Part shown: positions 1 to 64,000 of the stretch, in pieces | How positions within the stretch are numbered: the first letter of the stretch is position 1 | Layout: each line of letters opens with the position of its first letter | NCBI GenBank assembly: GCA_041658205.1 | Contig: JBBAAO010000002.1 | Coordinates: 55,310-119,309, forward strand | DNA: 64,000 nt | From: Bacteroidota bacterium | GTDB lineage: Bacteria > Bacteroidota > Ignavibacteria > UBA10030 > UBA8401 | Reading direction: 5' to 3' | Made by a program: the position numbers and the translations under genes | Notes under the pieces: generated by a model | What the model was told of the DNA's origin: nothing | Seen by the model: only the letters and a program-made list of their open reading frames with translations | The model's database searches: none

Positions 1-119
1 AAGAGAAGAGAAATGCTGTTACCCCAAATACATTCCAACAACCGGAAAGGTGAAAAAATGAAACGGATTTCTCAATAGTTATTAACTCATGCCGTCGACG
101 GAAAGAGCAAAAGGAATTT

Positions 120-686
120 TTATTCCTCATTCTTCACCGCAAATATTTTTTCCAACGCATCGACTATTTTTTTCTCGTCTCCCTGTTTATAGCCGATGGA
201 TTTGTAAACGATTATTCCATTTTTATCGAACAACAGACTGGTGGGATAACTTTGCACATTGAATTGTTGTGATATTTCTCCTTTTGGATCAGTGGAAACG
301 AGGAACGAATAATCGTTTGAAGAGATGTAGGTAGAGACCTTTGCAACACTTTTTTGATTGTCCTGATTAATGGCGAGGATGGAGAATCCTTTTTCCTTGT
401 ACCGATCATAGATCGTCTGGAATTGTTTCATTTCCACTTTGCACGGTTCACACCACAGCGCCCAAAAGTTAACCAACACCGGACCATTTGCAATCAACAA
501 TTCTAACGATACTTCGTCCCCTTGAATAGATTGTACCACAAGATTCTGGTGTTCCTGGGCGAGAGTAAATGACAATAAAAATAATGTCATTTCAAATGTA
601 GCGTAGAACCTAAGAAATGGTTTATTTGTCGACTTACCGCACATACGTTCTCCTTGTGTAAGATAAAAATGCGAAAGGAAAATCAC
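120..686 (-). CDS. TlpA/ResA-like thiol-disulfide oxidoreductase (thioredoxin fold); true start probably internal
   Basis: CxxC motif 'WALWCEPCK' in a thioredoxin-like context; hydrophobic N-terminal segment. Confidence 0.7.
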   Translation of the reverse strand: MIFLSHFYLTQGERMCGKSTNKPFLRFYATFEMTLFLLSFTLAQEHQNLVVQSIQGDEVSLELLIANGPVLVNFWALWCEPCKVEMKQFQTIYDRYKEKGFSILAINQDNQKSVAKVSTYISSNDYSFLVSTDPKGEISQQFNVQSYPTSLLFDKNGIIVYKSIGYKQGDEKKIVDALEKIFAVKNEE

Positions 687-711
687 AAAAGTATCACAAG
701 AAAATTCAAAA

Positions 712-1323
712 TTACGGTATTAGATTATGCATCCAGCCCCTTATATCGCTTAAACAAACATCGTTGATTTGATGTGCCATTGCATATTCGTTATACGTAA
801 CGTGTGCGCCGGATTTGGAAAGAAGTTCCTTGGTTTTTCGTGCGGCAGAAATGGGAATAATTGGATCATTAATCCCATGAGAAATAAAAATAGGAAAACT
901 GAGTAATTCGTTAAGTTTATATTCTTTTTCCAACTGCAATGGAGCAAATCCGCTCAGTGCTAAAACTCCGTTGCAGAGTTTCGGTTGAGTTAACGCAAGA
1001 ACATACGACATAATTGCCCCCATACTGAAACCGAGAAGAAAGAGTTTGTCCGTCGTAAGTGAATTGATGAATGAAAGGATTTTACTTTTACTCTGTAGGA
1101 AACTTTTCTCATCGACGGTACCATCTTCAAACAAGTCGAACCAAGTATAACCTCCCCATTCGTACTCGTTTGGTGCACGAAGAGAATAAATATCAAGCCG
1201 AGAATCGAGATGACTTTTTAAGCCGAACAGATCGTGTTCATCTGAACCGCGTCCATGAAGCATGATGAGTGTTGATTTGGACCCAGAAGGTTGCGATGCG
1301 GCGTGATAGACAGAATGGAGCAT
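712..1323 (-). CDS. alpha/beta hydrolase, phospholipase/carboxylesterase family
   Basis: 'MLHGRGSDEHDL' N-terminal motif and nucleophile elbow 'GFSMGA' (GxSxG). Confidence 0.65.
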   Translation of the reverse strand: MLHSVYHAASQPSGSKSTLIMLHGRGSDEHDLFGLKSHLDSRLDIYSLRAPNEYEWGGYTWFDLFEDGTVDEKSFLQSKSKILSFINSLTTDKLFLLGFSMGAIMSYVLALTQPKLCNGVLALSGFAPLQLEKEYKLNELLSFPIFISHGINDPIIPISAARKTKELLSKSGAHVTYNEYAMAHQINDVCLSDIRGWMHNLIP

Positions 1324-1361
1324 AGAAAATAAATAATGTTATTAATGGTAATGTTGTATCC

Positions 1362-2282
1362 TCAAAAGATCGATGAGCCCAATTTTGTTGTCAGCAGCTC
1401 CAGTGCTTTCATTCCCATCACCGAATTTCCTTTCTCGTTTAATCTCGGACTCCATGTAGCGACAGCATATCGATGCGGATGGAGTGCGACGATTCCTCCG
1501 CCAACACCGCTTTTTCCGGGCAGACCGACAGTAAACGAGAATTCTCCCGCTTCATCGTAAAAACCGCAAGTTTGCATAATGGCGTTCAAACGTTTCGTCT
1601 GGCTTTTCGTGAGCAACGCTTCGCTTGTTGACGATAATTTTCCGTGATTGGCAAAGAGAAGAAATGCCGTGGCGAGATCTTTGCACGACATTTCAATGGA
1701 GCATATATGAAAATAGAGATCTAACACATCGTCAACATCGTGATGGATGTTGTTAAAGGATTTTAAGAAATTTCCAAGAGCAATATTACGAAAGCCATAC
1801 ATTTTTTCGGATGCGGCAACCTTTTCGTTAAATCCGATCTTTGTATTGTTTGCCAGCGTTCGGACGAACGAGAGAATTTCCTTTTTGGGGTTGTGTAATT
1901 GATCGATCAGCACATCACATACAACCATTGCCCCGGCGTTGATTAAAGGATTTCTCGGAATTCCCTTTTCATATTCCAATTGAACCAGAGAATTGAATGA
2001 ACTGCCGGACGGCTCTACTCCGACCCGCTTAAATATTTTTTCACCGATCAGTGTAACGACCTGTGCAAGCGCAAAGACTTTTGAGATGCTTTGAATAGAA
2101 AAATTTTCGTTATGATTACCGACCGAAAAATCATGCCCTTCGAGCGTTCGCAAATGTATACCGAATTTGGTTGAATCTACCGAGGCGAGTTCTGGAATAT
2201 AATTTGCGACATTCCCTTCTTGCTGCAGAGGGAGTACTTCAGCGTGAATGGAATCAAGAACAGACTGATAGTGCAGAGACAT
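1362..2282 (-). CDS. glsA: glutaminase
   Basis: 306 aa; serine-dependent glutaminase signature 'GLPGKSGVGGGIVA'. Confidence 0.8.
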   Translation of the reverse strand: MSLHYQSVLDSIHAEVLPLQQEGNVANYIPELASVDSTKFGIHLRTLEGHDFSVGNHNENFSIQSISKVFALAQVVTLIGEKIFKRVGVEPSGSSFNSLVQLEYEKGIPRNPLINAGAMVVCDVLIDQLHNPKKEILSFVRTLANNTKIGFNEKVAASEKMYGFRNIALGNFLKSFNNIHHDVDDVLDLYFHICSIEMSCKDLATAFLLFANHGKLSSTSEALLTKSQTKRLNAIMQTCGFYDEAGEFSFTVGLPGKSGVGGGIVALHPHRYAVATWSPRLNEKGNSVMGMKALELLTTKLGSSIF

Positions 2283-2291
2283 AACGATAGA

Positions 2292-2888
2292 TTATTTGAG
2301 AATGTTTTGAACACCAACGCGGATCATCATTACCGCAATTGCTACCATGAAAAGGGCGGCTACCTTTGCAAACGCTTTTGTTCCACCCTCGCCCATTAAT
2401 TTGATAACGAGATCGGAATGACGAAAGGTGATCCACACAATGATCAAATTCAACAGAAGTGAAACCATTGAAATCCAATATCCATACGCATCAACAATAA
2501 TGATGATAGCGGTCAGTGCGCCCGGTCCCATGACCAACGGAATTCCAATGGGAACAACACCTACCGATTTGGCTGTTTCCTTTCGTTCATCACTAGAGAA
2601 AAGCAGATCGGTCACGGCAAGCACAAGCAAAACAATTCCACCACCAATTCGAAAATCATTTTCGGTAATTCCCAGAAATTTGAAAATCACTTTTCCCAGT
2701 ACAAGAAACACCAGAGCCACCGCTCCTGCCGTCAGTGATGCTTCGATGATCAGTTGGCGACGAGACTTTAATGTCATCCCCTGTGTTAGTGAAACAAAAA
2801 TAGGAACAAGTCCCGGCACATCAATCGCCACAAACAGCGGGATGAATGCCATGATTAAATCATTTAAAATGTTCCAGACTTCTTTCAT
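2292..2888 (-). CDS. marC: MarC family (UPF0056) integral membrane protein
   Basis: 198 aa polytopic membrane protein; N-terminus 'FIPLFVAIDVPGLVPIF' typical of MarC. Confidence 0.7.
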   Translation of the reverse strand: MKEVWNILNDLIMAFIPLFVAIDVPGLVPIFVSLTQGMTLKSRRQLIIEASLTAGAVALVFLVLGKVIFKFLGITENDFRIGGGIVLLVLAVTDLLFSSDERKETAKSVGVVPIGIPLVMGPGALTAIIIIVDAYGYWISMVSLLLNLIIVWITFRHSDLVIKLMGEGGTKAFAKVAALFMVAIAVMMIRVGVQNILK

Positions 2889-2971
2889 TAACTCTATTGT
2901 TTTAAAAAAATAAGATTGGATGTATCGAAATAATGCTGAACAAAAAAATCAAAATATTGTCATTACATCAA

Positions 2972-3229
2972 TTATGATTTTAATTCTTTTAAAGCCGCCT
3001 CAATAATTGCCACCGTCTCTTTTTCCGAAATTAAAATTCTCGCACCGGATTGACGCACAGCGTCCGCGACAGTTCCCTTCTTTTCTTTCAGCATATTCCA
3101 TACGTGGTAACCCAAACGGTATTGATCATTTGGTTCTTTTGTCGGTATCGTTTTAACACTGTTATAGGCGATTTTTTCTAATGAAGCATCGTCGAATGGT
3201 CGAACGGATGAAGGAGCAATAGTTGTCAT
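2972..3229 (-). CDS. hypothetical small protein (85 aa)
   Basis: Clean ORF co-directional with and 50 nt downstream of the kinase-like gene; no recognisable motif. Confidence 0.35.
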   Translation of the reverse strand: MTTIAPSSVRPFDDASLEKIAYNSVKTIPTKEPNDQYRLGYHVWNMLKEKKGTVADAVRQSGARILISEKETVAIIEAALKELKS

Positions 3230-3281
3230 GGAGAGTTCCCTGATGTTATTTGGTATTTTTCTGCGTTAATATAATCAACGC

Positions 3282-4517
3282 TTACTTGAGAAGCATGTTC
3301 TCTTTCAGACCCAATATCTTCTTCATATTATCTGCGAGCTGTTCCAAAATGGTTTTATAATGATCCATCGTTCTAAATCGCTCTGCGTAATCTCGCATGG
3401 CCGTAATCATTCCAACATCTTTTCCAGCCCGCTCGCTTAAATAATACTTGTTGTTCATAATCTCGATGTACAACTCTGCAGCCGTTTTTCCCTTAAACAC
3501 ATCTAAAATATTTTCAGATCGGAATAACTCGCAGATAGGAACAAAGATCGTTTTATACCAATCCCGCGTAGCTGCGGCAAGTGTTACATCGTTGCGTAAC
3601 CGTTCGCTCATATACCATTTATGTTCTTCAATATGTTTTAAGAATTGATCGACATACGCAGGATTGAAAATGCTCCCGAGAAATTTATCAATATTGAACG
3701 ACGTCTGTTGTTGAAATATTTTTTTCTTTACTTCAACATTATATAACAATGTATATCGCTCTTGGATGTATTTTTTATCTTCTTCCATTCCAAGATTGTC
3801 GCGAACCACACCGCTGCTCCGCAAATCTTCGTTGATCCAATCCATCGATTCAAAGAAAAAATTCAAATCTGCTTCTCGCATAGATTGTGAAATCTGCGGA
3901 TGGATCTCAATCGTCTCCGCATCCGATAGATATGCAATAAGGACCGTTTGTATACCGACGAACGGTGTTTCTCTCTTTGAAAATTTAATAAGGACGTTGG
4001 CAAGAGATGCGTCGCCCCAATAGACCCCGTTGCTGTGCAGTTGAATGAATAACCGTACAATCGCATCCCAAATTTTCTGCCGATTTTCTTTTCGGAAATT
4101 TCTTGAGTAAAGAAGAGAATCAGGAAGAACTTTATCGACTAAAACGGTAACGGTATGGGAAATGAAATTATCTTCGTATTGAATTCCGACCGGTGTTTCA
4201 ATGGCAATTGATTCCTCTTCCCGCACCACAAATCCCGCCGGGACAAGAGTGTGAATACCGCGCAGCAATAGTTGTTCGTAATGATCGATCTCTTTTTTGG
4301 AGATCTTTTCACTGATTTCTTTAATGCCAAAAGAAAATCTTCCAGTTTTGACAAAGACGACCACGTGACGCGAAATTCCCCGTTTTATATTTAAGATATT
4401 CACGCCGCATTTGTGCCAATCACCAATCGGAACGTTCCATGGTAATTTTAGTAGTTCTTCTTCAAAGATCGGGTCGACGTGAAAACGGATATGGGGGGAG
4501 AGTGTCATGACACTCAA
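3282..4517 (-). CDS. hypothetical protein: kinase-like N-terminal region plus C-terminal domain with internal tandem motif (DUF4032-like)
   Basis: 'VYWGDASLANVLI' resembles the catalytic-loop region of Kdo/RIO-like kinases. The C-terminus has a duplicated ~30-aa motif 'KWYMSERLRNDV...ATRDWY' / 'KYYLSERAGKDV...AMRDYA'. Confidence 0.45.
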   Translation of the reverse strand: MSVMTLSPHIRFHVDPIFEEELLKLPWNVPIGDWHKCGVNILNIKRGISRHVVVFVKTGRFSFGIKEISEKISKKEIDHYEQLLLRGIHTLVPAGFVVREEESIAIETPVGIQYEDNFISHTVTVLVDKVLPDSLLYSRNFRKENRQKIWDAIVRLFIQLHSNGVYWGDASLANVLIKFSKRETPFVGIQTVLIAYLSDAETIEIHPQISQSMREADLNFFFESMDWINEDLRSSGVVRDNLGMEEDKKYIQERYTLLYNVEVKKKIFQQQTSFNIDKFLGSIFNPAYVDQFLKHIEEHKWYMSERLRNDVTLAAATRDWYKTIFVPICELFRSENILDVFKGKTAAELYIEIMNNKYYLSERAGKDVGMITAMRDYAERFRTMDHYKTILEQLADNMKKILGLKENMLLK

Positions 4518-4607
4518 AGATAAGAATATTTCTCTAGGATATGTTGGAACAGTCTTACACCAAGAACAAACGTGATGAAAAAATAAAGATACTCTCGGAA
4601 AGAGCGT

Positions 4608-5231
4608 TTATTTCTTTCCGTATTTCACTTGTAGGTATTTTATAATTCCGGGCAGGAGTGATAATAAAATCACGACGGCGATAACGTAATGAATATTTTT
4701 ATCGATGTTCGGAATGGTTGAACCGAGAAAATATCCGATGAACAACATTCCCGGAATCCATAACACTGCTCCGATAACATTGTAGGTTGCAAACTTCATA
4801 TACTTCATTTGGGCGATACCAGCAACAACGGGCGCAAACGTTCGTGCAAACGGCATAAATTGTGCGGCAACAATGGTGAATGGTCCGTACTTGTCATAAA
4901 AGGTTTTTGTATTGATCAGATGCTGTTTTTTAAAGAAGCGAGAATCTTCCCGAGAATATAATGCCTGACCACTCTTTCTTCCGATCGCATAGCCAGTTGC
5001 ATTTCCAATAATAGCGGCGGCAAGCAACAATGGTGTTAATAAAGCGATATCAAAATATCCCGCAGCAGCAAACAATCCGGCAGTCACTAAAAGCGAATCT
5101 CCCGGCAGAAAAAATCCGACCAGAAGACCGGTCTCAGAAAAAATAATCATTGCCAGTCCGGGATATCCCGCCCAGCTGACAAGTTCTTTGATGTTGAGAA
5201 GCTTATGAAAAAATTCAGAAATAAAATCCAT
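4608..5231 (-). CDS. dedA: DedA/SNARE-associated family membrane protein
   Basis: 207 aa; DedA core 'GDSLLVTAGLFAAAGYFDIALL...GNATGYAIGRKSG'. Confidence 0.75.
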   Translation of the reverse strand: MDFISEFFHKLLNIKELVSWAGYPGLAMIIFSETGLLVGFFLPGDSLLVTAGLFAAAGYFDIALLTPLLLAAAIIGNATGYAIGRKSGQALYSREDSRFFKKQHLINTKTFYDKYGPFTIVAAQFMPFARTFAPVVAGIAQMKYMKFATYNVIGAVLWIPGMLFIGYFLGSTIPNIDKNIHYVIAVVILLSLLPGIIKYLQVKYGKK

Positions 5232-5278
5232 ACAATAACACCATAGAAAAAATTTGCGAACAATATTATGAAACTCTT

Positions 5279-6130
5279 TTACAGCGGCTGTAAAATTCCG
5301 GTGTTTAACAGATACAACAAACCGAGACCAACAACAATTCGATAAATAATAAAGAGATATGTTGTATGTGATTTTAAATAATTTAACAAAAATGCGATAG
5401 AGGCATAACCGACAATTCCCGAAACAACGGTAGCGACAACCAAGCTTACAATTCCATCACTTGAAGAAAGCAAAACTTCTCGTTCTTTTATTAATTCTAA
5501 AATTCCGGCCGCTAACACCGAAGGAAGAGAAAGTAAAAATGAAAATCGAGCCGCTGTTTCGCGAGTCATTCCTGTAAACAATCCTCCGGTAATGGTTGTT
5601 CCGGAGCGGGATGAGCCCGGAATAAGGGCGACGGACTGCCAAAATCCAACAACAACGACCTCTTTCCAGGAAAGATCCTCAAGTGTTTTCAACTTTTCGC
5701 CGCGGGCTAGCTTCTTTTTGGTTATCCATTCGGCAATCATCAACACAATCGCCAGCAGAATCAACGAGGCGCTGATAACATAAAGGGATCGGAACGATGT
5801 CTCAATTTGGTGTTTTAAGAGTAAACCAAAAAAAACGATTGGCACCGTTCCTGTTGCAATCATCCAACCGAGCTGTGCGTCGCGATTATATAGTAGTCTA
5901 CCAGACATCAGACCTTTAATGACTGCCGAAGTAATGGTAATAATATCTTTTCGAAAGTAGAATAGAACCGCTACGAGCGTTCCAAACTGAATGACTGCGG
6001 TAAACGCAGCGCCGGGGTCTTCCCATCCAATCAACGCCGGAATAATACGCAAATGTCCCGTGCTGCTGATGGGGAGAAATTCTGTCAATCCTTGAATTAC
6101 GCCGAGTATAACAGCTTGAATAATGTCCAT
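5279..6130 (-). CDS. uppP: undecaprenyl-diphosphate phosphatase
   Basis: 283 aa; UppP/BacA N-terminal signature 'GLTEFLPISSTGHL'. Confidence 0.9.
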   Translation of the reverse strand: MDIIQAVILGVIQGLTEFLPISSTGHLRIIPALIGWEDPGAAFTAVIQFGTLVAVLFYFRKDIITITSAVIKGLMSGRLLYNRDAQLGWMIATGTVPIVFFGLLLKHQIETSFRSLYVISASLILLAIVLMIAEWITKKKLARGEKLKTLEDLSWKEVVVVGFWQSVALIPGSSRSGTTITGGLFTGMTRETAARFSFLLSLPSVLAAGILELIKEREVLLSSSDGIVSLVVATVVSGIVGYASIAFLLNYLKSHTTYLFIIYRIVVGLGLLYLLNTGILQPL

Positions 6131-6331
6131 TGTATGTGTGAGATTAAAAAAAAAGAGGAGTGTTCATCTCCTCTTACTGTACATATTAAGGTACGAAAAA
6201 AATACATTCCTTTCAAACGGAGCATTTTTATAAAAACAGTTGAATTCTTTCAATTTATATTGTACTCTAGCCGAGCATAACAGACGATAGTCCGAAGCTC
6301 TATATTTCTTTCACATATCAAATCAAAAAAA

Positions 6332-7750
6332 ATGACTACACCATCCTCCACCAAATCCCAATTTGGAACACTGATCACAGTCTTCTTTTTTTGGGGATTT
6401 CTTGCCGCATCGAACGGTGTCTTTATTCCGTTTTGCAAGGAACACTTTAGTCTCACACAGTTTCAATCGCAGCTGATCGATCTTGCATTCTATTTAGCAT
6501 ACTTTGTCGGTTCGCTTGCTCTCTATTTAGTAGAACGGTTAATGAAAATCGATTTCCTTAATAAGATTGGTTATAAGATGGGAATCGCATACGGCCTTTT
6601 TGTTTCTGCGGCTGGCGCTATAGCAATGATTGGCGCTGTGAACAGTGGAAACTACTGGCTGATTCTTGGTTCACTCTTTCTGATTGCAATAGGATTCTCC
6701 CTTCAGCAAACCTGTGCACAACCATTTGCTATTGCACTTGGTAATCCGGAAACCGGCGCACACCGTCTAAACCTTGCGGGTGGAATGAATTCTTTCGGCA
6801 CAACAATTGGTCCGCTGATCGTTAGTTACTTTCTCTTTGGCGGATTGACTAAAAATGTCCAGGTGGAGATCGGTTCTGTCAATCAAATGTATATGTTTCT
6901 TGCAGGATTATTCATTGCCGTTGCACTCTTCTTCATCTTTTCCAATCTTCCCAAAATTACGCAGGACGAACACATTGAAGCTGGTCGCGGCGCATTGAAA
7001 TATCCGCAGCTTGTGTATGGTATGGCGGCAATTTTTGTTTATGTCGGCGTAGAAGTGACAATCCAAAGCAATATGGGTGCGTTGTTGAAATTGCCCGAAT
7101 TCGGTGGATACGACGAATCCGAAATCGCGCATTTTATTTCTCTTTTTTGGGGAAGCTTAATGATCGGACGATGGACCGGAGCAATTACAGTATTCAATCT
7201 TCCTAAAATGTGGAAAAATATTCTGACCGTGGTCGTTCCCTACGTTGCCTTTGGAGTGGTGCTTGGTGCGAACTCGTTAGGAGGGACCGATGTAAGCGAT
7301 CTTTATCCTTACGCATTTGTGATTGCTATTCAGATTGTTGGATTTTTTATCGGGCAGGAAAAACCGGCAAAGACTCTTTTGGTTTTTGCGCTCCTGGGAA
7401 TGGCGGCAATGTCTGTTGGAATGTTAACGACCGGTAAAATTGCCATCTTTGCATTTATCAGCGGCGGATTATTCTGTTCAGTGATGTGGCCTTGTATTTT
7501 TGCACTTTCTGTTGCAGGACTTGGAAAATATACCAGCCAAGGTTCCACATTCCTTATTATGATGATTCTTGGCGGCGCGCTCATTCCTCCGTTCCAAGGT
7601 TATATGAGCGATGTCTTGAACGATATTCACATGTCATATATCGTAACGATTTTCTTGTTTGGATACCTGGCCTTCTTTGCGATGAAGGCAAAATCAGTAT
7701 TAAAAGCACAAGGTATCGATTACGAAACAAGCACAGCAGCGGCACATTAA
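6332..7750 (+). CDS. MFS sugar transporter (FucP / glucose-galactose GluP type)
   Basis: 472 aa, 12-TM profile; N-terminus '[22 protein letters not shown]' typical of FucP/GluP permeases. Confidence 0.7.
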
Positions 7751-7767
7751 GAACGATTATCATTAGT

Positions 7768-7808
7768 AAACAGAAACGTCCCGTTATGGGACGTTTCTGT
7801 TTTTAAAG
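7768..7808 (+). terminator. rho-independent terminator between convergent MFS transporter and spoVG
   Basis: Perfect 12-bp stem cagaaacgtccc / gggacgtttctg with loop gttat, followed by ttttt. Confidence 0.55.
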
Positions 7809-7844
7809 AGTTAGTTTATCGCTTATGGAAATTGTAGGGATAGA

Positions 7845-8099
7845 TTATGAGGACAATTTTGAATATTCTTCCAAAGCTTTTTCTGTCAACTTATCCTTCA
7901 CCTCTTTTGACATCAGCACTTTGTCCCAATACTTTCCTTTATCCTTTTTGTCTTGATCTGAAGGGACTCCTATAAATAGACCATTTTTGCCATCGGCGAT
8001 TTTGAATCCTTTGATCGTGATTCCTTCCGATGTTTCGAGATCGAAAAACGCTTTCAAATTATTCGATCCGTCAAACTGTTTCATGTTTACGACATTCAT
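7845..8099 (-). CDS. spoVG: SpoVG family protein
   Basis: 84 aa; 'IADGKNGLFIGVPS...KEVKDKLTEKALEEY' matches the SpoVG core (xDGxNGLFVAMPS). Confidence 0.75.
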   Translation of the reverse strand: MNVVNMKQFDGSNNLKAFFDLETSEGITIKGFKIADGKNGLFIGVPSDQDKKDKGKYWDKVLMSKEVKDKLTEKALEEYSKLSS

Positions 8100-8287
8100 A
8101 CTGCCTCCTATAAATAATTGTGGGAAAAGTGTTGCGTTGATTTATGTTGAGGCAAAATTAAAAAGGGAGAATATCGCAGTCAAGAATTATGCATTGACAA
8201 CAAAGGTAACCACTAAGAAGTAGGCGTGGAGAATGTTTTATAAGGGGAAAAGCGTTGGCAATAGAGACGTGTTTGACAAAGCTACCA

Positions 8288-9244
8288 TCAAACGATGCGA
8301 TATTCTTTTCCTTCAATCGCCGCTCTTACAAAACCATTGGCTCGTTGCAGTCGTTTTGTTGCTTCATTGTAATCGACATTTGCTTTAATCATCACGAGGG
8401 CAGATTTTACGTGTCCTTTTGCTTCGTTCAAATATTGTTCTGCGGCCACATAATCGACACCAGTAATTGTCATCACAATTCGCTTTGAGCGTTCAACAAG
8501 TTTTTTGTTCGTCATCTGAAGATCAATCATCATGTTCTCGTAGATCTTTCCTAGACGGATCATAGCTGTTGTGGTTATCATATTAAGGATCAGTTTTTGT
8601 GCAGTTCCACTTTTCATTCTTGTGGAGCCCATCACCACTTCTGGACCGACCTCGGCACACATAGCAACATCAAGTACTTCCGCCAAATGTTTGTATTCGG
8701 GAAGATCCAGATTTCCTCTTGGATTGGTGGTGACATATAAGGTTTTTGCGCCGAGTTCTTTTGCCCGCCGTACTGCACCAATTACATACGGCGTTCTCAT
8801 GCTTGCGGCAATTCCGCACACTATATCGTTGGGTCCGACAGATTTTTGATCGATATCGTGTGCGCCCCCTTCGGGTTTGTCTTCTGCTCCTTCCACGGCG
8901 CGAAACATCGCCCCTTCACCTCCCGCAATCATTCCTTGCACCATGTCGAACGGGACACCGAATGTCGGTGGACATTCGCTAGCGTCTACAACGCCAACTC
9001 GGCCGCTCGTTCCTGCGCCAACATAAATCAATCTGCCCCCATTAAGGAAACCTTTTACAACTAGTTCGACCGCTTGGGCGATGTAAGGAATTTGGGTTTC
9101 GACGGCAAGTGCCACCTGTTTATCTTCGTTGTTGATAATAGTGAGAATTTCTGTAATTGAACGAGCATCAATATCCATTGAATTGGCATTGCGCTGCTCG
9201 GTGGAAAGTTTTTGCAGTTGCTGAAAAAGTTCTTGGGTAGACAA
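8288..9244 (-). CDS. murQ: N-acetylmuramic acid 6-phosphate etherase
   Basis: SIS domain; 'LIYVGAGTSGRVGVVDASECPPTFGV' is the MurQ signature. Confidence 0.85.
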   Translation of the reverse strand: MSTQELFQQLQKLSTEQRNANSMDIDARSITEILTIINNEDKQVALAVETQIPYIAQAVELVVKGFLNGGRLIYVGAGTSGRVGVVDASECPPTFGVPFDMVQGMIAGGEGAMFRAVEGAEDKPEGGAHDIDQKSVGPNDIVCGIAASMRTPYVIGAVRRAKELGAKTLYVTTNPRGNLDLPEYKHLAEVLDVAMCAEVGPEVVMGSTRMKSGTAQKLILNMITTTAMIRLGKIYENMMIDLQMTNKKLVERSKRIVMTITGVDYVAAEQYLNEAKGHVKSALVMIKANVDYNEATKRLQRANGFVRAAIEGKEYRIV

Positions 9245-9254
9245 ATGAGCTCCG

Positions 9255-9962
9255 TTATTTCATTGTTGCGATAATGAGTTTCTTATCCAGATTATCAAAC
9301 TCTTCGCTTCCCGGAAAGAGTAAAGGAACACTCTGAAGAAAAATGTTTGGAGAAGACTTTTTCACTAGGAGCTCTTCTTCTTCAATCTCTGCACCTTTAA
9401 ATGTAATCAAAGATGGGGCGGAAATCGAAATCTTTTCAGCTCCTATATTACTGCCGCTTTGCTTTTTAAGAAAGGGTATACCCCATTCAATAAGATTTGA
9501 AAGGCTACTTACTGAGCGTACTACGACAGCATCAAAAGAACGGAAAAAATCTGGTTTGTTTTGTACTTCTTCTGCACGTCCCCAAATGGTTTTTACATTT
9601 TTTAATTCTAATGAATCAGCCATCGATTGAACGGCAACCAATTTTTTTTGTGTTGAATCAAGCAATACAAACGAGCAATCGGGTAGCATAATTGCCAGTG
9701 GTATTCCGGGAAATCCCCCACCAGTTCCAAGATCCAGGATCTTCGATCCGGAAAAAAACTGTATTTTAAAAAGCATTGAAAGAGAAAGAGAAATATGTCC
9801 CCTCCAAATATTCTCCTCGTTTTTTCTGGAAACAAGATTGATTTTTTTATTCCAATCCAAAAGCAGATTTTTGAACAATGATAGCCGGCGGATTTGTATG
9901 TCCGTTATAAATAGATCGTTTTTCTTAAAAAGTGTATATAGCCAGAGTTCTTCGTTGTTCAT
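9255..9962 (-). CDS. rsmG: 16S rRNA (guanine527-N7)-methyltransferase
   Basis: SAM-binding 'LDLGTGGGFPGIPLAI'; sits immediately downstream of mnmG. Confidence 0.85.
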   Translation of the reverse strand: MNNEELWLYTLFKKNDLFITDIQIRRLSLFKNLLLDWNKKINLVSRKNEENIWRGHISLSLSMLFKIQFFSGSKILDLGTGGGFPGIPLAIMLPDCSFVLLDSTQKKLVAVQSMADSLELKNVKTIWGRAEEVQNKPDFFRSFDAVVVRSVSSLSNLIEWGIPFLKKQSGSNIGAEKISISAPSLITFKGAEIEEEELLVKKSSPNIFLQSVPLLFPGSEEFDNLDKKLIIATMK

Positions 9963-10010
9963 TGTTTCACGTGAAACTTGTACAGAACGGGATGTCTTTC
10001 CGTTGTACCG

Positions 10011-11900
10011 TTATTTTGATTCGAGTTGTTTTAAAAATATACTCAAGACAGAGACGTCGGAGTTTGTAACACCGGCGATGCGTGAAGCTTGCCCAATGGA
10101 ATGCGGACGAATGCGATTTAGCTTCTCTTTTCCCTCAGTGCTCAGTGAAGATATTTTTGTGTAATTAAAATTTTCCGGAATGAGGTACTCTTCAAATTTT
10201 GCAAAACGATGAATCTGTTCATTCTGTCTCTGAATGTATCCCGCATACTTTACGTCAATCTCTACCTGCTCTCGTACATCGTGTTTTTGCAGAAATGATT
10301 TTATTATTTGGTCGGAAATAATTTCTGTAAGATCCAACGCATTAATATTTGTTCGACGAAGCATTTTTGAAAGATTGTCATTTTCCAGAATTGGAGATTC
10401 ATTTTTCTTTTCAAGCAATGGATTTATTTTTACCGGAGAAATCGTAGTTGACTCTAGATAACGAATTGTTTCTTCAACCATTTTTTCTTTTGCATCCAGT
10501 CGCTCAATCATTTCTTTTGAGATTAATCCTAATTCATATCCATCGCGCATCAATCTCCTATCGGCGTTATCTTGTCGTAACAACAATCGATATTCTGCAC
10601 GCGAAGTAAACATTCGATACGGCTCATCAGTAGATTTGTTGATGAGATCATCAACCATCACACCAATGTATCCTTCGCTCCGTTGTATTACGAATGGATT
10701 TCTTTTTTGAATCTTCAATGCGGCATTGATACCGGCAATCAATCCTTGTCCGGCCGCTTCTTCATAACCAGACGTTCCATTAATTTGCCCTGCCAGAAAA
10801 AGTCCGGAAACGAGTTTTGTTTCCAATGTATGTCTCAATTGATGCGGAGGAAAATAATCATACTCCACAGCGTAACCAGGACGAATCATTTGTGCATTTT
10901 CCAAACCGGCGATGGATCTGATTCCTTCAAATTGAATCTCTTCCGGAAGACTTGTAGAGAATCCATTCACGTACACCACGTTCGTATCGTATCCTTCAGG
11001 TTCAAGAAAAATTTGATGCCGGTCTCGTTCAGCAAAGCGAAATACTTTATCTTCGATGGATGGACAATATCGAGGTCCGATCCCCTTAATACGGCCGGTA
11101 AACATTGGAGAACGATCAAAACCTTTTTCCAAAATCTTGTGAGTCGTGGTGTTTGTGTATGTAAGGTACATCGGTATCAAACGATTTGTAATCTTTTCAT
11201 TTTGATACGAGAAAGGAATTGGCGGATCATCACTGTTTTGTATTTCAGTTTTAGAAAGATCAATACTGTTCAGATCTATTCTTGGAGGCGTTCCAGTCTT
11301 TAATCTTCCAGAAGTAAATCCCAACGACTGCAAACTTTCGGTAACACCACGAGCAGGAGCTTCTCCAAATCTCCCTCCGCTACGATTCTTCTCCCCTGTG
11401 TGCATCAATCCATTGAGGAATGTCCCCGCACAGAGCACCAACGAACCGCAAGAAATACCGTGTCCGAGAAAAGTTCTTATTCCTTTAAGAACTCCTTCGT
11501 CAACATGGATATCTAAAACTGAATCTTCTAAGACCTCAAGATTGAATTGAGAAAGAATTCTTTTTTGAGCATCGGTAGCGTACCACTCCCTGTCATTCTG
11601 ACTACGTGGGGACCAAACGGCGGGACCTTTTGAAGTATTGAGCATCTTAAATTGGATTCCCGTAGCATCTGCTATCTTTCCCATTTCACCACCGAGCGCA
11701 TCTATCTCTCTTACGAGATGTCCCTTCGCTGTCCCCCCTATTGCAGGGTTGCACGACATTCTCCCTATAGCATTAGCTTTAAGAGAGATGAGTAGCGTGG
11801 AACAACCCATCCTTGCGGAAGCCAATGAGGCCTCAATGCCGGCATGTCCACCACCAATCACCACAATATCATAATATGTCTTTGGTCTATCAATCAACAT
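10011..11900 (-). CDS. mnmG: tRNA uridine-5-carboxymethylaminomethyl synthesis enzyme MnmG (GidA)
   Basis: 629 aa; FAD motif '[16 protein letters not shown]'; full-length MnmG architecture. Confidence 0.95.
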
Positions 11901-11927
11901 AATGTTTCACGTGGAACAATTAATCCG

Positions 11928-13319
11928 CTACTTCCCGATACAAAAATTAGAAAAAATGTTGTTTAAAATGTCATCAGGGGTGGTCAATCCAATAATCTCT
12001 CCAAGATAATTAAGCGCACCCCTCAAATCAACCGCAGCAAAATCACCGCCAAGTCCTTCATTGACAGTTTGTTTCGCTGCGGCAATAGAAACCAGAGCTT
12101 TCTCTAAAGCATCTTTATGTCTGACGTTTGTAATTGTTACAGAAGAAGCTGTTGAATCATGACGAGGAATTGCAACATCTATCAATTTTTGTTTTAAGGA
12201 TTGTATTCCTTGATGAGTTTTGCAGGAGATCCAAACGGGTGAAATTTTGCTTAAAACATTTATAGCGTCACATTTAATGTCAGATTTGTTCAACACCAAA
12301 AGAACTGATTTAGCATCATGGTATTGGTTGAATATTTTATCGTACAACGTAATATCTTCTGTTGAAACTAGTATCGAGCTGTCAATAAGAATTACGATAA
12401 CATCTGAAGAATCTATCGCCTTTGATGTCCTTTTTATTCCCTCGATTTCAATTGAGTCATTAGATTCTCTTAATCCAGCCGTATCATTAAAGATGAATTC
12501 TATTCCATCAAGATGGATACTCTCTTCAATGGTGTCCCTAGTTGTTCCAGGAATATCACTTACTATAGCTCTCTCCTCTTGTAGCAAGACATTTAGGAGA
12601 CTTGATTTTCCCGCATTAGGTTTTCCAACTAACGCTACTTTAATACCCTCCCTGATGACTTTTCCTTCCTGATAGCTGGAAGACAACTCTTTTATGGATA
12701 ATTCAACGTGGTCAAGGTTTTTGATAATCTTATTTTTTTCTATTAAAGTAATTCCTTCTTGGGAAAAATCTAGTTCCAGTTCCAACAAAGAACAAATATT
12801 AAGAATCTCTTCCCTAAGGGATTGCACCTTCTTTGATAGCTTCCCGCTTAACTGGTCCACCGATGCTTTGTGTGATTTTTCAGACTTTGAGTGAATGATG
12901 TCTGCAACGGCTTCCGCTTGAGTTAGATCCATTTTTCCATGAAGAAATGCTCTCAATGTAAATTCACCAGGACCGGCAGGACGAGCACCATATGAATATA
13001 GTAGAATTAAAATTTTCTGAGAGACGAAATACCCACCATGAGAACTAATTTCTACAACATTCTCTCCGGTAAAAGAATTTGGCGAGCGGAACACCGAAAC
13101 TAGGACGGTGTCAATTGTTTCACGTGAAACTGGGTGAACAATTGTTCCATAATGAATTGAGTGAGAAGTTGAATCTTGAACAGTAGTTGTTCCCCGGAAA
13201 ACGGTATCAACAATAGGAAAAGCGGCGTTCCCGCTAATACGTATAACGGATATACCACCAATTCCAATCGGTGTTGCAATAGCGGCAATAGTCTCGTTCG
13301 TGATTGATAAAGAGTGCAT
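11928..13319 (-). CDS. mnmE: tRNA modification GTPase MnmE (TrmE)
   Basis: 463 aa; G-domain 'GKPNAGKSSLLN' and C-terminal 'CIGK' motif. Confidence 0.95.
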   Translation of the reverse strand: MHSLSITNETIAAIATPIGIGGISVIRISGNAAFPIVDTVFRGTTTVQDSTSHSIHYGTIVHPVSRETIDTVLVSVFRSPNSFTGENVVEISSHGGYFVSQKILILLYSYGARPAGPGEFTLRAFLHGKMDLTQAEAVADIIHSKSEKSHKASVDQLSGKLSKKVQSLREEILNICSLLELELDFSQEGITLIEKNKIIKNLDHVELSIKELSSSYQEGKVIREGIKVALVGKPNAGKSSLLNVLLQEERAIVSDIPGTTRDTIEESIHLDGIEFIFNDTAGLRESNDSIEIEGIKRTSKAIDSSDVIVILIDSSILVSTEDITLYDKIFNQYHDAKSVLLVLNKSDIKCDAINVLSKISPVWISCKTHQGIQSLKQKLIDVAIPRHDSTASSVTITNVRHKDALEKALVSIAAAKQTVNEGLGGDFAAVDLRGALNYLGEIIGLTTPDDILNNIFSNFCIGK

Positions 13320-13429
13320 AAAAAGAAAAATTTTTCAAAGATACGAAATTTTTTCTTGACAACGGAATGAAATGTTATATCTTATATATGTGTAACTCAG
13401 TTGCACTACTAACGATTAACGACAAAAGA

Positions 13430-13579
13430 ATGCCCGCATACAACAAACATACAGAGAACATATCGAAACGCTCACGCGTTCGCGTTGTTGCTGTGCCTGT
13501 GGCTCTCCTTCCGCTGAGCGGCATTATTATTCTTTTGGGAATTACATTTGCGATTCTACGCCTAATTATTATTAGCTAA
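13430..13579 (+). CDS. candidate ilv-leu leader peptide (49 aa from internal ATG; Ile/Leu/Val-rich tail)
   Basis: C-terminal 34 residues 'RVRVVAVPVALLPLSGIIILLGITFAILRLIIIS' contain 19 Ile/Leu/Val. It lies directly upstream of ilvB. The longer in-frame start at 13367 lies 6 nt downstream of a TTGACA -35-like hexamer and would be upstream of the inferred transcript start. Confidence 0.4.
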   Translation: MPAYNKHTENISKRSRVRVVAVPVALLPLSGIIILLGITFAILRLIIIS

Positions 13580-13586
13580 GAATACG

Positions 13587-13692
13587 CAGAGGTTACTCCC
13601 AAAAACAAATCACACATCCACCAACTAGAAACACGTGAGAAATAAAATCAGGGCGTAACCTCTGAACCGAGGTTGTGTATCGCTTTTTTTAT
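13587..13692 (+). promoter_or_regulatory. candidate transcription attenuator with mutually exclusive antiterminator and terminator
   Basis: cagaggttac (13587-13596) is perfectly complementary to gtaacctctg (13655-13664). The same downstream segment also forms aacctc/tgaacc/gaggtt (13657-13674) plus gcg...cgc, followed by a T-run (13684-13690) just before ilvB. Confidence 0.4.
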
Positions 13693-13706
13693 TTTTCAGG
13701 TGTCCT

Positions 13707-15473
13707 ATGACTCAACATACTTCTCCTTCTTCCCCGCAACGGCAAATGACCGGCGCAGAAATTTTTGTTCGATCGTTGATCGAAGAAAAAGTGGATATCG
13801 TATTCGGTTATCCGGGAGGAGCCGTTATAGGTATCTATGACGCTCTGCACGATATCTCAGATATTAAACATATCCTTACCCGTCACGAGCAAGGTGCTGT
13901 CCACGCTGCTGAAGGATACGCAAAAGCGAGCGGCAAACCGGGCGTTGCATTGGTAACTTCGGGACCCGGCGCCACCAATACCGTTACTGGAATTGCGGAT
14001 GCTTATATGGATTCCATTCCGATCGTTGTCTTCACAGGACAAGTTGCTCTGAAGTTGATCGGTAACGATGCATTTCAAGAGGCAGATATTGTCGGCATCA
14101 CTCGCCCAATCACCAAACACAATTATCTCGTCCGCGATGTGAATGAACTTGCTGCAACAATTAAAGAAGCATTCTATGTTGCCACCACCGGTCGTCCGGG
14201 TCCGGTTCTTGTCGATCTTCCGAAAGATGTGATGGCGACAAAAACCGTATTCAGTTATCCCAAGACAGTAAAGATGCGTTCCTATGTCCCGCATGTTGAA
14301 GGACATCAAAAACAATTGGACAAAGCAATAGCATTAATTGCGAAGGCAAAACGTCCTGTGTTATATGTAGGAGGCGGAACAATTCTTTCCAACGCCGCGG
14401 AAGAACTGACAAAGTTTGCACACAAAACAAAAATTCCGGTGACGACAACACTTCATGGTCTCGGTGCTTTTCCAGAAACGGATGAGCTCTCGCTCGGCAT
14501 GTTGGGAATGCACGGCACATGGTATTCCAACACGGCGGTGAATTATTGCGATTTGCTAATCGCAGTCGGCGCAAGGTTTGATGATCGCGTGACAGGAAAG
14601 ACCGATGCGTTCGCCCCCGAAGCGAAGAAGATTCATATCGATGTCGATCCATCAAATATCAGTAAAAATGTAAAGGTGGATGTACCGATTGTCGGTGACG
14701 TGAAAAGAGTGTTGCAACAATTGCTGCCGTCTGTTAGTCCATTGGATACAAAAGATTGGATTCAAACAATTAAAAATTGGAAAGAGGAACATCCGCTTCG
14801 ATATAAAAGCGGAAAATATATTCGGATGCAGCATGTCATCCGGAAAATTTCAGAGGCAACAAAAGGGAAGGCGATAATGGTGAGTGATGTTGGTCAGCAT
14901 CAAATGTGGATGGCCCAATTTTATCAATATATTTATCCGCGTACGCATTTAACATCCGGTGGACTCGGCACTATGGGATTTTCACTTCCGGCATCGATGG
15001 GTGCGGCGTTTGCTCGGAAAGATTTTCCAATCATCTCTATGAGCGGGGACGGGGGAATACAGATGAATATTCAAGAACTCGCAACCATCCGTGAGCATAA
15101 CGTCCCTGTGAAAATATTGATCATGAACAACGGGTATCTCGGCATGGTAAGGCAATGGCAAGAGTTGTTCTGGCGAAAACGATATTCTCACGTAGAAATG
15201 TTCGGTCCTGATTACGTAAAATTGGCCGAAGCATATGGTATTCCCGGATTTCGAGTAACCTTGACAGATGAGGTAGATAATGTTGTCAATAAAATGCTTG
15301 AAATCGATGGCCCCGTACTCGTAGAATTCAAAGTGGTAAAAGAAGAAAATGTTTATCCGATGATTCCGGCAGGGCAGACATATCATGAAATTATTGATGT
15401 ACCGGATAATACAGCAACAATTGAAGATGAACAAGAACGTGATCTTGAAATGATCACTATTACCAAAGGATAA
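13707..15473 (+). CDS. ilvB: acetolactate synthase large (catalytic) subunit
   Basis: 588 aa; TPP-enzyme motifs 'GYPGGAVIGIYDAL' and 'TSGPGATN'. Confidence 0.95.
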   Translation: MTQHTSPSSPQRQMTGAEIFVRSLIEEKVDIVFGYPGGAVIGIYDALHDISDIKHILTRHEQGAVHAAEGYAKASGKPGVALVTSGPGATNTVTGIADAYMDSIPIVVFTGQVALKLIGNDAFQEADIVGITRPITKHNYLVRDVNELAATIKEAFYVATTGRPGPVLVDLPKDVMATKTVFSYPKTVKMRSYVPHVEGHQKQLDKAIALIAKAKRPVLYVGGGTILSNAAEELTKFAHKTKIPVTTTLHGLGAFPETDELSLGMLGMHGTWYSNTAVNYCDLLIAVGARFDDRVTGKTDAFAPEAKKIHIDVDPSNISKNVKVDVPIVGDVKRVLQQLLPSVSPLDTKDWIQTIKNWKEEHPLRYKSGKYIRMQHVIRKISEATKGKAIMVSDVGQHQMWMAQFYQYIYPRTHLTSGGLGTMGFSLPASMGAAFARKDFPIISMSGDGGIQMNIQELATIREHNVPVKILIMNNGYLGMVRQWQELFWRKRYSHVEMFGPDYVKLAEAYGIPGFRVTLTDEVDNVVNKMLEIDGPVLVEFKVVKEENVYPMIPAGQTYHEIIDVPDNTATIEDEQERDLEMITITKG

Positions 15474-15476
15474 TGT

Positions 15477-16004
15477 ATGAGTAATACTGTTGAAGTACCA
15501 TTAGTTCAAACGTCACACAAACACACAATTTCCGTGCTGCTGGAAAATAAATTCGGCGCTCTGAATCGAGTTGCCGGAATGTTTTCTGCAAAAGGATACA
15601 ATCTTGAAAGTATTACTGTTGGTCCGACAGAAGACAGTTCTATTTCACGGATGACAATTGTTACACGCGGTGACGACGCCATTATTGAACAAATCATCAA
15701 ACAGCTCAATAAATTAATTGATACACTGAAGGTGGTTGATCTTACATACGACAGCTTTATGGAACGGGAACTCGCGTTGATTAAGATCGGAACAACGACA
15801 GATAGTCGTCCGGAGATTATGCAGATTGTCGAAATTTTCCAAGGGAAAATAATTGATATTAGTCATAAAACATTAACCGTTGAAGCAACAGGGAGCGGTC
15901 AAAAAGTAGATGCGATCATTAAAATGTTAAAACCATTCCATATCAAAGAGATAGCCCGTACCGGGAGAGTTGCTTTAAAAAGAGAATTTGTCGGAGAAGT
16001 ATAA
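15477..16004 (+). CDS. ilvN: acetolactate synthase small (regulatory) subunit
   Basis: 175 aa; ACT domain '[34 protein letters not shown]'; starts 3 nt after ilvB. Confidence 0.9.
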
Positions 16005-16006
16005 CT

Positions 16007-19000
16007 ATGAAAGAACCGTATCAACATCAGGATAATTTTCCGTTATACGATCCGCGCAACGAACACGATGCATGCGGTATCGGATTTATTGTGAACATCA
16101 AAGGAGAACGGTCCCACGATGTCATCAGTAAAGGAGTTGAGATTCTTATCAATTTAACGCATCGCGGTGCATGCGGCTGCGATCCTGAAACGGGGGATGG
16201 AGCAGGCATTACGATACAAATCCCTCATAAATTTTTTGTGAAAGAATGTAAGACCTTAGGAATTACTCTTCCGGAGGAAGGGGAGTATGGAGTTGGAATG
16301 GTATTCCTGCCGGTGAATCAATCTTCACGTTTGGTGTGCGAAGGGATCATGGAGCGTATTGTGCGGGAAGAAGGATTGAGTGTTCTCGGATGGCGTGATG
16401 CTCCGGTTGGCGCAGATGCAATAGGTCGTATCGCCCGCACTTCGCAGCCTTATATTGAGCAAATCTTCGTTCGCCGTGCGGAGGGAATGACAAGGGAAGA
16501 ATTCGATCGTAAATTATATGTTGTCCGTAAACGGGCGGAGGCAGAATTATATACTTCCGACATTAAAGAAAAAGATTTCTTTTACATTCCGTCGTTATCA
16601 TCCCGTGTGATTATCTATAAAGGACTATTGCTGGCGCCGCAAATCAAACAGTTCTATAGCGAGTTGTTGGATCCAGACACTGAAAGCGCACTCTGTCTTG
16701 TGCATCAACGGTTTTCCACGAACACTATGCCGAACTGGCAACTGGCACATCCGTTCCGTTTCGTGAGTCATAACGGAGAGATCAACACCATGCGTGGTAA
16801 TGTTATTTGGATGCATGCACGGCAATCGGTGTTGAAATCCGATTTGTTCGGAGATGATCTTAAAAAATTATTTCCCATTATCCAACCAGACGGAAGTGAT
16901 TCTGCAGCGTTAGATAATGCTGTTGAATTATTATATCACTCCGGCCGAAGTCTGCCGCATGTGATGGCAATGCTGATTCCCGAAGCGTGGAGCATGGATG
17001 TCACCATGTCTCCGGAGAAAAAAGCATTCTATGAATATCACGCATCGCTGATGGAACCATGGGACGGCCCGGCAGCTGTTGCTTTTACGGATGGAAAAGT
17101 AATTGGTGCAACGCTGGATCGTAACGGATTGCGACCTGCTCGATACATTGAAACACACGACGGATTATTGATTATGGCGTCCGAAGTCGGTGTTCTTCAG
17201 ATTGAACCGGAGCGGGTGAAGATGAAAGGAAGACTGGAGCCGGGAAAAATGCTGCTGGTGGATCTTGAACAGAAACGTGTGATTCTGGATGAAGAAATTA
17301 AATCGCAATTAAGCTCTCGCAAGCCGTACGGCAACTGGATTAAAGAAAATCAGATCACCATTGAACAGCTTGCCGAACCTCCGCGCGCACATATGTTGAG
17401 CGAAAAAGATATTATTCAGCGTCAGAGAATGTTCGGCTACAGCGATGAAGATGTACGGATGATTGTCACTCCGATGGCGGTGAACGGGGAAGAAGCGATC
17501 GGTTCTATGGGAACCGATACACCGCTTGCGTGTTTATCCGACAAACCGCAATCGTTATTCAACTACTTCAAACAATTGTTTGCTCAGGTGACAAATCCGC
17601 CGATCGATCCGATCCGCGAAGAATTCGTCATGTCATTAACAAGTTACATTGGAACGGAAAGAAATATTCTTGAAGAGACACCGCAGCATTGTCATACATT
17701 AAAACTGCAGCATCCGATTTTAACTAATGTAGAATTGGAAAAACTCCGCCGCGTTTCGCAGGGAGATTTTCTGACGACAACATTGCCCATGTTGTTCCGT
17801 GTGAATGGTGGAGAACAGGAATTGGAGCGGGCGCTTGAAGGATTGTGCCGCCGCGCCTCATTGGCGATTGAATCCGGTTATTCTATTATCATTCTTTCCG
17901 ATCGTGGATCCGACGAAGAGTATGCACCCATTCCGAGCTTGCTTGCAATGACAGCGGTTCACAATCACTTGGTGCGAGAAAAAACGCGAACACAGGTTGC
18001 ACTCGTTGTGGAGTCAGGCGAACCACGCGAAGTGATGCACTATTGTTTGTTGATAGGGTATGGTGCAAGCGCCGTCAATCCTTATCTCGCAATCGAAACA
18101 ATTGAAGACCTTGCCAATAAAGGACGTTTATCAAAAGACGTGACAGCAGAATATGCTGTGAAAAACTACAAAAAGGCTGTCGGAAAAGGATTATTGAAAG
18201 TCTTTTCGAAGATGGGAATTTCGACACTGCAAAGTTATCGTGGTGCACAAATTTTTGAAGTGATTGGATTAAATAAAAATTTGATAGAAAAATATTTCAA
18301 CGGAACATCTTCCCGTATTGAAGGGATTGGATTGGATGTAATTGTGGAAGAGGCAAGACGTAAACATGAGTTTGCGTTGCAATCAATCTCGCATGCGAAC
18401 ACAGAACTTGATCTTGGAGGAAATTATCACTTCAGAATCAATGGTGAACGTCATTTAATCAATCCAACAACTGTAACGAAACTGCAACAGTCAGTCCGAA
18501 AGAGAGATTTCAAAACATTCAAAGAGTTCACCGGCATTTTGAATGATCAGAATAAAGAATTTTTCACTTTGCGCGGATTGATGGAATTCAGAGAAGGAAC
18601 GCGAAGTGTCCATATTGAAGATGTTGAGCCGGCAAAACAGATTGTGAAACGTTTTGTGACAGGAGCGATGTCGTACGGATCCATTAGTAAAGAAGCGCAC
18701 GAGACGATAGCGATTGCAATGAATCGCATCGGTGGAAAATCCAATACGGGAGAGGGGGGAGAAGATGAATCGCGTTTCAGTTCCGATGCGAATGGAGATC
18801 TTCGACGCAGCGCCATTAAACAAGTTGCATCCGGAAGATTTGGCGTGACAGCGAATTATCTTGTCAATGCCGATGAGATTCAAATTAAAATTGCCCAGGG
18901 AGCGAAACCGGGCGAAGGGGGACAACTTCCCGGATTCAAAGTGGATGAAGTGATTGCAAAAACTCGCCATTCAATTGCTGGCGTCGGTCTGATATCTCCA

Positions 19001-20545
19001 CCACCGCATCACGACATCTATTCTATCGAAGATCTTGCGCAATTGATTTATGATCTGAAGAATGTGAATCCGATAGCCAGAATTTCTGTGAAGCTTGTGT
19101 CTGAAGTTGGTGTCGGAACTGTTGCTGCCGGTGTGGCAAAAGCACATGCGGATATGATCCTGATCAGCGGCGATAGCGGCGGAACAGGTGCTTCTCCGTT
19201 AACTTCTATTAAACACGCCGGTGTGCCTTGGGAACTTGGGCTTGCGGAAACACAACAAGTGTTGGTGATGAACGATCTTCGCAGCCGCGTTCGAGTGCAA
19301 ACGGATGGAAAATTGCAAACAGGCCGCGATGTTGTTATTGCTGCATTGCTTGGTGCTGAAGAATTTGGGTTTTCAACTGCGCCGTTAATTTCTATGGGAT
19401 GTATTATGATGCGCAAGTGTCATTTGAATACATGTCCCGTCGGAATTGCAACGCAGGATCCTGAATTACGAAAGAAGTTTACCGGTACACCGGAACATGT
19501 GATCAACTTCTTTTTCTTTATCGCAGATGAAGTCCGTGAAATTATGGCGAAGCTCGGCTTCCGCACGATTGATGAAATGATCGGCCGCGTGGATATGCTG
19601 CAGCAGAGAAAAGATATTGATCATTGGAAAGCGAAAGGAATTAACCTTTCATCAATCCTACATCAACCAACAGTGCCGCTGAGAATTGGACGTCGATGTT
19701 CAATTTCTCAAGATCACGGTTTGAATGAAGCGCTGGATTATCAACTTCTTGAACAGACGAAATTGGCGCTCGAAGAGAAGAAGCCGGTAGAAATTTCTCT
19801 TCCCATCAGAAATGTTCATCGCACAGTCGGTGCGTTGCTGAGTGGGCGGATTGCAAAATATTACGGAGCAGAGGGATTGCCGGAGAGCACGATCAAAATC
19901 AATTTTACAGGATCAGCGGGGCAAAGTTTCGGAGCGTTCCTTTCTAAAGGAGTGACGTTAACGTTGGAAGGTGATGCAAACGATTATGTCGGAAAAGGTC
20001 TTTCCGGCGGAAAGATTATTATCTATCCGCCAAAAAATTCCACGTTTGTTCCCGAGGACAATTCGATTGTTGGTAACGTGGTAATGTATGGCGCAACGAG
20101 CGGCGAAGCGTATTTTGCCGGAAAAGGGGGCGAGCGGTTTGCCGTAAGAAATTCCGGTGCAACCGTCGTTGTGGAATCTGTCGGAGCAAACGGATGCGAA
20201 TACATGACAAACGGAATTGTTGTTGTGCTGGGTAAAACGGGCAAAAATTTTGCAGCAGGAATGTCCGGAGGATACGCATTCATCTTGGACGAAGACGGAG
20301 AATTCAGCTCAAAAATGTGCAACAAATCAATGGTCGATCTGGATGTAATGAATGAGGAGGACGATAAACTTGTTCAGAGCCTGATTAAAAAACATGTTGA
20401 CTTCACAGGAAGCCGACGCGGTAAAAAAATTCTTGATGAGTGGAAAACCTGCCGAACAAAATTTGTAAAAGTGTTTCCGCACGATTACAAACGTGTTTTG
20501 AATAGTGCAAAACAAAAAGTTAAACAGGAGGTAGTACATGGGTAA
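16007..20545 (+). CDS. gltB: glutamate synthase large subunit
   Basis: 1512 aa; N-terminal Ntn amidotransferase '[10 protein letters not shown]'; FMN/TIM and C-terminal domains present. Confidence 0.95.
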
Positions 20546-21959
20546 ACCGACCGGTTTTATGGAATATCAACGGGAGGTTCCGCAACGTCGTCCCGTCAAC
20601 GAACGATTGGAAGATTGGCGCGATGTCTATACGGCGTTTGGAGAAGAGAAGGTAAGGACGCAAGGCGCGCGTTGTATGGATTGTGGTGTTCCATTCTGTC
20701 AATCAGGCTGTCCTGTGAATAACGTTATTCCGCATTGGAACGACTTGATCTATAAAGATCGATGGGAAGAGGCTATACGGGTTCTTCATTCAACAAATAA
20801 CTTTCCGGAATTCACCGGCAATGTTTGTCCTGCTCCGTGCGAAGCGTCGTGTGTGCTGGGGATTAACGAACCGCCGGTGACGATTAAAGTGATAGAACGA
20901 ACGGTCATCGAATATGCTTTTAGCCATGGCTGGATCAAACCTGAACCTCCTAAAAAAAGAACAGGAAAAACAGTTGCCGTTATTGGTTCCGGTCCTTCGG
21001 GATTAGCAGCCGCGCAGCAATTGAATCGCGCCGGTCATCGTGTAACGGTGTATGAAAAGAACGATCGCGTTGGCGGATTGCTCCGATATGGAATTCCCGA
21101 TTTTAAATTTGAAAAACATTTGCTCGATCGACGTATTGAACAGTTGCAGGCAGAAGGGATTGTTTTTACAACAAAGACAAATGTCGGAGTAAATATTTCT
21201 GCCGAAGAATTACGGCGTTCATACGATGCGATATTATTATGCGGTGGAGCAGAATCTCCGCGCGATCTTAAAGTGCCGGGACGTGAACTGAAAGGAATTC
21301 ATTTTGCAATGGAATTTCTTCCCCAGCAAAATCGCCGCAACGCTGGCGACAAAACAGATCCGCTCAAAGATATTCTTGCAACCGGAAAACGGGTGGTGAT
21401 TATTGGCGGGGGTGATACCGGCGCGGATTGTCTTGGAACAAGTTTGCGTCAAAAAGCAAAATCAGTCAATCAATTTGAGATTATGCCAAAACCACCTCTG
21501 GAACGCGCAGCTTCAACACCGTGGCCTCTTTGGCCTCTGCAATTAAGAACAGAAAGTTCGCATGAAGAAGGGGGAATTCGTGACTGGGCTCTTGCAACAA
21601 CAAAATTTGAAGGAGACGCAAACGGCAATGTGACAAAATTGCACGCTATCCGCGTGGGGCCGCCGCCAAATTTTGCTCCCATCACCGGGACGGAGTTTAC
21701 GTTCGATGCTGATCTCGTGCTGCTGGCGATGGGGTTTAACGGCCCCACAAAGAATGGATTGTTAGATGAACTGGGAGTTGCTCTTGATGCAAGAAGCAAT
21801 GTTTCGACCGACAAGGAATATATGAGTTCTGTTCCAGGAATTTTTTCTGCGGGAGATATGCGACGCGGTCAATCGCTCGTTGTTTGGGCAATCAGTGAAG
21901 GACGAAAAGCAGCGCGCAGCGTCGATAAATATTTGATGGGGGTATCAACATTACCATAA
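20538..21959 (+). CDS. gltD: glutamate synthase small subunit (NADPH)
   Basis: Fe-S '[14 protein letters not shown]'; FAD/NAD '[16 protein letters not shown]'; overlaps the gltB stop by 8 nt. Confidence 0.9.
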
Positions 21960-21984
21960 TTCTATTGGGGGAGGAGAAAAAACG

Positions 21985-22431
21985 ATGAAACTAAAGTTCA
22001 TTGTGTTCATACTGTTCTTCGCTCTTCAGAGTTCATTTGCACAAAAAAAACAGATGGACAAAGCGAATACAATATTTGTGCAATTGAATGGTATCAAACA
22101 ACAGACAGGACAAGTAATGTTGAGCCTGTTCAACAAAGATGAAGGATTCCCGACGCATCCCGAAAAAGCATTTCGGTGGAGCAAAGCGAAAGTAACATCT
22201 TCATCCTTGATCATTAGTTTTGACGGACTTCCGCCGGGTGCATATGCAATTGCCGTAGTGCACGATGAAAATTCAAATGATGTGATGGATAGAAATTGGC
22301 TTGGGTTTCCGGAAGAACCGTACGGAATATCAAACAATGCAACAGGCACATTTAGTCCTCCAAAATTTGAAGAGGCAAAGTTTACCGTTACCGGAAAACG
22401 CGATACGATAAAGATTGAAATGCAGCCGTAA
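21985..22431 (+). CDS. secreted DUF2141-family protein
   Basis: Signal peptide 'FILFFALQSSFAQ'; core 'GQVMLSLFNKDEGFP...AIAVVHDENSNDVMDRNWLGFPEEPYG' matches DUF2141. Confidence 0.6.
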   Translation: MKLKFIVFILFFALQSSFAQKKQMDKANTIFVQLNGIKQQTGQVMLSLFNKDEGFPTHPEKAFRWSKAKVTSSSLIISFDGLPPGAYAIAVVHDENSNDVMDRNWLGFPEEPYGISNNATGTFSPPKFEEAKFTVTGKRDTIKIEMQP

Positions 22432-22499
22432 CATTTGAATGGAAATGTGTACACAATATTTGAGAGATAACTATTCATTATTAAGAAGGAAGTACAACA

Positions 22500-23555
22500 A
22501 TGGCAAAAATCAATTTCGGCGGAACAGTAGAAGAAGTCGTTACCCGCGAAGAATATTCACTTGAGAAAGCAAAAGAATTTTTAAAGAACGAAGTTGTTGC
22601 AATTATCGGTTACGGTCCGCAAGGATACGGTCAATCGCTGAACATGCGCGACAATGGAATTAACGTTATTGTTGGCCAACGTAAAGGGGGCCAAGGATGG
22701 AGTGACGCTATCCGTGACGGCTGGATAGAAGGAAAGAATCTTTTTTCGAACATCGAAGAGGCGATCCAAAAAGGGACCATTGTTCAATATCTGCTTTCCG
22801 ATTCCGGACAAAAGCAGATGTGGGATGTGGTGAAGAAAAATTTGAAAAAAGGACAAGCGTTGTATTTTTCTCATGGATTCTCTGTGGTGTTCAAAGATCA
22901 AACCAATATTATTCCGCCAGCCGATGTGGACGTCGTTCTCGTGGCTCCCAAAGGGAGCGGGCGCACAGTACGCAGTAACTTTCTTGCAGGAAGTGGTATT
23001 AATGCAAGTTTTGCAGTGTTTCAGGATGCAACAGGAAAAGCACGCGAACGGGCAATTGCCTGTGGTATTGCAATTGGGTCAGGATATCTTTTCGCAACAA
23101 CCTTCGAAAAAGAAGTGCTTTCGGACCTTACCGGTGAGCGTGGTGTGTTAATGGGAGCGATTGCAGGTTTAATGAAAGCACAATACGATGTGCTCCGTCA
23201 GATGGGACATTCGCCGAGTGAAGCGTTTAACGAAACAGTGGAAGAAGCAACACAGAGTCTCTATCCGCTCGTTGGAAAATATGGGATGGACTGGATGTTT
23301 GCGGCCTGTTCAGTAACAGCACAGCGCGGCGCGTTGGATTGGGCAAAAAAATTCGAAACTGCGAATCGTCCATTATTTGAGTTGCTCTATCGCGATGTGC
23401 AATATGGTGTGGAGACAAAACGTGTGCTCGATTCTACCAGCGCACCGGATTACCGAGCAACACTGCAGAAAGAACTTGATGAATGGAAAAATTCCGAGAT
23501 GTGGAAAACAGGCGAAGCAGTAAGAAGTCTTCGACCGGAAAACTGGAAAAAATAA
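22500..23555 (+). CDS. ilvC: ketol-acid reductoisomerase (class I)
   Basis: 351 aa; Rossmann 'IIGYGPQGYGQSLNMRDNG'. Confidence 0.95.
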   Translation: MAKINFGGTVEEVVTREEYSLEKAKEFLKNEVVAIIGYGPQGYGQSLNMRDNGINVIVGQRKGGQGWSDAIRDGWIEGKNLFSNIEEAIQKGTIVQYLLSDSGQKQMWDVVKKNLKKGQALYFSHGFSVVFKDQTNIIPPADVDVVLVAPKGSGRTVRSNFLAGSGINASFAVFQDATGKARERAIACGIAIGSGYLFATTFEKEVLSDLTGERGVLMGAIAGLMKAQYDVLRQMGHSPSEAFNETVEEATQSLYPLVGKYGMDWMFAACSVTAQRGALDWAKKFETANRPLFELLYRDVQYGVETKRVLDSTSAPDYRATLQKELDEWKNSEMWKTGEAVRSLRPENWKK

Positions 23556-23599
23556 GTCCGCACATGTGAACGATCTTGCGACCGTTCCGACAAAACTCA

Positions 23600-25168
23600 A
23601 TGAAAACAAAAATATTCACATACGATACGACGCTTCGTGATGGAACTCAAGGCGAGGAAGTTTCCTTTTCCGCCGAAGATAAAATCAAGATTGCCAAACG
23701 GCTGGATGCATTTGGCATTGATTACATCGAAGGGGGATGGCCGGGTTCCAATCCAAAAGATATGGAGTTCTTTGAGAGAGCTCGAACGATTCAATTTGTG
23801 CACGCAAAGATTGCGGCATTTGGCAGCACGCGCCGGGCAAAAAATCGCGTTGAAGATGATGCAAATATCAAAGCGCTGCTGGATGCACAAACTCCTGTCG
23901 TAACGATTTTTGGAAAAACGTGGCTGTTGCATGTGAAAGAAGCATTGCAGATCACTGAGGAAGAAAATCTCGAAATCATTTCCGATTCCGTCGCGTATCT
24001 GAAAAAGAATAGTAAAGAAGTAGTGTATGATGCGGAACATTTCTTTGACGGATATAAAACTGACAAAGCATATGCCATCAAAACACTGCAAGCAGCGCAG
24101 TCTTCCGGCGCGAACGTGATTGTTCTGTGCGACACAAACGGCGGAACGATGCCATGGGAAATTTCTTCAATCGTTGATGAGATCAAACCATTCATCACGG
24201 TGCAGCTCGGCATTCATACGCATAACGATTGCGAACTTGGTGTGGCAAATTCGCTTGCCGCTATCAAATCCGGTGCGATACATGTGCAGGGAACAATCAA
24301 CGGATACGGTGAACGTTGTGGCAATGCTAATCTCTGTTCCATCCTCCCAAATCTTGAAATCAAGTTAGGCAACGAAACCGTTGGGAGCGAACAATTAAAA
24401 AAGTTGACAGACCTTTCCCGATACGTAAGCGAATTAGCAAATTTGAAACACAGAAAAAATCAGGCTTATGTCGGTGAAAGCGCCTTTGCACACAAAGGGG
24501 GCGTTCACGTCAGTGCGGTGATGAAAACACCGAAGACATATGAGCACGTTCAGCCGGAAGTTGTTGGTAATGTGCGCAGAGTACTTGTTTCTGATCTTTC
24601 AGGAAGAAGCAATGTGTTGTATAAAGCGGAAGAGCTTGGATTGAAGATCGACGACAAATCTCCCGCCGCTCAGAAAGTTGTGGAAGAATTGAAGGAGATG
24701 GAGCATTACGGTTACTATTTTGAAGATGCGGAAGCATCGTTTGAATTGCTGGTAAAGAAACATACCGGTGAGATCAAAAAATTATTTGAACTTGAGCGAT
24801 TTAAAATCAGCATTCACAAAGATTCCGACAGCAGTGATGCGCGAAGCGAAGCGATGATTAAAATTCGTGTGGGCGACGAGACGGAAATGACCGCTGCGGA
24901 AGGAAATGGTCCGGTGAACGCAATGGACAAAGCCTTGCGCAAAGCGCTTGAACGATTTTATCCTCAATTAAAAGAAATTCAGTTGACGGATTATAAGGTG
25001 CGAGTGCTCGATTCTCAGAATGCTACCGCAGCAAAAGTTCGTGTATTAATCGAAACAAAAAACGGAACATCATCCTGGAACACCGTTGGTGTTTCATCGG
25101 ATGTTGTTGACGCCAGTTGGAAGGCGTTGGTCGATTCCATCACCTATCACTTATTAAAGAGGAAGTAA
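23600..25168 (+). CDS. cimA: citramalate synthase-type LeuA-family enzyme (CimA/LeuA2 subfamily)
   Basis: '[16 protein letters not shown]' with '...[16 protein letters not shown]' and a C-terminal LeuA-dimerisation-like domain. ORF-track start 23576; the Met at 23600 is preferred. Confidence 0.7.
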
Positions 25169-25178
25169 GGAAAAACAA

Positions 25179-26192
25179 ATGATTGTTGTCTTAAAACCCG
25201 GAACAAAAAAAGAAGAATACGAACACGTTATTGAACGCGTAAAAGAATATGGTTTTAAACCGCATCCAATCGTCGGCGAAGAGCGGACGGTGATTGCCTG
25301 TGTCGGCGATGAGCGTGGCAAAGCACAACTGCAGCAATTGGAATCGTTGGAATATGTTGAAAATGTCGTACCTATCTTAAAACCATTTAAACTTGCCAGC
25401 AACGAAACGAAAGCGCGATCCGTTGTTAAAGTGGGAAATGTAGAATTTGGAAGCGCACAATTTGTTGTGATTGCCGGTCCGTGTTCCGTTGAATCGAAAG
25501 AACAGATCGAATTAAGCGCGGAACAAGTAAAAAAAGCGGGAGCACAAATGCTCCGTGGGGGCGCGTTTAAGCCTCGCACATCTCCATATTCGTTCCAGGG
25601 ACTTGAAGAAGAAGGATTAAAACTTCTCGCTGCAGCTCGTGAAAAGACCGGACTACCATTCGCAACCGAAGTGATTTCCCCAAGTGATGTTGAGCTTGTT
25701 GCAAAATATTCCGACATGCTTCAGATCGGTGCGCGAAATATGCAAAATTTTGCTCTGCTGAAAGAAGTTGGTAAAACAAAACGTCCGATATTGCTCAAAC
25801 GAGGAATGTCCAGCACGTATAAAGAATTATTGATGTCAGCGGAATATATCATGTCCCAAGGAAATTACAATGTTGTTTTATGTGAGCGCGGAATCCGCAC
25901 CTTTGAAGATTATACGCGTAACACGTTCGATCTTACCGCTGTTCCGGCATTAAAAGAAATGTCACATTTGCCGGTGATTGTTGATCCGAGTCATGGTACC
26001 GGAATCCGCAGTTTAATTCCGCCAATGGCAAAAGCGGCTGTCCCTGTCGGAGCAGATGGTATCATTATTGAAGTGCATCCAAATCCGGAAAAAGCATTTT
26101 CGGACGGCGCACAATCTTTGATGCCGGATCAATTTTCAAAACTGATGGATGATATACGACGATATTTACCGTTAGAGAACAGACATTTATAA
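25179..26192 (+). CDS. 3-deoxy-7-phosphoheptulonate (DAHP) synthase, class I-beta with N-terminal regulatory domain
   Basis: 337 aa; ~75-aa N-terminal extension, then 'IAGPCSVES' and 'GGAFKPRTSPYSFQG' (KPRTS distinguishes DAHPS from KDO8PS). Confidence 0.8.
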   Translation: MIVVLKPGTKKEEYEHVIERVKEYGFKPHPIVGEERTVIACVGDERGKAQLQQLESLEYVENVVPILKPFKLASNETKARSVVKVGNVEFGSAQFVVIAGPCSVESKEQIELSAEQVKKAGAQMLRGGAFKPRTSPYSFQGLEEEGLKLLAAAREKTGLPFATEVISPSDVELVAKYSDMLQIGARNMQNFALLKEVGKTKRPILLKRGMSSTYKELLMSAEYIMSQGNYNVVLCERGIRTFEDYTRNTFDLTAVPALKEMSHLPVIVDPSHGTGIRSLIPPMAKAAVPVGADGIIIEVHPNPEKAFSDGAQSLMPDQFSKLMDDIRRYLPLENRHL

Positions 26193-26247
26193 CGACGCGG
26201 CAGGTCGGCATTAATGCCATCCTGCCAATACATATGCTGAGGAATAT

Positions 26248-27795
26248 ATGAGTGATCGAGTATACATTTTTGATACAACACTGCGCGACGGAGAGCAATC
26301 TCCCGGTGCGAGTATGAATTTTGTCGAAAAAATCAGAATGGCAAAGCAGTTGGAACAGCTACAGGTGGATGTGATTGAAGCGGGATTCCCGATTGCGAGC
26401 GAAGGGGATTTTGAATCGGTAAAAGAAATTGCCAAACAAATTCGCACCGTAACGATTGCAGGATTGTGTCGTGCAAATAATAATGATATCGATCGGGCGT
26501 GGGAAGCACTACGGCATGCAGAAAAACCGCGTATTCATACATTCATCGCTACGTCGGACATTCATCTAAAATATAAGTTGAAAAAGACACGAGATGAAGT
26601 TCTGGAAAATGCGATCAAGGCGGTGCGCAGGGCAAAATCGTACTGCGACGATGTAGAATTTTCCTGTGAAGATGCTTCGCGAACCGATATTGATTTTCTC
26701 TGCAAAGTGGTCGAAGCGACAATTGCTGAAGGTGCTACTGTTGTAAACATTCCAGATACTGTTGGATATTCAGTTCCAACAGAATATGGTACAATTATCC
26801 GTACGTTGATGGAACGGGTTCCGAATATTAATAAGGCGATTGTGAGTGTTCATTGCCACGACGATCTTGGATTAGCCGTTGCGAATTCATTGGCTGGTGT
26901 TATGAACGGCGCACGACAAATTGAATGCACGATTAATGGTATCGGGGAGCGTGCAGGAAATGCATCCTTGGAAGAGATTGCAATGGCTATCCGTACGCGC
27001 AGCGAAGCATTAAAAGTATCAACAAACATCAGCACCGAAGAGATTTATCGATCAAGCAAAATGCTAGTATCGCTGACAGGAATGCATATCCAGCGCAATA
27101 AAGCAATCGTTGGCGAAAATGCATTTGCGCACGAAGCAGGGATCCATCAGGATGGAATGCTCAAAAATCCGTTGACGTATGAGATTATGACTCCCGAAAG
27201 TGTCGGTATAAAACACAGCACGCTGGTGCTCGGAAAACATTCCGGACGCCATGCGTTGAAACAACGATACGAAGAACTTGGATACAAACTGTCTGCCGAA
27301 GAATTGGAAAAAGCGTATTCCTTGTTCAGCAAACTTGCTGATGAAAAGAAACAAGTGTTTGATGACGATCTTGTTGCGCTTCTTCAGGATGAACTTTCTT
27401 CAGTAGAAGAAACATATACGATTGAAACGCTACAAGTGACAAGTGGATTAAACATTGTTCCGACCGCAACCGTTGGTTTGAAAAAAGGAAGTCAATTCCT
27501 GCAAGATTCTTCCACAGGTGACGGACCGGTTGATGCAGCATACCGCGCCATTGAACGAATCACCAACATTAATGCAGATCTTTTGGACTATTCCATTAAG
27601 TCTGTTTCGTGGGGACAGGATGCGATAGGAGAAGTCTTTGTGAAGATAGCGATCGACGGATATGTGTTTAACGGCCGCTCGGCAAGTACCGATGTAATCA
27701 CCGGAAGCGTCAAAGCATATGTGAATGCAATTAATCATGCAATTGCGGCGCGATATCGAAAACAACAATCAACAAGCGAAAACGTTGGAGTATAA
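26248..27795 (+). CDS. leuA: 2-isopropylmalate synthase
   Basis: 515 aa; '[13 protein letters not shown]' and regulatory C-terminal domain. Confidence 0.9.
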
Positions 27796-27831
27796 TAATT
27801 TTTACTCCATTGTATTAAAAAGGATTCCTGT

Positions 27832-29130
27832 ATGGCAATGACGATCACCGAAAAAATTTTAGCAAAACATTCCGGAAGAAACTCCGTGCAGCCCGGCGAC
27901 AATGTGTGGATTGATGTCGACGTGTTGATGACGCACGATGTGTGTGGACCGGGAACCTTCGGAATTTTTAAACGAGAATTCGGACAGAATGCAAAAGTAT
28001 GGGATAAAGATAAACTCGTTGTCATACCGGATCATTACATCTTTACAAAAGATATGCATGCAAACCGCAACATCCAGATCCTGCGCGATTTTGCAAAAGA
28101 ACAAGACCTTCCGCATTATTTTGATGTTGGCACATCCCGCTATAAAGGTGTTTGCCATGTTGCCATGCCTGAAGAAGGATTTACCCGTCCCGGCGAAGTA
28201 TTGTTTGGCACGGATTCGCACACATGTACTGCCGGAGCGTTTGGTGAGTTTGCGACTGGAATTGGAAATACCGATGCAGCGTTTGTTCTCGGAACAGGAA
28301 AGCTGTGGGTAAAAGTTCCCGAAACAATGAAGTTTATCTTCGAAGGGGAAATGCCAAGATATTTAATGGCGAAAGATCTCATTCTTGCCGTCATTGGAAA
28401 AATCGGTGTGGATGGTGCAACATACCGCGCAATGGATTTCAGCGGCTCCACCGTTGATGCTATGACGATGGAAGACCGTATGACGTTGTGTAATATGGTG
28501 ATTGAAGCGGGTGGAAAGAACGGCATCTGTACGCCGGATAAAACAACTATGGATTACGTCAGCGCCCGCACAAATAAAAAGTTTGAATGTTTTTTGAATG
28601 ATACGGATGCAAAGTATCACTCTGTTCACCGATTTAATGTGAACGAAATCGAACCGACTATTGCTAAACCGCACTCTCCGGACAATAAAGCGTTCGTGAG
28701 CGAAGTCGCCGGAACAAAACTGGATCGCGCATACATCGGCAGTTGTACCGGCGGGAAGATTTCGGATTTCATTGCTGCTGCTGAGATTTTGTACGGCGAA
28801 AAAGTAAAGATCGATACATTTATCGTTCCGGCGACAACGGACGTTGCCAACCAGATTAAAACAATCAGAGTAAAAGGGAAAACGGTGATGGAGATTTTTG
28901 AAGATGCGGGATGTCGCATTGGTGACTCATCATGCGCCGCATGTTTGGGAGGACCATCCGATACATTCGGACGGTTGAACGGAGCGGAAGTTTGCATTTC
29001 GTCCACAAACAGAAATTTTCCCGGGCGAATGGGTTCCAAGAAATCGCAAGTATATCTTGCATCGCCGTACACCGTCGCGGCATCGGCAGTCAAAGGGGTT
29101 ATCACGAATCCCCGCGAATTTTTTAATTAG
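27832..29130 (+). CDS. leuC: 3-isopropylmalate dehydratase large subunit
   Basis: 432 aa aconitase-family protein; 'DSHTCTAGAFGEFATGIGNTD'. Confidence 0.9.
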   Translation: MAMTITEKILAKHSGRNSVQPGDNVWIDVDVLMTHDVCGPGTFGIFKREFGQNAKVWDKDKLVVIPDHYIFTKDMHANRNIQILRDFAKEQDLPHYFDVGTSRYKGVCHVAMPEEGFTRPGEVLFGTDSHTCTAGAFGEFATGIGNTDAAFVLGTGKLWVKVPETMKFIFEGEMPRYLMAKDLILAVIGKIGVDGATYRAMDFSGSTVDAMTMEDRMTLCNMVIEAGGKNGICTPDKTTMDYVSARTNKKFECFLNDTDAKYHSVHRFNVNEIEPTIAKPHSPDNKAFVSEVAGTKLDRAYIGSCTGGKISDFIAAAEILYGEKVKIDTFIVPATTDVANQIKTIRVKGKTVMEIFEDAGCRIGDSSCAACLGGPSDTFGRLNGAEVCISSTNRNFPGRMGSKKSQVYLASPYTVAASAVKGVITNPREFFN

Positions 29131-29133
29131 GGA

Positions 29134-29168
29134 AAGACCTTCCATGTTTTAAAAACATGGAAGGTCTT
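29134..29168. repeat. near-perfect 17-bp-arm palindrome in the leuC-leuD spacer
   Basis: aagaccttccatgtttt (29134-29150), a, aaaacatggaaggtctt (29152-29168); no T-run follows. Confidence 0.6.
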
Positions 29169-29194
29169 CAGAAACATTTAATATTAAGGCAGCT

Positions 29195-29758
29195 ATGAAA
29201 GCAATCATTAAAGGAAAAGCATTCGTTCTTGGAAATGACATCGACACCGATCAGATTATTCCGGCGGCTCACCTTGTCTATAAATTAGATGATATTGATG
29301 AAAAGAAAAATTACGGCAGATATGCATTCTCCGGAGTTCCAATTGAACAATCGGGCCTGCCGCAAGGAAACATTCCTTTCATTAAAGAAGGGGAATGGCA
29401 GAGTGATTATCGTATTGTTATCGGCGGAAAGAACTTTGGATGTGGATCGTCACGTGAACATGCACCATTCGCACTGCAAGTTGCAGGGATTGAAGCGGTG
29501 ATTGCTGAAGGATATGCCCGTATTTTTTATCGCAACGCCATTGATGGCGCATTTATTGCTCCGTTTGAATCGACGCAGCATTTGGCAAAAGAGATTAAAA
29601 CGGGAGATGAACTTGAATTGGACACAACAAAATGTTCATTAAAGAATCTCACACAAAACAAAGAATATCAACTCAGCCCGCTTGGAGATATTGAACATAT
29701 TCTTCGTGGTGGGGGAATATTTGAGTATGCGAGAAAATCCGGAATGCTGCAGAAATAA
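29195..29758 (+). CDS. leuD: 3-isopropylmalate dehydratase small subunit
   Basis: 187 aa; 'GKAFVLGNDIDTDQIIPA' LeuD signature. Confidence 0.9.
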   Translation: MKAIIKGKAFVLGNDIDTDQIIPAAHLVYKLDDIDEKKNYGRYAFSGVPIEQSGLPQGNIPFIKEGEWQSDYRIVIGGKNFGCGSSREHAPFALQVAGIEAVIAEGYARIFYRNAIDGAFIAPFESTQHLAKEIKTGDELELDTTKCSLKNLTQNKEYQLSPLGDIEHILRGGGIFEYARKSGMLQK

Positions 29759-29783
29759 ACGACGAAAGAGAATTGAGATTATC

Positions 29784-30608
29784 ATGTTAAATAAAACAAT
29801 AGCTATTATCGGTGCTGGAAATATGGGAACCGCGTTGATTCGTGGAATCCTGAACGCGAAACTGACAAGTGCGAAAAAGATTTACGCCAGCGGCACGAGA
29901 ATAGAAAAGCTGGAAAAACTTTCTGCAGAGTACGGCATTAATGTAACAACAAACAATAAAGATGCCGCCAAACATGCAGACATTGTTGTCCTTTGTATCA
30001 AAGCATCGGTGATTCGTTCTGTGCTGGAAGAGATGCACAAAGTGCTGCATAAAGGACAACTTGTTATCTCCATTGCGGCCGGTGTTACAACGGAATCCAT
30101 GGAAAAAATTATCGGAAAAAACATGCCGGTTATTCGCTGCATGCCGAACATTGCATCAACAGTAGGACTCGGATCTACGGCAATATCATTTGGTCGATAT
30201 GTTCATTCAGCGCAGCACGATGTAGCCATTAAAATTTTTGAAGCTGTCGGCGATGTCGTCGTTGTTGGTGAACAGCATCTTGATGCAGTAACAGGATTAA
30301 GCGGCAGCGGTCCTGCGTACATTTACATGGTAATCGAAGCGCTTATTGACGGTGGTGTAAAGATGGGATTACCACGCGATATTTCGACAAAACTTGCCAT
30401 TCAAACCGTTCTTGGTTCTGCAAAACTGGTGAAGGAATCAAATGTCCATCCTGCAATTTTGCGCGATCAGGTAACCACTCCAGGCGGTACAACAATCAAC
30501 GCAATTCACGAACTGGAATCGCACGGTTTGAGGTCGATGTTAATTGATGCCGTGGCAACAGCGACGAGGCGTTCAAAAGAACTCTCGGAATTAATCAACA
30601 AGCATTAA
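29784..30608 (+). CDS. proC: pyrroline-5-carboxylate reductase
   Basis: 'IAIIGAGNMGTAL' Rossmann plus ProC C-terminal dimerisation domain. The start at 29784 (MLNKT...) is preferred over the ORF-track start 29682, which overlaps leuD. Confidence 0.85.
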   Translation: MLNKTIAIIGAGNMGTALIRGILNAKLTSAKKIYASGTRIEKLEKLSAEYGINVTTNNKDAAKHADIVVLCIKASVIRSVLEEMHKVLHKGQLVISIAAGVTTESMEKIIGKNMPVIRCMPNIASTVGLGSTAISFGRYVHSAQHDVAIKIFEAVGDVVVVGEQHLDAVTGLSGSGPAYIYMVIEALIDGGVKMGLPRDISTKLAIQTVLGSAKLVKESNVHPAILRDQVTTPGGTTINAIHELESHGLRSMLIDAVATATRRSKELSELINKH

Positions 30609-30650
30609 ACTCTCCAGAAGTAATGCTCTCAACGAAGTTTTAACTCTCTT

Positions 30651-31718
30651 ATGAAGAAAACGATTACAGTAATTTCCGGTGACGGGATCGGTCAAGAAGT
30701 TGTTGCAGGTGCTCTGCAAGTGTTAGATGTTGTCGCAACAAAATTTCATCACACGTTTGAATTACAAAATGCGTTAGCCGGCGGCGCAGCGTTGGATGCT
30801 ACAGGAATTCCTCTTCCCGAAGAGACGCTGAAACTTTCCAAAGCAAGCGATGCCGTTCTGCTCGGTGCAGTCGGCGGTCCAAAATGGGATTCCAATCCTC
30901 AGCACTTAAAACCGGAACGAGCATTGCTGGGACTTCGCAAAGAACTTGGTTTGTATGCAAATATTCGCCCCGCAAAAATTTATTCTGCCCTTGTCGATGC
31001 ATCGTCATTGAAGAAAGAGATTGTAAACGGTGTTGATATTATTGTTGTTCGTGAATTGACCGGCGGATTATATTTCGGTAAGCCAAGCGGATTTGAAACA
31101 AGAAACGGCGAAGAGGTCGGATTTAATACAATGATCTACTCGGAGTCGGAAGTGCAACGAATTGCCGTGTCGGCTTTTGAGATTGCACGAAAACGGAAAA
31201 AGAAATTATGTTCCGTAGACAAAGCTAATGTATTGGAAACGTCGCAATTATGGCGAAGAGTTATTTTGAACGTTGCAAAACAATATCCCGACGTTGAACT
31301 CTCTCATATGTATGTGGACAATTGTTCAATGCAGTTAATCCGTAACCCCAAACAGTTTGATGTTATTGTTACGGAGAATCTCTTCGGCGATATTCTCAGC
31401 GATGAAGCGGCTATGTTAACCGGTTCTATCGGAATGCTTGCTTCAGCCAGTCTTGGCGGAACTGTTGCAATGTACGAACCGGTGCATGGCAGCGCGCCGG
31501 ATATTGCGGGACAAAATAAAGCGAATCCAATTGCGACTATCGCTTCCGTAGCGATGATGTTGAAATATTCTTTTAATCTTAACACAGAATCCGATGCAAT
31601 TGAAAATGCTATAGAGAATGTGTTGAGTAAAGGATTCCGCACGGGAGATATTTATACTGAAGGAACAACATTGCTTGGAACAAAAGAAATGGCTTCAAAA
31701 ATTATTGAATGTATGTAA
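30651..31718 (+). CDS. leuB: 3-isopropylmalate dehydrogenase
   Basis: 355 aa; '[14 protein letters not shown]' and isocitrate/isopropylmalate dehydrogenase family core. Confidence 0.95.
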
Positions 31719-31823
31719 TTTCACCCTTTCACTCGACCAATCTTGAAGACAAACAGAATTTTTTTTTACCTGAAAGAATACAAGACTTGGCCGAGATAAC
31801 ACGAAAAATCTTTACTTAATCAT

Positions 31824-33215
31824 ATGCTTACAATGAAATTTGGCGGAACATCGGTCGGCGATGTTCCCAGACTGCAGGAAGTTGTTTCAATCGTCAAACA
31901 ATTTTTGAAAGACCAGCCGGTGGTTGTTGCTTCGGCGATGGGAGGACTGACCAATGTACTGCTCGATACAGCACAAAAAGCGGTCGAACGGAAGTCCGGT
32001 GAAGTGAACAATGCCATTGCAGCAATTCGAGAAAGGCACTTACAAATTGCAAACGCCATGATTCATGATTATCCCCGGCGTGCTGCGCTGATCAAAAATC
32101 AACAGGATTCGATCAATGAACTAGCTAATTTCTATCATGGCGTGAGTCTTTTGCGTGAACTTTCGCCCCGTTCACTTGATGCGATTGCATCATTCGGAGA
32201 AATCCTATCATGTATGCAGATTGCTGCTATTTTTGAGGAAAACGGCATCAAATCCCAATTTATTGATGCGCGAACAATTATTCAAACCGACGATAATTTT
32301 GGAGAAGCTTCTGTCGATTTCTCCGTTTCGAATAAAAAAATCAACGAAACAATTTCACCACTTGTATCCAAAGGGATTGTTCCTGTTGTGACCGGATTTA
32401 TTTCGTCTACAGAGGATGGAATAACAACAACAATTGGTCGAAGTGGTTCGGATTATACCGGCTCAATTGTTGGTTCTGCCATTAACAGTAAAGAAATCTG
32501 GATCTGGACGGATGTTGACGGTGTTATGACTGCCGATCCTCGATTTGTCAAAGGGGCACAAGTGCTCTCGGAAATTTCCTACCGCGAAGCAGCGGAGATG
32601 AGTTATTTTGGTGCAAAGGTTATTCATCCAAAGACAATGGTTCCGGCAATCGAGAAAAAGATTCCGATTCGGATTAAGAATACATTTAATCCGGAACACC
32701 AAGGAACGCTTATTTCAGCAAAACCGAATCACGGAGGAACATCAGCAAAAACGGTGACATCCATCGACAATCTTGCCATTATTGCAATTGAAGGAAATGG
32801 AATGATCGGCGTGCCGGGTGTTTCTGCAAGAATTTTTTCAGCATTAGCACGCGCTCAAGTAAACGTCATGATGATATCGCAGGCGTCATCGGAACATAAT
32901 GTCTGTATTCTTGTTCCCAAAAAAGATAGTGCGAACGGTGTAAAAGTGCTGCGGGATGAATTCAGTATTGATATTGCAAAGAAAATTATTGATGCTGTTA
33001 CTGTAAAAGAGACCGTTTCCATTGTTGCGGTGGTTGGAGAAGGAATGATTGGCACGAAAGGAATTGCCGGGAGAACATTTGATGCAGTTGCAAAAGCAGA
33101 TGTGAATATCATTGCGATTGCACAAGGCTCGTCCGAATTGAATATCTCGTTCGTTGTTGATCAAAAAGATGCCAAAAAATCGGTGCAGGCTGTGCACGAT
33201 TCGTTTTATCAATAG
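31824..33215 (+). CDS. aspartate kinase (monofunctional, tandem ACT domains)
   Basis: 'MKFGGTSVGD' kinase N-terminus; two C-terminal ACT regions; alternative start at 31833. Confidence 0.9.
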   Translation: MLTMKFGGTSVGDVPRLQEVVSIVKQFLKDQPVVVASAMGGLTNVLLDTAQKAVERKSGEVNNAIAAIRERHLQIANAMIHDYPRRAALIKNQQDSINELANFYHGVSLLRELSPRSLDAIASFGEILSCMQIAAIFEENGIKSQFIDARTIIQTDDNFGEASVDFSVSNKKINETISPLVSKGIVPVVTGFISSTEDGITTTIGRSGSDYTGSIVGSAINSKEIWIWTDVDGVMTADPRFVKGAQVLSEISYREAAEMSYFGAKVIHPKTMVPAIEKKIPIRIKNTFNPEHQGTLISAKPNHGGTSAKTVTSIDNLAIIAIEGNGMIGVPGVSARIFSALARAQVNVMMISQASSEHNVCILVPKKDSANGVKVLRDEFSIDIAKKIIDAVTVKETVSIVAVVGEGMIGTKGIAGRTFDAVAKADVNIIAIAQGSSELNISFVVDQKDAKKSVQAVHDSFYQ

Positions 33216-33311
33216 ATTGTTGCTTGCCGCTATTCCGGATAGATGGTAGTGTTGTAACATCAGTAAAAAAGAATCAGAATGTATTTTCAGACCGACAATC
33301 AAAAATAATAC

Positions 33312-33548
33312 ATGCAAAAATATCAAAGCATCAGCTGTTCGTATTATGATCAACTGGAAGCATATGCGACAAAACGCACACACTGTTCCATCATCTATAG
33401 TGATGATTCAGAAAAAATTATCGATGGTGTTATTGTGGATGTCTATGCAAAAGAAGGTGCGGAATATTTAAAACTTGACAACGGAACCGTGATTCGATTG
33501 GATTATCTTCTATCGATCAACGGTATTCCTGTCAGCAATATTTGCTAA
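33312..33548 (+). CDS. rof: Rof/YaeO-like Rho-binding antiterminator family protein
   Basis: 78 aa; 'YQSISCSYYDQLEAYA...EGAEYLKLDNGTVIRLDYLLSI' aligns along its length to E. coli Rof ('YQPINCDDYDNLELAC...KNVEYLVV...ELRLDKITSF'). Confidence 0.7.
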   Translation: MQKYQSISCSYYDQLEAYATKRTHCSIIYSDDSEKIIDGVIVDVYAKEGAEYLKLDNGTVIRLDYLLSINGIPVSNIC

Positions 33549-33549
33549 T

Positions 33550-34821
33550 ATGAAATCGATCTTAAAAAGTATAACAACCGGAACCGAATATCCACTTAAC
33601 GAAGTCCGATTCACATCGGACAACGGTGAATTGCTGGATGTGATTCATGATTTTGATGCAATTCGGAAACAATATTCAATTTCCCGCGAATATTTTTCTA
33701 CTAAACGATCCACGATCAACGGTCAGCCGAGCGGCGGCGTTTGGCATTTTAAAGAATTAGTCTTACCGACAATCGCGGAATCGGAGATTGTTTCCAAACA
33801 GGAAGGAAATACACGGCTATACCGCAGCAAAAAAATCTCCTCATGGCTTGGATTGAATTCAGAAAAATTCTTTTTAAAGCATGAAGGAGAAAACCCCACC
33901 GGTTCGTTTAAAGATCGTGGAATGACTGTTGCTATAACACAAGCAAAAGCGCTGCATCAAAAAGCGGTGACGTGTGCATCCACAGGAAATACGTCAGCAT
34001 CACTGGCTGCTTATGCTTCAGAAGCGGAATTGACGGGAATTGTGCTCATTCCCAAGGGGAATGTGGCTGTTGGAAAAATTTCGCAGGCGCTTGCATACGG
34101 AACAAAAACACTTGTTGTCGATGGAGACTTTGATGATTGCATGCGGATGATCCGCGAGGCGCAGGAAAAACTTTCCGCGTATCCACTCAATTCCATCAAT
34201 CCATTCAGACTTGAAGGGCAAAAGACAATCATGTGGGAAATTTTGCTTCAACTGAACTGGCAAATTCCCGATTGGATTGTTTTTCCCGGAGGGAATCTTG
34301 GGAATACCAGCGCATTCGGAAAAGCGCTGCATGAAGCAAAAGAACTTGGTCTGATCGATAGGCTTCCCAGGTTCGCGGTGATTCAAGCAGAAGGGGCAAG
34401 TCCGTTTTACAAAGCGTATAAAAATAATTTTTCCGGATTGAAAACGGAAAAGGCAGATACTATTGCTACTGCAATTAAAATCGGTGATCCAGTAAACTAC
34501 TCCAAAGCCGTGCGTGCATTACGGTGGACAAACGGAATTGTGGAAAGCGTCACAGATGAAGAAATTCTGGAAGCAAAAGCGAATGTTGATGCTGCGGGTA
34601 TCGGCGCAGAACCGGCTTCGTGTGCAACGGTGGCAGGAATAAAAAAATTGATTGCCAGCGGCGAGATAAAAACAAGCGAAACCGTCGTCGGAATACTGAC
34701 GGGAAACATATTGAAAGATCCGCAGGTGATTGTTGATTACCATTTTAACCGAAAAACGGCTCTCGCAAATCCGCCAAACGAAATAAAAGCAGACATTAGT
34801 GATTTAAGAAAATATCTTTAA
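33550..34821 (+). CDS. thrC: threonine synthase
   Basis: 423 aa PLP enzyme; lysine motif 'GSFKDRGMT'; starts 2 nt after the rof-like stop. Confidence 0.9.
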   Translation: MKSILKSITTGTEYPLNEVRFTSDNGELLDVIHDFDAIRKQYSISREYFSTKRSTINGQPSGGVWHFKELVLPTIAESEIVSKQEGNTRLYRSKKISSWLGLNSEKFFLKHEGENPTGSFKDRGMTVAITQAKALHQKAVTCASTGNTSASLAAYASEAELTGIVLIPKGNVAVGKISQALAYGTKTLVVDGDFDDCMRMIREAQEKLSAYPLNSINPFRLEGQKTIMWEILLQLNWQIPDWIVFPGGNLGNTSAFGKALHEAKELGLIDRLPRFAVIQAEGASPFYKAYKNNFSGLKTEKADTIATAIKIGDPVNYSKAVRALRWTNGIVESVTDEEILEAKANVDAAGIGAEPASCATVAGIKKLIASGEIKTSETVVGILTGNILKDPQVIVDYHFNRKTALANPPNEIKADISDLRKYL

Positions 34822-34835
34822 TACACCGCAAAGAC
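34822..34835. repeat. left 14-bp terminal inverted repeat of the GxxExxY cassette
   Basis: tacaccgcaaagac is the exact reverse complement of 35256-35269. Confidence 0.7.
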
Positions 34836-34853
34836 ACAGAGACGCAAAGAGAA

Positions 34854-35240
34854 ATGACTGTCGAAAATCTCAATCGCATTTCGAAGACAATTCTTGATGC
34901 GTGTATTACTGTTCATCGGGAAATGGGGCCTGGTTTATTAGAATCAATTTATGAGCTATGTCTGTTGGATGAGCTTCAACAAAGAGGATTAGTAGTTGCA
35001 AGCCAAGTTTCAATTCCTTTGAGGTTTAAGGGAAAAGAGCTATCCAAAGATTTTCGTATCGATATTCTTGTTGAAAACGAAATAGTTTTAGAAATTAAAG
35101 CGGTTGACATTTTGCTGCCAGTACATGAAGCACAAATAATCTCATACTTAAAGTTAACAGATAAGAGATTAGGCTTTTTGATCAATTTTAATGTTCCGTT
35201 ATTAAAAAATGGTTTTAAACGATTCGTTCACAATTTTTAA
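34854..35240 (+). CDS. GxxExxY family protein (PD-(D/E)XK-like fold)
   Basis: 128 aa; 'GPGLLESIYE' GxxExxY motif plus conserved 'RIDILVENEIVLEIK'; visibly AT-richer than neighbours. Confidence 0.8.
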   Translation: MTVENLNRISKTILDACITVHREMGPGLLESIYELCLLDELQQRGLVVASQVSIPLRFKGKELSKDFRIDILVENEIVLEIKAVDILLPVHEAQIISYLKLTDKRLGFLINFNVPLLKNGFKRFVHNF

Positions 35241-35255
35241 TTTTAGCGCCTTGGC

Positions 35256-35269
35256 GTCTTTGCGGTGTA
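35256..35269. repeat. right 14-bp terminal inverted repeat of the GxxExxY cassette
   Basis: gtctttgcggtgta; ends 3 nt before the thrB ATG. Confidence 0.7.
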
Positions 35270-35272
35270 AAA

Positions 35273-36163
35273 ATGCAAATAAAAATTCCCTGTTCCACCT
35301 CTAATCTCGGTCCCGGATTTGATACGCTTGGTTTGGCGTTGAATCGGTTTCTCTATCTTTCCGCAGAACAATCAAACGGATTGACAATCATTGTTGAAGG
35401 AAACGGCAAGGAACATATTGCTACCGACGCGACGAATCTTGTTTATGCAGCAATGACTTCAACAGTCCAAAAAGTTGGAAGAACAATACCAGCGATACAC
35501 CTTCATATTAAAAATGAAATTCCGTCATACGGCGGACTTGGAGGGAGTGGTGCAGCGATTGCCGGCGGTGTTTTTCTTGCGAATGAATTGTTGAAAATGA
35601 AATTATCAAAAGATGATATGTTGAATATCGCTGTGGAAATTGAAGGACATCCTGATAATGTTTCCGCTGCGATATTTGGCGGATTAACAGTAAACAGTTT
35701 CGATGCGGAAAGAAAAGTTCATTGCCGGAGTATTAATATAAAAAAACCACTTTCCGTTATTACCTGCTCTCCTCATTTTCAGGTACAGACGAAAGAAGCA
35801 CGGAAGATTCTTCCACAGCAAGTTCCCCTTAAAGATGCTGTCACCAATATCGAAAATGCAGCATCCCTTGTTGCTGCAATGATGAGTGGAGATTTTGAAG
35901 CATTACGCTATGTGACTACTGATCGTCTCCATGAACAATACCGTGCCACACTTATTCCCGGATATGCCGATGTTCAGAAAGCAGCACTCGATGCCGGTGC
36001 ATTATCCTTCAACATTAGCGGCGCAGGACCAACAGTCTTTGCGTTTGCCGTTGCACACGAACAACAGATTGCCGCCGCCATGAAACAGGCGTTCGAACGG
36101 AACGGACAACAGGCAACATCAGAAGTGATATCCGTAGAAAATTCCGGTGCGACTCTTCTCTAA
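35273..36163 (+). CDS. thrB: homoserine kinase
   Basis: GHMP kinase motif 'SNLGPGFDTLGLAL'. Confidence 0.9.
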   Translation: MQIKIPCSTSNLGPGFDTLGLALNRFLYLSAEQSNGLTIIVEGNGKEHIATDATNLVYAAMTSTVQKVGRTIPAIHLHIKNEIPSYGGLGGSGAAIAGGVFLANELLKMKLSKDDMLNIAVEIEGHPDNVSAAIFGGLTVNSFDAERKVHCRSINIKKPLSVITCSPHFQVQTKEARKILPQQVPLKDAVTNIENAASLVAAMMSGDFEALRYVTTDRLHEQYRATLIPGYADVQKAALDAGALSFNISGAGPTVFAFAVAHEQQIAAAMKQAFERNGQQATSEVISVENSGATLL

Positions 36164-36560
36164 ACTGCTTATCTTTTGTATCACAGCTGTCCAAAATAAA
36201 TCGTAACTGAATACAAAATTGGCTGTAGTAACTCAAATTGGGTAAATATATTTTGATAACAAGTAGTAAACCCTCTTTGCTGTATTGTAGAGATCGTATA
36301 AAAGTGTGTGGGTGCGAAATTTAGGAGGACTGAGTGAATGGGAAAGCGATGAATGACGGGACTTTTGATGGCGCGATTCGCGCCATCAACGGGCAAGAGC
36401 GAACGGGATTCATCGCGCGCGTTAAATTTCGCAAGGAGTTCTTTTGCTTCTTTTCTTGCTCCGTCAAGAAAAGAAGAGAGTGAGGAATTTTGTTGTTTTT
36501 ATCAATGTATTTTGGACAAGTGTGATTTTGTATCATCCTTATTAACATTCTGGGAAACCC

Positions 36561-37211
36561 ATGAGCGAATTTCCACAAAGCGATCGTAATAAAGTACGCC
36601 GGCTTCCTCAGCGGGGCCATTATGACAAAGACACAGTCTATGCCATTGTCGACGAAGCGCTGATTTGTCACGCAGGCTTTGTTGTTGACGGACAACCGTT
36701 TGTTATTCCGACGATTCATGTTCGGATTGGTGATACAATCTACCTGCATGGCGCTGTTGCGAACAGGATGTTATCACATCTTAAAGCAGGAAATGATGTG
36801 TGCCTGACAATGACACTGATTGACGGAATTGTGTTTGCGCGATCGGTCTTTCATCATAGTATGAATTATCGTTCGGCAGTGTTGTTTGGGAAGGGAAGAG
36901 TGATTGAGGGATATGATGAAAAGTGGAAAGTCTTTGAAGCATTAACAGAGCATATTGCTAAGGGACGGTGGAATGACGCGCGAAAACCAACAGAACAAGA
37001 GACAAACATCACCACCATTATTGCGATCGATATTGAATCTGCCTCTGCAAAAATACGGATCGGTCCCGCTAAAGATGATGAGGAAGATTATGCTTTACCG
37101 ATGTGGGCCGGGGTAATGCCGGTGAGTATGAAATTTGGTGAACCAAAAAGAGATGAACGACTGCCGGAAACAGTTTCTCTACCGGCATATCTAAAGGAAT
37201 ACCGGCGTTAG
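36561..37211 (+). CDS. pyridoxamine 5'-phosphate oxidase-like FMN-binding split-barrel protein
   Basis: 216 aa; 'LICHAGFVVDGQPFVIPTIHVRIGDTIYLHGAV' typical of the PNPOx/NimA-like family. Confidence 0.65.
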   Translation: MSEFPQSDRNKVRRLPQRGHYDKDTVYAIVDEALICHAGFVVDGQPFVIPTIHVRIGDTIYLHGAVANRMLSHLKAGNDVCLTMTLIDGIVFARSVFHHSMNYRSAVLFGKGRVIEGYDEKWKVFEALTEHIAKGRWNDARKPTEQETNITTIIAIDIESASAKIRIGPAKDDEEDYALPMWAGVMPVSMKFGEPKRDERLPETVSLPAYLKEYRR

Positions 37212-37217
37212 CAGCAA

Positions 37218-38672
37218 TTATTGTTTGATCAGTTCGAATGTTTGCGGTGTTCTTTTGATCCAATCCATAAATGATCGGTCTTTTTCCGGCATATCTTCGG
37301 GGACGATATATCCCTTCAGTTGAGTTGATCCCGCAAGATTTCCATTTTTATTGATCTTTGCCGTTGAAACAATGACGCCGGAACCCATATTTTTATATCC
37401 GAAGATTAACTCTCCATTCTTCGATACAGAAAACACCTCTTGTTCTATTCTCTTTCCCCGCGCCCAAGGCGGATCGACGCGAAACAGTGTTGGCACACTA
37501 TTGTTTATTGAAATCTCTATTGTTATTGGCTCTTCTTTCGTTTGGAATTGAATTTCTCCTGAAGATGGCTGAACTCTACTCTGACTCCCTTTCCAGATAC
37601 CAATATATTGAAGCACTTCATCGGCAGAGGGTTTCCGCAATCCCAAATAATAATCGGCAAGAGAACTATCATGCAATGCGATCGTTGCAGCATTGTTTTT
37701 CAGAATGTCGATCTCATGCATGGTACCGTAGATCGTTTCTGCATATTGTGTCAATTCAAGTACTTCTTTTTTGCGATGCTCCATGAGATTTCTGGACGCA
37801 CTTCCCAACAATATACGAAGTGGGATCTGGTAATGATATCCATAGCTTAACGATATTGTTTCGTAATGTTTTTTCAGTTGCAACAATGAGAGATCCTTTT
37901 TTACGGGAGCAAAATCTTGAAAAAGGAATTTTAATCCATCGTACATCCCTTTGCCGGGAATGGATTCATGTGTTTCACCAGACAATATCACTTGCAGTGC
38001 GTTATTTCCTTTTGGCATGAACCGACTCCAATCAGTTCCCCAGCCGAACGCATTCTCAATAGAAACGTACTTTGTTTTGCTGTTCTCTTTGAGTAAGCGT
38101 GCAATATTATTTTTGAGCGCATCTGTTTTTGGGTCGATGTTGATTGGAACATCAAAGGAAAGAATCCACGGAAAGATCAGCGGCTTCCGTGCAAGAAGAT
38201 ACGAAACAAACAGACCTCCCTGAGAATGTCCGATGATGATCGTATGACCATTCAACGGAAAATGTTTCGTTAAAAAAGGTAGCAATTCGTCGGAGACAAA
38301 TTGTGAAAAATTCTTTTCACCAAGTCCATCCAAGGCACTTGGCATAGGCATATCACGATTCCTGTCGGTGTTGGGAATCCCGACGATCACCGCTTCCGGC
38401 ATTTGGGGAATTTCAGAGGAATAACACATAAAGCGAGATGTGCTCACCAACAATTCAAACAGCGTTTCAGCATCGAAAACAATAATCAGCGGATATCGGG
38501 TGTTTTGGTTCACCGTTTGCGCCGCGGGTGAGTAAAGATAGATATTCCGTTTTTCTTGTAACACGTTTGAATAGAGTAATCGTGTCGTACCAATCGTTAC
38601 CTGATTGCTTGATTGAGCAAAACATGCCGTTGTTAATAATCCGGTAATAAAAAGAAGTTGGAGTTTGTTCAT
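37218..38672 (-). CDS. secreted alpha/beta-hydrolase esterase with extra C-terminal domain
   Basis: Signal peptide 'LLFITGLLTTACFAQ'; nucleophile elbow 'IIGHSQGGLF'. Confidence 0.65.
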   Translation of the reverse strand: MNKLQLLFITGLLTTACFAQSSNQVTIGTTRLLYSNVLQEKRNIYLYSPAAQTVNQNTRYPLIIVFDAETLFELLVSTSRFMCYSSEIPQMPEAVIVGIPNTDRNRDMPMPSALDGLGEKNFSQFVSDELLPFLTKHFPLNGHTIIIGHSQGGLFVSYLLARKPLIFPWILSFDVPINIDPKTDALKNNIARLLKENSKTKYVSIENAFGWGTDWSRFMPKGNNALQVILSGETHESIPGKGMYDGLKFLFQDFAPVKKDLSLLQLKKHYETISLSYGYHYQIPLRILLGSASRNLMEHRKKEVLELTQYAETIYGTMHEIDILKNNAATIALHDSSLADYYLGLRKPSADEVLQYIGIWKGSQSRVQPSSGEIQFQTKEEPITIEISINNSVPTLFRVDPPWARGKRIEQEVFSVSKNGELIFGYKNMGSGVIVSTAKINKNGNLAGSTQLKGYIVPEDMPEKDRSFMDWIKRTPQTFELIKQ

Positions 38673-38810
38673 TCTTCAATTAGTTGTAGACTGTCCATGA
38701 TCGGCTTCTGGATGATTTTTAACAACGCTCTCGCAGTTCTTGTTTGAAATTGTCAAAAACTTGGTTTTAAATAACCAATTTACGGTTCTGTTAATTGTCT
38801 CAGGGAAAAT

Positions 38811-39497
38811 TTATCTCAATACAAGTACCATCCAGTCGGCTACCGACTGTAAAAGTGTAGGATCTTTTGTAAACATGGGTGCGCCGTGTCCGGCATTGTT
38901 TAGCACCTTCATTGTACTGACCGAATTTGTTGATGTGGCCACCATCTCCCTGATTGACTTCACAGCAGGATCTTCCTCAGAACTGGCGGCACCGAATATT
39001 GCCAACTGAGGATTGTTACGTAAATAAGTAAGTCCTGCTTTTGAAGTCCCACCCGAAAGCAACATTAAACCCTTTATTTTACCGCTGCGTTTGGCTAATC
39101 CTATTGCATTATTTACGCCACAACTGGCACCACCAACGCCAAGATTGAGCGTATCAATCCTTGGCTGCGTCATCAACATTGCAAGTGCCGAATCAATGTC
39201 TTTGGAGAGATTTTCGTATCCTCCAACGGAAGGTGTCTCACCGTATCCCCTATAGTCGAAAGTAAGCACGTGAATACCGAATTGAGCTAAAGTTGTAGCA
39301 AGTTGCTTCCAACTCTTGCGGTCCATATTGCATTGGTGCAGCAATAGCATTCCTGGTCCCTGCTTATCCGAAGTATAATATGTTGCTTTTAATTTAACAC
39401 CATCATGCGCAAGAATATCTATATTAATTTCTTGTACTGATGATGGCTCTTTGGCCAATGCACAAACTGATAGTATAAGAAACATTATTGTTTTCAT
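38811..39497 (-). CDS. secreted alpha/beta hydrolase (dienelactone-hydrolase-like)
   Basis: Signal peptide; 'LLLHQCNMDRKSWKQL...VLTFDYRGYGETP' fold signature. Confidence 0.6.
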   Translation of the reverse strand: MKTIMFLILSVCALAKEPSSVQEINIDILAHDGVKLKATYYTSDKQGPGMLLLHQCNMDRKSWKQLATTLAQFGIHVLTFDYRGYGETPSVGGYENLSKDIDSALAMLMTQPRIDTLNLGVGGASCGVNNAIGLAKRSGKIKGLMLLSGGTSKAGLTYLRNNPQLAIFGAASSEEDPAVKSIREMVATSTNSVSTMKVLNNAGHGAPMFTKDPTLLQSVADWMVLVLR

Positions 39498-39627
39498 GAC
39501 GCCCTTTTAATTTTTCATTTATGAAATTGATTTTACTCAACTCAATCTTTTGAGTTTCCTTAAAGTAAAAACCGTTTTTAACGTAGCTCATATTTCAAAT
39601 AATACAAAAGATAAAAAAGTTCTTACG

Positions 39628-40251
39628 TTAACACTGATCTCTTAGTTTCTCTTCCTCTTTTTGAAATTTTATCAGAGGAATTGGATTAGGAGGTTGTTGT
39701 TTCTGTCGTGCCGTTTTTGGCAGTGCTGTTTCCGCGGAAAGGATATTTGGTTCTCCTCCAAAGAAATAACTTAAAGCTTTTCGCCGTCTAATATAGTTGA
39801 TCCCTCCATATGTCGAATCGATTTTTAATGTGGGGTAAAGAATTTCCTCCTTCCATCCCGCAAATCCTCCAAGCAGCGTGTATACGCTATCATAGTATTT
39901 CATTTTTAGAAGCATCCATGCCTGAGATGCATGGATTCCCCCTTCAGAATACAGCACAACAACTTCATTTCGTTTGATCCCTCCGTTCAGCAGTTCCTGC
40001 AGAGTCATATTCTCCGCATCAGCAATTGTGTTGAGGGCATGCAGTGAAGAATCACGCAAGTCGATTAATCGGATCTTTTTTCCTGCATAGAGCTGTTCGG
40101 CGAGTTCAAGAGGGGTGATATGATCCTGTTCGCTTTCAATGAGCGCAGCAATTTCCGGAACGTTCACTTCTGATTGTTGAGGCGTACCAATGGATGCAGC
40201 AAGAAGTGAAAGAACGAGGACAATACCGACAAGTAATTTATTGAGAGTCAT
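39628..40251 (-). CDS. periplasmic rhodanese-homology domain protein lacking the catalytic cysteine
   Basis: Signal peptide. Rhodanese fold 'IRLIDLRDSSL...VVVLYSEGGIHASQAWMLLK' has Ser where the active-site Cys is expected. Confidence 0.6.
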   Translation of the reverse strand: MTLNKLLVGIVLVLSLLAASIGTPQQSEVNVPEIAALIESEQDHITPLELAEQLYAGKKIRLIDLRDSSLHALNTIADAENMTLQELLNGGIKRNEVVVLYSEGGIHASQAWMLLKMKYYDSVYTLLGGFAGWKEEILYPTLKIDSTYGGINYIRRRKALSYFFGGEPNILSAETALPKTARQKQQPPNPIPLIKFQKEEEKLRDQC

Positions 40252-40256
40252 GAATT

Positions 40257-40844
40257 TTATTCCGTACGAAGTCGTTTTTCAAGATTCTCGGCGCCCCAAA
40301 ATCCGGCAAGCGCTACCAGGACGATAAGGAGCACCGTTGTTCCATGAGAGAGATGCAATACTTGTGACAGAGTAATTTCACCCATTGAGGTCGATGAACA
40401 CCAATCACCGATGAGGGGAAATAATTCGCCAAACAATAAAATTCCAGCAAACATTCCGAGCAAATGGATCCATCCATCCATCTTTCCGGTAACAGAGGCA
40501 ACACAGCATGTTCCGGGACAATAGCCCCCCATCACGAATCCAACTCCAAATACCAATCCGCCAACCAGTTGAGGGATAAGAAATGTTGGAAGAACACCAA
40601 CAAGTGAGAGATCGATCAACCCAAACCAAGAAAACCAAAACAAACCGAGCATTGCAGTAATAATTGCAGTGAACATCACTTTAAAAACCGTGAGATCGCG
40701 AAAATAGAATTGCTGGGCGAGTTTTACGCTGCTTCCGAACCCTGCCTGTTCAAGAAAGAATCCAAAACCAATACCGATAACGACAGCAAATAACAATGCT
40801 GTTTCATTTCCAAATAATCCAAATTGATAGAATGGTGCGTTCAT
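40257..40844 (-). CDS. YeeE/YedE family sulfur-compound transporter, C-terminal-half homologue
   Basis: 'GGYCPGTC' motif of PF04143; ATG 1 nt after the upstream stop. ORF-track start 40904 rejected because it overlaps. Confidence 0.75.
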   Translation of the reverse strand: MNAPFYQFGLFGNETALLFAVVIGIGFGFFLEQAGFGSSVKLAQQFYFRDLTVFKVMFTAIITAMLGLFWFSWFGLIDLSLVGVLPTFLIPQLVGGLVFGVGFVMGGYCPGTCCVASVTGKMDGWIHLLGMFAGILLFGELFPLIGDWCSSTSMGEITLSQVLHLSHGTTVLLIVLVALAGFWGAENLEKRLRTE

Positions 40845-40845
40845 A

Positions 40846-41364
40846 CTAAGTCCACTGCTTTTTAAAAAAATATGCAACGCAATATGCACTGGCAAACACA
40901 GCAATCATAAAGACCCAACTTCCCACACTTAAAAGTGCTCCTCCTGTTAACGCCTGACCGCTTGTGCACCCACGGGCAATCTTGGATCCGAATCCCATCA
41001 GAATGCCACCGGAAAATGCGTACACCATTCTTGTCGTAATGGTAACTCGTGCACTTTTATCAACAGTACGACGCACCCGCCCCGAAATGAGTCCCGAAAT
41101 TAATCCGCCAATCAGCACGCCGAGGATCTCGAAGACGAGCCAATCATTTAACGGATTTCCAGATGGTGTTGAGAGATACTCTTTATAGAAAGTGTTGGAT
41201 TGAGCATGCGACGGTGCGACGCTGTTCACACCAAAAGTGAGAAATGAACTTAATGCACCTGAAGCGCCGAGGCCTCTTCCCATAATTACAAAGGCAGCAA
41301 GCAGGACGAGTCCGATTCCGATGCCTGCGAGGTAAGGATTCATGTATGGTTTGGGTGCACTCAT
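40846..41364 (-). CDS. YeeE/YedE family sulfur-compound transporter, N-terminal-half homologue
   Basis: 'ARGCTSGQALTGGA' motif of PF04143; start chosen at MSAPKPY. Confidence 0.75.
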   Translation of the reverse strand: MSAPKPYMNPYLAGIGIGLVLLAAFVIMGRGLGASGALSSFLTFGVNSVAPSHAQSNTFYKEYLSTPSGNPLNDWLVFEILGVLIGGLISGLISGRVRRTVDKSARVTITTRMVYAFSGGILMGFGSKIARGCTSGQALTGGALLSVGSWVFMIAVFASAYCVAYFFKKQWT

Positions 41365-41457
41365 GGTATATAAGTATGTGAGTAGTTGAGTAACCGAACG
41401 TACGAGGGAATAATATCTCAATTACTCAACTACTTTCGGTATTTTTTCCAAGGAGAT

Positions 41458-42348
41458 CTACTTCTTCACTGACTCCGGTTTTTCGATAGGATAACTATCA
41501 TCCCGCACATTCCAATCCTCAAAACACCCATCGTACACTTTTGCATTGTAGCCGAGATATTTTGCAGCATAATAAACAAGTGTTGCCTGCTGTCCCACAT
41601 GACAATAGGTGACGACCGTGCTTCCTTTCGCGACGCCGGCGCTATCGAAAAGTCTTTGTAACTCAGCGACAGATTTTATTTTATTTGTGCTATCGAGAAC
41701 CGTGTTAAAGACAAGACTCTTCGCACCTTTGATATGTCCTTGGCGAGCAACACCACCTCCGTTACCATCATAAAAATTCTTTGTACGGGCATCAACGATT
41801 GTTACCTTTGGATTGGAGAGATTCTGTTTCACCCAATCGGCATCCGTAATCACCAATGGATCGATCTTCAAAGAAAGTGTTGTTTTTATGAAGTGCGGAA
41901 TTTCTTTAGAGATTGGTCTTCCTTCACTTTTCCACATCTCTAAGCCTCCATCCAACAACGCTGTCTGTTCGGCAAATCCGAAATATGACAAAGCAAGAAT
42001 AATTCTTGTTGTTGTGGTAACATTTTGTCCGGCAAAGACAACCACAATTTTTGAGTCAGATGCAATGCCAAGCTCTTCTAAGGCTTTTTTCCCTTCTTCC
42101 AGCGTTGGCATTTCTGTGTTCAGATCTGGATTCGAAACGGCCAGTGAATTGAACCACACAAATCGAGCCGTGGGGAGGTGTGCATATTTATATTCATTTC
42201 GGCTGAAGCCGACCTGTAAAACGACCAAGTCTTTATCATTGAGATGATCCGAAAGCCATTGAGTTGATACAAATGGGGGAATAGACCGTTCGGCAGATGC
42301 CGATGAAAATACCACGACAACAATCATGAAGCTAAAAAGTGTTCGCAT
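41458..42348 (-). CDS. periplasmic tandem-rhodanese thiosulfate sulfurtransferase-like protein
   Basis: Signal peptide; two rhodanese domains with catalytic 'CHVGQQAT' in the second. Confidence 0.75.
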   Translation of the reverse strand: MRTLFSFMIVVVVFSSASAERSIPPFVSTQWLSDHLNDKDLVVLQVGFSRNEYKYAHLPTARFVWFNSLAVSNPDLNTEMPTLEEGKKALEELGIASDSKIVVVFAGQNVTTTTRIILALSYFGFAEQTALLDGGLEMWKSEGRPISKEIPHFIKTTLSLKIDPLVITDADWVKQNLSNPKVTIVDARTKNFYDGNGGGVARQGHIKGAKSLVFNTVLDSTNKIKSVAELQRLFDSAGVAKGSTVVTYCHVGQQATLVYYAAKYLGYNAKVYDGCFEDWNVRDDSYPIEKPESVKK

Positions 42349-42484
42349 TATACGCTCTCCAGAACAATGTTCATTACGAATGTAGCGTGAACCTACAAAA
42401 TTTACAAGAGACGTTCAAATGAGATGGGACGAAATGAGGGGAATTTGGGGCGAATATTCTCAAAAGTATTTTGATACGAAGAGA

Positions 42485-42736
42485 TCAGCGAAACAACAGC
42501 AGCGCGGCAAATGAAACGAACAGTCCTGCCGCAAGCAACGAAATGGCGATCGTGCCCATAATATTTTTTTGATCCGGAATTTTTCCTTTGTTCCAAAAGA
42601 AGAGACCTATCAGACCGATAGGATACGCAATGAACAAATTCATGAGGTATGGCCACATCCAGCTGGTGAGGAAAAAAATACTTGCACAACCGATTGCAAT
42701 CAGATTGTAGCGGAAGATTTTTTTATGGTTGGTCAT
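42485..42736 (-). CDS. hypothetical small membrane protein (2 TM)
   Basis: ORF with two hydrophobic helices; no other support. Confidence 0.3.
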   Translation of the reverse strand: MTNHKKIFRYNLIAIGCASIFFLTSWMWPYLMNLFIAYPIGLIGLFFWNKGKIPDQKNIMGTIAISLLAAGLFVSFAALLLFR

Positions 42737-42806
42737 ATTTCAAATAGATGCAGAACACCTTAGAGGTGTCTTACATCTTAACATTCTGGAACTAAAAGCA
42801 ACGCGG

Positions 42807-44927
42807 TTACTTTACTAGAATTAATTTTTTTGTGTCGCTAAAAGAGCCAGATTGCAGCCGATAAAAATACATTCCACTCGATAGATTCTTTGGAATAAAT
42901 TTGATCGTATATGTACCCGCACGTCGTTCTTCGGCAACAAGTTGTTCTATTTCTCTTCCCATAAGATCGTAAATTGTTAGGGTGACAAACGAATTATGTG
43001 GAACGGTAAAATGAATTGATGTTGTCGGATTAAAAGGATTTGGATAATTTTGGGAGAGTGAAAATGTTGTTGCCGATACTCCAAGATCGGACGGATTCAC
43101 ATTCATAACTTTTGGTTGAGTGCTAAATACGCCATACCAATTTCCCGCATAAAGAAAACCATCACTGGAAAGGGAAAAACAATCCGGGGAGTATATATTT
43201 GTCGATTCCCAGGTATTACCATTATCGGTGGAAACATATGCAGAATCCCATGCGGTATATATAGTCCCTGTGTTTGTTACAATCAGGGCATCAATTGGAT
43301 GAAGATGCCCATTAGTACCAAGAATGCGAGTCCAGGTGACACCATCATCCGTAGATCGTAGCAGCGCATCTATGCTGGACGCAAATATTGTTTTATTCGG
43401 GGAAACAGCTAATGCTTCAACATAACCCCCTTCAAGCAGGGCAGCCATATTTATTGTAGACCACGTATCACCATTATTTGTTGATTTATATACTCCGCCC
43501 GGTCCGCTTGCAAAAATTTTTCCGTCTTTTCCGGGAACAATATCAAAAATTGCTTTTGATAACGTTGTTATAATTTTCCACGTGTTCCCGCCATCCAAAC
43601 TCCGGTAGAGAACCCCATGTTTAAATCCCGCAAAAAGTATCGAATCGTTCAATTTGGCTGTTGCTGTAACAGCATACGCCTGCAACCCGCACCCTGCTAA
43701 TTTCCATTGAATCGTATCCAGCTTTGTGCGATACAAACCGGTTTCTGTGCCGGCAAATAAATATTGATCCGATACGGTTAATAATGAATGCAGGTTGATT
43801 GGGCTTGGCAAGCCAACATCAATTGCCTGCCAATGATCTCCTTTATCCTTTGACATTGATAAACCATAATCAATCGCTCCTGCATATATTGTTCCGTTTG
43901 AACCGACAGTGATATTGCTGATATATTTATTTGCTAAACCAGATGTGAACCATGTTTCTCCGTCATCGGTAGAACTGTAGACCGTACCTCGTGCAGTCGC
44001 TCCGTACAAAATACCGCCGGAATCAAGTGCTATTTTCCTGATGTTGTTTCCTAAATTTTTTCCGGCAACAAAGTTCCACGTTGTGCCGCTGTCAGCGGAG
44101 AATATAATTTTCCCTCCATAACCGGCAAAATATTTTCCACCGAAAGAACTAATAATAAAACCTTCAAAATGTCCCATTGTGCCATGCTTCTTCCAGGTAT
44201 TTCCCTGATCAGTCGAGACAAAAAAACCTCCCATATTAAACGAAACATAGAGAGTGCCATTTTTATCTGTCGTCATTGTTTCAACAATAAAATTTGTTTG
44301 TTCAAGACCGGCATTTTTTGAAATCCAGGATTTTCCGCTATCAACCGATGTAAAAACACCAAGCCGTCCTCCGGCAAACAAAGTGCCGGTTGTATCTGCA
44401 ACAATGTGAGTAAAAGAATATGCTGTATCGCTTGCATTGAGAAGATTCCAGGATATTCCATCGTTTGAAGAAGCATAAAGACCATAGTTGTACATAACAA
44501 CGAATAAGATTCTATTTGCTTCAGCAAGACGAGAAACACGTTGTGGATCCAACGGGAGGGAATTTGCAATATTAATCCATTCTGTTTTACCCGAATCCAA
44601 GCGAAAAAAAGATTCGTTTGTTACCACAACTAATTGCTTTTTCGACGTACGGAGCAACTGCAAAACAAATCTTCCGGGAGTTTGTTTATGTTCCCAATTT
44701 TTTCCGGCGTCGGATGAATAAGACAACTTTCCATCTCCCAATCCATTAAATGAATTTGTCCAAACGTAAATTTGACCAGAGTCTCCCGCCGTCATTGAGC
44801 GAATATCTCCCCCATATGGTCCATTAAGTTGTTTCCAAAAATTTAACTGTGCGAATGCCGGATTGACATGAACAGCGGTCAGGAAGGCTAAAAATGCATA
44901 TAATTTCATATGACCTACAGAATTCAT
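42807..44927 (-). CDS. secreted BNR/Ycf48-like repeat protein with T9SS C-terminal sorting domain
   Basis: Signal peptide; many 'GxTW'/'DGGxTW' BNR-like repeats; C-terminal 'FSLSQNYPNPFNPTTSIHFTVP...LILVK'. Confidence 0.7.
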   Translation of the reverse strand: MNSVGHMKLYAFLAFLTAVHVNPAFAQLNFWKQLNGPYGGDIRSMTAGDSGQIYVWTNSFNGLGDGKLSYSSDAGKNWEHKQTPGRFVLQLLRTSKKQLVVVTNESFFRLDSGKTEWINIANSLPLDPQRVSRLAEANRILFVVMYNYGLYASSNDGISWNLLNASDTAYSFTHIVADTTGTLFAGGRLGVFTSVDSGKSWISKNAGLEQTNFIVETMTTDKNGTLYVSFNMGGFFVSTDQGNTWKKHGTMGHFEGFIISSFGGKYFAGYGGKIIFSADSGTTWNFVAGKNLGNNIRKIALDSGGILYGATARGTVYSSTDDGETWFTSGLANKYISNITVGSNGTIYAGAIDYGLSMSKDKGDHWQAIDVGLPSPINLHSLLTVSDQYLFAGTETGLYRTKLDTIQWKLAGCGLQAYAVTATAKLNDSILFAGFKHGVLYRSLDGGNTWKIITTLSKAIFDIVPGKDGKIFASGPGGVYKSTNNGDTWSTINMAALLEGGYVEALAVSPNKTIFASSIDALLRSTDDGVTWTRILGTNGHLHPIDALIVTNTGTIYTAWDSAYVSTDNGNTWESTNIYSPDCFSLSSDGFLYAGNWYGVFSTQPKVMNVNPSDLGVSATTFSLSQNYPNPFNPTTSIHFTVPHNSFVTLTIYDLMGREIEQLVAEERRAGTYTIKFIPKNLSSGMYFYRLQSGSFSDTKKLILVK

Positions 44928-44999
44928 AATTACTTCTGAAGTTGTCGTGGGTTTCGAAGAACGTTATAAAAACTCTCTTCTAAAGATGCGGGTCTATTC

Positions 45000-46013
45000 T
45001 TACTCTACGAGCTTTTTTACAATTTCCACCGCCGTGATTCCATCAGCTTCAGCATTGAAATTGGGAATAATACGATGACGCAGCACAGGAATGGCAACAG
45101 AGCGGACATCATCCATATCTGGTGTGTATTTGCCGTTTAAAATGGCTCGAGTCTTTGCACCAAGAATCAAATATTGCGACGCACGAGGTCCTGCGCCCCA
45201 GGTGAGCCAGTCTTTAATGAACTTCGGTGCATGCGCATCTTTCGGACGGGTTTTTGCCACCAGATTCACCGCAAAATCAATCACATTATCCGCCACCGGA
45301 ACACGGCGCACAAGATCTTGATACCCAATAATGTCATCGGCATTTAAGAGATGTTTCAGTTTCGGTGCATATTGGCTTGTAGTAGATTTGACGATCTGTT
45401 TTTCTTCTTCAAACGAAGGATATTCAAGCCATAAGTTGAACATGAAACGATCCAGCTGTGCTTCCGGCAGAGGATAGGTTCCTTCCTGCTCAATTGGATT
45501 TTGCGTTGCCAAAACAAAAAATGGTTCATCAAGCGTATATGTTTTTCCCGCTGCGGTCACTTTGTGTTCCTGCATCGATTCTAAAAGAGCCGCCTGTGTT
45601 TTGGGTGGAGTTCTGTTGATTTCGTCCGCAAGAACAATATTAGCGAAAACCGGTCCTTCAACAAATTTGAATACTTTTCCGCCGCTCTTTTTATCCTCTT
45701 CAATAATTTCTGTACCGGTGATATCACTCGGCATCAAGTCCGGCGTAAATTGTATGCGATTGAATTTCAGATCGAGCACATCGGCAAGCGTTTTAATCAA
45801 CAGAGTTTTTGCAAGTCCGGGAACACCTACCAGCAGGCAATGCCCGCGCGAAAGGAGAGAGGTGAACAATTGTTCGATCACAACATCCTGACCGACAATC
45901 ACTTTGGCGATCTCAGTTCTCATCGCTTGAAATGATACATTCAGTTCGCGAACAGCTTCAACATCGCTACGTTTCGGTTTTAATGATTCAATTTTTTCAA
46001 TTCGTTTTGCCAC
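45000..46013 (-). CDS. MoxR-family AAA+ ATPase
   Basis: Walker A 'LLVGVPGLAKT', Walker B 'VLADEINR'; 337 aa typical of MoxR. Confidence 0.9.
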   Translation of the reverse strand: MAKRIEKIESLKPKRSDVEAVRELNVSFQAMRTEIAKVIVGQDVVIEQLFTSLLSRGHCLLVGVPGLAKTLLIKTLADVLDLKFNRIQFTPDLMPSDITGTEIIEEDKKSGGKVFKFVEGPVFANIVLADEINRTPPKTQAALLESMQEHKVTAAGKTYTLDEPFFVLATQNPIEQEGTYPLPEAQLDRFMFNLWLEYPSFEEEKQIVKSTTSQYAPKLKHLLNADDIIGYQDLVRRVPVADNVIDFAVNLVAKTRPKDAHAPKFIKDWLTWGAGPRASQYLILGAKTRAILNGKYTPDMDDVRSVAIPVLRHRIIPNFNAEADGITAVEIVKKLVE

Positions 46014-46135
46014 AGATTATCCTTAATGTTTTTTTGAACCACATAGGCACATAGATCACAGAGGTTTACTATTTATCACAATCTAACAAAAAAAATCTAC
46101 AAGAAGCACTGGATAGTTCACATCGCAGAGATTCG

Positions 46136-47515
46136 TTATCTTCGTGCAAGCCAATCCCGAGGATTCTGTTTATCTTTTTCTTTCCATACTTCAAAATGGA
46201 GGAGATTTCCGGAGACAGTTTCGCCGCTTTTTGCAATGATGGCCCCTTCCTTAATTTGTTGACCAGCTACCACAGAAATTTCTGATAAATGCGCATAGAC
46301 TGTTCGATATCCATGGCTGTGGTTAATAATGATCAAATTTCCGTACGAAGGCAGCCAATGAATAAGCGCAATTTCACCGTCGGCAACACTTCGGATGGGA
46401 GCATTTTCCTTTGTTGAAATATCAATCCCGGTGTTAGTAGTAATGGTTTTCATAACGGGGTGCACCTGATTGCCGAACTCCGCCACAATCCTGCCTCCAA
46501 CAACGGGCCAAATCAATTTTCCCTTTCGTTCAAGAAGGGGACGCAGCACCAATTCTACTTTTGCTGTTTCAATCTCATATTCTTTTTCGCGAAGTTCAGC
46601 ACGGCGGTTCGCCTCGGCAATTTCTCGTTCCTTTGCTTTTGCTTTTGCAAGGTCATTTTTTTTCTTTAACTCTGCCAACTCTTTTTCCCGCTCGATTTTT
46701 GCAACTCGTTCACGCTCGCGCTGCGCCGCGCGTTCCTTTGCAATACGTTCTTTCCGTTCGCGTTCTTCTCGCTCCGCCTTTTCTTTTCGGATACGTTCCT
46801 GTTCAATCAATACCGTAATAAGGTTTTCGAGCTCCTTTGCGGCGGAGATTTTTCGTGTCAGCTCTTTCTTTAATAGCGACTTATCTTCACGAATATCTTT
46901 CAACACACTCTTTCGACGTTCCTTTGTTTTGTTGAGCGTAAACTCTTCTTTGATTTTTTCGGAGATTAATTGCTGTTCTGTAGAAAGTTTTTCCTGCAGC
47001 GTGCTGTGCTCAATTTCGATCTGGTCTTTTTTGGAAAGAATCTTTTCAAGATCCTTTTTCCGCTGATCCGAAAAGCGCTTCATGTATTCGATGCGGATGT
47101 AGAGTTGATTGATAGAATTTGAGGAAAGGATTGTTTCCAAGTCGTACACTTTTCCATATTTGTATACGGAAGAAACATAATTCGCATAGTGATTCTTTAG
47201 AAAGGCCAATTGCTTTTCGAGTTGTCCGACATTTTCTCTCGTGCTTTCGATGGATGTGCGGATTAATTTCTCCTCATCCCTCAATTCTTCAAGCAGTATC
47301 CGAACAAGATTTGCCTTCTTTTCAATGATATCCAGACGGCTGAGCGTTGCCTTTTCCTTTTTTTCGCTTTCGTCAATCTGTTGTTCGTATCGCTGGATCT
47401 CGGCGCGAAGCCGTTTTAATTGCAGATCTTTCCTTCGAATATCCGTCTGCTGGTTTGCAAAACCATCGGGGAGAAAGAGGAGGAAGCAAAGACTATATAG
47501 AAAAAGCCATTTCAT
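46136..47515 (-). CDS. EnvC-like murein hydrolase activator (coiled-coil plus M23 peptidase domain)
   Basis: Long E/K/R-rich coiled coil; C-terminal M23 'IIINHSHGYRTVYAHLSEI'. Confidence 0.8.
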   Translation of the reverse strand: MKWLFLYSLCFLLFLPDGFANQQTDIRRKDLQLKRLRAEIQRYEQQIDESEKKEKATLSRLDIIEKKANLVRILLEELRDEEKLIRTSIESTRENVGQLEKQLAFLKNHYANYVSSVYKYGKVYDLETILSSNSINQLYIRIEYMKRFSDQRKKDLEKILSKKDQIEIEHSTLQEKLSTEQQLISEKIKEEFTLNKTKERRKSVLKDIREDKSLLKKELTRKISAAKELENLITVLIEQERIRKEKAEREERERKERIAKERAAQRERERVAKIEREKELAELKKKNDLAKAKAKEREIAEANRRAELREKEYEIETAKVELVLRPLLERKGKLIWPVVGGRIVAEFGNQVHPVMKTITTNTGIDISTKENAPIRSVADGEIALIHWLPSYGNLIIINHSHGYRTVYAHLSEISVVAGQQIKEGAIIAKSGETVSGNLLHFEVWKEKDKQNPRDWLARR

Positions 47516-48282
47516 TCTATGGTAATAATCTCGGCGTCATCCGGGAAGGAAATAGTCAATGGGGATTGAACGGAATCATAAGAAACAGATCCGTATTCCA
47601 ACACAAGAGTCGATTCTTTAGAAGGAATGTTCACTTCAACTTGTTCTGGAACGACGGAACTGTCCCCGTTTCTTTTGTACCAATATTTCACGCTCCAAAG
47701 AACAATGCCGTTTTTATCTTTTCGAATGCATCGTGTAATGTGGTATACATTTTCGTCAAACAAAAATTTATCAAACGAACTGTCTTCATTCACGATAGTG
47801 AAGGAGTATACCCGTCCCGCTTTCACTTCCAAGCTATCCAACGGAGAAGTAAATCGCAAAGGATGAATTCCTTGCAGTGAACTGATCAGAAGCTCAAATG
47901 GAACATCTTTAACAAACGGAAGCATGCGCATTTGTTTTTCCGGCGAACCGCGGTAGACGGTATTGTTCAATGCATTGTACGCGGTAAATTCGTGTCGGTT
48001 GAAGAGTGCCGTACCAACGGTAATGCCAAACGGACCGTAAACGGAGAGTTTTACAGAATCTTTTCCACGCGTGACAAGATCAAATCCTGCGGATTGATTC
48101 ATGGTGGGAGTGTTCACCGTGATGGAACCTTCAGCAGAAAAATCCTTCAACGAGCGGACAGTTTGCATTAGACGGAATTGGAGTTCATCTGTTGTCATTG
48201 CTTCGTTGACCACCGGTTTTGGTGCCGTGGCGCAGCCGAGGAGGAACGCCGAGCAGAAACAAAATAATTTCAGAATTCTCAC
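47512..48282 (-). CDS. DUF4292-family (LolA-like) lipoprotein
   Basis: Lipobox 'FLLGCATAP'. A GTG start at 48282 overlaps the TPR stop (GTGA), and its own stop overlaps the EnvC-like ATG (ATGA). ORF-track start 48351 rejected. Confidence 0.55.
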   Translation of the reverse strand: MRILKLFCFCSAFLLGCATAPKPVVNEAMTTDELQFRLMQTVRSLKDFSAEGSITVNTPTMNQSAGFDLVTRGKDSVKLSVYGPFGITVGTALFNRHEFTAYNALNNTVYRGSPEKQMRMLPFVKDVPFELLISSLQGIHPLRFTSPLDSLEVKAGRVYSFTIVNEDSSFDKFLFDENVYHITRCIRKDKNGIVLWSVKYWYKRNGDSSVVPEQVEVNIPSKESTLVLEYGSVSYDSVQSPLTISFPDDAEIITIE

Positions 48283-49997
48283 AGCGCTCCCCGGGAAATT
48301 TTTTCTTTTAATGCTACATTGTTTTGATCCTTTTCCAACGCCTTCGACCAATATTTTTTTGCCTCATCCATTCTGTTCAATTTTGCATACACATCACCAA
48401 GATGTTCCAGCACAACAGCGCTAGCTTCACCCAATTCCACGGCTTTAAGAATATGGGGGAGCGCTTCGGAATATTTTCCCTTTTGAAAGAGAATCCATCC
48501 GTACGTATCAAGATAAGAAGCGTTAAGGGAATCGGCGGCGAGAGAGGCTTTCGACATGCTCTCTGCCCGCTCCAATTGCATTCCGCGTTCGGATAAACTA
48601 TACGCATAATTATTCAGGACCAAAGGAGATTTGGGATCAATCCTCAACGCGCGTTCGTAAGCGGAATCCGATTCCGTATGCATTTTCAGTGCGTCGTAGG
48701 TGAGACCAAGTGAAGAGAGAGCGTTCAAATCTATTGGATTTAATTCCACCGCTCGCTCGAGCGCGACACGCGAATCTTCATTCATTCCTGCACGGTTATA
48801 TGCAATGCCAAGGAGTAAATAGATACGAAAGTCATCCGGCGTGTACTGCTTCGCCTTATTCATAATGCTGATGGTCTCTTTGAAATTCTGCCGGTCGAAA
48901 TACATCCAACCGAGCTGCCACCATGCATCGCCATTCCAATTTGCCGATTGTGTTGCACGGGTAAAATATTGTTCTGCAATGGAATCATTTTTGATGCCAC
49001 GATGCAATACGCCAAGGTAAACAAACGGACGCGAATCGGTCGGAAAATTCTTTTCATACTGATTGAAGACTTCGATTGCTTCCGGAATAACGAGCGTGTC
49101 TTTCAATGTCTGAGCGTAGAAAGCCATCCCAATGCGAATGTGTGTGTCAGGATCAAGAGAATCGGATTGAAGGACGGTGTTTAATTCTTTCTTCGCAGAG
49201 TTCCAATCGTTCTGCTGCAAATACACATCGGCGAGTGTTGTGCGAAGCATAATATTGTCCGGATTCTTTTCCAGCACATCGTTCAGCACTCCGAGCGCCT
49301 TGTCATATTTCTTTACCCGAATGTACGTTTCGGCGAGATTCTGTTTTATTGCCAGATTATTCGGATCGATCTTTTGCATTTCTTCCAGCGCCTCAACCGA
49401 TTTGTCATACCGTTGAAGTACAGAATTTAATTGTGCAACCCGCAATAAAACATCCCAGGACGGTCCTTGTCGTGCAATAAGAGTATAATATAATTCCAAC
49501 GCCTCCAGCGGTTTTACGCGCTCCAGTAGCTGCGCGAGTGTAAAGGTTGCCGTAACGTTCACAGGATCGATAGTTAAAATCGTTCGGTATTCACCCGCTG
49601 CTTTTTCAAATTGTCCGGCGTTAATATGGATTTGTGCAAGCAGTTCGTGATATTCTATTTTTGACGGATCGTGCTGGATGGCAATGATTGCATTTTCAGC
49701 AGCGGGAGCGTACCGGCGTAATTGTGCGTAACTTTTTGCCAATGCAAAAAAAATTGCCGGATCGTGATCGTACCGTAACGCATCCTGGTAATCCAGAATC
49801 GCTTCGGCAAACTGACCTTTACTTTCTTTCAGAGAACCGTCAATAAACAACTGCATTGCCACCGCACGGTCTTTTTCGTTTTCTGCGGATGATTTGGATT
49901 GAGCATTCGGTACTTCAGCAGTTTCTTTGCCGGAAGAGCATCCTGCGATTATAAGAATAATTCCTGCACCACAAAACCATAAACAACGCTTCATCAT
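48279..49997 (-). CDS. tetratricopeptide-repeat lipoprotein
   Basis: Lipobox 'IILIIAGCSS'; more than 10 TPR units (repeating A/Y/L 34-aa pattern). Confidence 0.8.
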   Translation of the reverse strand: MMKRCLWFCGAGIILIIAGCSSGKETAEVPNAQSKSSAENEKDRAVAMQLFIDGSLKESKGQFAEAILDYQDALRYDHDPAIFFALAKSYAQLRRYAPAAENAIIAIQHDPSKIEYHELLAQIHINAGQFEKAAGEYRTILTIDPVNVTATFTLAQLLERVKPLEALELYYTLIARQGPSWDVLLRVAQLNSVLQRYDKSVEALEEMQKIDPNNLAIKQNLAETYIRVKKYDKALGVLNDVLEKNPDNIMLRTTLADVYLQQNDWNSAKKELNTVLQSDSLDPDTHIRIGMAFYAQTLKDTLVIPEAIEVFNQYEKNFPTDSRPFVYLGVLHRGIKNDSIAEQYFTRATQSANWNGDAWWQLGWMYFDRQNFKETISIMNKAKQYTPDDFRIYLLLGIAYNRAGMNEDSRVALERAVELNPIDLNALSSLGLTYDALKMHTESDSAYERALRIDPKSPLVLNNYAYSLSERGMQLERAESMSKASLAADSLNASYLDTYGWILFQKGKYSEALPHILKAVELGEASAVVLEHLGDVYAKLNRMDEAKKYWSKALEKDQNNVALKEKISRGAL

Positions 49998-50171
49998 ACA
50001 GCGATACTTCCTTTCAATAATTAATGAAAGATAAAAAAAGTTGGAGGGAGTTACAATGTTACAATAATAGACGAAATAAAGAGGACTTGTTCCCCATATT
50101 TTTGCATAAAAATATCCCAGAAGTATTAAAGAGGTGAGGGATTTATTGGTCTTAATTCTTACAATTCTACG

Positions 50172-51137
50172 CTATTCAAAACGATACGCCATAGCTCTGA
50201 GGAGTGTGATACGCTTTTGTATGGGGGGATGCGTGCCAAATAGTTCGGCAAAAAAACCTTCTTTATTGTTGATCTTGCTGCCAAGCGGGTCTGCAACACA
50301 CAGGTGTGCAGTCCCTTTTTTAATTGATAGAGTGGGTTCAACTGCGGCAGATATTTTTTGAAGCGCTGCAGCAAGTGCGCGAGGATTTCTTGTCAATTCG
50401 GCTCCGGAAGCGTCGGCAAAATATTCGCGCTGCCGAGAGACTGCCATTGCTAGGATGCGGGCCACAATAGGAGCGAGAATAATGGTAACCAGCCAGAGAA
50501 CAAGAATAATAAATCCACCTCCATCGTCTTTCGATGACGAACTTTTGCGAACCTTTCCATAGCGGCCAGATCGAAGAGAAATTTCAGAGATTAACATTAC
50601 AGCTCCGATTAGGGAGGCAACGACGGTCATCATTCGAATATCGTAATTACGAATGTGACTTATTTCATGCGCAATAACACCCTGTAATTCTTCACGATTC
50701 AGTGTTTCAACCAAACCTTTTGTAACAGCAATGCTTGCATGATCCGGATCTTTGCCGGTGGCAAACGCATTAGGATCGGAATCCGGAATAATAAACACTG
50801 CAGGTTTTGGAAGACCTGATGCAATAGACATTTCTTCCACAACATTACGAAGCACTTGATATTGAGGATCGGTATCCGGCACAGGAAATGCACCGGCAGA
50901 CGACAGCACCATTGATGCTCCTTGTTCCAAACTCCAATATCCATTCCATCCCCCAAACAATAATGCTGCAACGGTGATGACGGGAAAGGGAAAACCATCA
51001 TTCCCAAATCCTAGGAAGTACATATCCGCGCCCCACCCGATAAAGCCGAGGAACAGCGCAAACAGGAACATAATGAAAACAGTATTACGCTTGTTGGCGT
51101 TCTGTTGTTCATAAATGTTTCGGGGTAGTTCAGGCAT
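50172..51137 (-). CDS. HtpX-like M48 zinc metalloprotease
   Basis: 'HEISHIRNYD' HExxH; TM segments flank the peptidase domain. Confidence 0.85.
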   Translation of the reverse strand: MPELPRNIYEQQNANKRNTVFIMFLFALFLGFIGWGADMYFLGFGNDGFPFPVITVAALLFGGWNGYWSLEQGASMVLSSAGAFPVPDTDPQYQVLRNVVEEMSIASGLPKPAVFIIPDSDPNAFATGKDPDHASIAVTKGLVETLNREELQGVIAHEISHIRNYDIRMMTVVASLIGAVMLISEISLRSGRYGKVRKSSSSKDDGGGFIILVLWLVTIILAPIVARILAMAVSRQREYFADASGAELTRNPRALAAALQKISAAVEPTLSIKKGTAHLCVADPLGSKINNKEGFFAELFGTHPPIQKRITLLRAMAYRFE

Positions 51138-51149
51138 GTCGTTGAGTCT

Positions 51150-51716
51150 TTATTTCTTTAGCGAGAGGTTTACTGCCGGTACGTCGCGTTCGGCAGCATC
51201 GTGTATTTCGTAGAGCTCCGATGGCTGGAACTGGAACATTCCTGCAATAATATTTCCTGGAAATGTTTGTTGTGCCGTATTGAATTTTGTTGCGATGTCA
51301 TTAAAGAATTGTCGTGCAAAGCCGATTTTATTTTCTGTGCTCGTCAATTCTTCCTGAAGCTGTTTCACGTTTTCATTTGCTTTTAAATTCGGGTAATTTT
51401 CCGTGAGCGCAAAAAATTTAGAAAGCACAGTAGAGAGTTCTCCTTCTTTTGCCGCCGCGTTAGCTATTCCGGTTGCTGACGCTGCAGCATTCCGCGCCTT
51501 AATTACTTTATCGAGCGTCTCCTGTTCAAATTCCATATATCCCTTCACAGTATTTACCAAATTCGGAATCAGATCGTGTCGGCGTTTAAGCTGAACATCA
51601 ATTTGTTTCCATCCATTTGTTGTTTGATTTCGCAAAGTGATAAGGCCATTATATTGTGCAATTACCCAGATGATGAAAACTACAACAACGATGATCATGC
51701 CAATAAAAAATGTCAT
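51150..51716 (-). CDS. lemA: LemA family protein
   Basis: N-terminal TM then 'NGLITLRNQTTNGWKQIDVQLKRRHDLIPNLV', the LemA signature. Confidence 0.85.
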   Translation of the reverse strand: MTFFIGMIIVVVVFIIWVIAQYNGLITLRNQTTNGWKQIDVQLKRRHDLIPNLVNTVKGYMEFEQETLDKVIKARNAAASATGIANAAAKEGELSTVLSKFFALTENYPNLKANENVKQLQEELTSTENKIGFARQFFNDIATKFNTAQQTFPGNIIAGMFQFQPSELYEIHDAAERDVPAVNLSLKK

Positions 51717-51827
51717 TACGTGCTCCTCATGAAGATGACAAAATGTTTTGATTATGCTGCGAAAATATAGCCACGCATTTCGAAAGAAGCAAAGAATAGA
51801 AATGTGTTGATAACACTATATTCTCAA

Positions 51828-51864
51828 CAAAAAAAAATCGCTCCAATGTATGGCAAAGGAGCGA
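51828..51864 (-). terminator. rho-independent terminator downstream of the BI-1 gene
   Basis: Minus-strand stem tcgctcc/ggagcga with 12-nt loop, followed by a 9-10 T run. Confidence 0.55.
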
Positions 51865-51894
51865 AGAATTTACTGTATAGCAGATGAAACAGTA

Positions 51895-52638
51895 TTATTT
51901 TCTGCTGTTTAATTTTGCAAGTAATCGCAGGATTTCAATGTAAAGCCAGATGAGAGTAACCATCAATCCAAATGCAGCGAACCATTCCATAAATTTGGGT
52001 GCACCATGTTCCACCCCTTTTTCAATGAAATCAAAATCTAAAACGAGATTCAATGCTGCGATCACCACCGTGACCAAACTGAATCCAACACCGACCCATC
52101 CGTTCTCGTGAATATACGGGATTGATGTACCAAATAAACTCATAATCCATCCCACAAAGTAAATCAATGCAATTCCGCCAGTTGCGGCAAAAACACCGAG
52201 TTTGAAATTTTCAGTCGCTTTAATGACGCCGGATGTATATGCAATCAACAGGCACCCGGCGGTTCCAAACGTCAATGCAACTGCCTGAATGACGATTCCT
52301 GAATAGATCGATTCTAAGAATGCAGAAAGTCCTCCAAGAGCGAAGCCTTGCAATACTGAATACAACGGTGCGGTAACCGGCGACCATGTTTTTTTATAGA
52401 TCGTCACAACCGAGGTAATCAATCCCCCAAAAAATCCGATCATCATCCACATCATCATGGATTCGGTATTGCCATCCGCAAACAAGCTCCAAGTATATGC
52501 CGCACCGGCAACAACCAGCAGAAGCATCATGCCTGTTTTGTTTACCGTTCCCTGTAACGTCATAGCATCGGTATATTCTCCCGTACCAATGTGTTGAAAT
52601 GTTTTATCGTTCAATGCCGGGTTAGCTGTGCGCATCAT
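51895..52638 (-). CDS. Bax inhibitor-1/YccA family membrane protein
   Basis: 247 aa, 7 TM, BI-1 family composition. Confidence 0.75.
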   Translation of the reverse strand: MMRTANPALNDKTFQHIGTGEYTDAMTLQGTVNKTGMMLLLVVAGAAYTWSLFADGNTESMMMWMMIGFFGGLITSVVTIYKKTWSPVTAPLYSVLQGFALGGLSAFLESIYSGIVIQAVALTFGTAGCLLIAYTSGVIKATENFKLGVFAATGGIALIYFVGWIMSLFGTSIPYIHENGWVGVGFSLVTVVIAALNLVLDFDFIEKGVEHGAPKFMEWFAAFGLMVTLIWLYIEILRLLAKLNSRK

Positions 52639-52657
52639 AATAATTGGTCCTCTTCTG

Positions 52658-54004
52658 TTAACGTAATAAGATCATTTTTTTTGTTTGTGTGAAATTTTTT
52701 ACTTCCAATCGGTAAAAATATGTTCCGGACGCTGCCTCTTCGTCGCTTTCGATTCTTCCATCCCACGAGACTTTAACCATCCCTTTTTTCGCTTGATCGC
52801 TGAAGAGTGTTTTAATCCACGCACCGGTAATATCATAGACGGAAATCGTGGCGAACCCATCTTCCGGAATAGAAAATTCGATGGTGGTCTGCGGATTGAA
52901 CGGATTCGGATAATTCTGCTGCAACGAAGTTGATGACGGAACGCTTTCTGCTGTTTGCCTTACGCCGATTGTTGCATCGGATGAATATTTCCAAACACCA
53001 GAACCGGAAACATACATCAATGAATCGTTCATCTTTCGAAATCGATTCAAACTGTTTCCAATGGTGATGGATGTCCAGGTTGTTCCACCGTCTGTCGTTT
53101 GTTTCGGAGCGAGGGAAGTTCCGCCGGCCCAGCCAAGTGTATCATTCAAAAAACCAATTCCCTGCACAAAATACCCGGAAGCGGAAAATTGCTTGGGCAC
53201 CCATGTCAGCCCGCCGTCCGTTGTTTTCAAAATGAAGACTGGAGCAACATTGCTGTTCCGTTGAAGACTGACGTAACCAATCTTTCGGGAAGGGAAGTTG
53301 ATCTTCCATGCCCATTCATTCGTTCTCGTAGCAACATAAACTGTGTCCCATGTTTCACCTGCATCGGCGGTAGAGAGGATGATAGCGCGCGATTTTTCAT
53401 GTGTGGTATCGGTGAGCCCAATGGTGATTCCGGAATCTTTTGTAAAAAATCGGACATCAATTAAACCTGCCGCATATGCTTTCATATCCTTGGCAATCCA
53501 CGTTGCTCCGCGATCGGTCGTCTTATAAAACCAAGCCGGACCGCGGACTCTGCCGACGCCGTATATGATGGAATCATCGACGACATGCATTCCGCAAAAA
53601 CCACGTTCAAAAGTTTTGCTTGTCAGTTGATGTTCCGGATTCCAGTTCAATCCGCCGTTCGTGGTTTTGTACAGAATCACCGTATCCTTTGCGTTTGGAT
53701 TATTCACATCTCCCCAGCCAAGCGCGCCGGCATAGCCATTCAGCGAATCAAAAAAGCCAATGGAACGGAAATGAGTAAATGTTCCCTTATTCAACTGTCG
53801 GGTCCATGTGATGCCACCATCTGTCGTTCGGTGGATCTGGCCTATTCCATTTGCCACAAAACCAATCTGCGGATTTACGAAGAAAATATCGTTAATTCGG
53901 GATGAATTTGCCGTATAATCGAAATTCGTCTTCTTCCACGAACGCGACTGCTGAGCGGACACCGTGATGAAGAGAAAGAACAAAAGCACAAAAATATTTT
54001 TCAT
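52658..54004 (-). CDS. secreted BNR/Ycf48-like repeat protein with T9SS C-terminal sorting domain
   Basis: Signal peptide; 'TTDGGxTW' repeats; C-terminal 'SLQQNYPNPFNPQTTIEFSIP...MILLR'. Confidence 0.7.
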   Translation of the reverse strand: MKNIFVLLFFLFITVSAQQSRSWKKTNFDYTANSSRINDIFFVNPQIGFVANGIGQIHRTTDGGITWTRQLNKGTFTHFRSIGFFDSLNGYAGALGWGDVNNPNAKDTVILYKTTNGGLNWNPEHQLTSKTFERGFCGMHVVDDSIIYGVGRVRGPAWFYKTTDRGATWIAKDMKAYAAGLIDVRFFTKDSGITIGLTDTTHEKSRAIILSTADAGETWDTVYVATRTNEWAWKINFPSRKIGYVSLQRNSNVAPVFILKTTDGGLTWVPKQFSASGYFVQGIGFLNDTLGWAGGTSLAPKQTTDGGTTWTSITIGNSLNRFRKMNDSLMYVSGSGVWKYSSDATIGVRQTAESVPSSTSLQQNYPNPFNPQTTIEFSIPEDGFATISVYDITGAWIKTLFSDQAKKGMVKVSWDGRIESDEEAASGTYFYRLEVKNFTQTKKMILLR

Positions 54005-54162
54005 GGCATTTCAATTGTGACAACACGAAGAGGTGTATCAATACATCATCAGGTTACCGAAAAATATTTTCTTATTCAACCTCTTGCCCTAAATATAAAA
54101 ATATGGTATACTCGCATCAGCAACTAACCCACTTATTTTCCAAACTACTTACAGGAGTTACA

Positions 54163-54669
54163 ATGAATAAATTATTCAAAAAAATTGTTGTTGCAATGCT
54201 CATCGCGACAATGGCCGTTATGTCCGTTGGATGCTATGGATCATTTGCACTGACAAAAAAAGTGTATAACTGGAACGGATCATTGGGTAACAAGTGGGTA
54301 GTAGAATTAGTGTTCTTGGCATGCTACGTTGTTCCGGTGTATGGAATTGCCGGATTCATCGATACAGTTATCTTAAACTCTCTTGAATTCTGGACCGGCA
54401 CCAATCCCATGACTTCGAACGTTACATCGGAAGACGGAACAACCGTTGCTTTTAACAAAGAAAAGAATGAAATGACCGTCTCCTACGGCGGAAAATCATT
54501 CACCATTACCCGCGAAGAAGGGAAATCCACGGTGAAAGATTCCGAAGGAAACGTTCTTGCATACGCAGTGAGCGATGCAAACGGTAACATGAATATTGTT
54601 GATGTAAACGGAAACGTGTTGAGCAGCTACAGTAACGCGGAAGTTTCATCGATGATCGCAAGCAAATAA
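54163..54669 (+). CDS. DUF3332-family lipoprotein
   Basis: 'SVGCYGSFALTKKVYNWNGSLGNKWV' matches the DUF3332 N-terminal signature; start chosen at MNKLF. Confidence 0.6.
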   Translation: MNKLFKKIVVAMLIATMAVMSVGCYGSFALTKKVYNWNGSLGNKWVVELVFLACYVVPVYGIAGFIDTVILNSLEFWTGTNPMTSNVTSEDGTTVAFNKEKNEMTVSYGGKSFTITREEGKSTVKDSEGNVLAYAVSDANGNMNIVDVNGNVLSSYSNAEVSSMIASK

Positions 54670-54702
54670 ATTTTGCTGCAATTTTTCAAAGGAGAACTGA
54701 TT

Positions 54703-55077
54703 TCAGTTCTCCTTTGTCATTTTAAAGCCAGCATACAGAAGAACACCCCAACCCGCAAGAAATGCAATACCACCGAACGGTGTGATCATTCCGAACGATC
54801 GGATTCCTGTCAACGAAAGAAGATAGAGACTGCCGCTGAACAATAAGATGCCGAGTCCAAACAATCGTCCCGCAAGTATTGCGACAGGAACTTTTTCGAC
54901 AAGTACAGCAACAATCAGTATCGCAAACGCGTGATACATATGGTAACGAACAGCCGTTTCAAAAACGGTGAGCATGTCGGGCGGGAGAATGTTTTTTAAT
55001 CCGTGTGCGCCAAACGCACCAAGCGCAACACCAAAAAAGGCGAAGAGAGATCCGAGTAATAAGAATGTTCTTTTCAT
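54703..55077 (-). CDS. DUF423 (YgdD-like) membrane protein
   Basis: 124 aa; 'GVALGAFGAHGLK' hallmark. Confidence 0.8.
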   Translation of the reverse strand: MKRTFLLLGSLFAFFGVALGAFGAHGLKNILPPDMLTVFETAVRYHMYHAFAILIVAVLVEKVPVAILAGRLFGLGILLFSGSLYLLSLTGIRSFGMITPFGGIAFLAGWGVLLYAGFKMTKEN

Positions 55078-55268
55078 AAATATGATAATTGTATTTTGTT
55101 TTTAGTATAGATCCTTCAACTCATCCTGAATTTTTTTTGGGACTTTCTCAGGATGTTTTTTTCCCTTTGTATAAAGCAGATCGTTTTTAAAGCTGGTGAT
55201 GAATTGTACACCAACATCCACAATCTGTTATCTAACAATCTGATCTCTCTTTGCGCTCATGCGAAGCG

Positions 55269-57515
55269 TTACAACATCCCACTCTGCTTTCTGAGCAGCC
55301 ATTCAACGCCGAATAAGAGAACGATAATTGTTAGGAATGTCGGCAGATTCCATAATTCAAATTCTTGCGTTCGTGTTTGTTCCTGCATCTGCATCTCTTT
55401 TCGGGAAAGGATCTTTTCCACTAACGAAGTAAATCCGTCAACATCGGAATACATCCCTCCGGATGCGGAAGCAAGCTGTTTCATCAACGACTTATTCATT
55501 TTCGTTTCTGCAAATTCAATCGATTGCTCGCCGACAGAAATTCTTCCGTTTGTCGATCCAAGCGTATCACCATTGGCAAGAGCAACTGCGGAATAGCTGA
55601 ATTCTCCTTCTGAAAGAGTTTCAATAATTCCTTCGTATAGTCCGGTACCGATTGACGATAGCGTGGTTTCATATCGTTCATTGTTCTTATGCGAACGGAT
55701 GGAAATAAACACTTCCGCATTGTCCACCGGTTGATAACTTTGATTATACACCTGCGCAGCAAAGTCTATCTGTTCGCCTTGTGTATAAAATTCCTTTGAT
55801 GGTTCAACACGGAAGAAGGAATCCTGCTCTCGAGTGGCAAGCCATCGGATGAGCGATATGAACCATTGATCGAAAAAATTCTTTGTTTCACCAGACGAAC
55901 CGGCGAGCACTTTCCAGCGATGCAATCCGTAACCGGCAAATGCTGCGGATTTAATGTTGCCGATTGTGCGGATAAGAAAAAGGGGATTTGTCAAGGGAAC
56001 ATTTTGAATCCTAACAGAAAGAAGCTGCTGCGCTTCCGGTTTTGCCAAGAACGTCGGCAAGGAATAGAAGATCGGCGGAAGTTTTTCTATCATCGATCCG
56101 TTATTCTGCAATAATTGATGGAACATGTATTTCTCAGAAACAGTCGGTAGAATCATCTGTTCATCGATCCGATCCGAAGCAACAGTGAACGGGAAAAATT
56201 TCTCCAACAACCGTACCTTCTGAAGATCGAGCGTTCTTCCTGCAATAAAAAGGACCGGAAGGGAGCGCGAGGAGAGTATTTGTTGAAACTGTTGGATAAA
56301 CGACGACGAAGTAGAGGAAACCGGGAACCCGATCGTGACGACTGCATCTGCTTTTGTCAGTGAAGATTGGATCTCCAAATTCTCTTTTTGGGATTTGAAT
56401 TCACCGTTTGGAAGTTGATAAAAAAGATTTGCGTTGATGTTCTTTTCACTATTCAGCGCCTGCATTACCGCGGCAACGTCAGGACTTACCATGCCGGCGA
56501 TAATGACAACATTCATTTTATTTTTAAGAATTTTCACTAACGCAGATCGGCTGTTGTTCTTCGTAGTCAATTCTCCTTCTACACCGGACACCGCAACGGA
56601 TAATTTTTTTACACCGTCAGTTGCTGAGATGTAAGAAAATTGGAGAGGAATTTCTGTAATTCCATTGGATGCCGGAATAGCGGCTGTCTGCTCTGCAATT
56701 TTTTTTCCGTCTTCCAATAACGATACGGAGATTGTTCGCGCAGAAATACCCGATGCTTTTATTGTTGCATCAACAGGAATTGCTGCATCCACATAACCGA
56801 TGGAGTTCGCAAGGAGTTTTGAAACGGAAATATCTTTTTGTTCATTTGTGTCTCCCACACCAACGGTAAAGAGTGGTATCCTGCTTTTCTCCGCATCATA
56901 GAGTGGATTTGATCCTGCATTATAATTTCCATCTGATACTAAAATAATTCCGCGCAGATCGTCGATTGTTTTTAATGAGGTTTGTATTGCAGAGGAGATG
57001 TTTGTTGTTCCTCCGTTTATGTTGAGCGATTCCGGGATTAACGTTGTTGTGGAGTATGAAAACGAAAACATTTTCAGATCAACCGAACCGGAAAGTTTTT
57101 CGACGGCATCGCTTTGAAGCAATGATGTCACTGTTTTTTCTCGATTTCCCGCTCCGTCCGTTTGGGACATGCTCAATGAGTTATCAACAAGCAATGCAAT
57201 AGAGGGTCGTTTATTTTCCGTAAAGATCAGTTGAAATAGCGGCTCGCAAATTGCCAGAAGAATAAATGTTAGCGCTGTTCCTCGAAGAAACACTAGAATC
57301 ATGCGCTTCGCAGTGGAAACCTGGGGAACGGTATAGCGGTACAGGTAATGCGATACCGTAAACGATACAACAATAAAAACGAAAACAAGATAGAGCGGTA
57401 ATTGAAAAGAAAGATTCATACTGCAACAAATGTACAATAAAAATCCCCAAGACCAAGGGATTGAGGATGAAAAATCAGCCGGTCTTTCGTTGGAACGGCT
57501 TGTCAGACGGTCCAA
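55269..57515 (-). CDS. large membrane-anchored von Willebrand factor A domain protein (BatA-like N-terminal double TM)
   Basis: Two N-terminal TM helices, MIDAS 'LLVDNSLSMS', C-terminal TM; likely starts at an internal Met (MNLSF...). Confidence 0.55.
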   Translation of the reverse strand: MDRLTSRSNERPADFSSSIPWSWGFLLYICCSMNLSFQLPLYLVFVFIVVSFTVSHYLYRYTVPQVSTAKRMILVFLRGTALTFILLAICEPLFQLIFTENKRPSIALLVDNSLSMSQTDGAGNREKTVTSLLQSDAVEKLSGSVDLKMFSFSYSTTTLIPESLNINGGTTNISSAIQTSLKTIDDLRGIILVSDGNYNAGSNPLYDAEKSRIPLFTVGVGDTNEQKDISVSKLLANSIGYVDAAIPVDATIKASGISARTISVSLLEDGKKIAEQTAAIPASNGITEIPLQFSYISATDGVKKLSVAVSGVEGELTTKNNSRSALVKILKNKMNVVIIAGMVSPDVAAVMQALNSEKNINANLFYQLPNGEFKSQKENLEIQSSLTKADAVVTIGFPVSSTSSSFIQQFQQILSSRSLPVLFIAGRTLDLQKVRLLEKFFPFTVASDRIDEQMILPTVSEKYMFHQLLQNNGSMIEKLPPIFYSLPTFLAKPEAQQLLSVRIQNVPLTNPLFLIRTIGNIKSAAFAGYGLHRWKVLAGSSGETKNFFDQWFISLIRWLATREQDSFFRVEPSKEFYTQGEQIDFAAQVYNQSYQPVDNAEVFISIRSHKNNERYETTLSSIGTGLYEGIIETLSEGEFSYSAVALANGDTLGSTNGRISVGEQSIEFAETKMNKSLMKQLASASGGMYSDVDGFTSLVEKILSRKEMQMQEQTRTQEFELWNLPTFLTIIVLLFGVEWLLRKQSGML

Positions 57516-57525
57516 CGAAAGGGAA

Positions 57526-59550
57526 TTACTTTATCAGCATCATTCGTTTTGTTTCGACAAAATTTTCTGATCGTAATCGATAGAAATAAACTCCGCTGGC
57601 AAACGCGCTGCCGTTAAACGGCACAGCATATTTTCCATAGGATTTTACTTCGTTCACTAATGTTGCCACTTCTCTTCCAAGCAGATCGTATACAACAAGT
57701 GAAACATAACCCGATTTTGGAAGATCGTAACCGATCGTTGTTGCCGGGTTAAAAGGATTGGGATAATTTTGCTGTAACGAAAATGTCACGGGAACGGGAT
57801 CGACAGGTGTAACTCCCGTTGTTCCTGTCTTTGCATCGTACAAATCCGTCGGTGCAGTGTATGGACTGGTGCGGGAAACATTTGTTGCATCAACTGCACG
57901 AACATAGAAACGAGGAGTTGTCAGCAATTTTGGAACTACCGCAGAATATTTTCCTGAATTTGTTGCGGTGTCAACAATTTCGCCCAGTGTCATTGGTATT
58001 GTTGTAAAGGTCAGTCCATTATCTACTGTGTAAAGTATACGGATAGAATCTTTTTTTACCACCGATTTTGAAACAACAAACACTCCAATGGAATAATTAC
58101 TATCCTGCGTCAAAGAAATTTCCGGATCAGTGCTGATAACCATTCCATTGTTCAGGACAGCTTTATAGGCGTTAATAATTCCCCAGCCGATGGAGTTATT
58201 TGGTTTGTCTGCATTGCTTGCTGTTGTTCGTAATGCATCGCGAACTTGTATCGGCGTCAGTTCCGGATGCGCGGAAAGAATCATTGCAGAAACTCCGGCC
58301 ACGAGAGGTGTTGCCAGGGACGTTCCTTGTGAGGAACCGGTATAACCCGTTTTGCTCGCTGTCGCAGCGTATGTCCCGATTCCATGCGCCATCACATCCG
58401 GTTTCATCCTGCCGTCAGATGTTGGTCCGTTTGAACTGAATCCGGCAAGAATACCAGAACCACTCACTGCACCGACGGAAATAATACTATCCGCATCTGC
58501 CGGTGTTGTCAGAGATGGGGGATTGAGATTTGCTCCTTCGTTTCCCATTGCATTCACAACTACAACACCTTTGCGTGCAGCAATCGTTGCCGCTTTCGAA
58601 GTGGTCGCTGTTTTTCCATTCATATCGGTATATACGTAACTTTTTTGGCCAGCGTCAAATTCTTTATATCCAAGAGAACTGCTGACGACATCAACACCCC
58701 GTGCTTCCATCCATTCAATTGCTGCAACCCAATTATCTTCTTCAACATTTGTTTCGGATGGAACATATTCTGTCTTTCCAAGAATAAAGTTTGCGTTAAA
58801 CGCAGGACTCACTAATTGTCCATCTTTATATGCTCCGACTAACGACATTGTAGAAGTCCCGTGTGAATCTTGTGATAATCCATCAGTCCCTTCGTTCGCC
58901 GTATTGGTATCTTTTTGAATAAAGTCGTACTCCGCAATTACTTTCATGTTCTGCATCGCTTCGTGGATCTTCCAACGAAATCCGGTATCCAACATTCCCA
59001 CCAGCACCCCGCGTCCTGAAATACCAATATTGTGCACTGCAATTGCATTAATAGCTGTCATATGAGATTGTGAAAGACCGTACACAAATTTGCCGGCTGC
59101 TTGTTTAGATAATTGTGGTATAAAGGATTCGCTCTTAGGTAATTCTTTTCGCTTAAACGTTGATACTCGTTCTACCGATTGAACAAAGGAGAGAGACTGA
59201 ACTTGTTCGTATTGAGCTTGCGAGAGATATGCCGTTGCCGCGTTGAACCATCGGGATGTATTTTCGACTGTGATCCCCTTTGCTTTTAGTTCCAAAAGAT
59301 ATGAATCCGATACTGGAAGGTCTTCGGAAGAAATATTCTGCTGCAACACTTTTGATCTCCGCAACTGAGCACGTTCTGAAATTCCAGTGAGACGCGCTAT
59401 ATCGGATGGAGATGAAGCTTTTGAAAGTGCGAGAGGTTCTTTTGCTTTGAAATAGATCCAATATTTATGCGGCTGTTCCTGCGATAATGCGAATGTCACG
59501 AAAAAAACTAAGAATCCAATAAACAATGATTTCATATATTTTCTTTCCAT
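57526..59550 (-). CDS. subtilisin-like S8 serine peptidase with T9SS C-terminal sorting domain
   Basis: Catalytic His 'HGTSTMS' and Ser 'GTSLATPLVAGV'; C-terminal 'FSLQQNYPNPFNPATTIGYDLP...MMLIK'. Confidence 0.85.
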   Translation of the reverse strand: MERKYMKSLFIGFLVFFVTFALSQEQPHKYWIYFKAKEPLALSKASSPSDIARLTGISERAQLRRSKVLQQNISSEDLPVSDSYLLELKAKGITVENTSRWFNAATAYLSQAQYEQVQSLSFVQSVERVSTFKRKELPKSESFIPQLSKQAAGKFVYGLSQSHMTAINAIAVHNIGISGRGVLVGMLDTGFRWKIHEAMQNMKVIAEYDFIQKDTNTANEGTDGLSQDSHGTSTMSLVGAYKDGQLVSPAFNANFILGKTEYVPSETNVEEDNWVAAIEWMEARGVDVVSSSLGYKEFDAGQKSYVYTDMNGKTATTSKAATIAARKGVVVVNAMGNEGANLNPPSLTTPADADSIISVGAVSGSGILAGFSSNGPTSDGRMKPDVMAHGIGTYAATASKTGYTGSSQGTSLATPLVAGVSAMILSAHPELTPIQVRDALRTTASNADKPNNSIGWGIINAYKAVLNNGMVISTDPEISLTQDSNYSIGVFVVSKSVVKKDSIRILYTVDNGLTFTTIPMTLGEIVDTATNSGKYSAVVPKLLTTPRFYVRAVDATNVSRTSPYTAPTDLYDAKTGTTGVTPVDPVPVTFSLQQNYPNPFNPATTIGYDLPKSGYVSLVVYDLLGREVATLVNEVKSYGKYAVPFNGSAFASGVYFYRLRSENFVETKRMMLIK

Positions 59551-59649
59551 TTATATAGAGAATATACAGTAATGGTGGATTGTTATCAATGAACAGTTGT
59601 TAACAAACACATTCGAGAAACGAAGTTTTTCTGTGATTTTTCGTGTTTT

Positions 59650-61389
59650 TTGACAATCGAACTGCTGAAAAAAGCCTTATCCGAATTTTTTCGATTTCAA
59701 CGGAACGGAATGACGGTTGTATCATGCAATGATGCAATTTTGTATATTAATAGAGTAACTCACCGTCAGATTCATTATTGGAAATCTATCTTGCTAAAGA
59801 ACTTTGTCTCAAAATTGAAGACGTTTTTCGGAGCAAAACCGAAAACTGTCTTACCCCCTAAATCGATCCCTCAAAAAGAAACTCCAAAACAGCACCAACA
59901 TCAGCACAAAAAATTTCCGAATGAAAAACCGAGCGGCACGCATCATCCTCGCGATCAGCGAAAAAGAGAAACGCGGGAAGAATACCGTTTGCGTCATGAA
60001 AAACAGGATCGTGAACAACAGAATACGCAAGTTCTTACGGTGGCAAAAGAAAAACCAAAAGTATTCATTCCATCGGAACCGTGGGATCCTTCTGCATTTA
60101 AAGTTCCGGTGGTTGACGGCAAAACTCGATTTCAGGATTTCGATCTTCCGCAGGAAATTTTGCATGCTATTGCCGATTTGAATTTTCAATATTGCACGCA
60201 AGTACAGGAGCAGGTCCTTCCGATCTCGATGCGCGGAGACGATGTTACTGCGCAAGCGCAGACCGGAACAGGAAAGACTGCCGCATTTTTGATCACCATT
60301 TTTTCTCACATCATCCGCAATCCCATTAAAGATCAAAAGAGAGGAACACCCCGCGCATTGATTCTGGCGCCGACACGCGAATTAGTAATGCAGATCGAAA
60401 AAGATGCCCAACTGCTTGGCAAGTTTGCGCCGTGTGCAGTTCTTTCACTCGTTGGGGGAATTGATTACAACAAACAGATGCAGAATTTGAAAAACGAAAC
60501 AGTAGACATCGTGGTTGCAACGCCGGGGCGTCTCATCGATTTTAAAAAACAGAAATATGTCGATTTGGGAAAGACGGAAATTCTCATTATCGATGAAGCG
60601 GACAGAATGTTGGATATGGGATTCATACCTGCCGTGCGAAGTATTGTTTTGAGCACACCGCAAAAATCCGAACGTCAAACAATGTTCTTTACTGCAACAA
60701 TGAATTCCGAAGTAAAGCGGCTTGCAGAATCATGGACCCGTCAGGCGATTGAAGTAACAGTCACTCCGGATACGATGGCTGTCTCTGCTATTGAACAGAT
60801 CACCTACATCACCACGAAAGACGAAAAATTTCCTCTGCTGTATAATCTAATGCAGCAGAAACAATTGGAACGGGTGTTAATCTTTGTAAACAGACGCGAC
60901 GTGGGACGGGATTTAAAAGAAAAATTAGAGACGTACGGTATTCCCTGCACGCTTCTTTCAGGCGATGTCGATCAACGGCAGCGGATTAAACGTCTTGAAA
61001 ATTTCCGCGAAGGAAAAGTACGTGTGTTGGTAGCAACCGATGTTGCTTCACGCGGGCTGCATGTGGATGCGATTTCACATGTGATCAATTATAATCTTCC
61101 ACAGGATGCCGAAGAGTTTGTTCATCGTATCGGTCGTACGGGACGCGCAGGAGCTACCGGTATTGCGATCAGTTTTGCGGATGAGGAGGATTCATACGAA
61201 ATTCCAAAACTGGAAGAATATATGAAGCGGAAAATCGAATGCATCTATCCTGATGAAACATTATTGACTCCTGTAACGGAAATATTTCCTCGCAAAGAAA
61301 TGAAGCGAGAGCGACCCGCACCGCGTCGCGATGGGAATAGAGGGAAGCGAACCGGAAGTTCCCGAAGGCCGCCGAGAAAAACCTCGTAA
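59650..61389 (+). CDS. DEAD-box ATP-dependent RNA helicase with ~160-aa basic N-terminal extension
   Basis: Q-motif region, 'AQTGTGKT', 'PTRELVMQ', 'DEAD', 'HRIGRTGRAG'. Confidence 0.9.
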   Translation: MTIELLKKALSEFFRFQRNGMTVVSCNDAILYINRVTHRQIHYWKSILLKNFVSKLKTFFGAKPKTVLPPKSIPQKETPKQHQHQHKKFPNEKPSGTHHPRDQRKRETREEYRLRHEKQDREQQNTQVLTVAKEKPKVFIPSEPWDPSAFKVPVVDGKTRFQDFDLPQEILHAIADLNFQYCTQVQEQVLPISMRGDDVTAQAQTGTGKTAAFLITIFSHIIRNPIKDQKRGTPRALILAPTRELVMQIEKDAQLLGKFAPCAVLSLVGGIDYNKQMQNLKNETVDIVVATPGRLIDFKKQKYVDLGKTEILIIDEADRMLDMGFIPAVRSIVLSTPQKSERQTMFFTATMNSEVKRLAESWTRQAIEVTVTPDTMAVSAIEQITYITTKDEKFPLLYNLMQQKQLERVLIFVNRRDVGRDLKEKLETYGIPCTLLSGDVDQRQRIKRLENFREGKVRVLVATDVASRGLHVDAISHVINYNLPQDAEEFVHRIGRTGRAGATGIAISFADEEDSYEIPKLEEYMKRKIECIYPDETLLTPVTEIFPRKEMKRERPAPRRDGNRGKRTGSSRRPPRKTS

Positions 61390-61420
61390 AAATAAATATT
61401 GGCAATAAAACATGTTAACG

Positions 61421-61440
61421 CGGGCGCTAGTCCGCGTTTT
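61421..61440 (+). terminator. intrinsic terminator after the helicase gene
   Basis: acgcgg / gcgctagt / ccgcgt hairpin followed by tttt. Confidence 0.5.
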
Positions 61441-61520
61441 GCATTTTACAATGATTGAGCTTACCTCAAGAATCAATTCTTTTTCCCGGCATAAATCCAC
61501 TTCACTGAGTAGATTCCTTT

Positions 61521-61833
61521 GTCGGCACGGACGGCAGTCCGTGCCAAAGCCCTTTTTGAAAGTTTGTCGGTGCGGACGCCAGTCCGCACCAAAGCATTTT
61601 TTTTGCAAATAATAACTTATGAGAACGATCTTCCGTTAAAAAACTCGGCGAATAAGTGCGACCGTTCCGAAAAGATCTATTATTTTTGTTTCTTTGAAGT
61701 AAACTGTCGGCACGGATGCCAGTCCGCGCCCAAGACTTTTTTTGAAAGTTTGTCGGTGCGGACACAAGTCCTCACCAAAGCATTTTTTTTTGAAGTAAGC
61801 TGTGGCATGGACGCTAGTCCGTGCAAAAGATTT
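61521..61833 (+). repeat. REP-like array: five direct copies of a GC-rich palindromic unit each followed by a T-run, in two alternating sequence variants
   Basis: Units at ~61521, 61565, 61705, 61750 and 61800 share the consensus tgtcgg[ct][ag]cgga[ct]gc[ct]agtccg[ct][ag]ccaaagc + T-run. Stems are ggcacggac/gtccgtgcc and ggtgcggac/gtccgcacc. Confidence 0.7.
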
Positions 61834-61842
61834 TAGAATTGA

Positions 61843-62391
61843 TTGAATTTTATGGAACGGTCTGGCGGCAATAAAATGAAGTATAAATCGAAAAAACAAT
61901 ATCGGCTCCCGTATTATAATTACGCAAGTTCAGGATATTATTTTGTAACGTTAGTTGCCAAAAATCGCCATAAATATTTTAGTACAATAAATGATGGCAA
62001 TGTAGTTCTTACTGATATTGGGGAAATAATTAAACAATCATGGCTATACATTCCAATTAGTTCACCATTTGTAATGTTAGATGAATATGTCATAATGCCT
62101 AATCACGTACATGGCATTTTATTGATTGATAATCCGAATGAGGGTTTGGAATTGAAGGAGAAAAAATTTGAGATAAGAAAAAAATCCCTTTCGATTGTTA
62201 TGAGAACATTTAAAGCTTCAGTAACCGCTCGAGCGAGAAAAGAACATCCTGACATCAAACTATGGCAATCAAGATTTTATGACAGTATAATTCGGAATGA
62301 GACGCACCTTCAAAATGTTAGAAAATATATCGAGAACAATCCGTTACAATGGGAAGAAAATAGTAAGAATCCGATGAGTATTATGATGTGA
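61843..62391 (+). CDS. REP-associated tyrosine transposase (RAYT; IS200/IS605 Y1 HuH family)
   Basis: 'YRLPYYNYASSGYYFVTLVAKNR' N-terminal motif; HuH 'IMPNHVHGILLI'; catalytic-Tyr region 'VRKYIENNPL'. AT-rich relative to neighbours; preceded by the REP array. Confidence 0.75.
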   Translation: MNFMERSGGNKMKYKSKKQYRLPYYNYASSGYYFVTLVAKNRHKYFSTINDGNVVLTDIGEIIKQSWLYIPISSPFVMLDEYVIMPNHVHGILLIDNPNEGLELKEKKFEIRKKSLSIVMRTFKASVTARARKEHPDIKLWQSRFYDSIIRNETHLQNVRKYIENNPLQWEENSKNPMSIMM

Positions 62392-62423
62392 ATATTATTT
62401 CCGGAACAGTCTTCTACCAAAAA

Positions 62424-62447
62424 GTGTGGCGGAAGTCCGTGCTTAAG
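62424..62447 (+). repeat. degenerate REP-like copy downstream of the RAYT gene
   Basis: tgtggcggaagtccgtgcttaag resembles unit 5 (tgtggcatggacgctagtccgtgcaaaag) with an internal deletion. Confidence 0.4.
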
Positions 62448-62464
62448 TTTTATTTAAATTCATT

Positions 62465-63997
62465 TTAAAACTCCAGCTTTACTCCAATCGTTGGAAGCAT
62501 CCCCAGTCCATTAGTCAGCACTTTGCCGCTTGTTTCACGAAACTCCTCGCTGTTAGGATTCTGCTGATTATACAAATTTAAGATATCCAGAAACGCGACA
62601 ATCGCCAAGCCGCCAACAACAGGAACCGATCCAAACTGTTTTCGATAATCGATTCGAATATTCAATGTATGAAAATCGCTATACCGCAAATTGTTATTAC
62701 CGGTAATCTCTTTTGAATAACGGAAATAGATAGAATCTTGAAAAATATTCGAATGCACAACGTACGAATCCTTCGGTCGTCCTGATGCAAACTTCCATTT
62801 CATTGAAAAAGACCATTCCTTATTCAATTCGTAACCAAGCAGGATATTGGCAATGTACGGCTGACCAAAATCGGCATTGTATTCGCCGGAACCATAATTG
62901 TCGTTTCGACGGCTTTGTGCGTAAGAAAAATTCATTTGCCCGTACCATTGATCTGAGAAGCGCTTAATCAGTCCGATGTCAATCCCTTGAGCATACCCAG
63001 TCCCTCCGTTCGTGCGGAAACGTCTTGTCCGATCTGTATGGACTAGCAGCTCGCGCAGATTCTTTCGATATGCTTCTACTGTCATCTTCATTTCTTCGTT
63101 GAGATAATATGTCCACCCCACGATGTAGTGAACAGCCCGTTCATTATGAAGCGATGTATTGGATTTATCGAACATCAGCAGACTGTATTGGGGCATCTGA
63201 TAATAAATTCCGGTAGCAAGGTGTATTTTCATCTGTTCGCTAAGCTGATAACTTGCACTGAATCTCGGCGATATGGTCTGCTGGTTGTACAGTTCGCCGT
63301 ACTCGTACCGAAGGCCCGACATTACCATCAGTCGATCCCAGAATGTATGCCGATAATCCACGAAGAGCGCAGCATTCAATTTTTTTCCTGATTGCGATGT
63401 GTTGATAGAGTGCGGATCGATGATCGTAAAATATTTCAACGGATCGGGACGATAATCGTCGCCGTCAAATATGTAGGATGTATCCACCCCTTGTTGTTCA
63501 TATCGATAACGAAAATCATCCATGAATATTTCCCCGCCCGTTTGAACAGCAATATATGATGTTAATGCAACCGTGTACAACGATTTGAGACCGTACTGAT
63601 CCTGATTGCTGTTACTATTGATATAATCTTGTCGTATTGGAACAGTTTCTTTTGCCGGAACAACACCGTTGATGACATTGATATAAACACGACCGTAATG
63701 GTATTCGGTATCTGTTCGCTTCAGATAAACTGTGTTTTCCAAAAAACTTTCTGTGTTAACAAGATATCGCCAGTTTGCGCCGAGTAGGTATTTTGTTTCG
63801 TCTAACGAACCGACGAAGGTTTCAAAGTCGTTATTCTTCGCATCGAAGACATTGTCTATTGTGCGCCCGAAATGTTCTGGAGAATAGATCGCAATGATGG
63901 AAAGTTTATGCTCGGGAGAAATTTCTGTAGTTGTTTTTGCAATCACATCAGAGAACCGGATTTGTCCGAGATCTTTTAGATCGATCATTTCAAGCAT
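62465..63997 (-). CDS. outer-membrane beta-barrel protein, TonB-dependent-receptor-like (N-terminus cut by the window edge)
   Basis: C-terminal 'TIGVKLEF' (terminal Phe); alternating aromatic/Gly beta-strand pattern; ORF runs off the window end. Confidence 0.55.
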   Translation of the reverse strand: MLEMIDLKDLGQIRFSDVIAKTTTEISPEHKLSIIAIYSPEHFGRTIDNVFDAKNNDFETFVGSLDETKYLLGANWRYLVNTESFLENTVYLKRTDTEYHYGRVYINVINGVVPAKETVPIRQDYINSNSNQDQYGLKSLYTVALTSYIAVQTGGEIFMDDFRYRYEQQGVDTSYIFDGDDYRPDPLKYFTIIDPHSINTSQSGKKLNAALFVDYRHTFWDRLMVMSGLRYEYGELYNQQTISPRFSASYQLSEQMKIHLATGIYYQMPQYSLLMFDKSNTSLHNERAVHYIVGWTYYLNEEMKMTVEAYRKNLRELLVHTDRTRRFRTNGGTGYAQGIDIGLIKRFSDQWYGQMNFSYAQSRRNDNYGSGEYNADFGQPYIANILLGYELNKEWSFSMKWKFASGRPKDSYVVHSNIFQDSIYFRYSKEITGNNNLRYSDFHTLNIRIDYRKQFGSVPVVGGLAIVAFLDILNLYNQQNPNSEEFRETSGKVLTNGLGMLPTIGVKLEF

Positions 63998-64000
63998 CCG

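Follow-up and report, generated by a model that had tools for sequence, protein, structure and literature searches.

How might bacteria bring sulfur from beyond their cell membrane into YeeE-type channels? The locus described here may show one such route. It lies in a 64,000-nt stretch of DNA from a Bacteroidota bacterium (the window), and consists of four minus-strand genes. These are Rhd2 (41458..42348, 296 aa), a tandem (two-domain) rhodanese predicted to be secreted; half A (40846..41364, 172 aa) and half B (40257..40844, 195 aa), which resemble the C-terminal half (PmpA-like) and the N-terminal half (PmpB-like) of a YeeE/YedE transporter, respectively; and RhdS (39628..40251, 207 aa), a rhodanese-fold protein without a catalytic cysteine, with a predicted membrane tether and a tail ending in cysteine. 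The lengths of the halves were counted from the ATG codons at 41364 (the mechanical open reading frame of half A begins earlier, at a TTG) and 40844. All four reading frames described in the first-pass annotation were found, as were the motifs quoted there: CHVGQQAT (Rhd2 Cys249), GCTSGQALTG (half A Cys133), GGYCPGTC (half B Cys109) and VVVLYSEGGIHAS (RhdS Ser102). The genes follow one another in the order given, at measured gaps of 93, 1 and 5 nt, which agree with the spacing of 1–93 nt given before.

We read the four genes as one functional module, a sulfur relay at the periplasmic face of the inner membrane that is coupled to a two-subunit YeeE/YedE-type channel. Sulfane sulfur would pass from the rhodanese to the tail cysteine of RhdS, from there to the channel cysteines and into the cell; the direction and the substrate are what we infer. 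The probability of this reading is roughly 45%.

Two half-size YeeE/YedE proteins

Both halves matched the Pfam family Sulf_transp (PF04143, cut-off 27), half A with 78.5 bits over profile positions 177–308 of 310 and half B with 65.2 bits over positions 4–151, and have the YeeE fold of the YeeE/YedE superfamily. Half A aligned to residues 235–325 of Spirochaeta thermophila YeeE (StYeeE). Its Cys133 (codon 40966..40968, minus strand, in ARGCTSGQALTG) corresponds to Cys293 of StYeeE in the alignment to 6lep/8j4c and is invariant in 84/84 homologues. Cys109 of half B (codon 40518..40520, minus strand, in GGYCPGT) corresponds to Cys91 in the alignment to 6leo and is kept in 87 of the 88 homologues. 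In the same alignment, the equivalent of the third cysteine of StYeeE (TsuA), Cys22, is a glycine in half B. Half A carries a 26-residue insertion relative to a 146-aa Sulfuricella protein, and half B continues into an additional helix at its C terminus (residues 167–194).

TsuA is a thiosulfate importer, and the first-pass annotation had taken the locus for a variant of this uptake system. A full-length TsuA/YeeE-type protein is replaced here by the products of two genes (172 and 195 aa), and the best scores of the halves against the TsuA models of NCBIfam were 45.6 (cut-off 400, NF052577) and 40 (cut-off 645, NF041049), about a tenth of the cut-offs. With these scores and the glycine at the Cys22 position, the case for a TsuA-type importer of thiosulfate is not made. 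The NCBIfam model for selenium YedE gave about the same scores as the TsuA models.

Only 1 nt separates half A from half B, as would be expected if one YeeE gene had been broken by a frameshift; together with a misaligned serine in RhdS this would make the locus an artefact, an explanation that we find hardly credible. The same split, with the same permuted order, recurs in 87/87 related loci, from many assemblies and including complete genomes of cultured strains. Since the C-half-like gene precedes the N-half-like gene, joining the frames would not give a canonical YeeE. Both halves are also strongly conserved (62–89% identity for half B among its 120 best homologues). A sequencing or assembly frameshift, the error that the first-pass annotation had itself named as a possible cause, was therefore ruled out, and the split is real.

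A rhodanese fold with a serine loop and a terminal cysteine

RhdS matched Pfam Rhodanese (PF00581) with 45.1 bits. Its AlphaFold2 (AF2) model has a pLDDT of 84.9 (> 90 in the domain), and a Foldseek search with this model matched single-domain rhodaneses with a probability of 1.00. The family comprises about 230 clusters at 50% identity (E <= 1e-30). In the family profile alignment, Ser102 (codon 39946..39948, minus strand, loop SEGGIHA) occupies the position of the catalytic cysteine in the rhodanese structure 6mxv (LYSEGGIHAS versus FYCGGGFRSA). This position is a serine in 115 of the 120 RhdS homologues, and the loop residues E103, G104, G105, H107 and Q110 are invariant or almost so. The replacement of the active-site cysteine by serine reported earlier is thus a family-wide feature, and the profile alignment excludes that it arose from misalignment, which removes the second support of the artefact explanation.

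The N-terminal hydrophobic helix of RhdS (residues 3–20, 40192..40245, minus strand), a helix in the AF2 model, has the character of a signal-anchor. Its N-terminal flank is more positive than its C-terminal flank in 112/116 homologues, and the positive-inside rule, the basis of this assignment, predicts an N-in orientation; the domain and the tail are therefore predicted to be periplasmic. The C-terminal residues 172–207 (39631..39738, minus strand) form a tail that is disordered in the AF2 model, with pLDDT < 50 at residues 178–198. It ends in Cys207 (codon 39631–39633, minus strand), the sole cysteine of RhdS. Of 116 homologues, 115 have a terminal cysteine, and 106 of the 116 contain exactly one cysteine. 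The family tail has a median length of 41 residues and is rich in A, P and K; a polybasic stretch that is common to most tails is absent from the subclade of the window. Distant relatives have lost the serine loop, yet keep the end ...KKKKKxQGGC[ST].

The first-pass annotation had concluded from the serine that RhdS is catalytically dead and may be a binding or sensor subunit, which overlooks this invariant last-residue cysteine on a disordered tail. Elaborated, that proposal would be TsuA-like uptake of thiosulfate, in which the cysteine-less rhodanese is a non-catalytic subunit that binds or senses thiosulfate like a tethered substrate-binding protein, and the terminal cysteine is incidental or structural. 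The loop geometry is kept with serine, and its nearly invariant residues would fit a site that binds an anion but does not cleave it. Thiosulfate is moreover common to the enzymes found next to the channel genes (a substrate of rhodanese and Phs, a product of Otr; see below), and the halves do match the TsuA models, if weakly. We nevertheless consider it unlikely: the terminal cysteine is the most conserved feature of RhdS and outlasts the loop motif in distant relatives, the TsuA scores and the Cys22 position speak against a TsuA, and no TusA/TsuB partner is encoded in the window or the related loci. The conserved tail cysteine instead points to a carrier role for RhdS, as judged from the sequences and the model.

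In Fulvitalea, half B is fused to the RhdS anchor, rhodanese domain and tail. Six or more divergent metagenomic proteins (388–425 aa, each with GC or SC at the C terminus) are fusions of the same kind, which brings the total to at least seven. In the fusion proteins the anchor segment forms an internal transmembrane helix after a basic linker. These fusions argue for a physical coupling of RhdS to the channel.

Partner enzymes and the proposed relay

Rhd2 matched PF00581 in two stretches with 97 bits (gathering cut-off 22.2), so that both rhodanese-like proteins and both halves score above the Pfam cut-offs. Its best NCBIfam match was 3-mercaptopyruvate sulfurtransferase (SseA), at 110 bits below the cut-off of 250, which gives no equivalog-level assignment; the likeness to ExtH of the selenite/tellurite operon is weak (57 bits, cut-off 200). 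The N-terminal domain is inactive, and the catalytic Cys249, placed from the sequence, lies in the six-residue loop (CHVGQQ) of the C-terminal domain (codon 41602..41604, minus strand, motif CHVGQQAT). This cysteine is kept, as CHVGQQAT or CGGGIAAS, in 14/14 aligned Rhd2-type proteins. A Sec signal peptide is predicted at residues 1–19 (MRTLFSFMIVVVVFSSASA, 42292..42348, minus strand) with cleavage after ASA and before ER, as read from the protein itself, and each of the 13 aligned homologues likewise has a hydrophobic leader at its start.

Within the 93 nt that separate Rhd2 from half A lies a long hairpin (41381..41434, minus strand), found by an inverted-repeat search and RNA folding. Its arms are perfect over 13 bp and extend to about 18 bp, with a folding energy of -27.4 kcal/mol (z = -3.4); no T-run follows it, and it matched no Rfam family. 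Similar long hairpins of different sequence occupy the same gap in loci L006, L012 and L014. The hairpin may adjust expression of the soluble parts relative to the membrane parts.

Half A, half B and RhdS (the trio) occur in the same order in all 87 loci, RhdS always 3' of half B, and partners were counted in the 74 species-representative loci with sufficient upstream DNA, which span at least nine phyla and all share this order (74/74). The gene directly upstream of the trio encodes a cysteine-containing rhodanese, predicted to be periplasmic, in 11 of the 74 loci (L009 included) and a Psr/Phs-like molybdoenzyme (PsrABC-like genes) in the other 63. In 11 loci an Rhd2 homologue stands directly 5' of half A, as it does in the cultured Gemmatirosa kalamazoonensis, which belongs to another phylum and has the same four-gene form. 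The rhodanese-led form of the window is thus the minority version of a wider system. In Fulvitalea, the upstream partner is an octaheme tetrathionate reductase (Otr) with a cytochrome b. MerR genes precede 21 loci, a Melioribacter metagenome-assembled genome (L084) has the full MerR-PsrABC-A-B-RhdS cluster, and genes for MobA-like, AhpD-like (CMD), thioredoxin and DUF302 proteins recur downstream in Psr-type loci. Together with the Pfam matches, this survey supports the view of the first-pass annotation that the locus is a module for sulfur trafficking with a split YeeE/YedE transporter at its core. It had also described two periplasmic rhodanese-fold partners, which fits our results with the periplasmic side as a prediction, argued from the signal peptide of Rhd2, the twin-arginine leader (SRRRFLK) of the PsrA partners and the charge bias of the RhdS anchor.

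In the proposed relay, thiosulfate or polysulfide would donate a sulfane sulfur atom to Cys249 of Rhd2, which would hand it to the thiol of RhdS Cys207, where persulfide chemistry is envisaged. RhdS would be held at the membrane by its N-terminal helix, packed against half B, and the flexible tail of about 40 residues would serve as a swinging arm, bringing the sulfur into the vestibule of a putative half A/half B heterodimer. There, Cys133 of half A and Cys109 of half B, one per half and the equivalents of the two essential cysteines of TsuA and YedE1E2, would relay it to the cytoplasm. The cysteine-less domain of RhdS, with its intact cradle S-E-G-G-I-H, probably docks the partner enzyme, the loaded tail or an anionic sulfur species. 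Most other genomes have the trio wired to a Psr/Phs-like molybdoenzyme or an octaheme tetrathionate reductase, not to Rhd2. For the inward direction the argument comes only from relatives, and among these the tested YedE1E2 is only distantly related to the window halves.

Several observations count against the relay. The products of the reductase in 63/74 loci need no obvious importer, and the tail in the subclade of the window has no polybasic stretch. The 64-kb window has no TusA-like open reading frame and no G..CP.P signature of the right size, and tblastn with the E. coli TusA sequence found no TusA in the fetched loci. The earlier finding that no TusA-like gene lies nearby therefore held in the window and extends to these loci, and neither encodes a cytoplasmic acceptor of the TusA or DsrE type.

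The prevalence of reductases raises a different role for the tail cysteine, that of a Sud-like carrier that serves not import but a periplasmic enzyme (the active-site funnel of PsrA, Otr or Rhd2), to which it would present polysulfide or sulfane sulfur; half A/half B would then export cytoplasmic sulfane sulfur to load the tail, or be mainly a membrane dock. The Psr of Wolinella takes polysulfide sulfur from the periplasmic rhodanese-like Sud, whose chain in 1qxn is weakly similar to RhdS (E 2.5e-4), and a long flexible arm fits a deep active-site funnel. The 63 reductase loci, with the Otr locus and the genes that recur 3' of the Psr-type loci, are in line with such a service. Against it, the characterised YeeE/YedE members all import, and YedE1E2 was shown not to export. 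The window and Gemmatirosa versions have no reductase, and the channel and its two cysteines are still invariant; a mere dock would not need conserved pore cysteines. On balance we regard this role as fairly unlikely.

The MerR genes bear on a further possibility, that the system handles metalloids (As, Se or Te): the thiols of tail and channel would bind or move As(III), Se or Te species made by the partner, or the rhodanese would thiolate arsenite. In Melioribacter roseus, arsenate strongly induces MROS_1774, a Psr/Phs-type gene with a MerR-like gene upstream, for which a role as the respiratory arsenate reductase was proposed (PMC5492636). This homologous psr/phsA gene responds to arsenate and not to sulfur (PMC5492636), which also counts against the sulfur relay, and the psrABC genes of M. 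roseus are the closest relative of the cluster of Thiel et al., which has two DUF395 genes and a rhodanese downstream (PMC6338057). The Melioribacter cluster and the 21 MerR-led loci agree with this, as do the selenium link of YedE relatives, with the equal scores of the halves on both models, and the weak ExtH likeness of Rhd2. Conversely, the arsenate result is an RT-PCR of psrA, and the downstream genes of M. roseus lay outside the scope of that paper. No Psr, MerR, ars or selenium genes occur near the module in the window, where a sulfurtransferase is the only enzyme of the module, and the Otr and rhodanese partners point to sulfur. A metalloid function appears quite improbable.

Comparison with known sulfur-transfer systems

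The first-pass annotation had counted the split among the features of an uncharacterised variant. Two-gene YeeE proteins are already known, however: PmpAB/YedE1E2 have the same gene order and one conserved cysteine each (PMC11582611, PMC10812762). As in the window, PmpA/PmpB of Serratia and YedE1E2 of Cupriavidus pinatubonensis and Sinorhizobium meliloti are encoded by adjacent half-size genes, C-half-like first and N-half-like second, with their cysteines at the C293 and C91 positions of TsuA and without the C22 equivalent. YedE1E2 brings in zero-valent sulfur and does not export it, and requires one cysteine per half (PMC10812762); among split halves, this requirement is known for CpYedE1E2 only (PMC10812762). 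At 172 and 195 aa, the halves in the window exceed the length of these proteins (about 130–146 aa), with the insertion in half A and the extra helix of half B, and depart from the PmpAB-type pattern of four transmembrane helices per half of about 130–140 aa. RhdS always comes after them and a periplasmic sulfur enzyme before them; partners of this kind have not been reported for PmpAB/YedE1E2, whose neighbors are ArsR/BigR regulators, persulfide dioxygenase or the TusA-like PmpC. A tblastn search of a plasmid collection with half A (E <= 1e-3) returned four records, none from Sinorhizobium, though SmYedE1E2 (Sma1053/1052) was expected there.

TsuA/TsuB (YeeE/YeeD) of E. coli and Spirochaeta thermophila (6LEO, 8J4C) share with the window two of the three functional cysteines and the use of a small sulfur-carrier partner with a single cysteine. 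TsuA is a single chain of 330–350 aa with a cytoplasmic partner of the TusA fold, whereas the window transporter is split and its partner is a membrane-tethered rhodanese-fold protein predicted to be periplasmic.

A parallel to the proposed handover is SoxYZ with SoxT1A in Hyphomicrobium denitrificans, where SoxT1A was proposed to import sulfur from the cysteine arm of periplasmic SoxYZ (PMC11582611); pmpAB genes also occur near a Sox(YZ) fusion (PMC11582611). As in the SoxY and DsrC arms, the flexible C-terminal peptide of RhdS bears an invariant cysteine at its tip; SoxY ends in GGCGG, and distant RhdS relatives have GGCS or GGCT in this place. The proteins are not homologous: SoxY is Ig-like and soluble with SoxZ, and RhdS, which has neither the Ig-like nor the DsrC fold, is an anchored, cysteine-less rhodanese fold whose tail is, at about 41 residues, much longer. 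SoxT, in addition, is a full-length YeeE. Sud of Wolinella succinogenes (1QXN), which serves PsrABC, resembles RhdS as a periplasmic single-domain rhodanese fold that works with a Psr-type molybdoenzyme. It differs in being soluble, in carrying sulfur on the cysteine of the active-site loop, where RhdS has serine, and in having no YeeE partner.

The trio itself has appeared in print within a PSRLC2-like MerR-psrABC-DUF395-DUF395-rhodanese cluster listed for Ca. Thermonerobacter, Melioribacter roseus and Ignavibacterium album (PMC6338057). That study lists genes only; the serine, the terminal cysteine, the tail, the fusions and the rhodanese-led variant are not noted there, and in the literature that we searched the Psr version of the trio is mentioned in passing only. 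The listed cluster shares the trio with our 63 loci, and the window has a secreted cysteine-rhodanese (as predicted from its leader) in the place of MerR-PsrABC. The split YeeE of PmpAB/YedE1E2 was known; the module is conserved but uncharacterised, and its rhodanese-led variant is new within that literature.

A split YeeE/YedE transporter flanked by rhodanese-type genes

The module consists of four genes on the minus strand, separated by 93, 1 and 5 nt. Rhd2 (41458–42348, 296 aa), a secreted tandem rhodanese with the catalytic residue Cys249, contains two Pfam rhodanese domains (97 bits). It is followed by two half-size YeeE/YedE proteins that match Pfam Sulf_transp: half A (40846–41364, 172 aa counted from ATG; 78.5 bits, profile positions 177–308 of 310) and half B (40257–40844, 195 aa counted from ATG; 65.2 bits, profile positions 4–151). 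The last gene (39628–40251, 207 aa) encodes RhdS, a rhodanese-fold protein with Ser102 at the catalytic position and a single Pfam rhodanese domain (45.1 bits). The open reading frames and Pfam matches bear out the four minus-strand genes and all the motifs quoted in the first-pass annotation, including the presence of Sulf_transp in both halves and of rhodanese domains in Rhd2 and RhdS, for which it had proposed a Pfam check. None of the four proteins was assigned to an equivalog family by the NCBIfam models.

Half A aligns with residues 235–325 of the solved S. thermophila YeeE, placing its Cys133 (ARGCTSGQ) on Cys293, and half B aligns with residues 6–115, placing its Cys109 (GGYCPGT) on Cys91. 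The position of Cys22 of S. thermophila YeeE is occupied by a glycine in half B. Cys133 of half A is conserved in 84/84 homologues and Cys109 of half B in 87/88, and the remaining cysteines of the two window proteins are not conserved. The same gene order recurs across 87 loci, complete genomes included, which rules out a frameshift or assembly error as the cause of the split; the split reported from the sequence is genuine.

Previous work described PmpA and PmpB as resembling the C-terminal and N-terminal half of YeeE, respectively, with one cysteine each and no C22 (Li et al., PMC11582611), and the related YedE1E2 imports, but does not export, zero-valent sulfur in a manner that requires both cysteines (Xun and co-workers, PMC10812762). 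A split YeeE is therefore already known. The halves in the window share the C-half/N-half division, the single cysteine per half and the missing C22 with these proteins, but are a longer, distant version (172 and 195 aa, compared to approximately 130–146 aa per half in PmpAB and YedE1E2). A tblastn search of a plasmid collection with half A (E ≤ 1e-3) gave four records, none from Sinorhizobium, and thus did not retrieve the tested SmYedE1E2. The NCBIfam TsuA models score 40–46 bits against cut-offs of 400–645. The first-pass interpretation thus stands as far as a split module of the YeeE/YedE superfamily is concerned, but not as a thiosulfate uptake system of the TsuA type: the module is of the split, PmpAB-like kind and is not a TsuA/TsuB system. 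Its distinctive component is the uncharacterised, tethered and carrier-like protein RhdS.

A search for a nearby TusA-like gene, also proposed at first pass, found none in the 64-kb window or in the fetched loci, with an E. coli TusA sequence as query. No sulfur functions were found among the neighboring genes of the window, which are related to threonine biosynthesis, esterases, type IX secretion (T9SS) cargo and MoxR. An 83-aa hydrophobic open reading frame 136 nt upstream of Rhd2 (42485–42736, minus strand) was considered as a fifth gene; it has no Pfam match and no counterpart in related loci, and is probably not part of the module. Two minus-strand genes (42807–44927 and 52658–54004) encode secreted BNR/Sortilin-Vps10/YCF48-like beta-propeller proteins with T9SS C-terminal sorting domains, consistent with a host from the Bacteroidota/Ignavibacteriota group. 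A 128-aa gene of the PD-(D/E)XK nuclease superfamily (34854–35240, plus strand; PDDEXK_3, E 1.8e-40) lies within an apparent threonine-biosynthesis cluster, flanked by genes matching the amino-acid kinase and ACT, PALP and GHMP kinase families. A 748-aa open reading frame (55269–57515, minus strand) has no Pfam match at E ≤ 0.001.

All aligned Rhd2 homologues begin with a hydrophobic leader and retain the catalytic cysteine, in the context CHVGQQAT in the form of approximately 300 aa and CGGGIAAS in that of approximately 550 aa. A long perfect hairpin (41381–41434, minus strand) with 13-bp arms, extendable to approximately 18 bp (−27.4 kcal/mol, z −3.4), lies in the 93 nt that separate Rhd2 from half A. 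The hairpin is not followed by a T-run and matches no Rfam family, and a scan for consensus promoters and terminators gave no more sites than in shuffled sequence. In three related loci (L006, L012 and L014) this gap also holds a hairpin, equally long but unrelated in sequence, and other loci are nearly gapless here. The hairpin may affect the processing or stability of the mRNA, or set the ratio of soluble to membrane subunits by attenuation.

The serine loop, anchor and C-terminal tail of RhdS

The catalytic cysteine position of RhdS is occupied by serine in 115/120 homologues, and the family profile places this serine on the catalytic cysteine of a solved rhodanese. An alignment artefact is thereby ruled out, and the substitution, correctly called from the window sequence, is family-wide. 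The remainder of the loop, S-E-G-G-I-H, is nearly invariant. At the opposite end of the protein, the final residue is a cysteine in 115/116 full-length homologues, 106 of which (106/116) contain no second cysteine. This residue was missed at first pass, where RhdS was regarded as a dead rhodanese that may act as a binding or sensor subunit, and its invariance weakens that view. We consider a TsuA-like thiosulfate importer in which RhdS merely serves as the binding subunit to be quite unlikely.

The AlphaFold2 model of RhdS (pLDDT 84.9) comprises a helix (residues 3–20), a confident rhodanese domain (residues 30–171) and a tail from residue 172 with pLDDT < 50. Tail length has a median of 41 residues in a set of 204 family members, and Ala, Pro and Lys are abundant in the tail. 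Most tails end in a polybasic stretch (...KKKKEGC), and those of the window subclade in ...EEKLRDQC. The Ser loop motif has been lost from more distant relatives in the cultured Chondrinema and Fulvitalea, whose proteins still end in ...KKKKKxQGGCS or ...GGCT. In 112/116 proteins the hydrophobic helix is flanked by more positive charge on its N-terminal side than on its C-terminal side, a bias that predicts an N-in orientation and hence a periplasmic domain and tail.

When 1.84 billion representatives were searched with a profile, the RhdS family came to approximately 230 clusters (50% identity) at E ≤ 1e-30. The same search yielded at least six further fusions of half B to RhdS (388–425 aa), all with GC or SC ends, two of which were confirmed by Pfam domains. 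The contigs of two fusion proteins (P0348 and P0290) end short of the position of the upstream partner. The existence of such fusions in some species argues that RhdS works in direct physical contact with half B, and that the hydrophobic N-terminus of RhdS is retained as a membrane helix and not cleaved off as a leader.

Distribution and upstream enzymes

A scan with one genome per species identified RhdS relatives in 259 species-representative genomes. We surveyed the loci of the best 80 of these 259, together with loci from an exact protein look-up. The best 80 originate from Ignavibacteriota, Bacteroidota, Acidobacteriota, Gammaproteobacteria, Myxococcota, Gemmatimonadota, Calditrichota, KSB1 and Eisenbacteria MAGs. 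Database entries identical to the RhdS and half B of the window come from a Bacteroidota MAG, and the closest relatives are Ignavibacteria-like. In every locus surveyed half A, half B and RhdS (the trio) occur in a fixed order. Sufficient upstream DNA for typing was available in 74/80 loci. A PsrA-PsrB-PsrC-like set lies directly upstream of the trio in 63/74, and a secreted rhodanese with catalytic cysteine, as in the window, in 11/74 (including L009, counted as rhodanese-led). The Psr-like catalytic subunit carries a twin-arginine leader and matches PhsA best (514 bits, cut-off 694), far above the Arr, Ttr and DMSO-reductase models. As Sud serves Psr, the RhdS arm might serve its partner enzyme in the same manner, a reading that we hold to be unlikely.

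Among cultured carriers, Chondrinema litorale has the Psr form and Gemmatirosa kalamazoonensis the four-gene rhodanese form found in the window. In Fulvitalea axinellae an octaheme tetrathionate reductase and a cytochrome b take the position of the upstream enzyme, and a single protein combines half B with the anchor, rhodanese domain and tail.

In 21 loci, a gene of the MerR family lies ahead of the Psr set. Melioribacter roseus likewise has a MerR gene upstream of its homologous psr/phsA, whose induction by arsenate (PMC5492636) could point to metalloid handling by the module. However, the window contains no reductase, MerR, ars or selenium genes, and we regard this explanation as improbable. 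Thiel et al. (2019, PMC6338057) listed a cluster of the Psr type in Ca. Thermonerobacter, composed of MerR, psrABC, two DUF395 genes and a rhodanese, and noted that M. roseus and I. album have similar psrABC genes; they did not analyse the rhodanese. This passing mention was the only literature found on a terminal-Cys rhodanese or a rhodanese-YeeE-YeeE-rhodanese operon; no description of the Ser substitution, terminal cysteine, tail, fusions or rhodanese-led variant was found in the literature searched, outside of which most subscription journals fall.

Several genes recur downstream of RhdS in Psr-type loci (e.g., L001, 7005–9444): MobA-like NTP_transf_3 (25 loci), CMD/AhpD-like (13), thioredoxin (10), DUF302 (7) and sometimes a second small rhodanese. 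None of these is present in the window. On plasmid 1 of G. kalamazoonensis, an open reading frame (L094, 8663–10027) begins 7 nt ahead of the stop codon of RhdS. Judged by eye, its translation resembles a class V aminotransferase of the cysteine desulfurase or Moco-sulfurase type, and it could encode a cytoplasmic protein that handles sulfur as a partner of the module in this organism.

In some single MAGs the trio is present twice, each time on a separate contig (L008/L053, L009/L043 and L073/L085). The RhdS of one copy in UBA6688 and B4_bin.17 is approximately 62–63% identical to that of the window, and the RhdS of the other approximately 40%. In both MAGs the copy with the higher identity is rhodanese-led, and the more distant one has too little upstream DNA for typing. 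LaPlata bin-535 has two Psr-type copies. If the distant copies are Psr-led, as their level of similarity suggests, the rhodanese-led and Psr-led forms would be coexisting paralogous systems.

A candidate sulfur relay and its relation to known systems

The passage of sulfur across the inner membrane is among the less well understood steps of bacterial sulfur metabolism, for which YeeE/YedE proteins are the leading candidates. In the mechanism we propose, Rhd2, or an alternative periplasmic enzyme, would generate or hold sulfane sulfur, the cysteine of the RhdS tail would accept it, and the arm would hand it to the channel formed by half A and half B for import. The model draws on the predicted periplasmic location of all soluble components, on the pairing of the trio with three different enzymes that act on inorganic sulfur in the periplasm, and on the tail cysteine and one cysteine per channel half being the sole universally conserved thiols. 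We infer that the chemistry involves persulfides, in which order the sulfur is transferred and that it moves inward, and give the mechanism as a whole slightly less than even odds. More tentatively, with a probability of roughly 0.35, RhdS would represent a new class of periplasmic sulfur carrier, in which a disarmed rhodanese scaffold is tethered or fused to a split YeeE, and a swinging arm of 40 residues uses its terminal cysteine to carry sulfane sulfur into the channel from a rhodanese, a Psr/Phs-like reductase or an octaheme tetrathionate reductase.

If this is correct, an extracytoplasmic donor for a YeeE-family importer would have been identified for the first time in RhdS, which would connect the respiratory and periplasmic chemistry of sulfur with the cytoplasm in at least nine phyla. 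The module travels with Psr/Phs-like enzymes whose physiological role is disputed, such as sulfur versus arsenate respiration in Melioribacter. It offers a testable candidate for periplasmic sulfur hand-over, with a single invariant C-terminal cysteine that can be mutated, and experiments are feasible because G. kalamazoonensis, C. litorale and F. axinellae are cultured.

In the literature consulted, the partners of YeeE/YedE proteins are cytoplasmic TusA-like proteins, in addition to a proposed periplasmic role of SoxYZ, from which sulfur would pass to SoxT1A (PMC11582611). The proposed RhdS relay mirrors this hand-over to a YeeE-family importer, and its channel step would mirror the cysteine-dependent import by YedE1E2 (PMC10812762).

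Follow-up and report, generated by a model that had tools for sequence, protein, structure and literature searches.

A REP hairpin array lies between a DEAD-box helicase gene and a RAYT gene

The window, by which we mean the whole 64-kb stretch of DNA that was analyzed, contains a DEAD-box helicase gene with its terminator, an intact gene encoding HuH and Tyr motifs, and, between them, five in-register direct copies of a 40-nt GC-rich hairpin unit, which we recovered by repeat search at 61518-61837. A first-pass annotation made from the letters of the sequence had described five direct palindromic units after the helicase terminator, alternating between ggcacgg and ggtgcgg variants and spaced about 45 nt apart in two blocks, and our analysis bears out each of these points. 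The units start at 61518, 61563, 61703, 61749, and 61798, giving start-to-start distances of 45, 140, 46, and 49 nt, and their variants run in the order ggcacgg, ggtgcgg, ggcacgg, ggtgcgg, and ggcatgg. When searched with the 22-nt core GGYRCGGAYRCNAGTCCGYRCC at up to 3 mismatches, 5/5 units were found, all on the plus strand and with 0.00 matches expected (100 shuffles), while the rest of the 64-kb window contained no match. The features of the array and of the two flanking genes are as follows.

61417..61447, plus strand: intrinsic terminator of the DEAD-box helicase gene, AACGCGGGC-GCTA-GTCCGCGTT then TTGCATTTT
61518..61557, plus strand: REP unit 1, type A; foot TGTCG, stem GGCACGGAC/GTCCGTGCC, loop GGCA, tail AAAGCCC then T5; -19.5 kcal/mol
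61563..61602, plus strand: REP unit 2, type B; stem GGTGCGGAC/GTCCGCACC, loop GCCA, tail AAAGCA then T8; -20.5 kcal/mol, z -4.74
61703..61742, plus strand: REP unit 3, type A; imperfect stem GGCACGGAT/GTCCGCGCC; -14.5 kcal/mol
61749..61788, plus strand: REP unit 4, type B; imperfect stem GGTGCGGAC/GTCCTCACC, T9 tail; -13.9 kcal/mol
61798..61837, plus strand: REP unit 5, type A variant; canonical GTGG foot, CTGTGG-CATGGAC-GCTA-GTCCGTG-C, without a long T-run; -15.4 kcal/mol, z -3.52
61876..62391, plus strand: RAYT / TnpAREP gene, 171 aa; HuH H77/H79, W130-Q131, catalytic Y151, N155; GC 32%

All five units fold as hairpins, with stems of 8-9 bp, 4-nt loops, and free energies between -13.9 and -20.5 kcal/mol (z between -2.3 and -4.7); those of units 1 and 2 are perfect over 9 bp. 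We call these units left REPs; they combine a 5' foot GT(C/G)G with a GC-rich stem of 8-9 bp that always has CGGAC/GTCCG at its top and is closed by a GNNA tetraloop. The foot is GTCG in units 1-4 and GTGG in unit 5 and in a remnant downstream of the gene. Types A and B differ by two compensatory base pairs (CA..TG versus TG..CA). The hairpin is under selection: in the hairpin alignment, 94.7% of cells are paired and three pairs show compensatory changes, and the observed percentage paired, number of cells changed on both sides, and covariation score were reached in 0/500 shuffles. Part of the array is a local duplication, with 61544-61612 (from the tail of unit 1 across unit 2) matching 61730-61798 (from the tail of unit 3, across unit 4, up to where unit 5 begins) at 86% identity over 69 nt. 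Rfam gave no match at the gathering threshold across the window and nothing meaningful at E<=1 over 61300-62500. GC skew, considered for calling the lagging-strand template, tracks gene orientation and gives no strand call.

An inverted right-type REP survives in the window as remnants

In close relatives, the left REP is accompanied by a second hairpin type, the right REP (GGAACGGTC..GACCGTTCC-GACA), whose foot lies on the opposite strand. At four of the relatives' loci (L025, L030, L044, and L014), the repeated unit is a doublet of two inverted REPs, with 3-45 nt between them and a foot at either outer end. The window retains only remnants of the right-type element, and all copies around the RAYT gene are degraded.

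61620..61677, minus strand: decayed right-type REP, inverted, with an internal insert of ~25 nt (GAGAACGATCTTCCGTTAAAAAACTCGGCGAATAAGTGCGACCGTTCCGAAAAG); aligns with right elements R2-R4 of L025, the orthologous locus at 83% identity
61857..61872, minus strand: right-type REP remnant GGAACGGTCTGGCGGC, abutting the RAYT start codon
62400..62450, plus strand: downstream remnant, the 5' half resembling right-type element GGAACAGTCTTCTACCAAAAAGTGTGGCGGA, with a REP-like 3' arm AGTCCGTGC at its end

The first of these, with its foot on the minus strand, occupies the 140-nt gap between the two array blocks. Where the second lies, L025 has an intact element ending ...CCGACAATAAAATG. The third had been called a degenerate sixth repeat after the stop codon; its 3' arm is indeed REP-like, but the stretch at ~62426-62450 forms no stable hairpin (-5.9 kcal/mol, z -0.35), and we regard it as a non-folding remnant whose 5' half matches the right-type element. 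Since all five units of the array are direct, and inverted doublets occur only in relatives and as remnants in the window, the label "BIME-like" is wrong for the array.

The gene encodes a RAYT rather than an IS200-type transposase

Both motifs reported from the translation, PNHVHGIL of the HuH region and RKYIENNPL of the Tyr region, are present in the predicted protein. The 182-aa reading frame proposed at first would start at TTG 61843; we rejected this start since orthologues begin at an ATG equivalent to the conserved ATG 61876, which gives a protein of 171 aa. The protein matched Pfam Y1_Tnp at 32.4 bits (cutoff 23) and NCBIfam REP_Tyr_transpos at 66.7 bits (E 2e-18, residues 16-158), while the IS200 model reached 13.8 bits against a cutoff of 55. 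Since the REP_Tyr_transpos score is below the equivalog cutoff of 80, it places the protein in the family without making it an equivalog of the model seeds. The sole PDB sequence match was E. coli TnpAREP (4ER8), in which the HuH motif aligns and Y151 is aligned to catalytic Y115; a profile of 34 homologues also gave 4ER8 as the only significant PDB match (E 2.7e-6). H77, H79, Q131, Y151, and N155 are invariant across these 34 homologues. The AlphaFold model (pLDDT 86.5) had 4ER8_A as its top Foldseek match (E 5.5e-8, TM 0.6), consistent with a HuH/Tyr transposase fold. Thus, the best matches by HMM, sequence, and fold are all RAYTs, the protein is closer to RAYTs than to IS200/IS605 TnpA, and, together with the finding that the hairpin flanks RAYT genes in other genomes, these results agree with the REP-RAYT arrangement first suggested for the locus. 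Its gene has a GC content 10 points below the surroundings and was the single tblastn match for the RAYT in the 64-kb window.

We assign the window RAYT to subclass 2.4 (Quentin et al. 2018, PMC6006769), which is equivalent to Group 4 (Bertels et al. 2017, PMC5581495), an assignment made by motifs and hit distribution rather than by a reference tree. The signature of subclass 2.4 is NH[IFV]H, WQ, and YIxNNP (Table 1, PMC6006769), and NHVH, WQ, and YIENNP in the window protein fit it. Bacteroidetes, Chlorobia, and Cyanobacteria are already known to carry RAYTs of this subclass (PMC6006769, PMC5581495), so the remark that none was known in this lineage overstated the novelty of the gene. In-frame double-foot REP insertions between HuH and Y are the hallmark of subclass 2.4, and the gene of one homologue (P0029) has three in-frame GTAG...CTAC insertions between HuH and Y.

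The RAYT gene is syntenic in related genomes while its REP array turns over

Orthologues at 65-83% identity share the chromosomal site, with genes for an S8 peptidase, the DEAD helicase, and the RAYT in synteny at L008, L010, and L025. The same hairpin flanks these orthologous RAYT genes, whose dN/dS of 0.05-0.13 indicates purifying selection. In other genomes, orthologous and paralogous RAYT genes alike have the hairpin beside them: we found that it flanks the RAYT genes of L025 (83%), L008 (66%), L010 (65%), L034 (62%), and L019/L028 (45-47%), as well as that of L012 (55%), which lies in a different genomic context (miaA/prfC). The foot varies among relatives, being GTAG in L008, L012, L019, L028, L034, and L044 and GTCG in L010, L025, L014, and L030.

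An identity of 65% where the helicases share 90%, together with a GC content 10 points low, raised the question of whether the RAYT cassette had arrived or been replaced recently. Recent acquisition or replacement was rejected since in each pair of species RAYT dS agrees with helicase dS (0.70 vs 0.85, 3.8 vs 3.0, and 2.0 vs 2.3). Judged from these comparisons of sequence, the gene is long-resident and vertically inherited; it is single copy in the 64-kb window.

Array number and arrangement, on the other hand, differ between every pair of orthologous loci, which argues that turnover continued after these species split. The position of unit 1 is homologous to the first REP in all orthologous loci. 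Beyond it, the loci range from the intact inverted doublets of L025 through the tandem arrays of L010 to the decayed direct array in the window, and at L014 the locus is syntenic, but the RAYT has been lost and one doublet kept.

The repeat family is probably dispersed at low copy number

The repeat is not confined to the array. Over the 64 kb of the window and a further 8 kb that was scanned, there was one extra REP locus, which is decayed and lies 38 kb from the array.

23558..23592, minus strand: decayed REP doublet in the 44-nt ilvC-cimA spacer; half of a left REP GTCCGCAC, 4 nt, and right REP GAACGATC-TTGC-GACCGTTC-CGACA

On the minus strand, this doublet's right REP reads GTCG-GAACGGTC-GCAA-GATCGTTC. 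This element, at 23567-23592, is missed by the pattern GGAC-N4-GTCC and was caught by a scan for foot, stem, and GNNA loop, with 0.1 expected by chance. The doublet aligns with L025_R1 and is absent from the homologous spacer of relatives L051 and L052; on this comparison, the copy is specific to the source lineage. Relatives also carry REP doublets at loci without a RAYT. Since the ilvC-cimA doublet sits 38 kb from the array, the repeat family is probably dispersed, and probably at low copy number. Searched with a 24-nt pattern that fits just two of the five units (1 and 2), the 2.89 Mb contig of a relative gave only three exact matches, and a contig scan with TGTCGGYRCGGANNNNAGTCCGYRCC, in a collection without the source genome, gave five single matches, of which one fell in a relative (L007) and the other four in unrelated MAGs. 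The expectation of tens to hundreds of copies is unlikely to hold at its high end, since one extra locus in ~72 kb makes more than 100 copies unlikely. For comparison, Group 4 RAYTs are reported to be flanked by 16-mers that occur only ~14 times per replicon (PMC5581495).

A simple terminator scan calls none of the five units

We scanned for intrinsic terminators as a GC-rich hairpin followed by a U-tract within 0-2 nt. The scan called the helicase terminator, which folds at -18.1 kcal/mol (z -4.45) and is conserved in all orthologous loci, and a site at 62422-62444. The loop and 3' arm of the helicase terminator (GCTAGTCCGCG) resemble the REP units and form a repeat in common with unit 5. None of units 1-5 was called (0/5), since their T-runs begin 5-7 nt past the main stem; units 2 and 4 also have an extended stem with a bulge, which ends within 1 nt of the U-tract. 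The first-pass annotation had placed a T-run after each unit and read every unit as an intrinsic terminator. The T-runs are there on the helicase sense strand in units 1-4 (T5-T9), unit 5 has no long one, and the terminator claim is not established by the scan; the suggestion that the array works as a multi-terminator insulator is likewise unproven. In relatives, the same hairpin often lacks any T-run (L007, L025, and L030).

A REPtron best explains the locus

Together, these findings make it likely that the locus is a REPtron, in which cognate REP hairpins cluster around a single-copy, vertically inherited HuH-Y1 nuclease gene (RAYT, subclass 2.4 / Group 4). The RAYT probably cuts and spreads the palindromic repeats that flank it. 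If it works like TnpAREP of E. coli, it would bind hairpins folded in single-stranded DNA and read their foot, and Y151 together with the HuH-bound metal would cleave and rejoin the DNA, through which REPs may spread, be amplified, and be rearranged. In close relatives, the mobile unit is the inverted doublet (REPIN) of a left and a right REP. In the source genome, left REPs beside the gene were amplified locally as direct repeats with T-tracts, the right REPs decayed, and at least one further doublet was seeded elsewhere, at 23558-23592. We infer the catalysis, from the E. coli enzyme, and likewise any role of the repeats in transcription.

The array could instead be a decaying relic beside a RAYT that is kept for another host function, with the hairpins serving at most as structural RNA or DNA elements. 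The degraded right-type REPs around the gene, the mismatched stems of units 3 and 4, the very few repeat copies elsewhere, the low copy number typical of Group 4, and purifying selection on the gene regardless would all fit such a relic. However, units 1 and 2 are perfect 9-bp hairpins, the array kept turning over after the species split, with number and arrangement differing in every orthologous pair, and the ilvC-cimA copy is lineage-specific, so that we consider a relic unlikely.

The fold and the HuH/Y motifs are also common to IS200 TnpA, and unit 5 and the downstream remnant flank the gene in the same orientation, as do the hairpins of IS608, which together with the low GC content of the gene could point to an autonomous IS200/IS605-type element, a tnpA between left-end and right-end hairpins that transposes as a unit. 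We regard this as very improbable and the insertion-sequence reading as largely refuted: the gene occupies the same chromosomal site across species with saturated synonymous sites, its dS is congruent with that of the helicase, there is one copy in 64 kb and no tnpB, the IS200 HMM score is far under its cutoff, the downstream "end" does not fold, and there are many hairpins, not two. Equally remote is the proposal that the units are tandemly duplicated helicase terminators that lie beside a transposase-like gene by coincidence. It would account for the T-tracts on the helicase sense strand, for the loop and 3' arm that the genuine terminator has in common with the units, and for the part of the array that arose by local duplication. 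On the other hand, the same hairpin and foot accompany RAYT genes in unrelated contexts (L012 at miaA/prfC; L019/L028/L034), often without a T-run, and in the window the distance between stem and T-run leaves all five units uncalled.

Within the REPtron reading, we tentatively raise a partial re-purposing, which we find doubtful as it stands: in this sub-lineage, left REPs that gained T-tracts and were multiplied, all in the same orientation, in the interval from helicase to RAYT, might form a one-way terminator stack or RNA 3'-end stabilizers that shield the nuclease gene from read-through, together with a switch of the RAYT and repeat foot from GTAG to GTCG during vertical descent. If true, this would provide two closely related natural RAYTs that differ in guide tetranucleotide.

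Comparison with known systems

The window RAYT resembles subclass 2.4 / Group 4 in its motifs, size class, REPtron-like flanking REPs, and low repeat copy number; the taxonomic range of the group (Cyanobacteria, Bacteroidetes/Chlorobia, and scattered phyla) fits our homologue list, and homologues of the window RAYT share the in-frame double-foot REP insertions. Unlike the subclass, whose foot is GT[AG]G and whose REPs are listed as "long" or "double foot" types, the window sub-lineage has the foot GTCG, its stem is short (8-9 bp), and the RAYT gene of the window is not interrupted by a REP insertion.

The E. coli REPtron (TnpAREP, RayT/YafM, 4ER8; Y and Z2 REPs) is the best sequence and structure match, with HuH and catalytic Tyr aligned; it, too, has its gene in single copy between REPs of its own family, and the gene is likewise present or absent among relatives (compare L014). 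The two proteins, however, are only ~21% identical, the E. coli foot is GTAG where the window has GTCG/GTGG, and E. coli REPs form inverted pairs in the hundreds, whereas the window has five direct units and very few dispersed ones. The foot GTCG of units 1-4 in place of the canonical GT[AG]G, the direct orientation of all five units where classical REPtrons have inverted pairs, the low copy number, and the score below the equivalog cutoff of 80 were counted against the REPtron reading.

The doublets of L025, L030, L044, and L014 are like the REPINs of Pseudomonas fluorescens SBW25 (Bertels and Rainey 2011, PMC3116915), but their arms differ in stem (CACGGAC vs AACGGTC), their copy number is far lower, and in the window they are broken up. 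With IS200/IS605 TnpA (IS608, ISDra2), the window RAYT shares the HuH-Y1 fold and, presumably, the recognition of a sub-terminal hairpin and a one-strand guide tetranucleotide; its gene, in contrast, is not mobile as a unit, is syntenic over saturated dS, and has no TnpB. Enterobacterial BIMEs similarly cluster REPs, with two sequence variants alternating along the array, but BIME units alternate in orientation, whereas the five in the window all point the same way.

The REP-RAYT arrangement is already well known, and this case, which is genuine but ordinary, leaves knowledge of RAYTs unchanged. It adds a well-resolved REPtron of Group 4 / subclass 2.4 in an uncultured, Ignavibacteria-like bacterial lineage. 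The orthologous loci form a small natural series for following how a REPtron changes over time and how RAYT foot specificity evolves (GTAG vs GTCG), spanning intact doublets (L025), tandem arrays (L010), a decayed direct array (the window), and gene loss with a doublet left behind (L014). In the NCBI annotation, the RAYT gene is named "transposase" only.

The RAYT gene and its subclass

The first-pass annotation described a REP-RAYT arrangement, and we find it to be genuine, on the strength of HMM, 4ER8 and fold matches and of hairpins that also flank the REP-associated tyrosine transposase (RAYT) genes of relatives. The gene starts at a conserved ATG at 61876, the same start codon as in orthologues, and encodes 171 aa (NCBI MFA5834257.1, "MAG: transposase [Bacteroidota bacterium]"); the 182-aa reading frame given earlier used a TTG start that is an ORF-listing artefact. 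For a housekeeping protein of the window, the closest named relatives are Bacteroidota and Ignavibacteriales MAGs. The protein passes Pfam Y1_Tnp (32.4 bits, threshold 23) and scores 66.7 bits against NCBIfam REP_Tyr_transpos (E 2e-18, residues 16-158; below the equivalog cutoff of 80), while the IS200 HMM reaches a far lower 13.8 bits. Among PDB sequences it matches only E. coli TnpAREP (4ER8; E 2.7e-6 with a 34-sequence profile), where the HuH motif aligns and Y151 lies opposite the catalytic Y115, and H77, H79, Q131, Y151 and N155 are invariant across 34 homologues. An AlphaFold2 model (pLDDT 86.5) also had 4ER8 as its best Foldseek match (E 5.5e-8, TM ~0.6), with the IS200, ISDra2 and IS608 transposases as the next matches. 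The predicted HuH/Tyr transposase fold is thus borne out by Pfam, NCBIfam, 4ER8 sequence and Foldseek matches alike.

By its motifs NHVH, WQ and YIENNP, the protein fits subclass 2.4 (Table 1, Quentin et al. 2018, PMC6006769), which occurs in "Cyanobacteria, Bacteroidetes and various phyla" (PMC6006769) and is equivalent to Group 4 in Bertels et al. (PMC5581495), and homologue matches of the RAYT have this same taxonomic spread. The hallmark of the subclass, in-frame double-foot insertions between HuH and Y, is carried by the homologue P0029 (L054 870-1010, from a Patescibacteria MAG), whose RAYT gene holds three tandem in-frame long double-foot REPs between the two motifs (GTAG...CTAC, unit GTAGGAACAGAACATTGCGC-CGCG-GCGCAATGTTCTGTTCCTAC, translated as AAAQCSVPTKSTFD repeats). 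Judged from its sequence, the locus appears to be a genuine REPtron (a RAYT gene amid its own REP hairpins) of a published subclass, with minor peculiarities in its GTCG foot, its direct array with T-tracts and its persistently low gene GC.

The REP array and hairpins of relatives

The DEAD-box helicase gene upstream ends at 61389, and the following features lie between it and the region past the RAYT stop:

61417-61447, intrinsic terminator of the helicase gene (-18.1 kcal/mol, z -4.45), picked up by the terminator scan
61518, 61563, 61703, 61749 and 61798, + strand, units 1-5, left-type REP hairpins
61620-61677, decayed right REP interrupted by a 25-nt insert, from alignment
61857-61872, right-REP remnant adjoining the RAYT start codon, from alignment
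62400-62450, right-REP remnant that does not fold, from alignment

A repeat search found the 40-nt unit in five in-register copies (spacings 45, 140, 46 and 49 nt), and a pattern search of the 64 kb matched its 22-nt core on the + strand in 5/5 units, with none expected by chance and no match in the rest of the 64 kb; the five direct GC-rich palindromes annotated after the helicase terminator are therefore present. Units 1-4 have the foot TGTCG and unit 5 has TGTGG, the stem is 8-9 bp with CGGAC/GTCCG at its top and a GNNA-type loop, and folding energies range from -13.9 to -20.5 kcal/mol. Type A (ggcacgg) and type B (ggtgcgg) units alternate as had been noticed, and two compensatory pairs separate the types. 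Since 69 nt running from the tail of unit 1 to unit 2 (61544-61612) recur at 61730-61798 (unit 3 tail, unit 4 and the start of unit 5; 86% identity), part of the array is the product of local duplication.

The tail of each unit consists of AAAG and another 1-3 nt, and in units 1-4 a run of T5-T9 comes next; this T-tract begins 5-7 nt past the main stem. A simple terminator scan called none of units 1-5; the U-tract does come within 1 nt of an extended, bulged stem in units 2 and 4. Similar REPs with T-tract tails occur in the related loci L010 and L014, and many REPs of relatives have no T-run. It is possible, from sequence, that the units act as terminators or RNA stabilisers.

The same hairpin flanks the RAYT genes of four related loci. 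Upstream of the L010 gene lie five 83-nt units in tandem, and two more lie downstream. L025 has two doublets on each side, and L008 has GTAG-footed copies upstream and one inverted copy downstream. In L012, a paralogue type at 55% identity whose context differs (miaA/prfC), GTAG-footed copies lie on either side. The repeat takes the form of an inverted doublet in relatives, as in the REPIN layout: a left REP (GT[CA]GG-CACGGAC-GNNA-GTCCGTG-CC) and a right REP (GG[GA]ACGGTC-N4-GACCGT[CT]CC-GACA/TACA) are separated by a spacer of 3-45 nt, and the right REP has its foot on the opposite strand. In a set of 25 distinct units, 94.7% of stem cells are paired and three pairs show compensatory changes; 0/500 shuffles reached the observed percentage paired, both-side-changed cells or covariation score.

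Within the window, the local doublets have become fragmented. The decayed right REP sits in the 140-nt gap, and the "sixth repeat" reported after the RAYT stop does belong to the repeat system, as a right-REP remnant, but is not a copy of the five-unit hairpin. Because all five left REPs share one orientation, the array is not BIME-like, as it had been called.

A metagenome scan with a 24-nt pattern found 37 loci, and a RAYT gene lay in the retrieved DNA at seven (L019, L025, L028, L034, L037, L046, L047). The two metagenomes that contain the window's contig also contain the L012 RAYT type, and after its RAYT (10516-10700), one full inverted REP precedes four or five tandem half-REPs (CCGTCCGTTCCTACATTAAACGATT). 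Three GC-rich metagenome contigs (L024 800-2750, L029 and L038) carry >20 tandem copies, period ~93 nt, of a unit with GTAG-CCGCGGAC-GNNA-GTCCGCGC; therefore, long direct REP arrays of such a hairpin recur in unrelated organisms.

Residence, loss and base composition

For the window against L025, L010 and L008, dS is 0.70, 3.8 and 2.0 in the RAYT and 0.85, 3.0 and 2.3 in the helicase, so RAYT synonymous divergence is in step with the helicase in each of the three pairs, and RAYT dN/dS is 0.05-0.13. These values indicate that the RAYT has been at its site since before the split of these species and that purifying selection acts on it; as proposed, its behaviour is that of a domesticated gene and not of an insertion sequence. 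At a syntenic locus (L014 9440-9670, Ga0172379_10000061) with the S8 peptidase, helicase and RND pump, the helicase terminator is kept, the RAYT gene is absent and exactly one left and right REP doublet is present. By parsimony, this absence is a loss, and the doublet looks like the scar of REPtron loss. An RND efflux pump directly follows the RAYT in L008 (10603) and L010 (6204), whereas a TonB-dependent receptor, FecR and ECF sigma factor cluster lies between the RAYT and pump genes here (window 62465-64000; L002 10590-15130), which makes the REPtron's downstream flank a rearrangement site.

The RAYT has a GC of 32%, against 43.5 +/- 1.9% in 33 other window ORFs, and every orthologue compared is 8-13 points below its own locus:

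Window 61876-62391, RAYT gene
L025 896-1411, RAYT gene
L010 5420-5935, RAYT gene
L008 10082-10579, RAYT gene
L012 10001-10516, RAYT gene

There is no amelioration of this low GC despite the long vertical residence by dS; a possible cause is selection for low expression.

Dispersal and copy number

REP doublets of relatives also lie away from any RAYT, as does one doublet in the window:

23558-23592, half left REP plus right REP in the 44-nt ilvC-cimA spacer (foot/stem/GNNA-loop scan; 0.1 by chance)
L044 7800-8030, doublet at a type IX secretion system (T9SS) sorting-tail gene
L035 6400-6650, doublet at a T9SS sorting-tail gene
L022 130-240, doublet at a T9SS sorting-tail gene
L007 7880-7960, doublet at a T9SS sorting-tail gene

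The right REP at 23558-23592 aligns with L025_R1. Two relatives (CimA 91-93% identical) lack the doublet in the ilvC-cimA spacer and have unrelated sequence there, so this copy is lineage-specific. Two different genomes have REPs of this family, again away from any RAYT, just past the stop of their orthologous DUF2132-like gene (one copy in L015 1-110, 2.5 doublets in L030 640-870), so occupancy can persist between species. Copy number looks low, with one extra REP locus in the ~72 kb scanned here and three exact matches in a relative's 2.89-Mb contig to the 24-nt pattern, which fits only units 1 and 2 of the window's five. This fits Group 4, for which ~14 copies of the flanking repeat are reported per replicon (PMC5581495).

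The T9SS-tail site may be favoured for insertion, or may reflect REP-mediated duplication. In several relatives, the doublet lies between the stop of the T9SS-tail gene and a duplicated fragment of the T9SS C-terminal sorting domain, and the flank of these doublets (..NEEQSAGWKEV.WNAKDVSSG..) is conserved between contigs.
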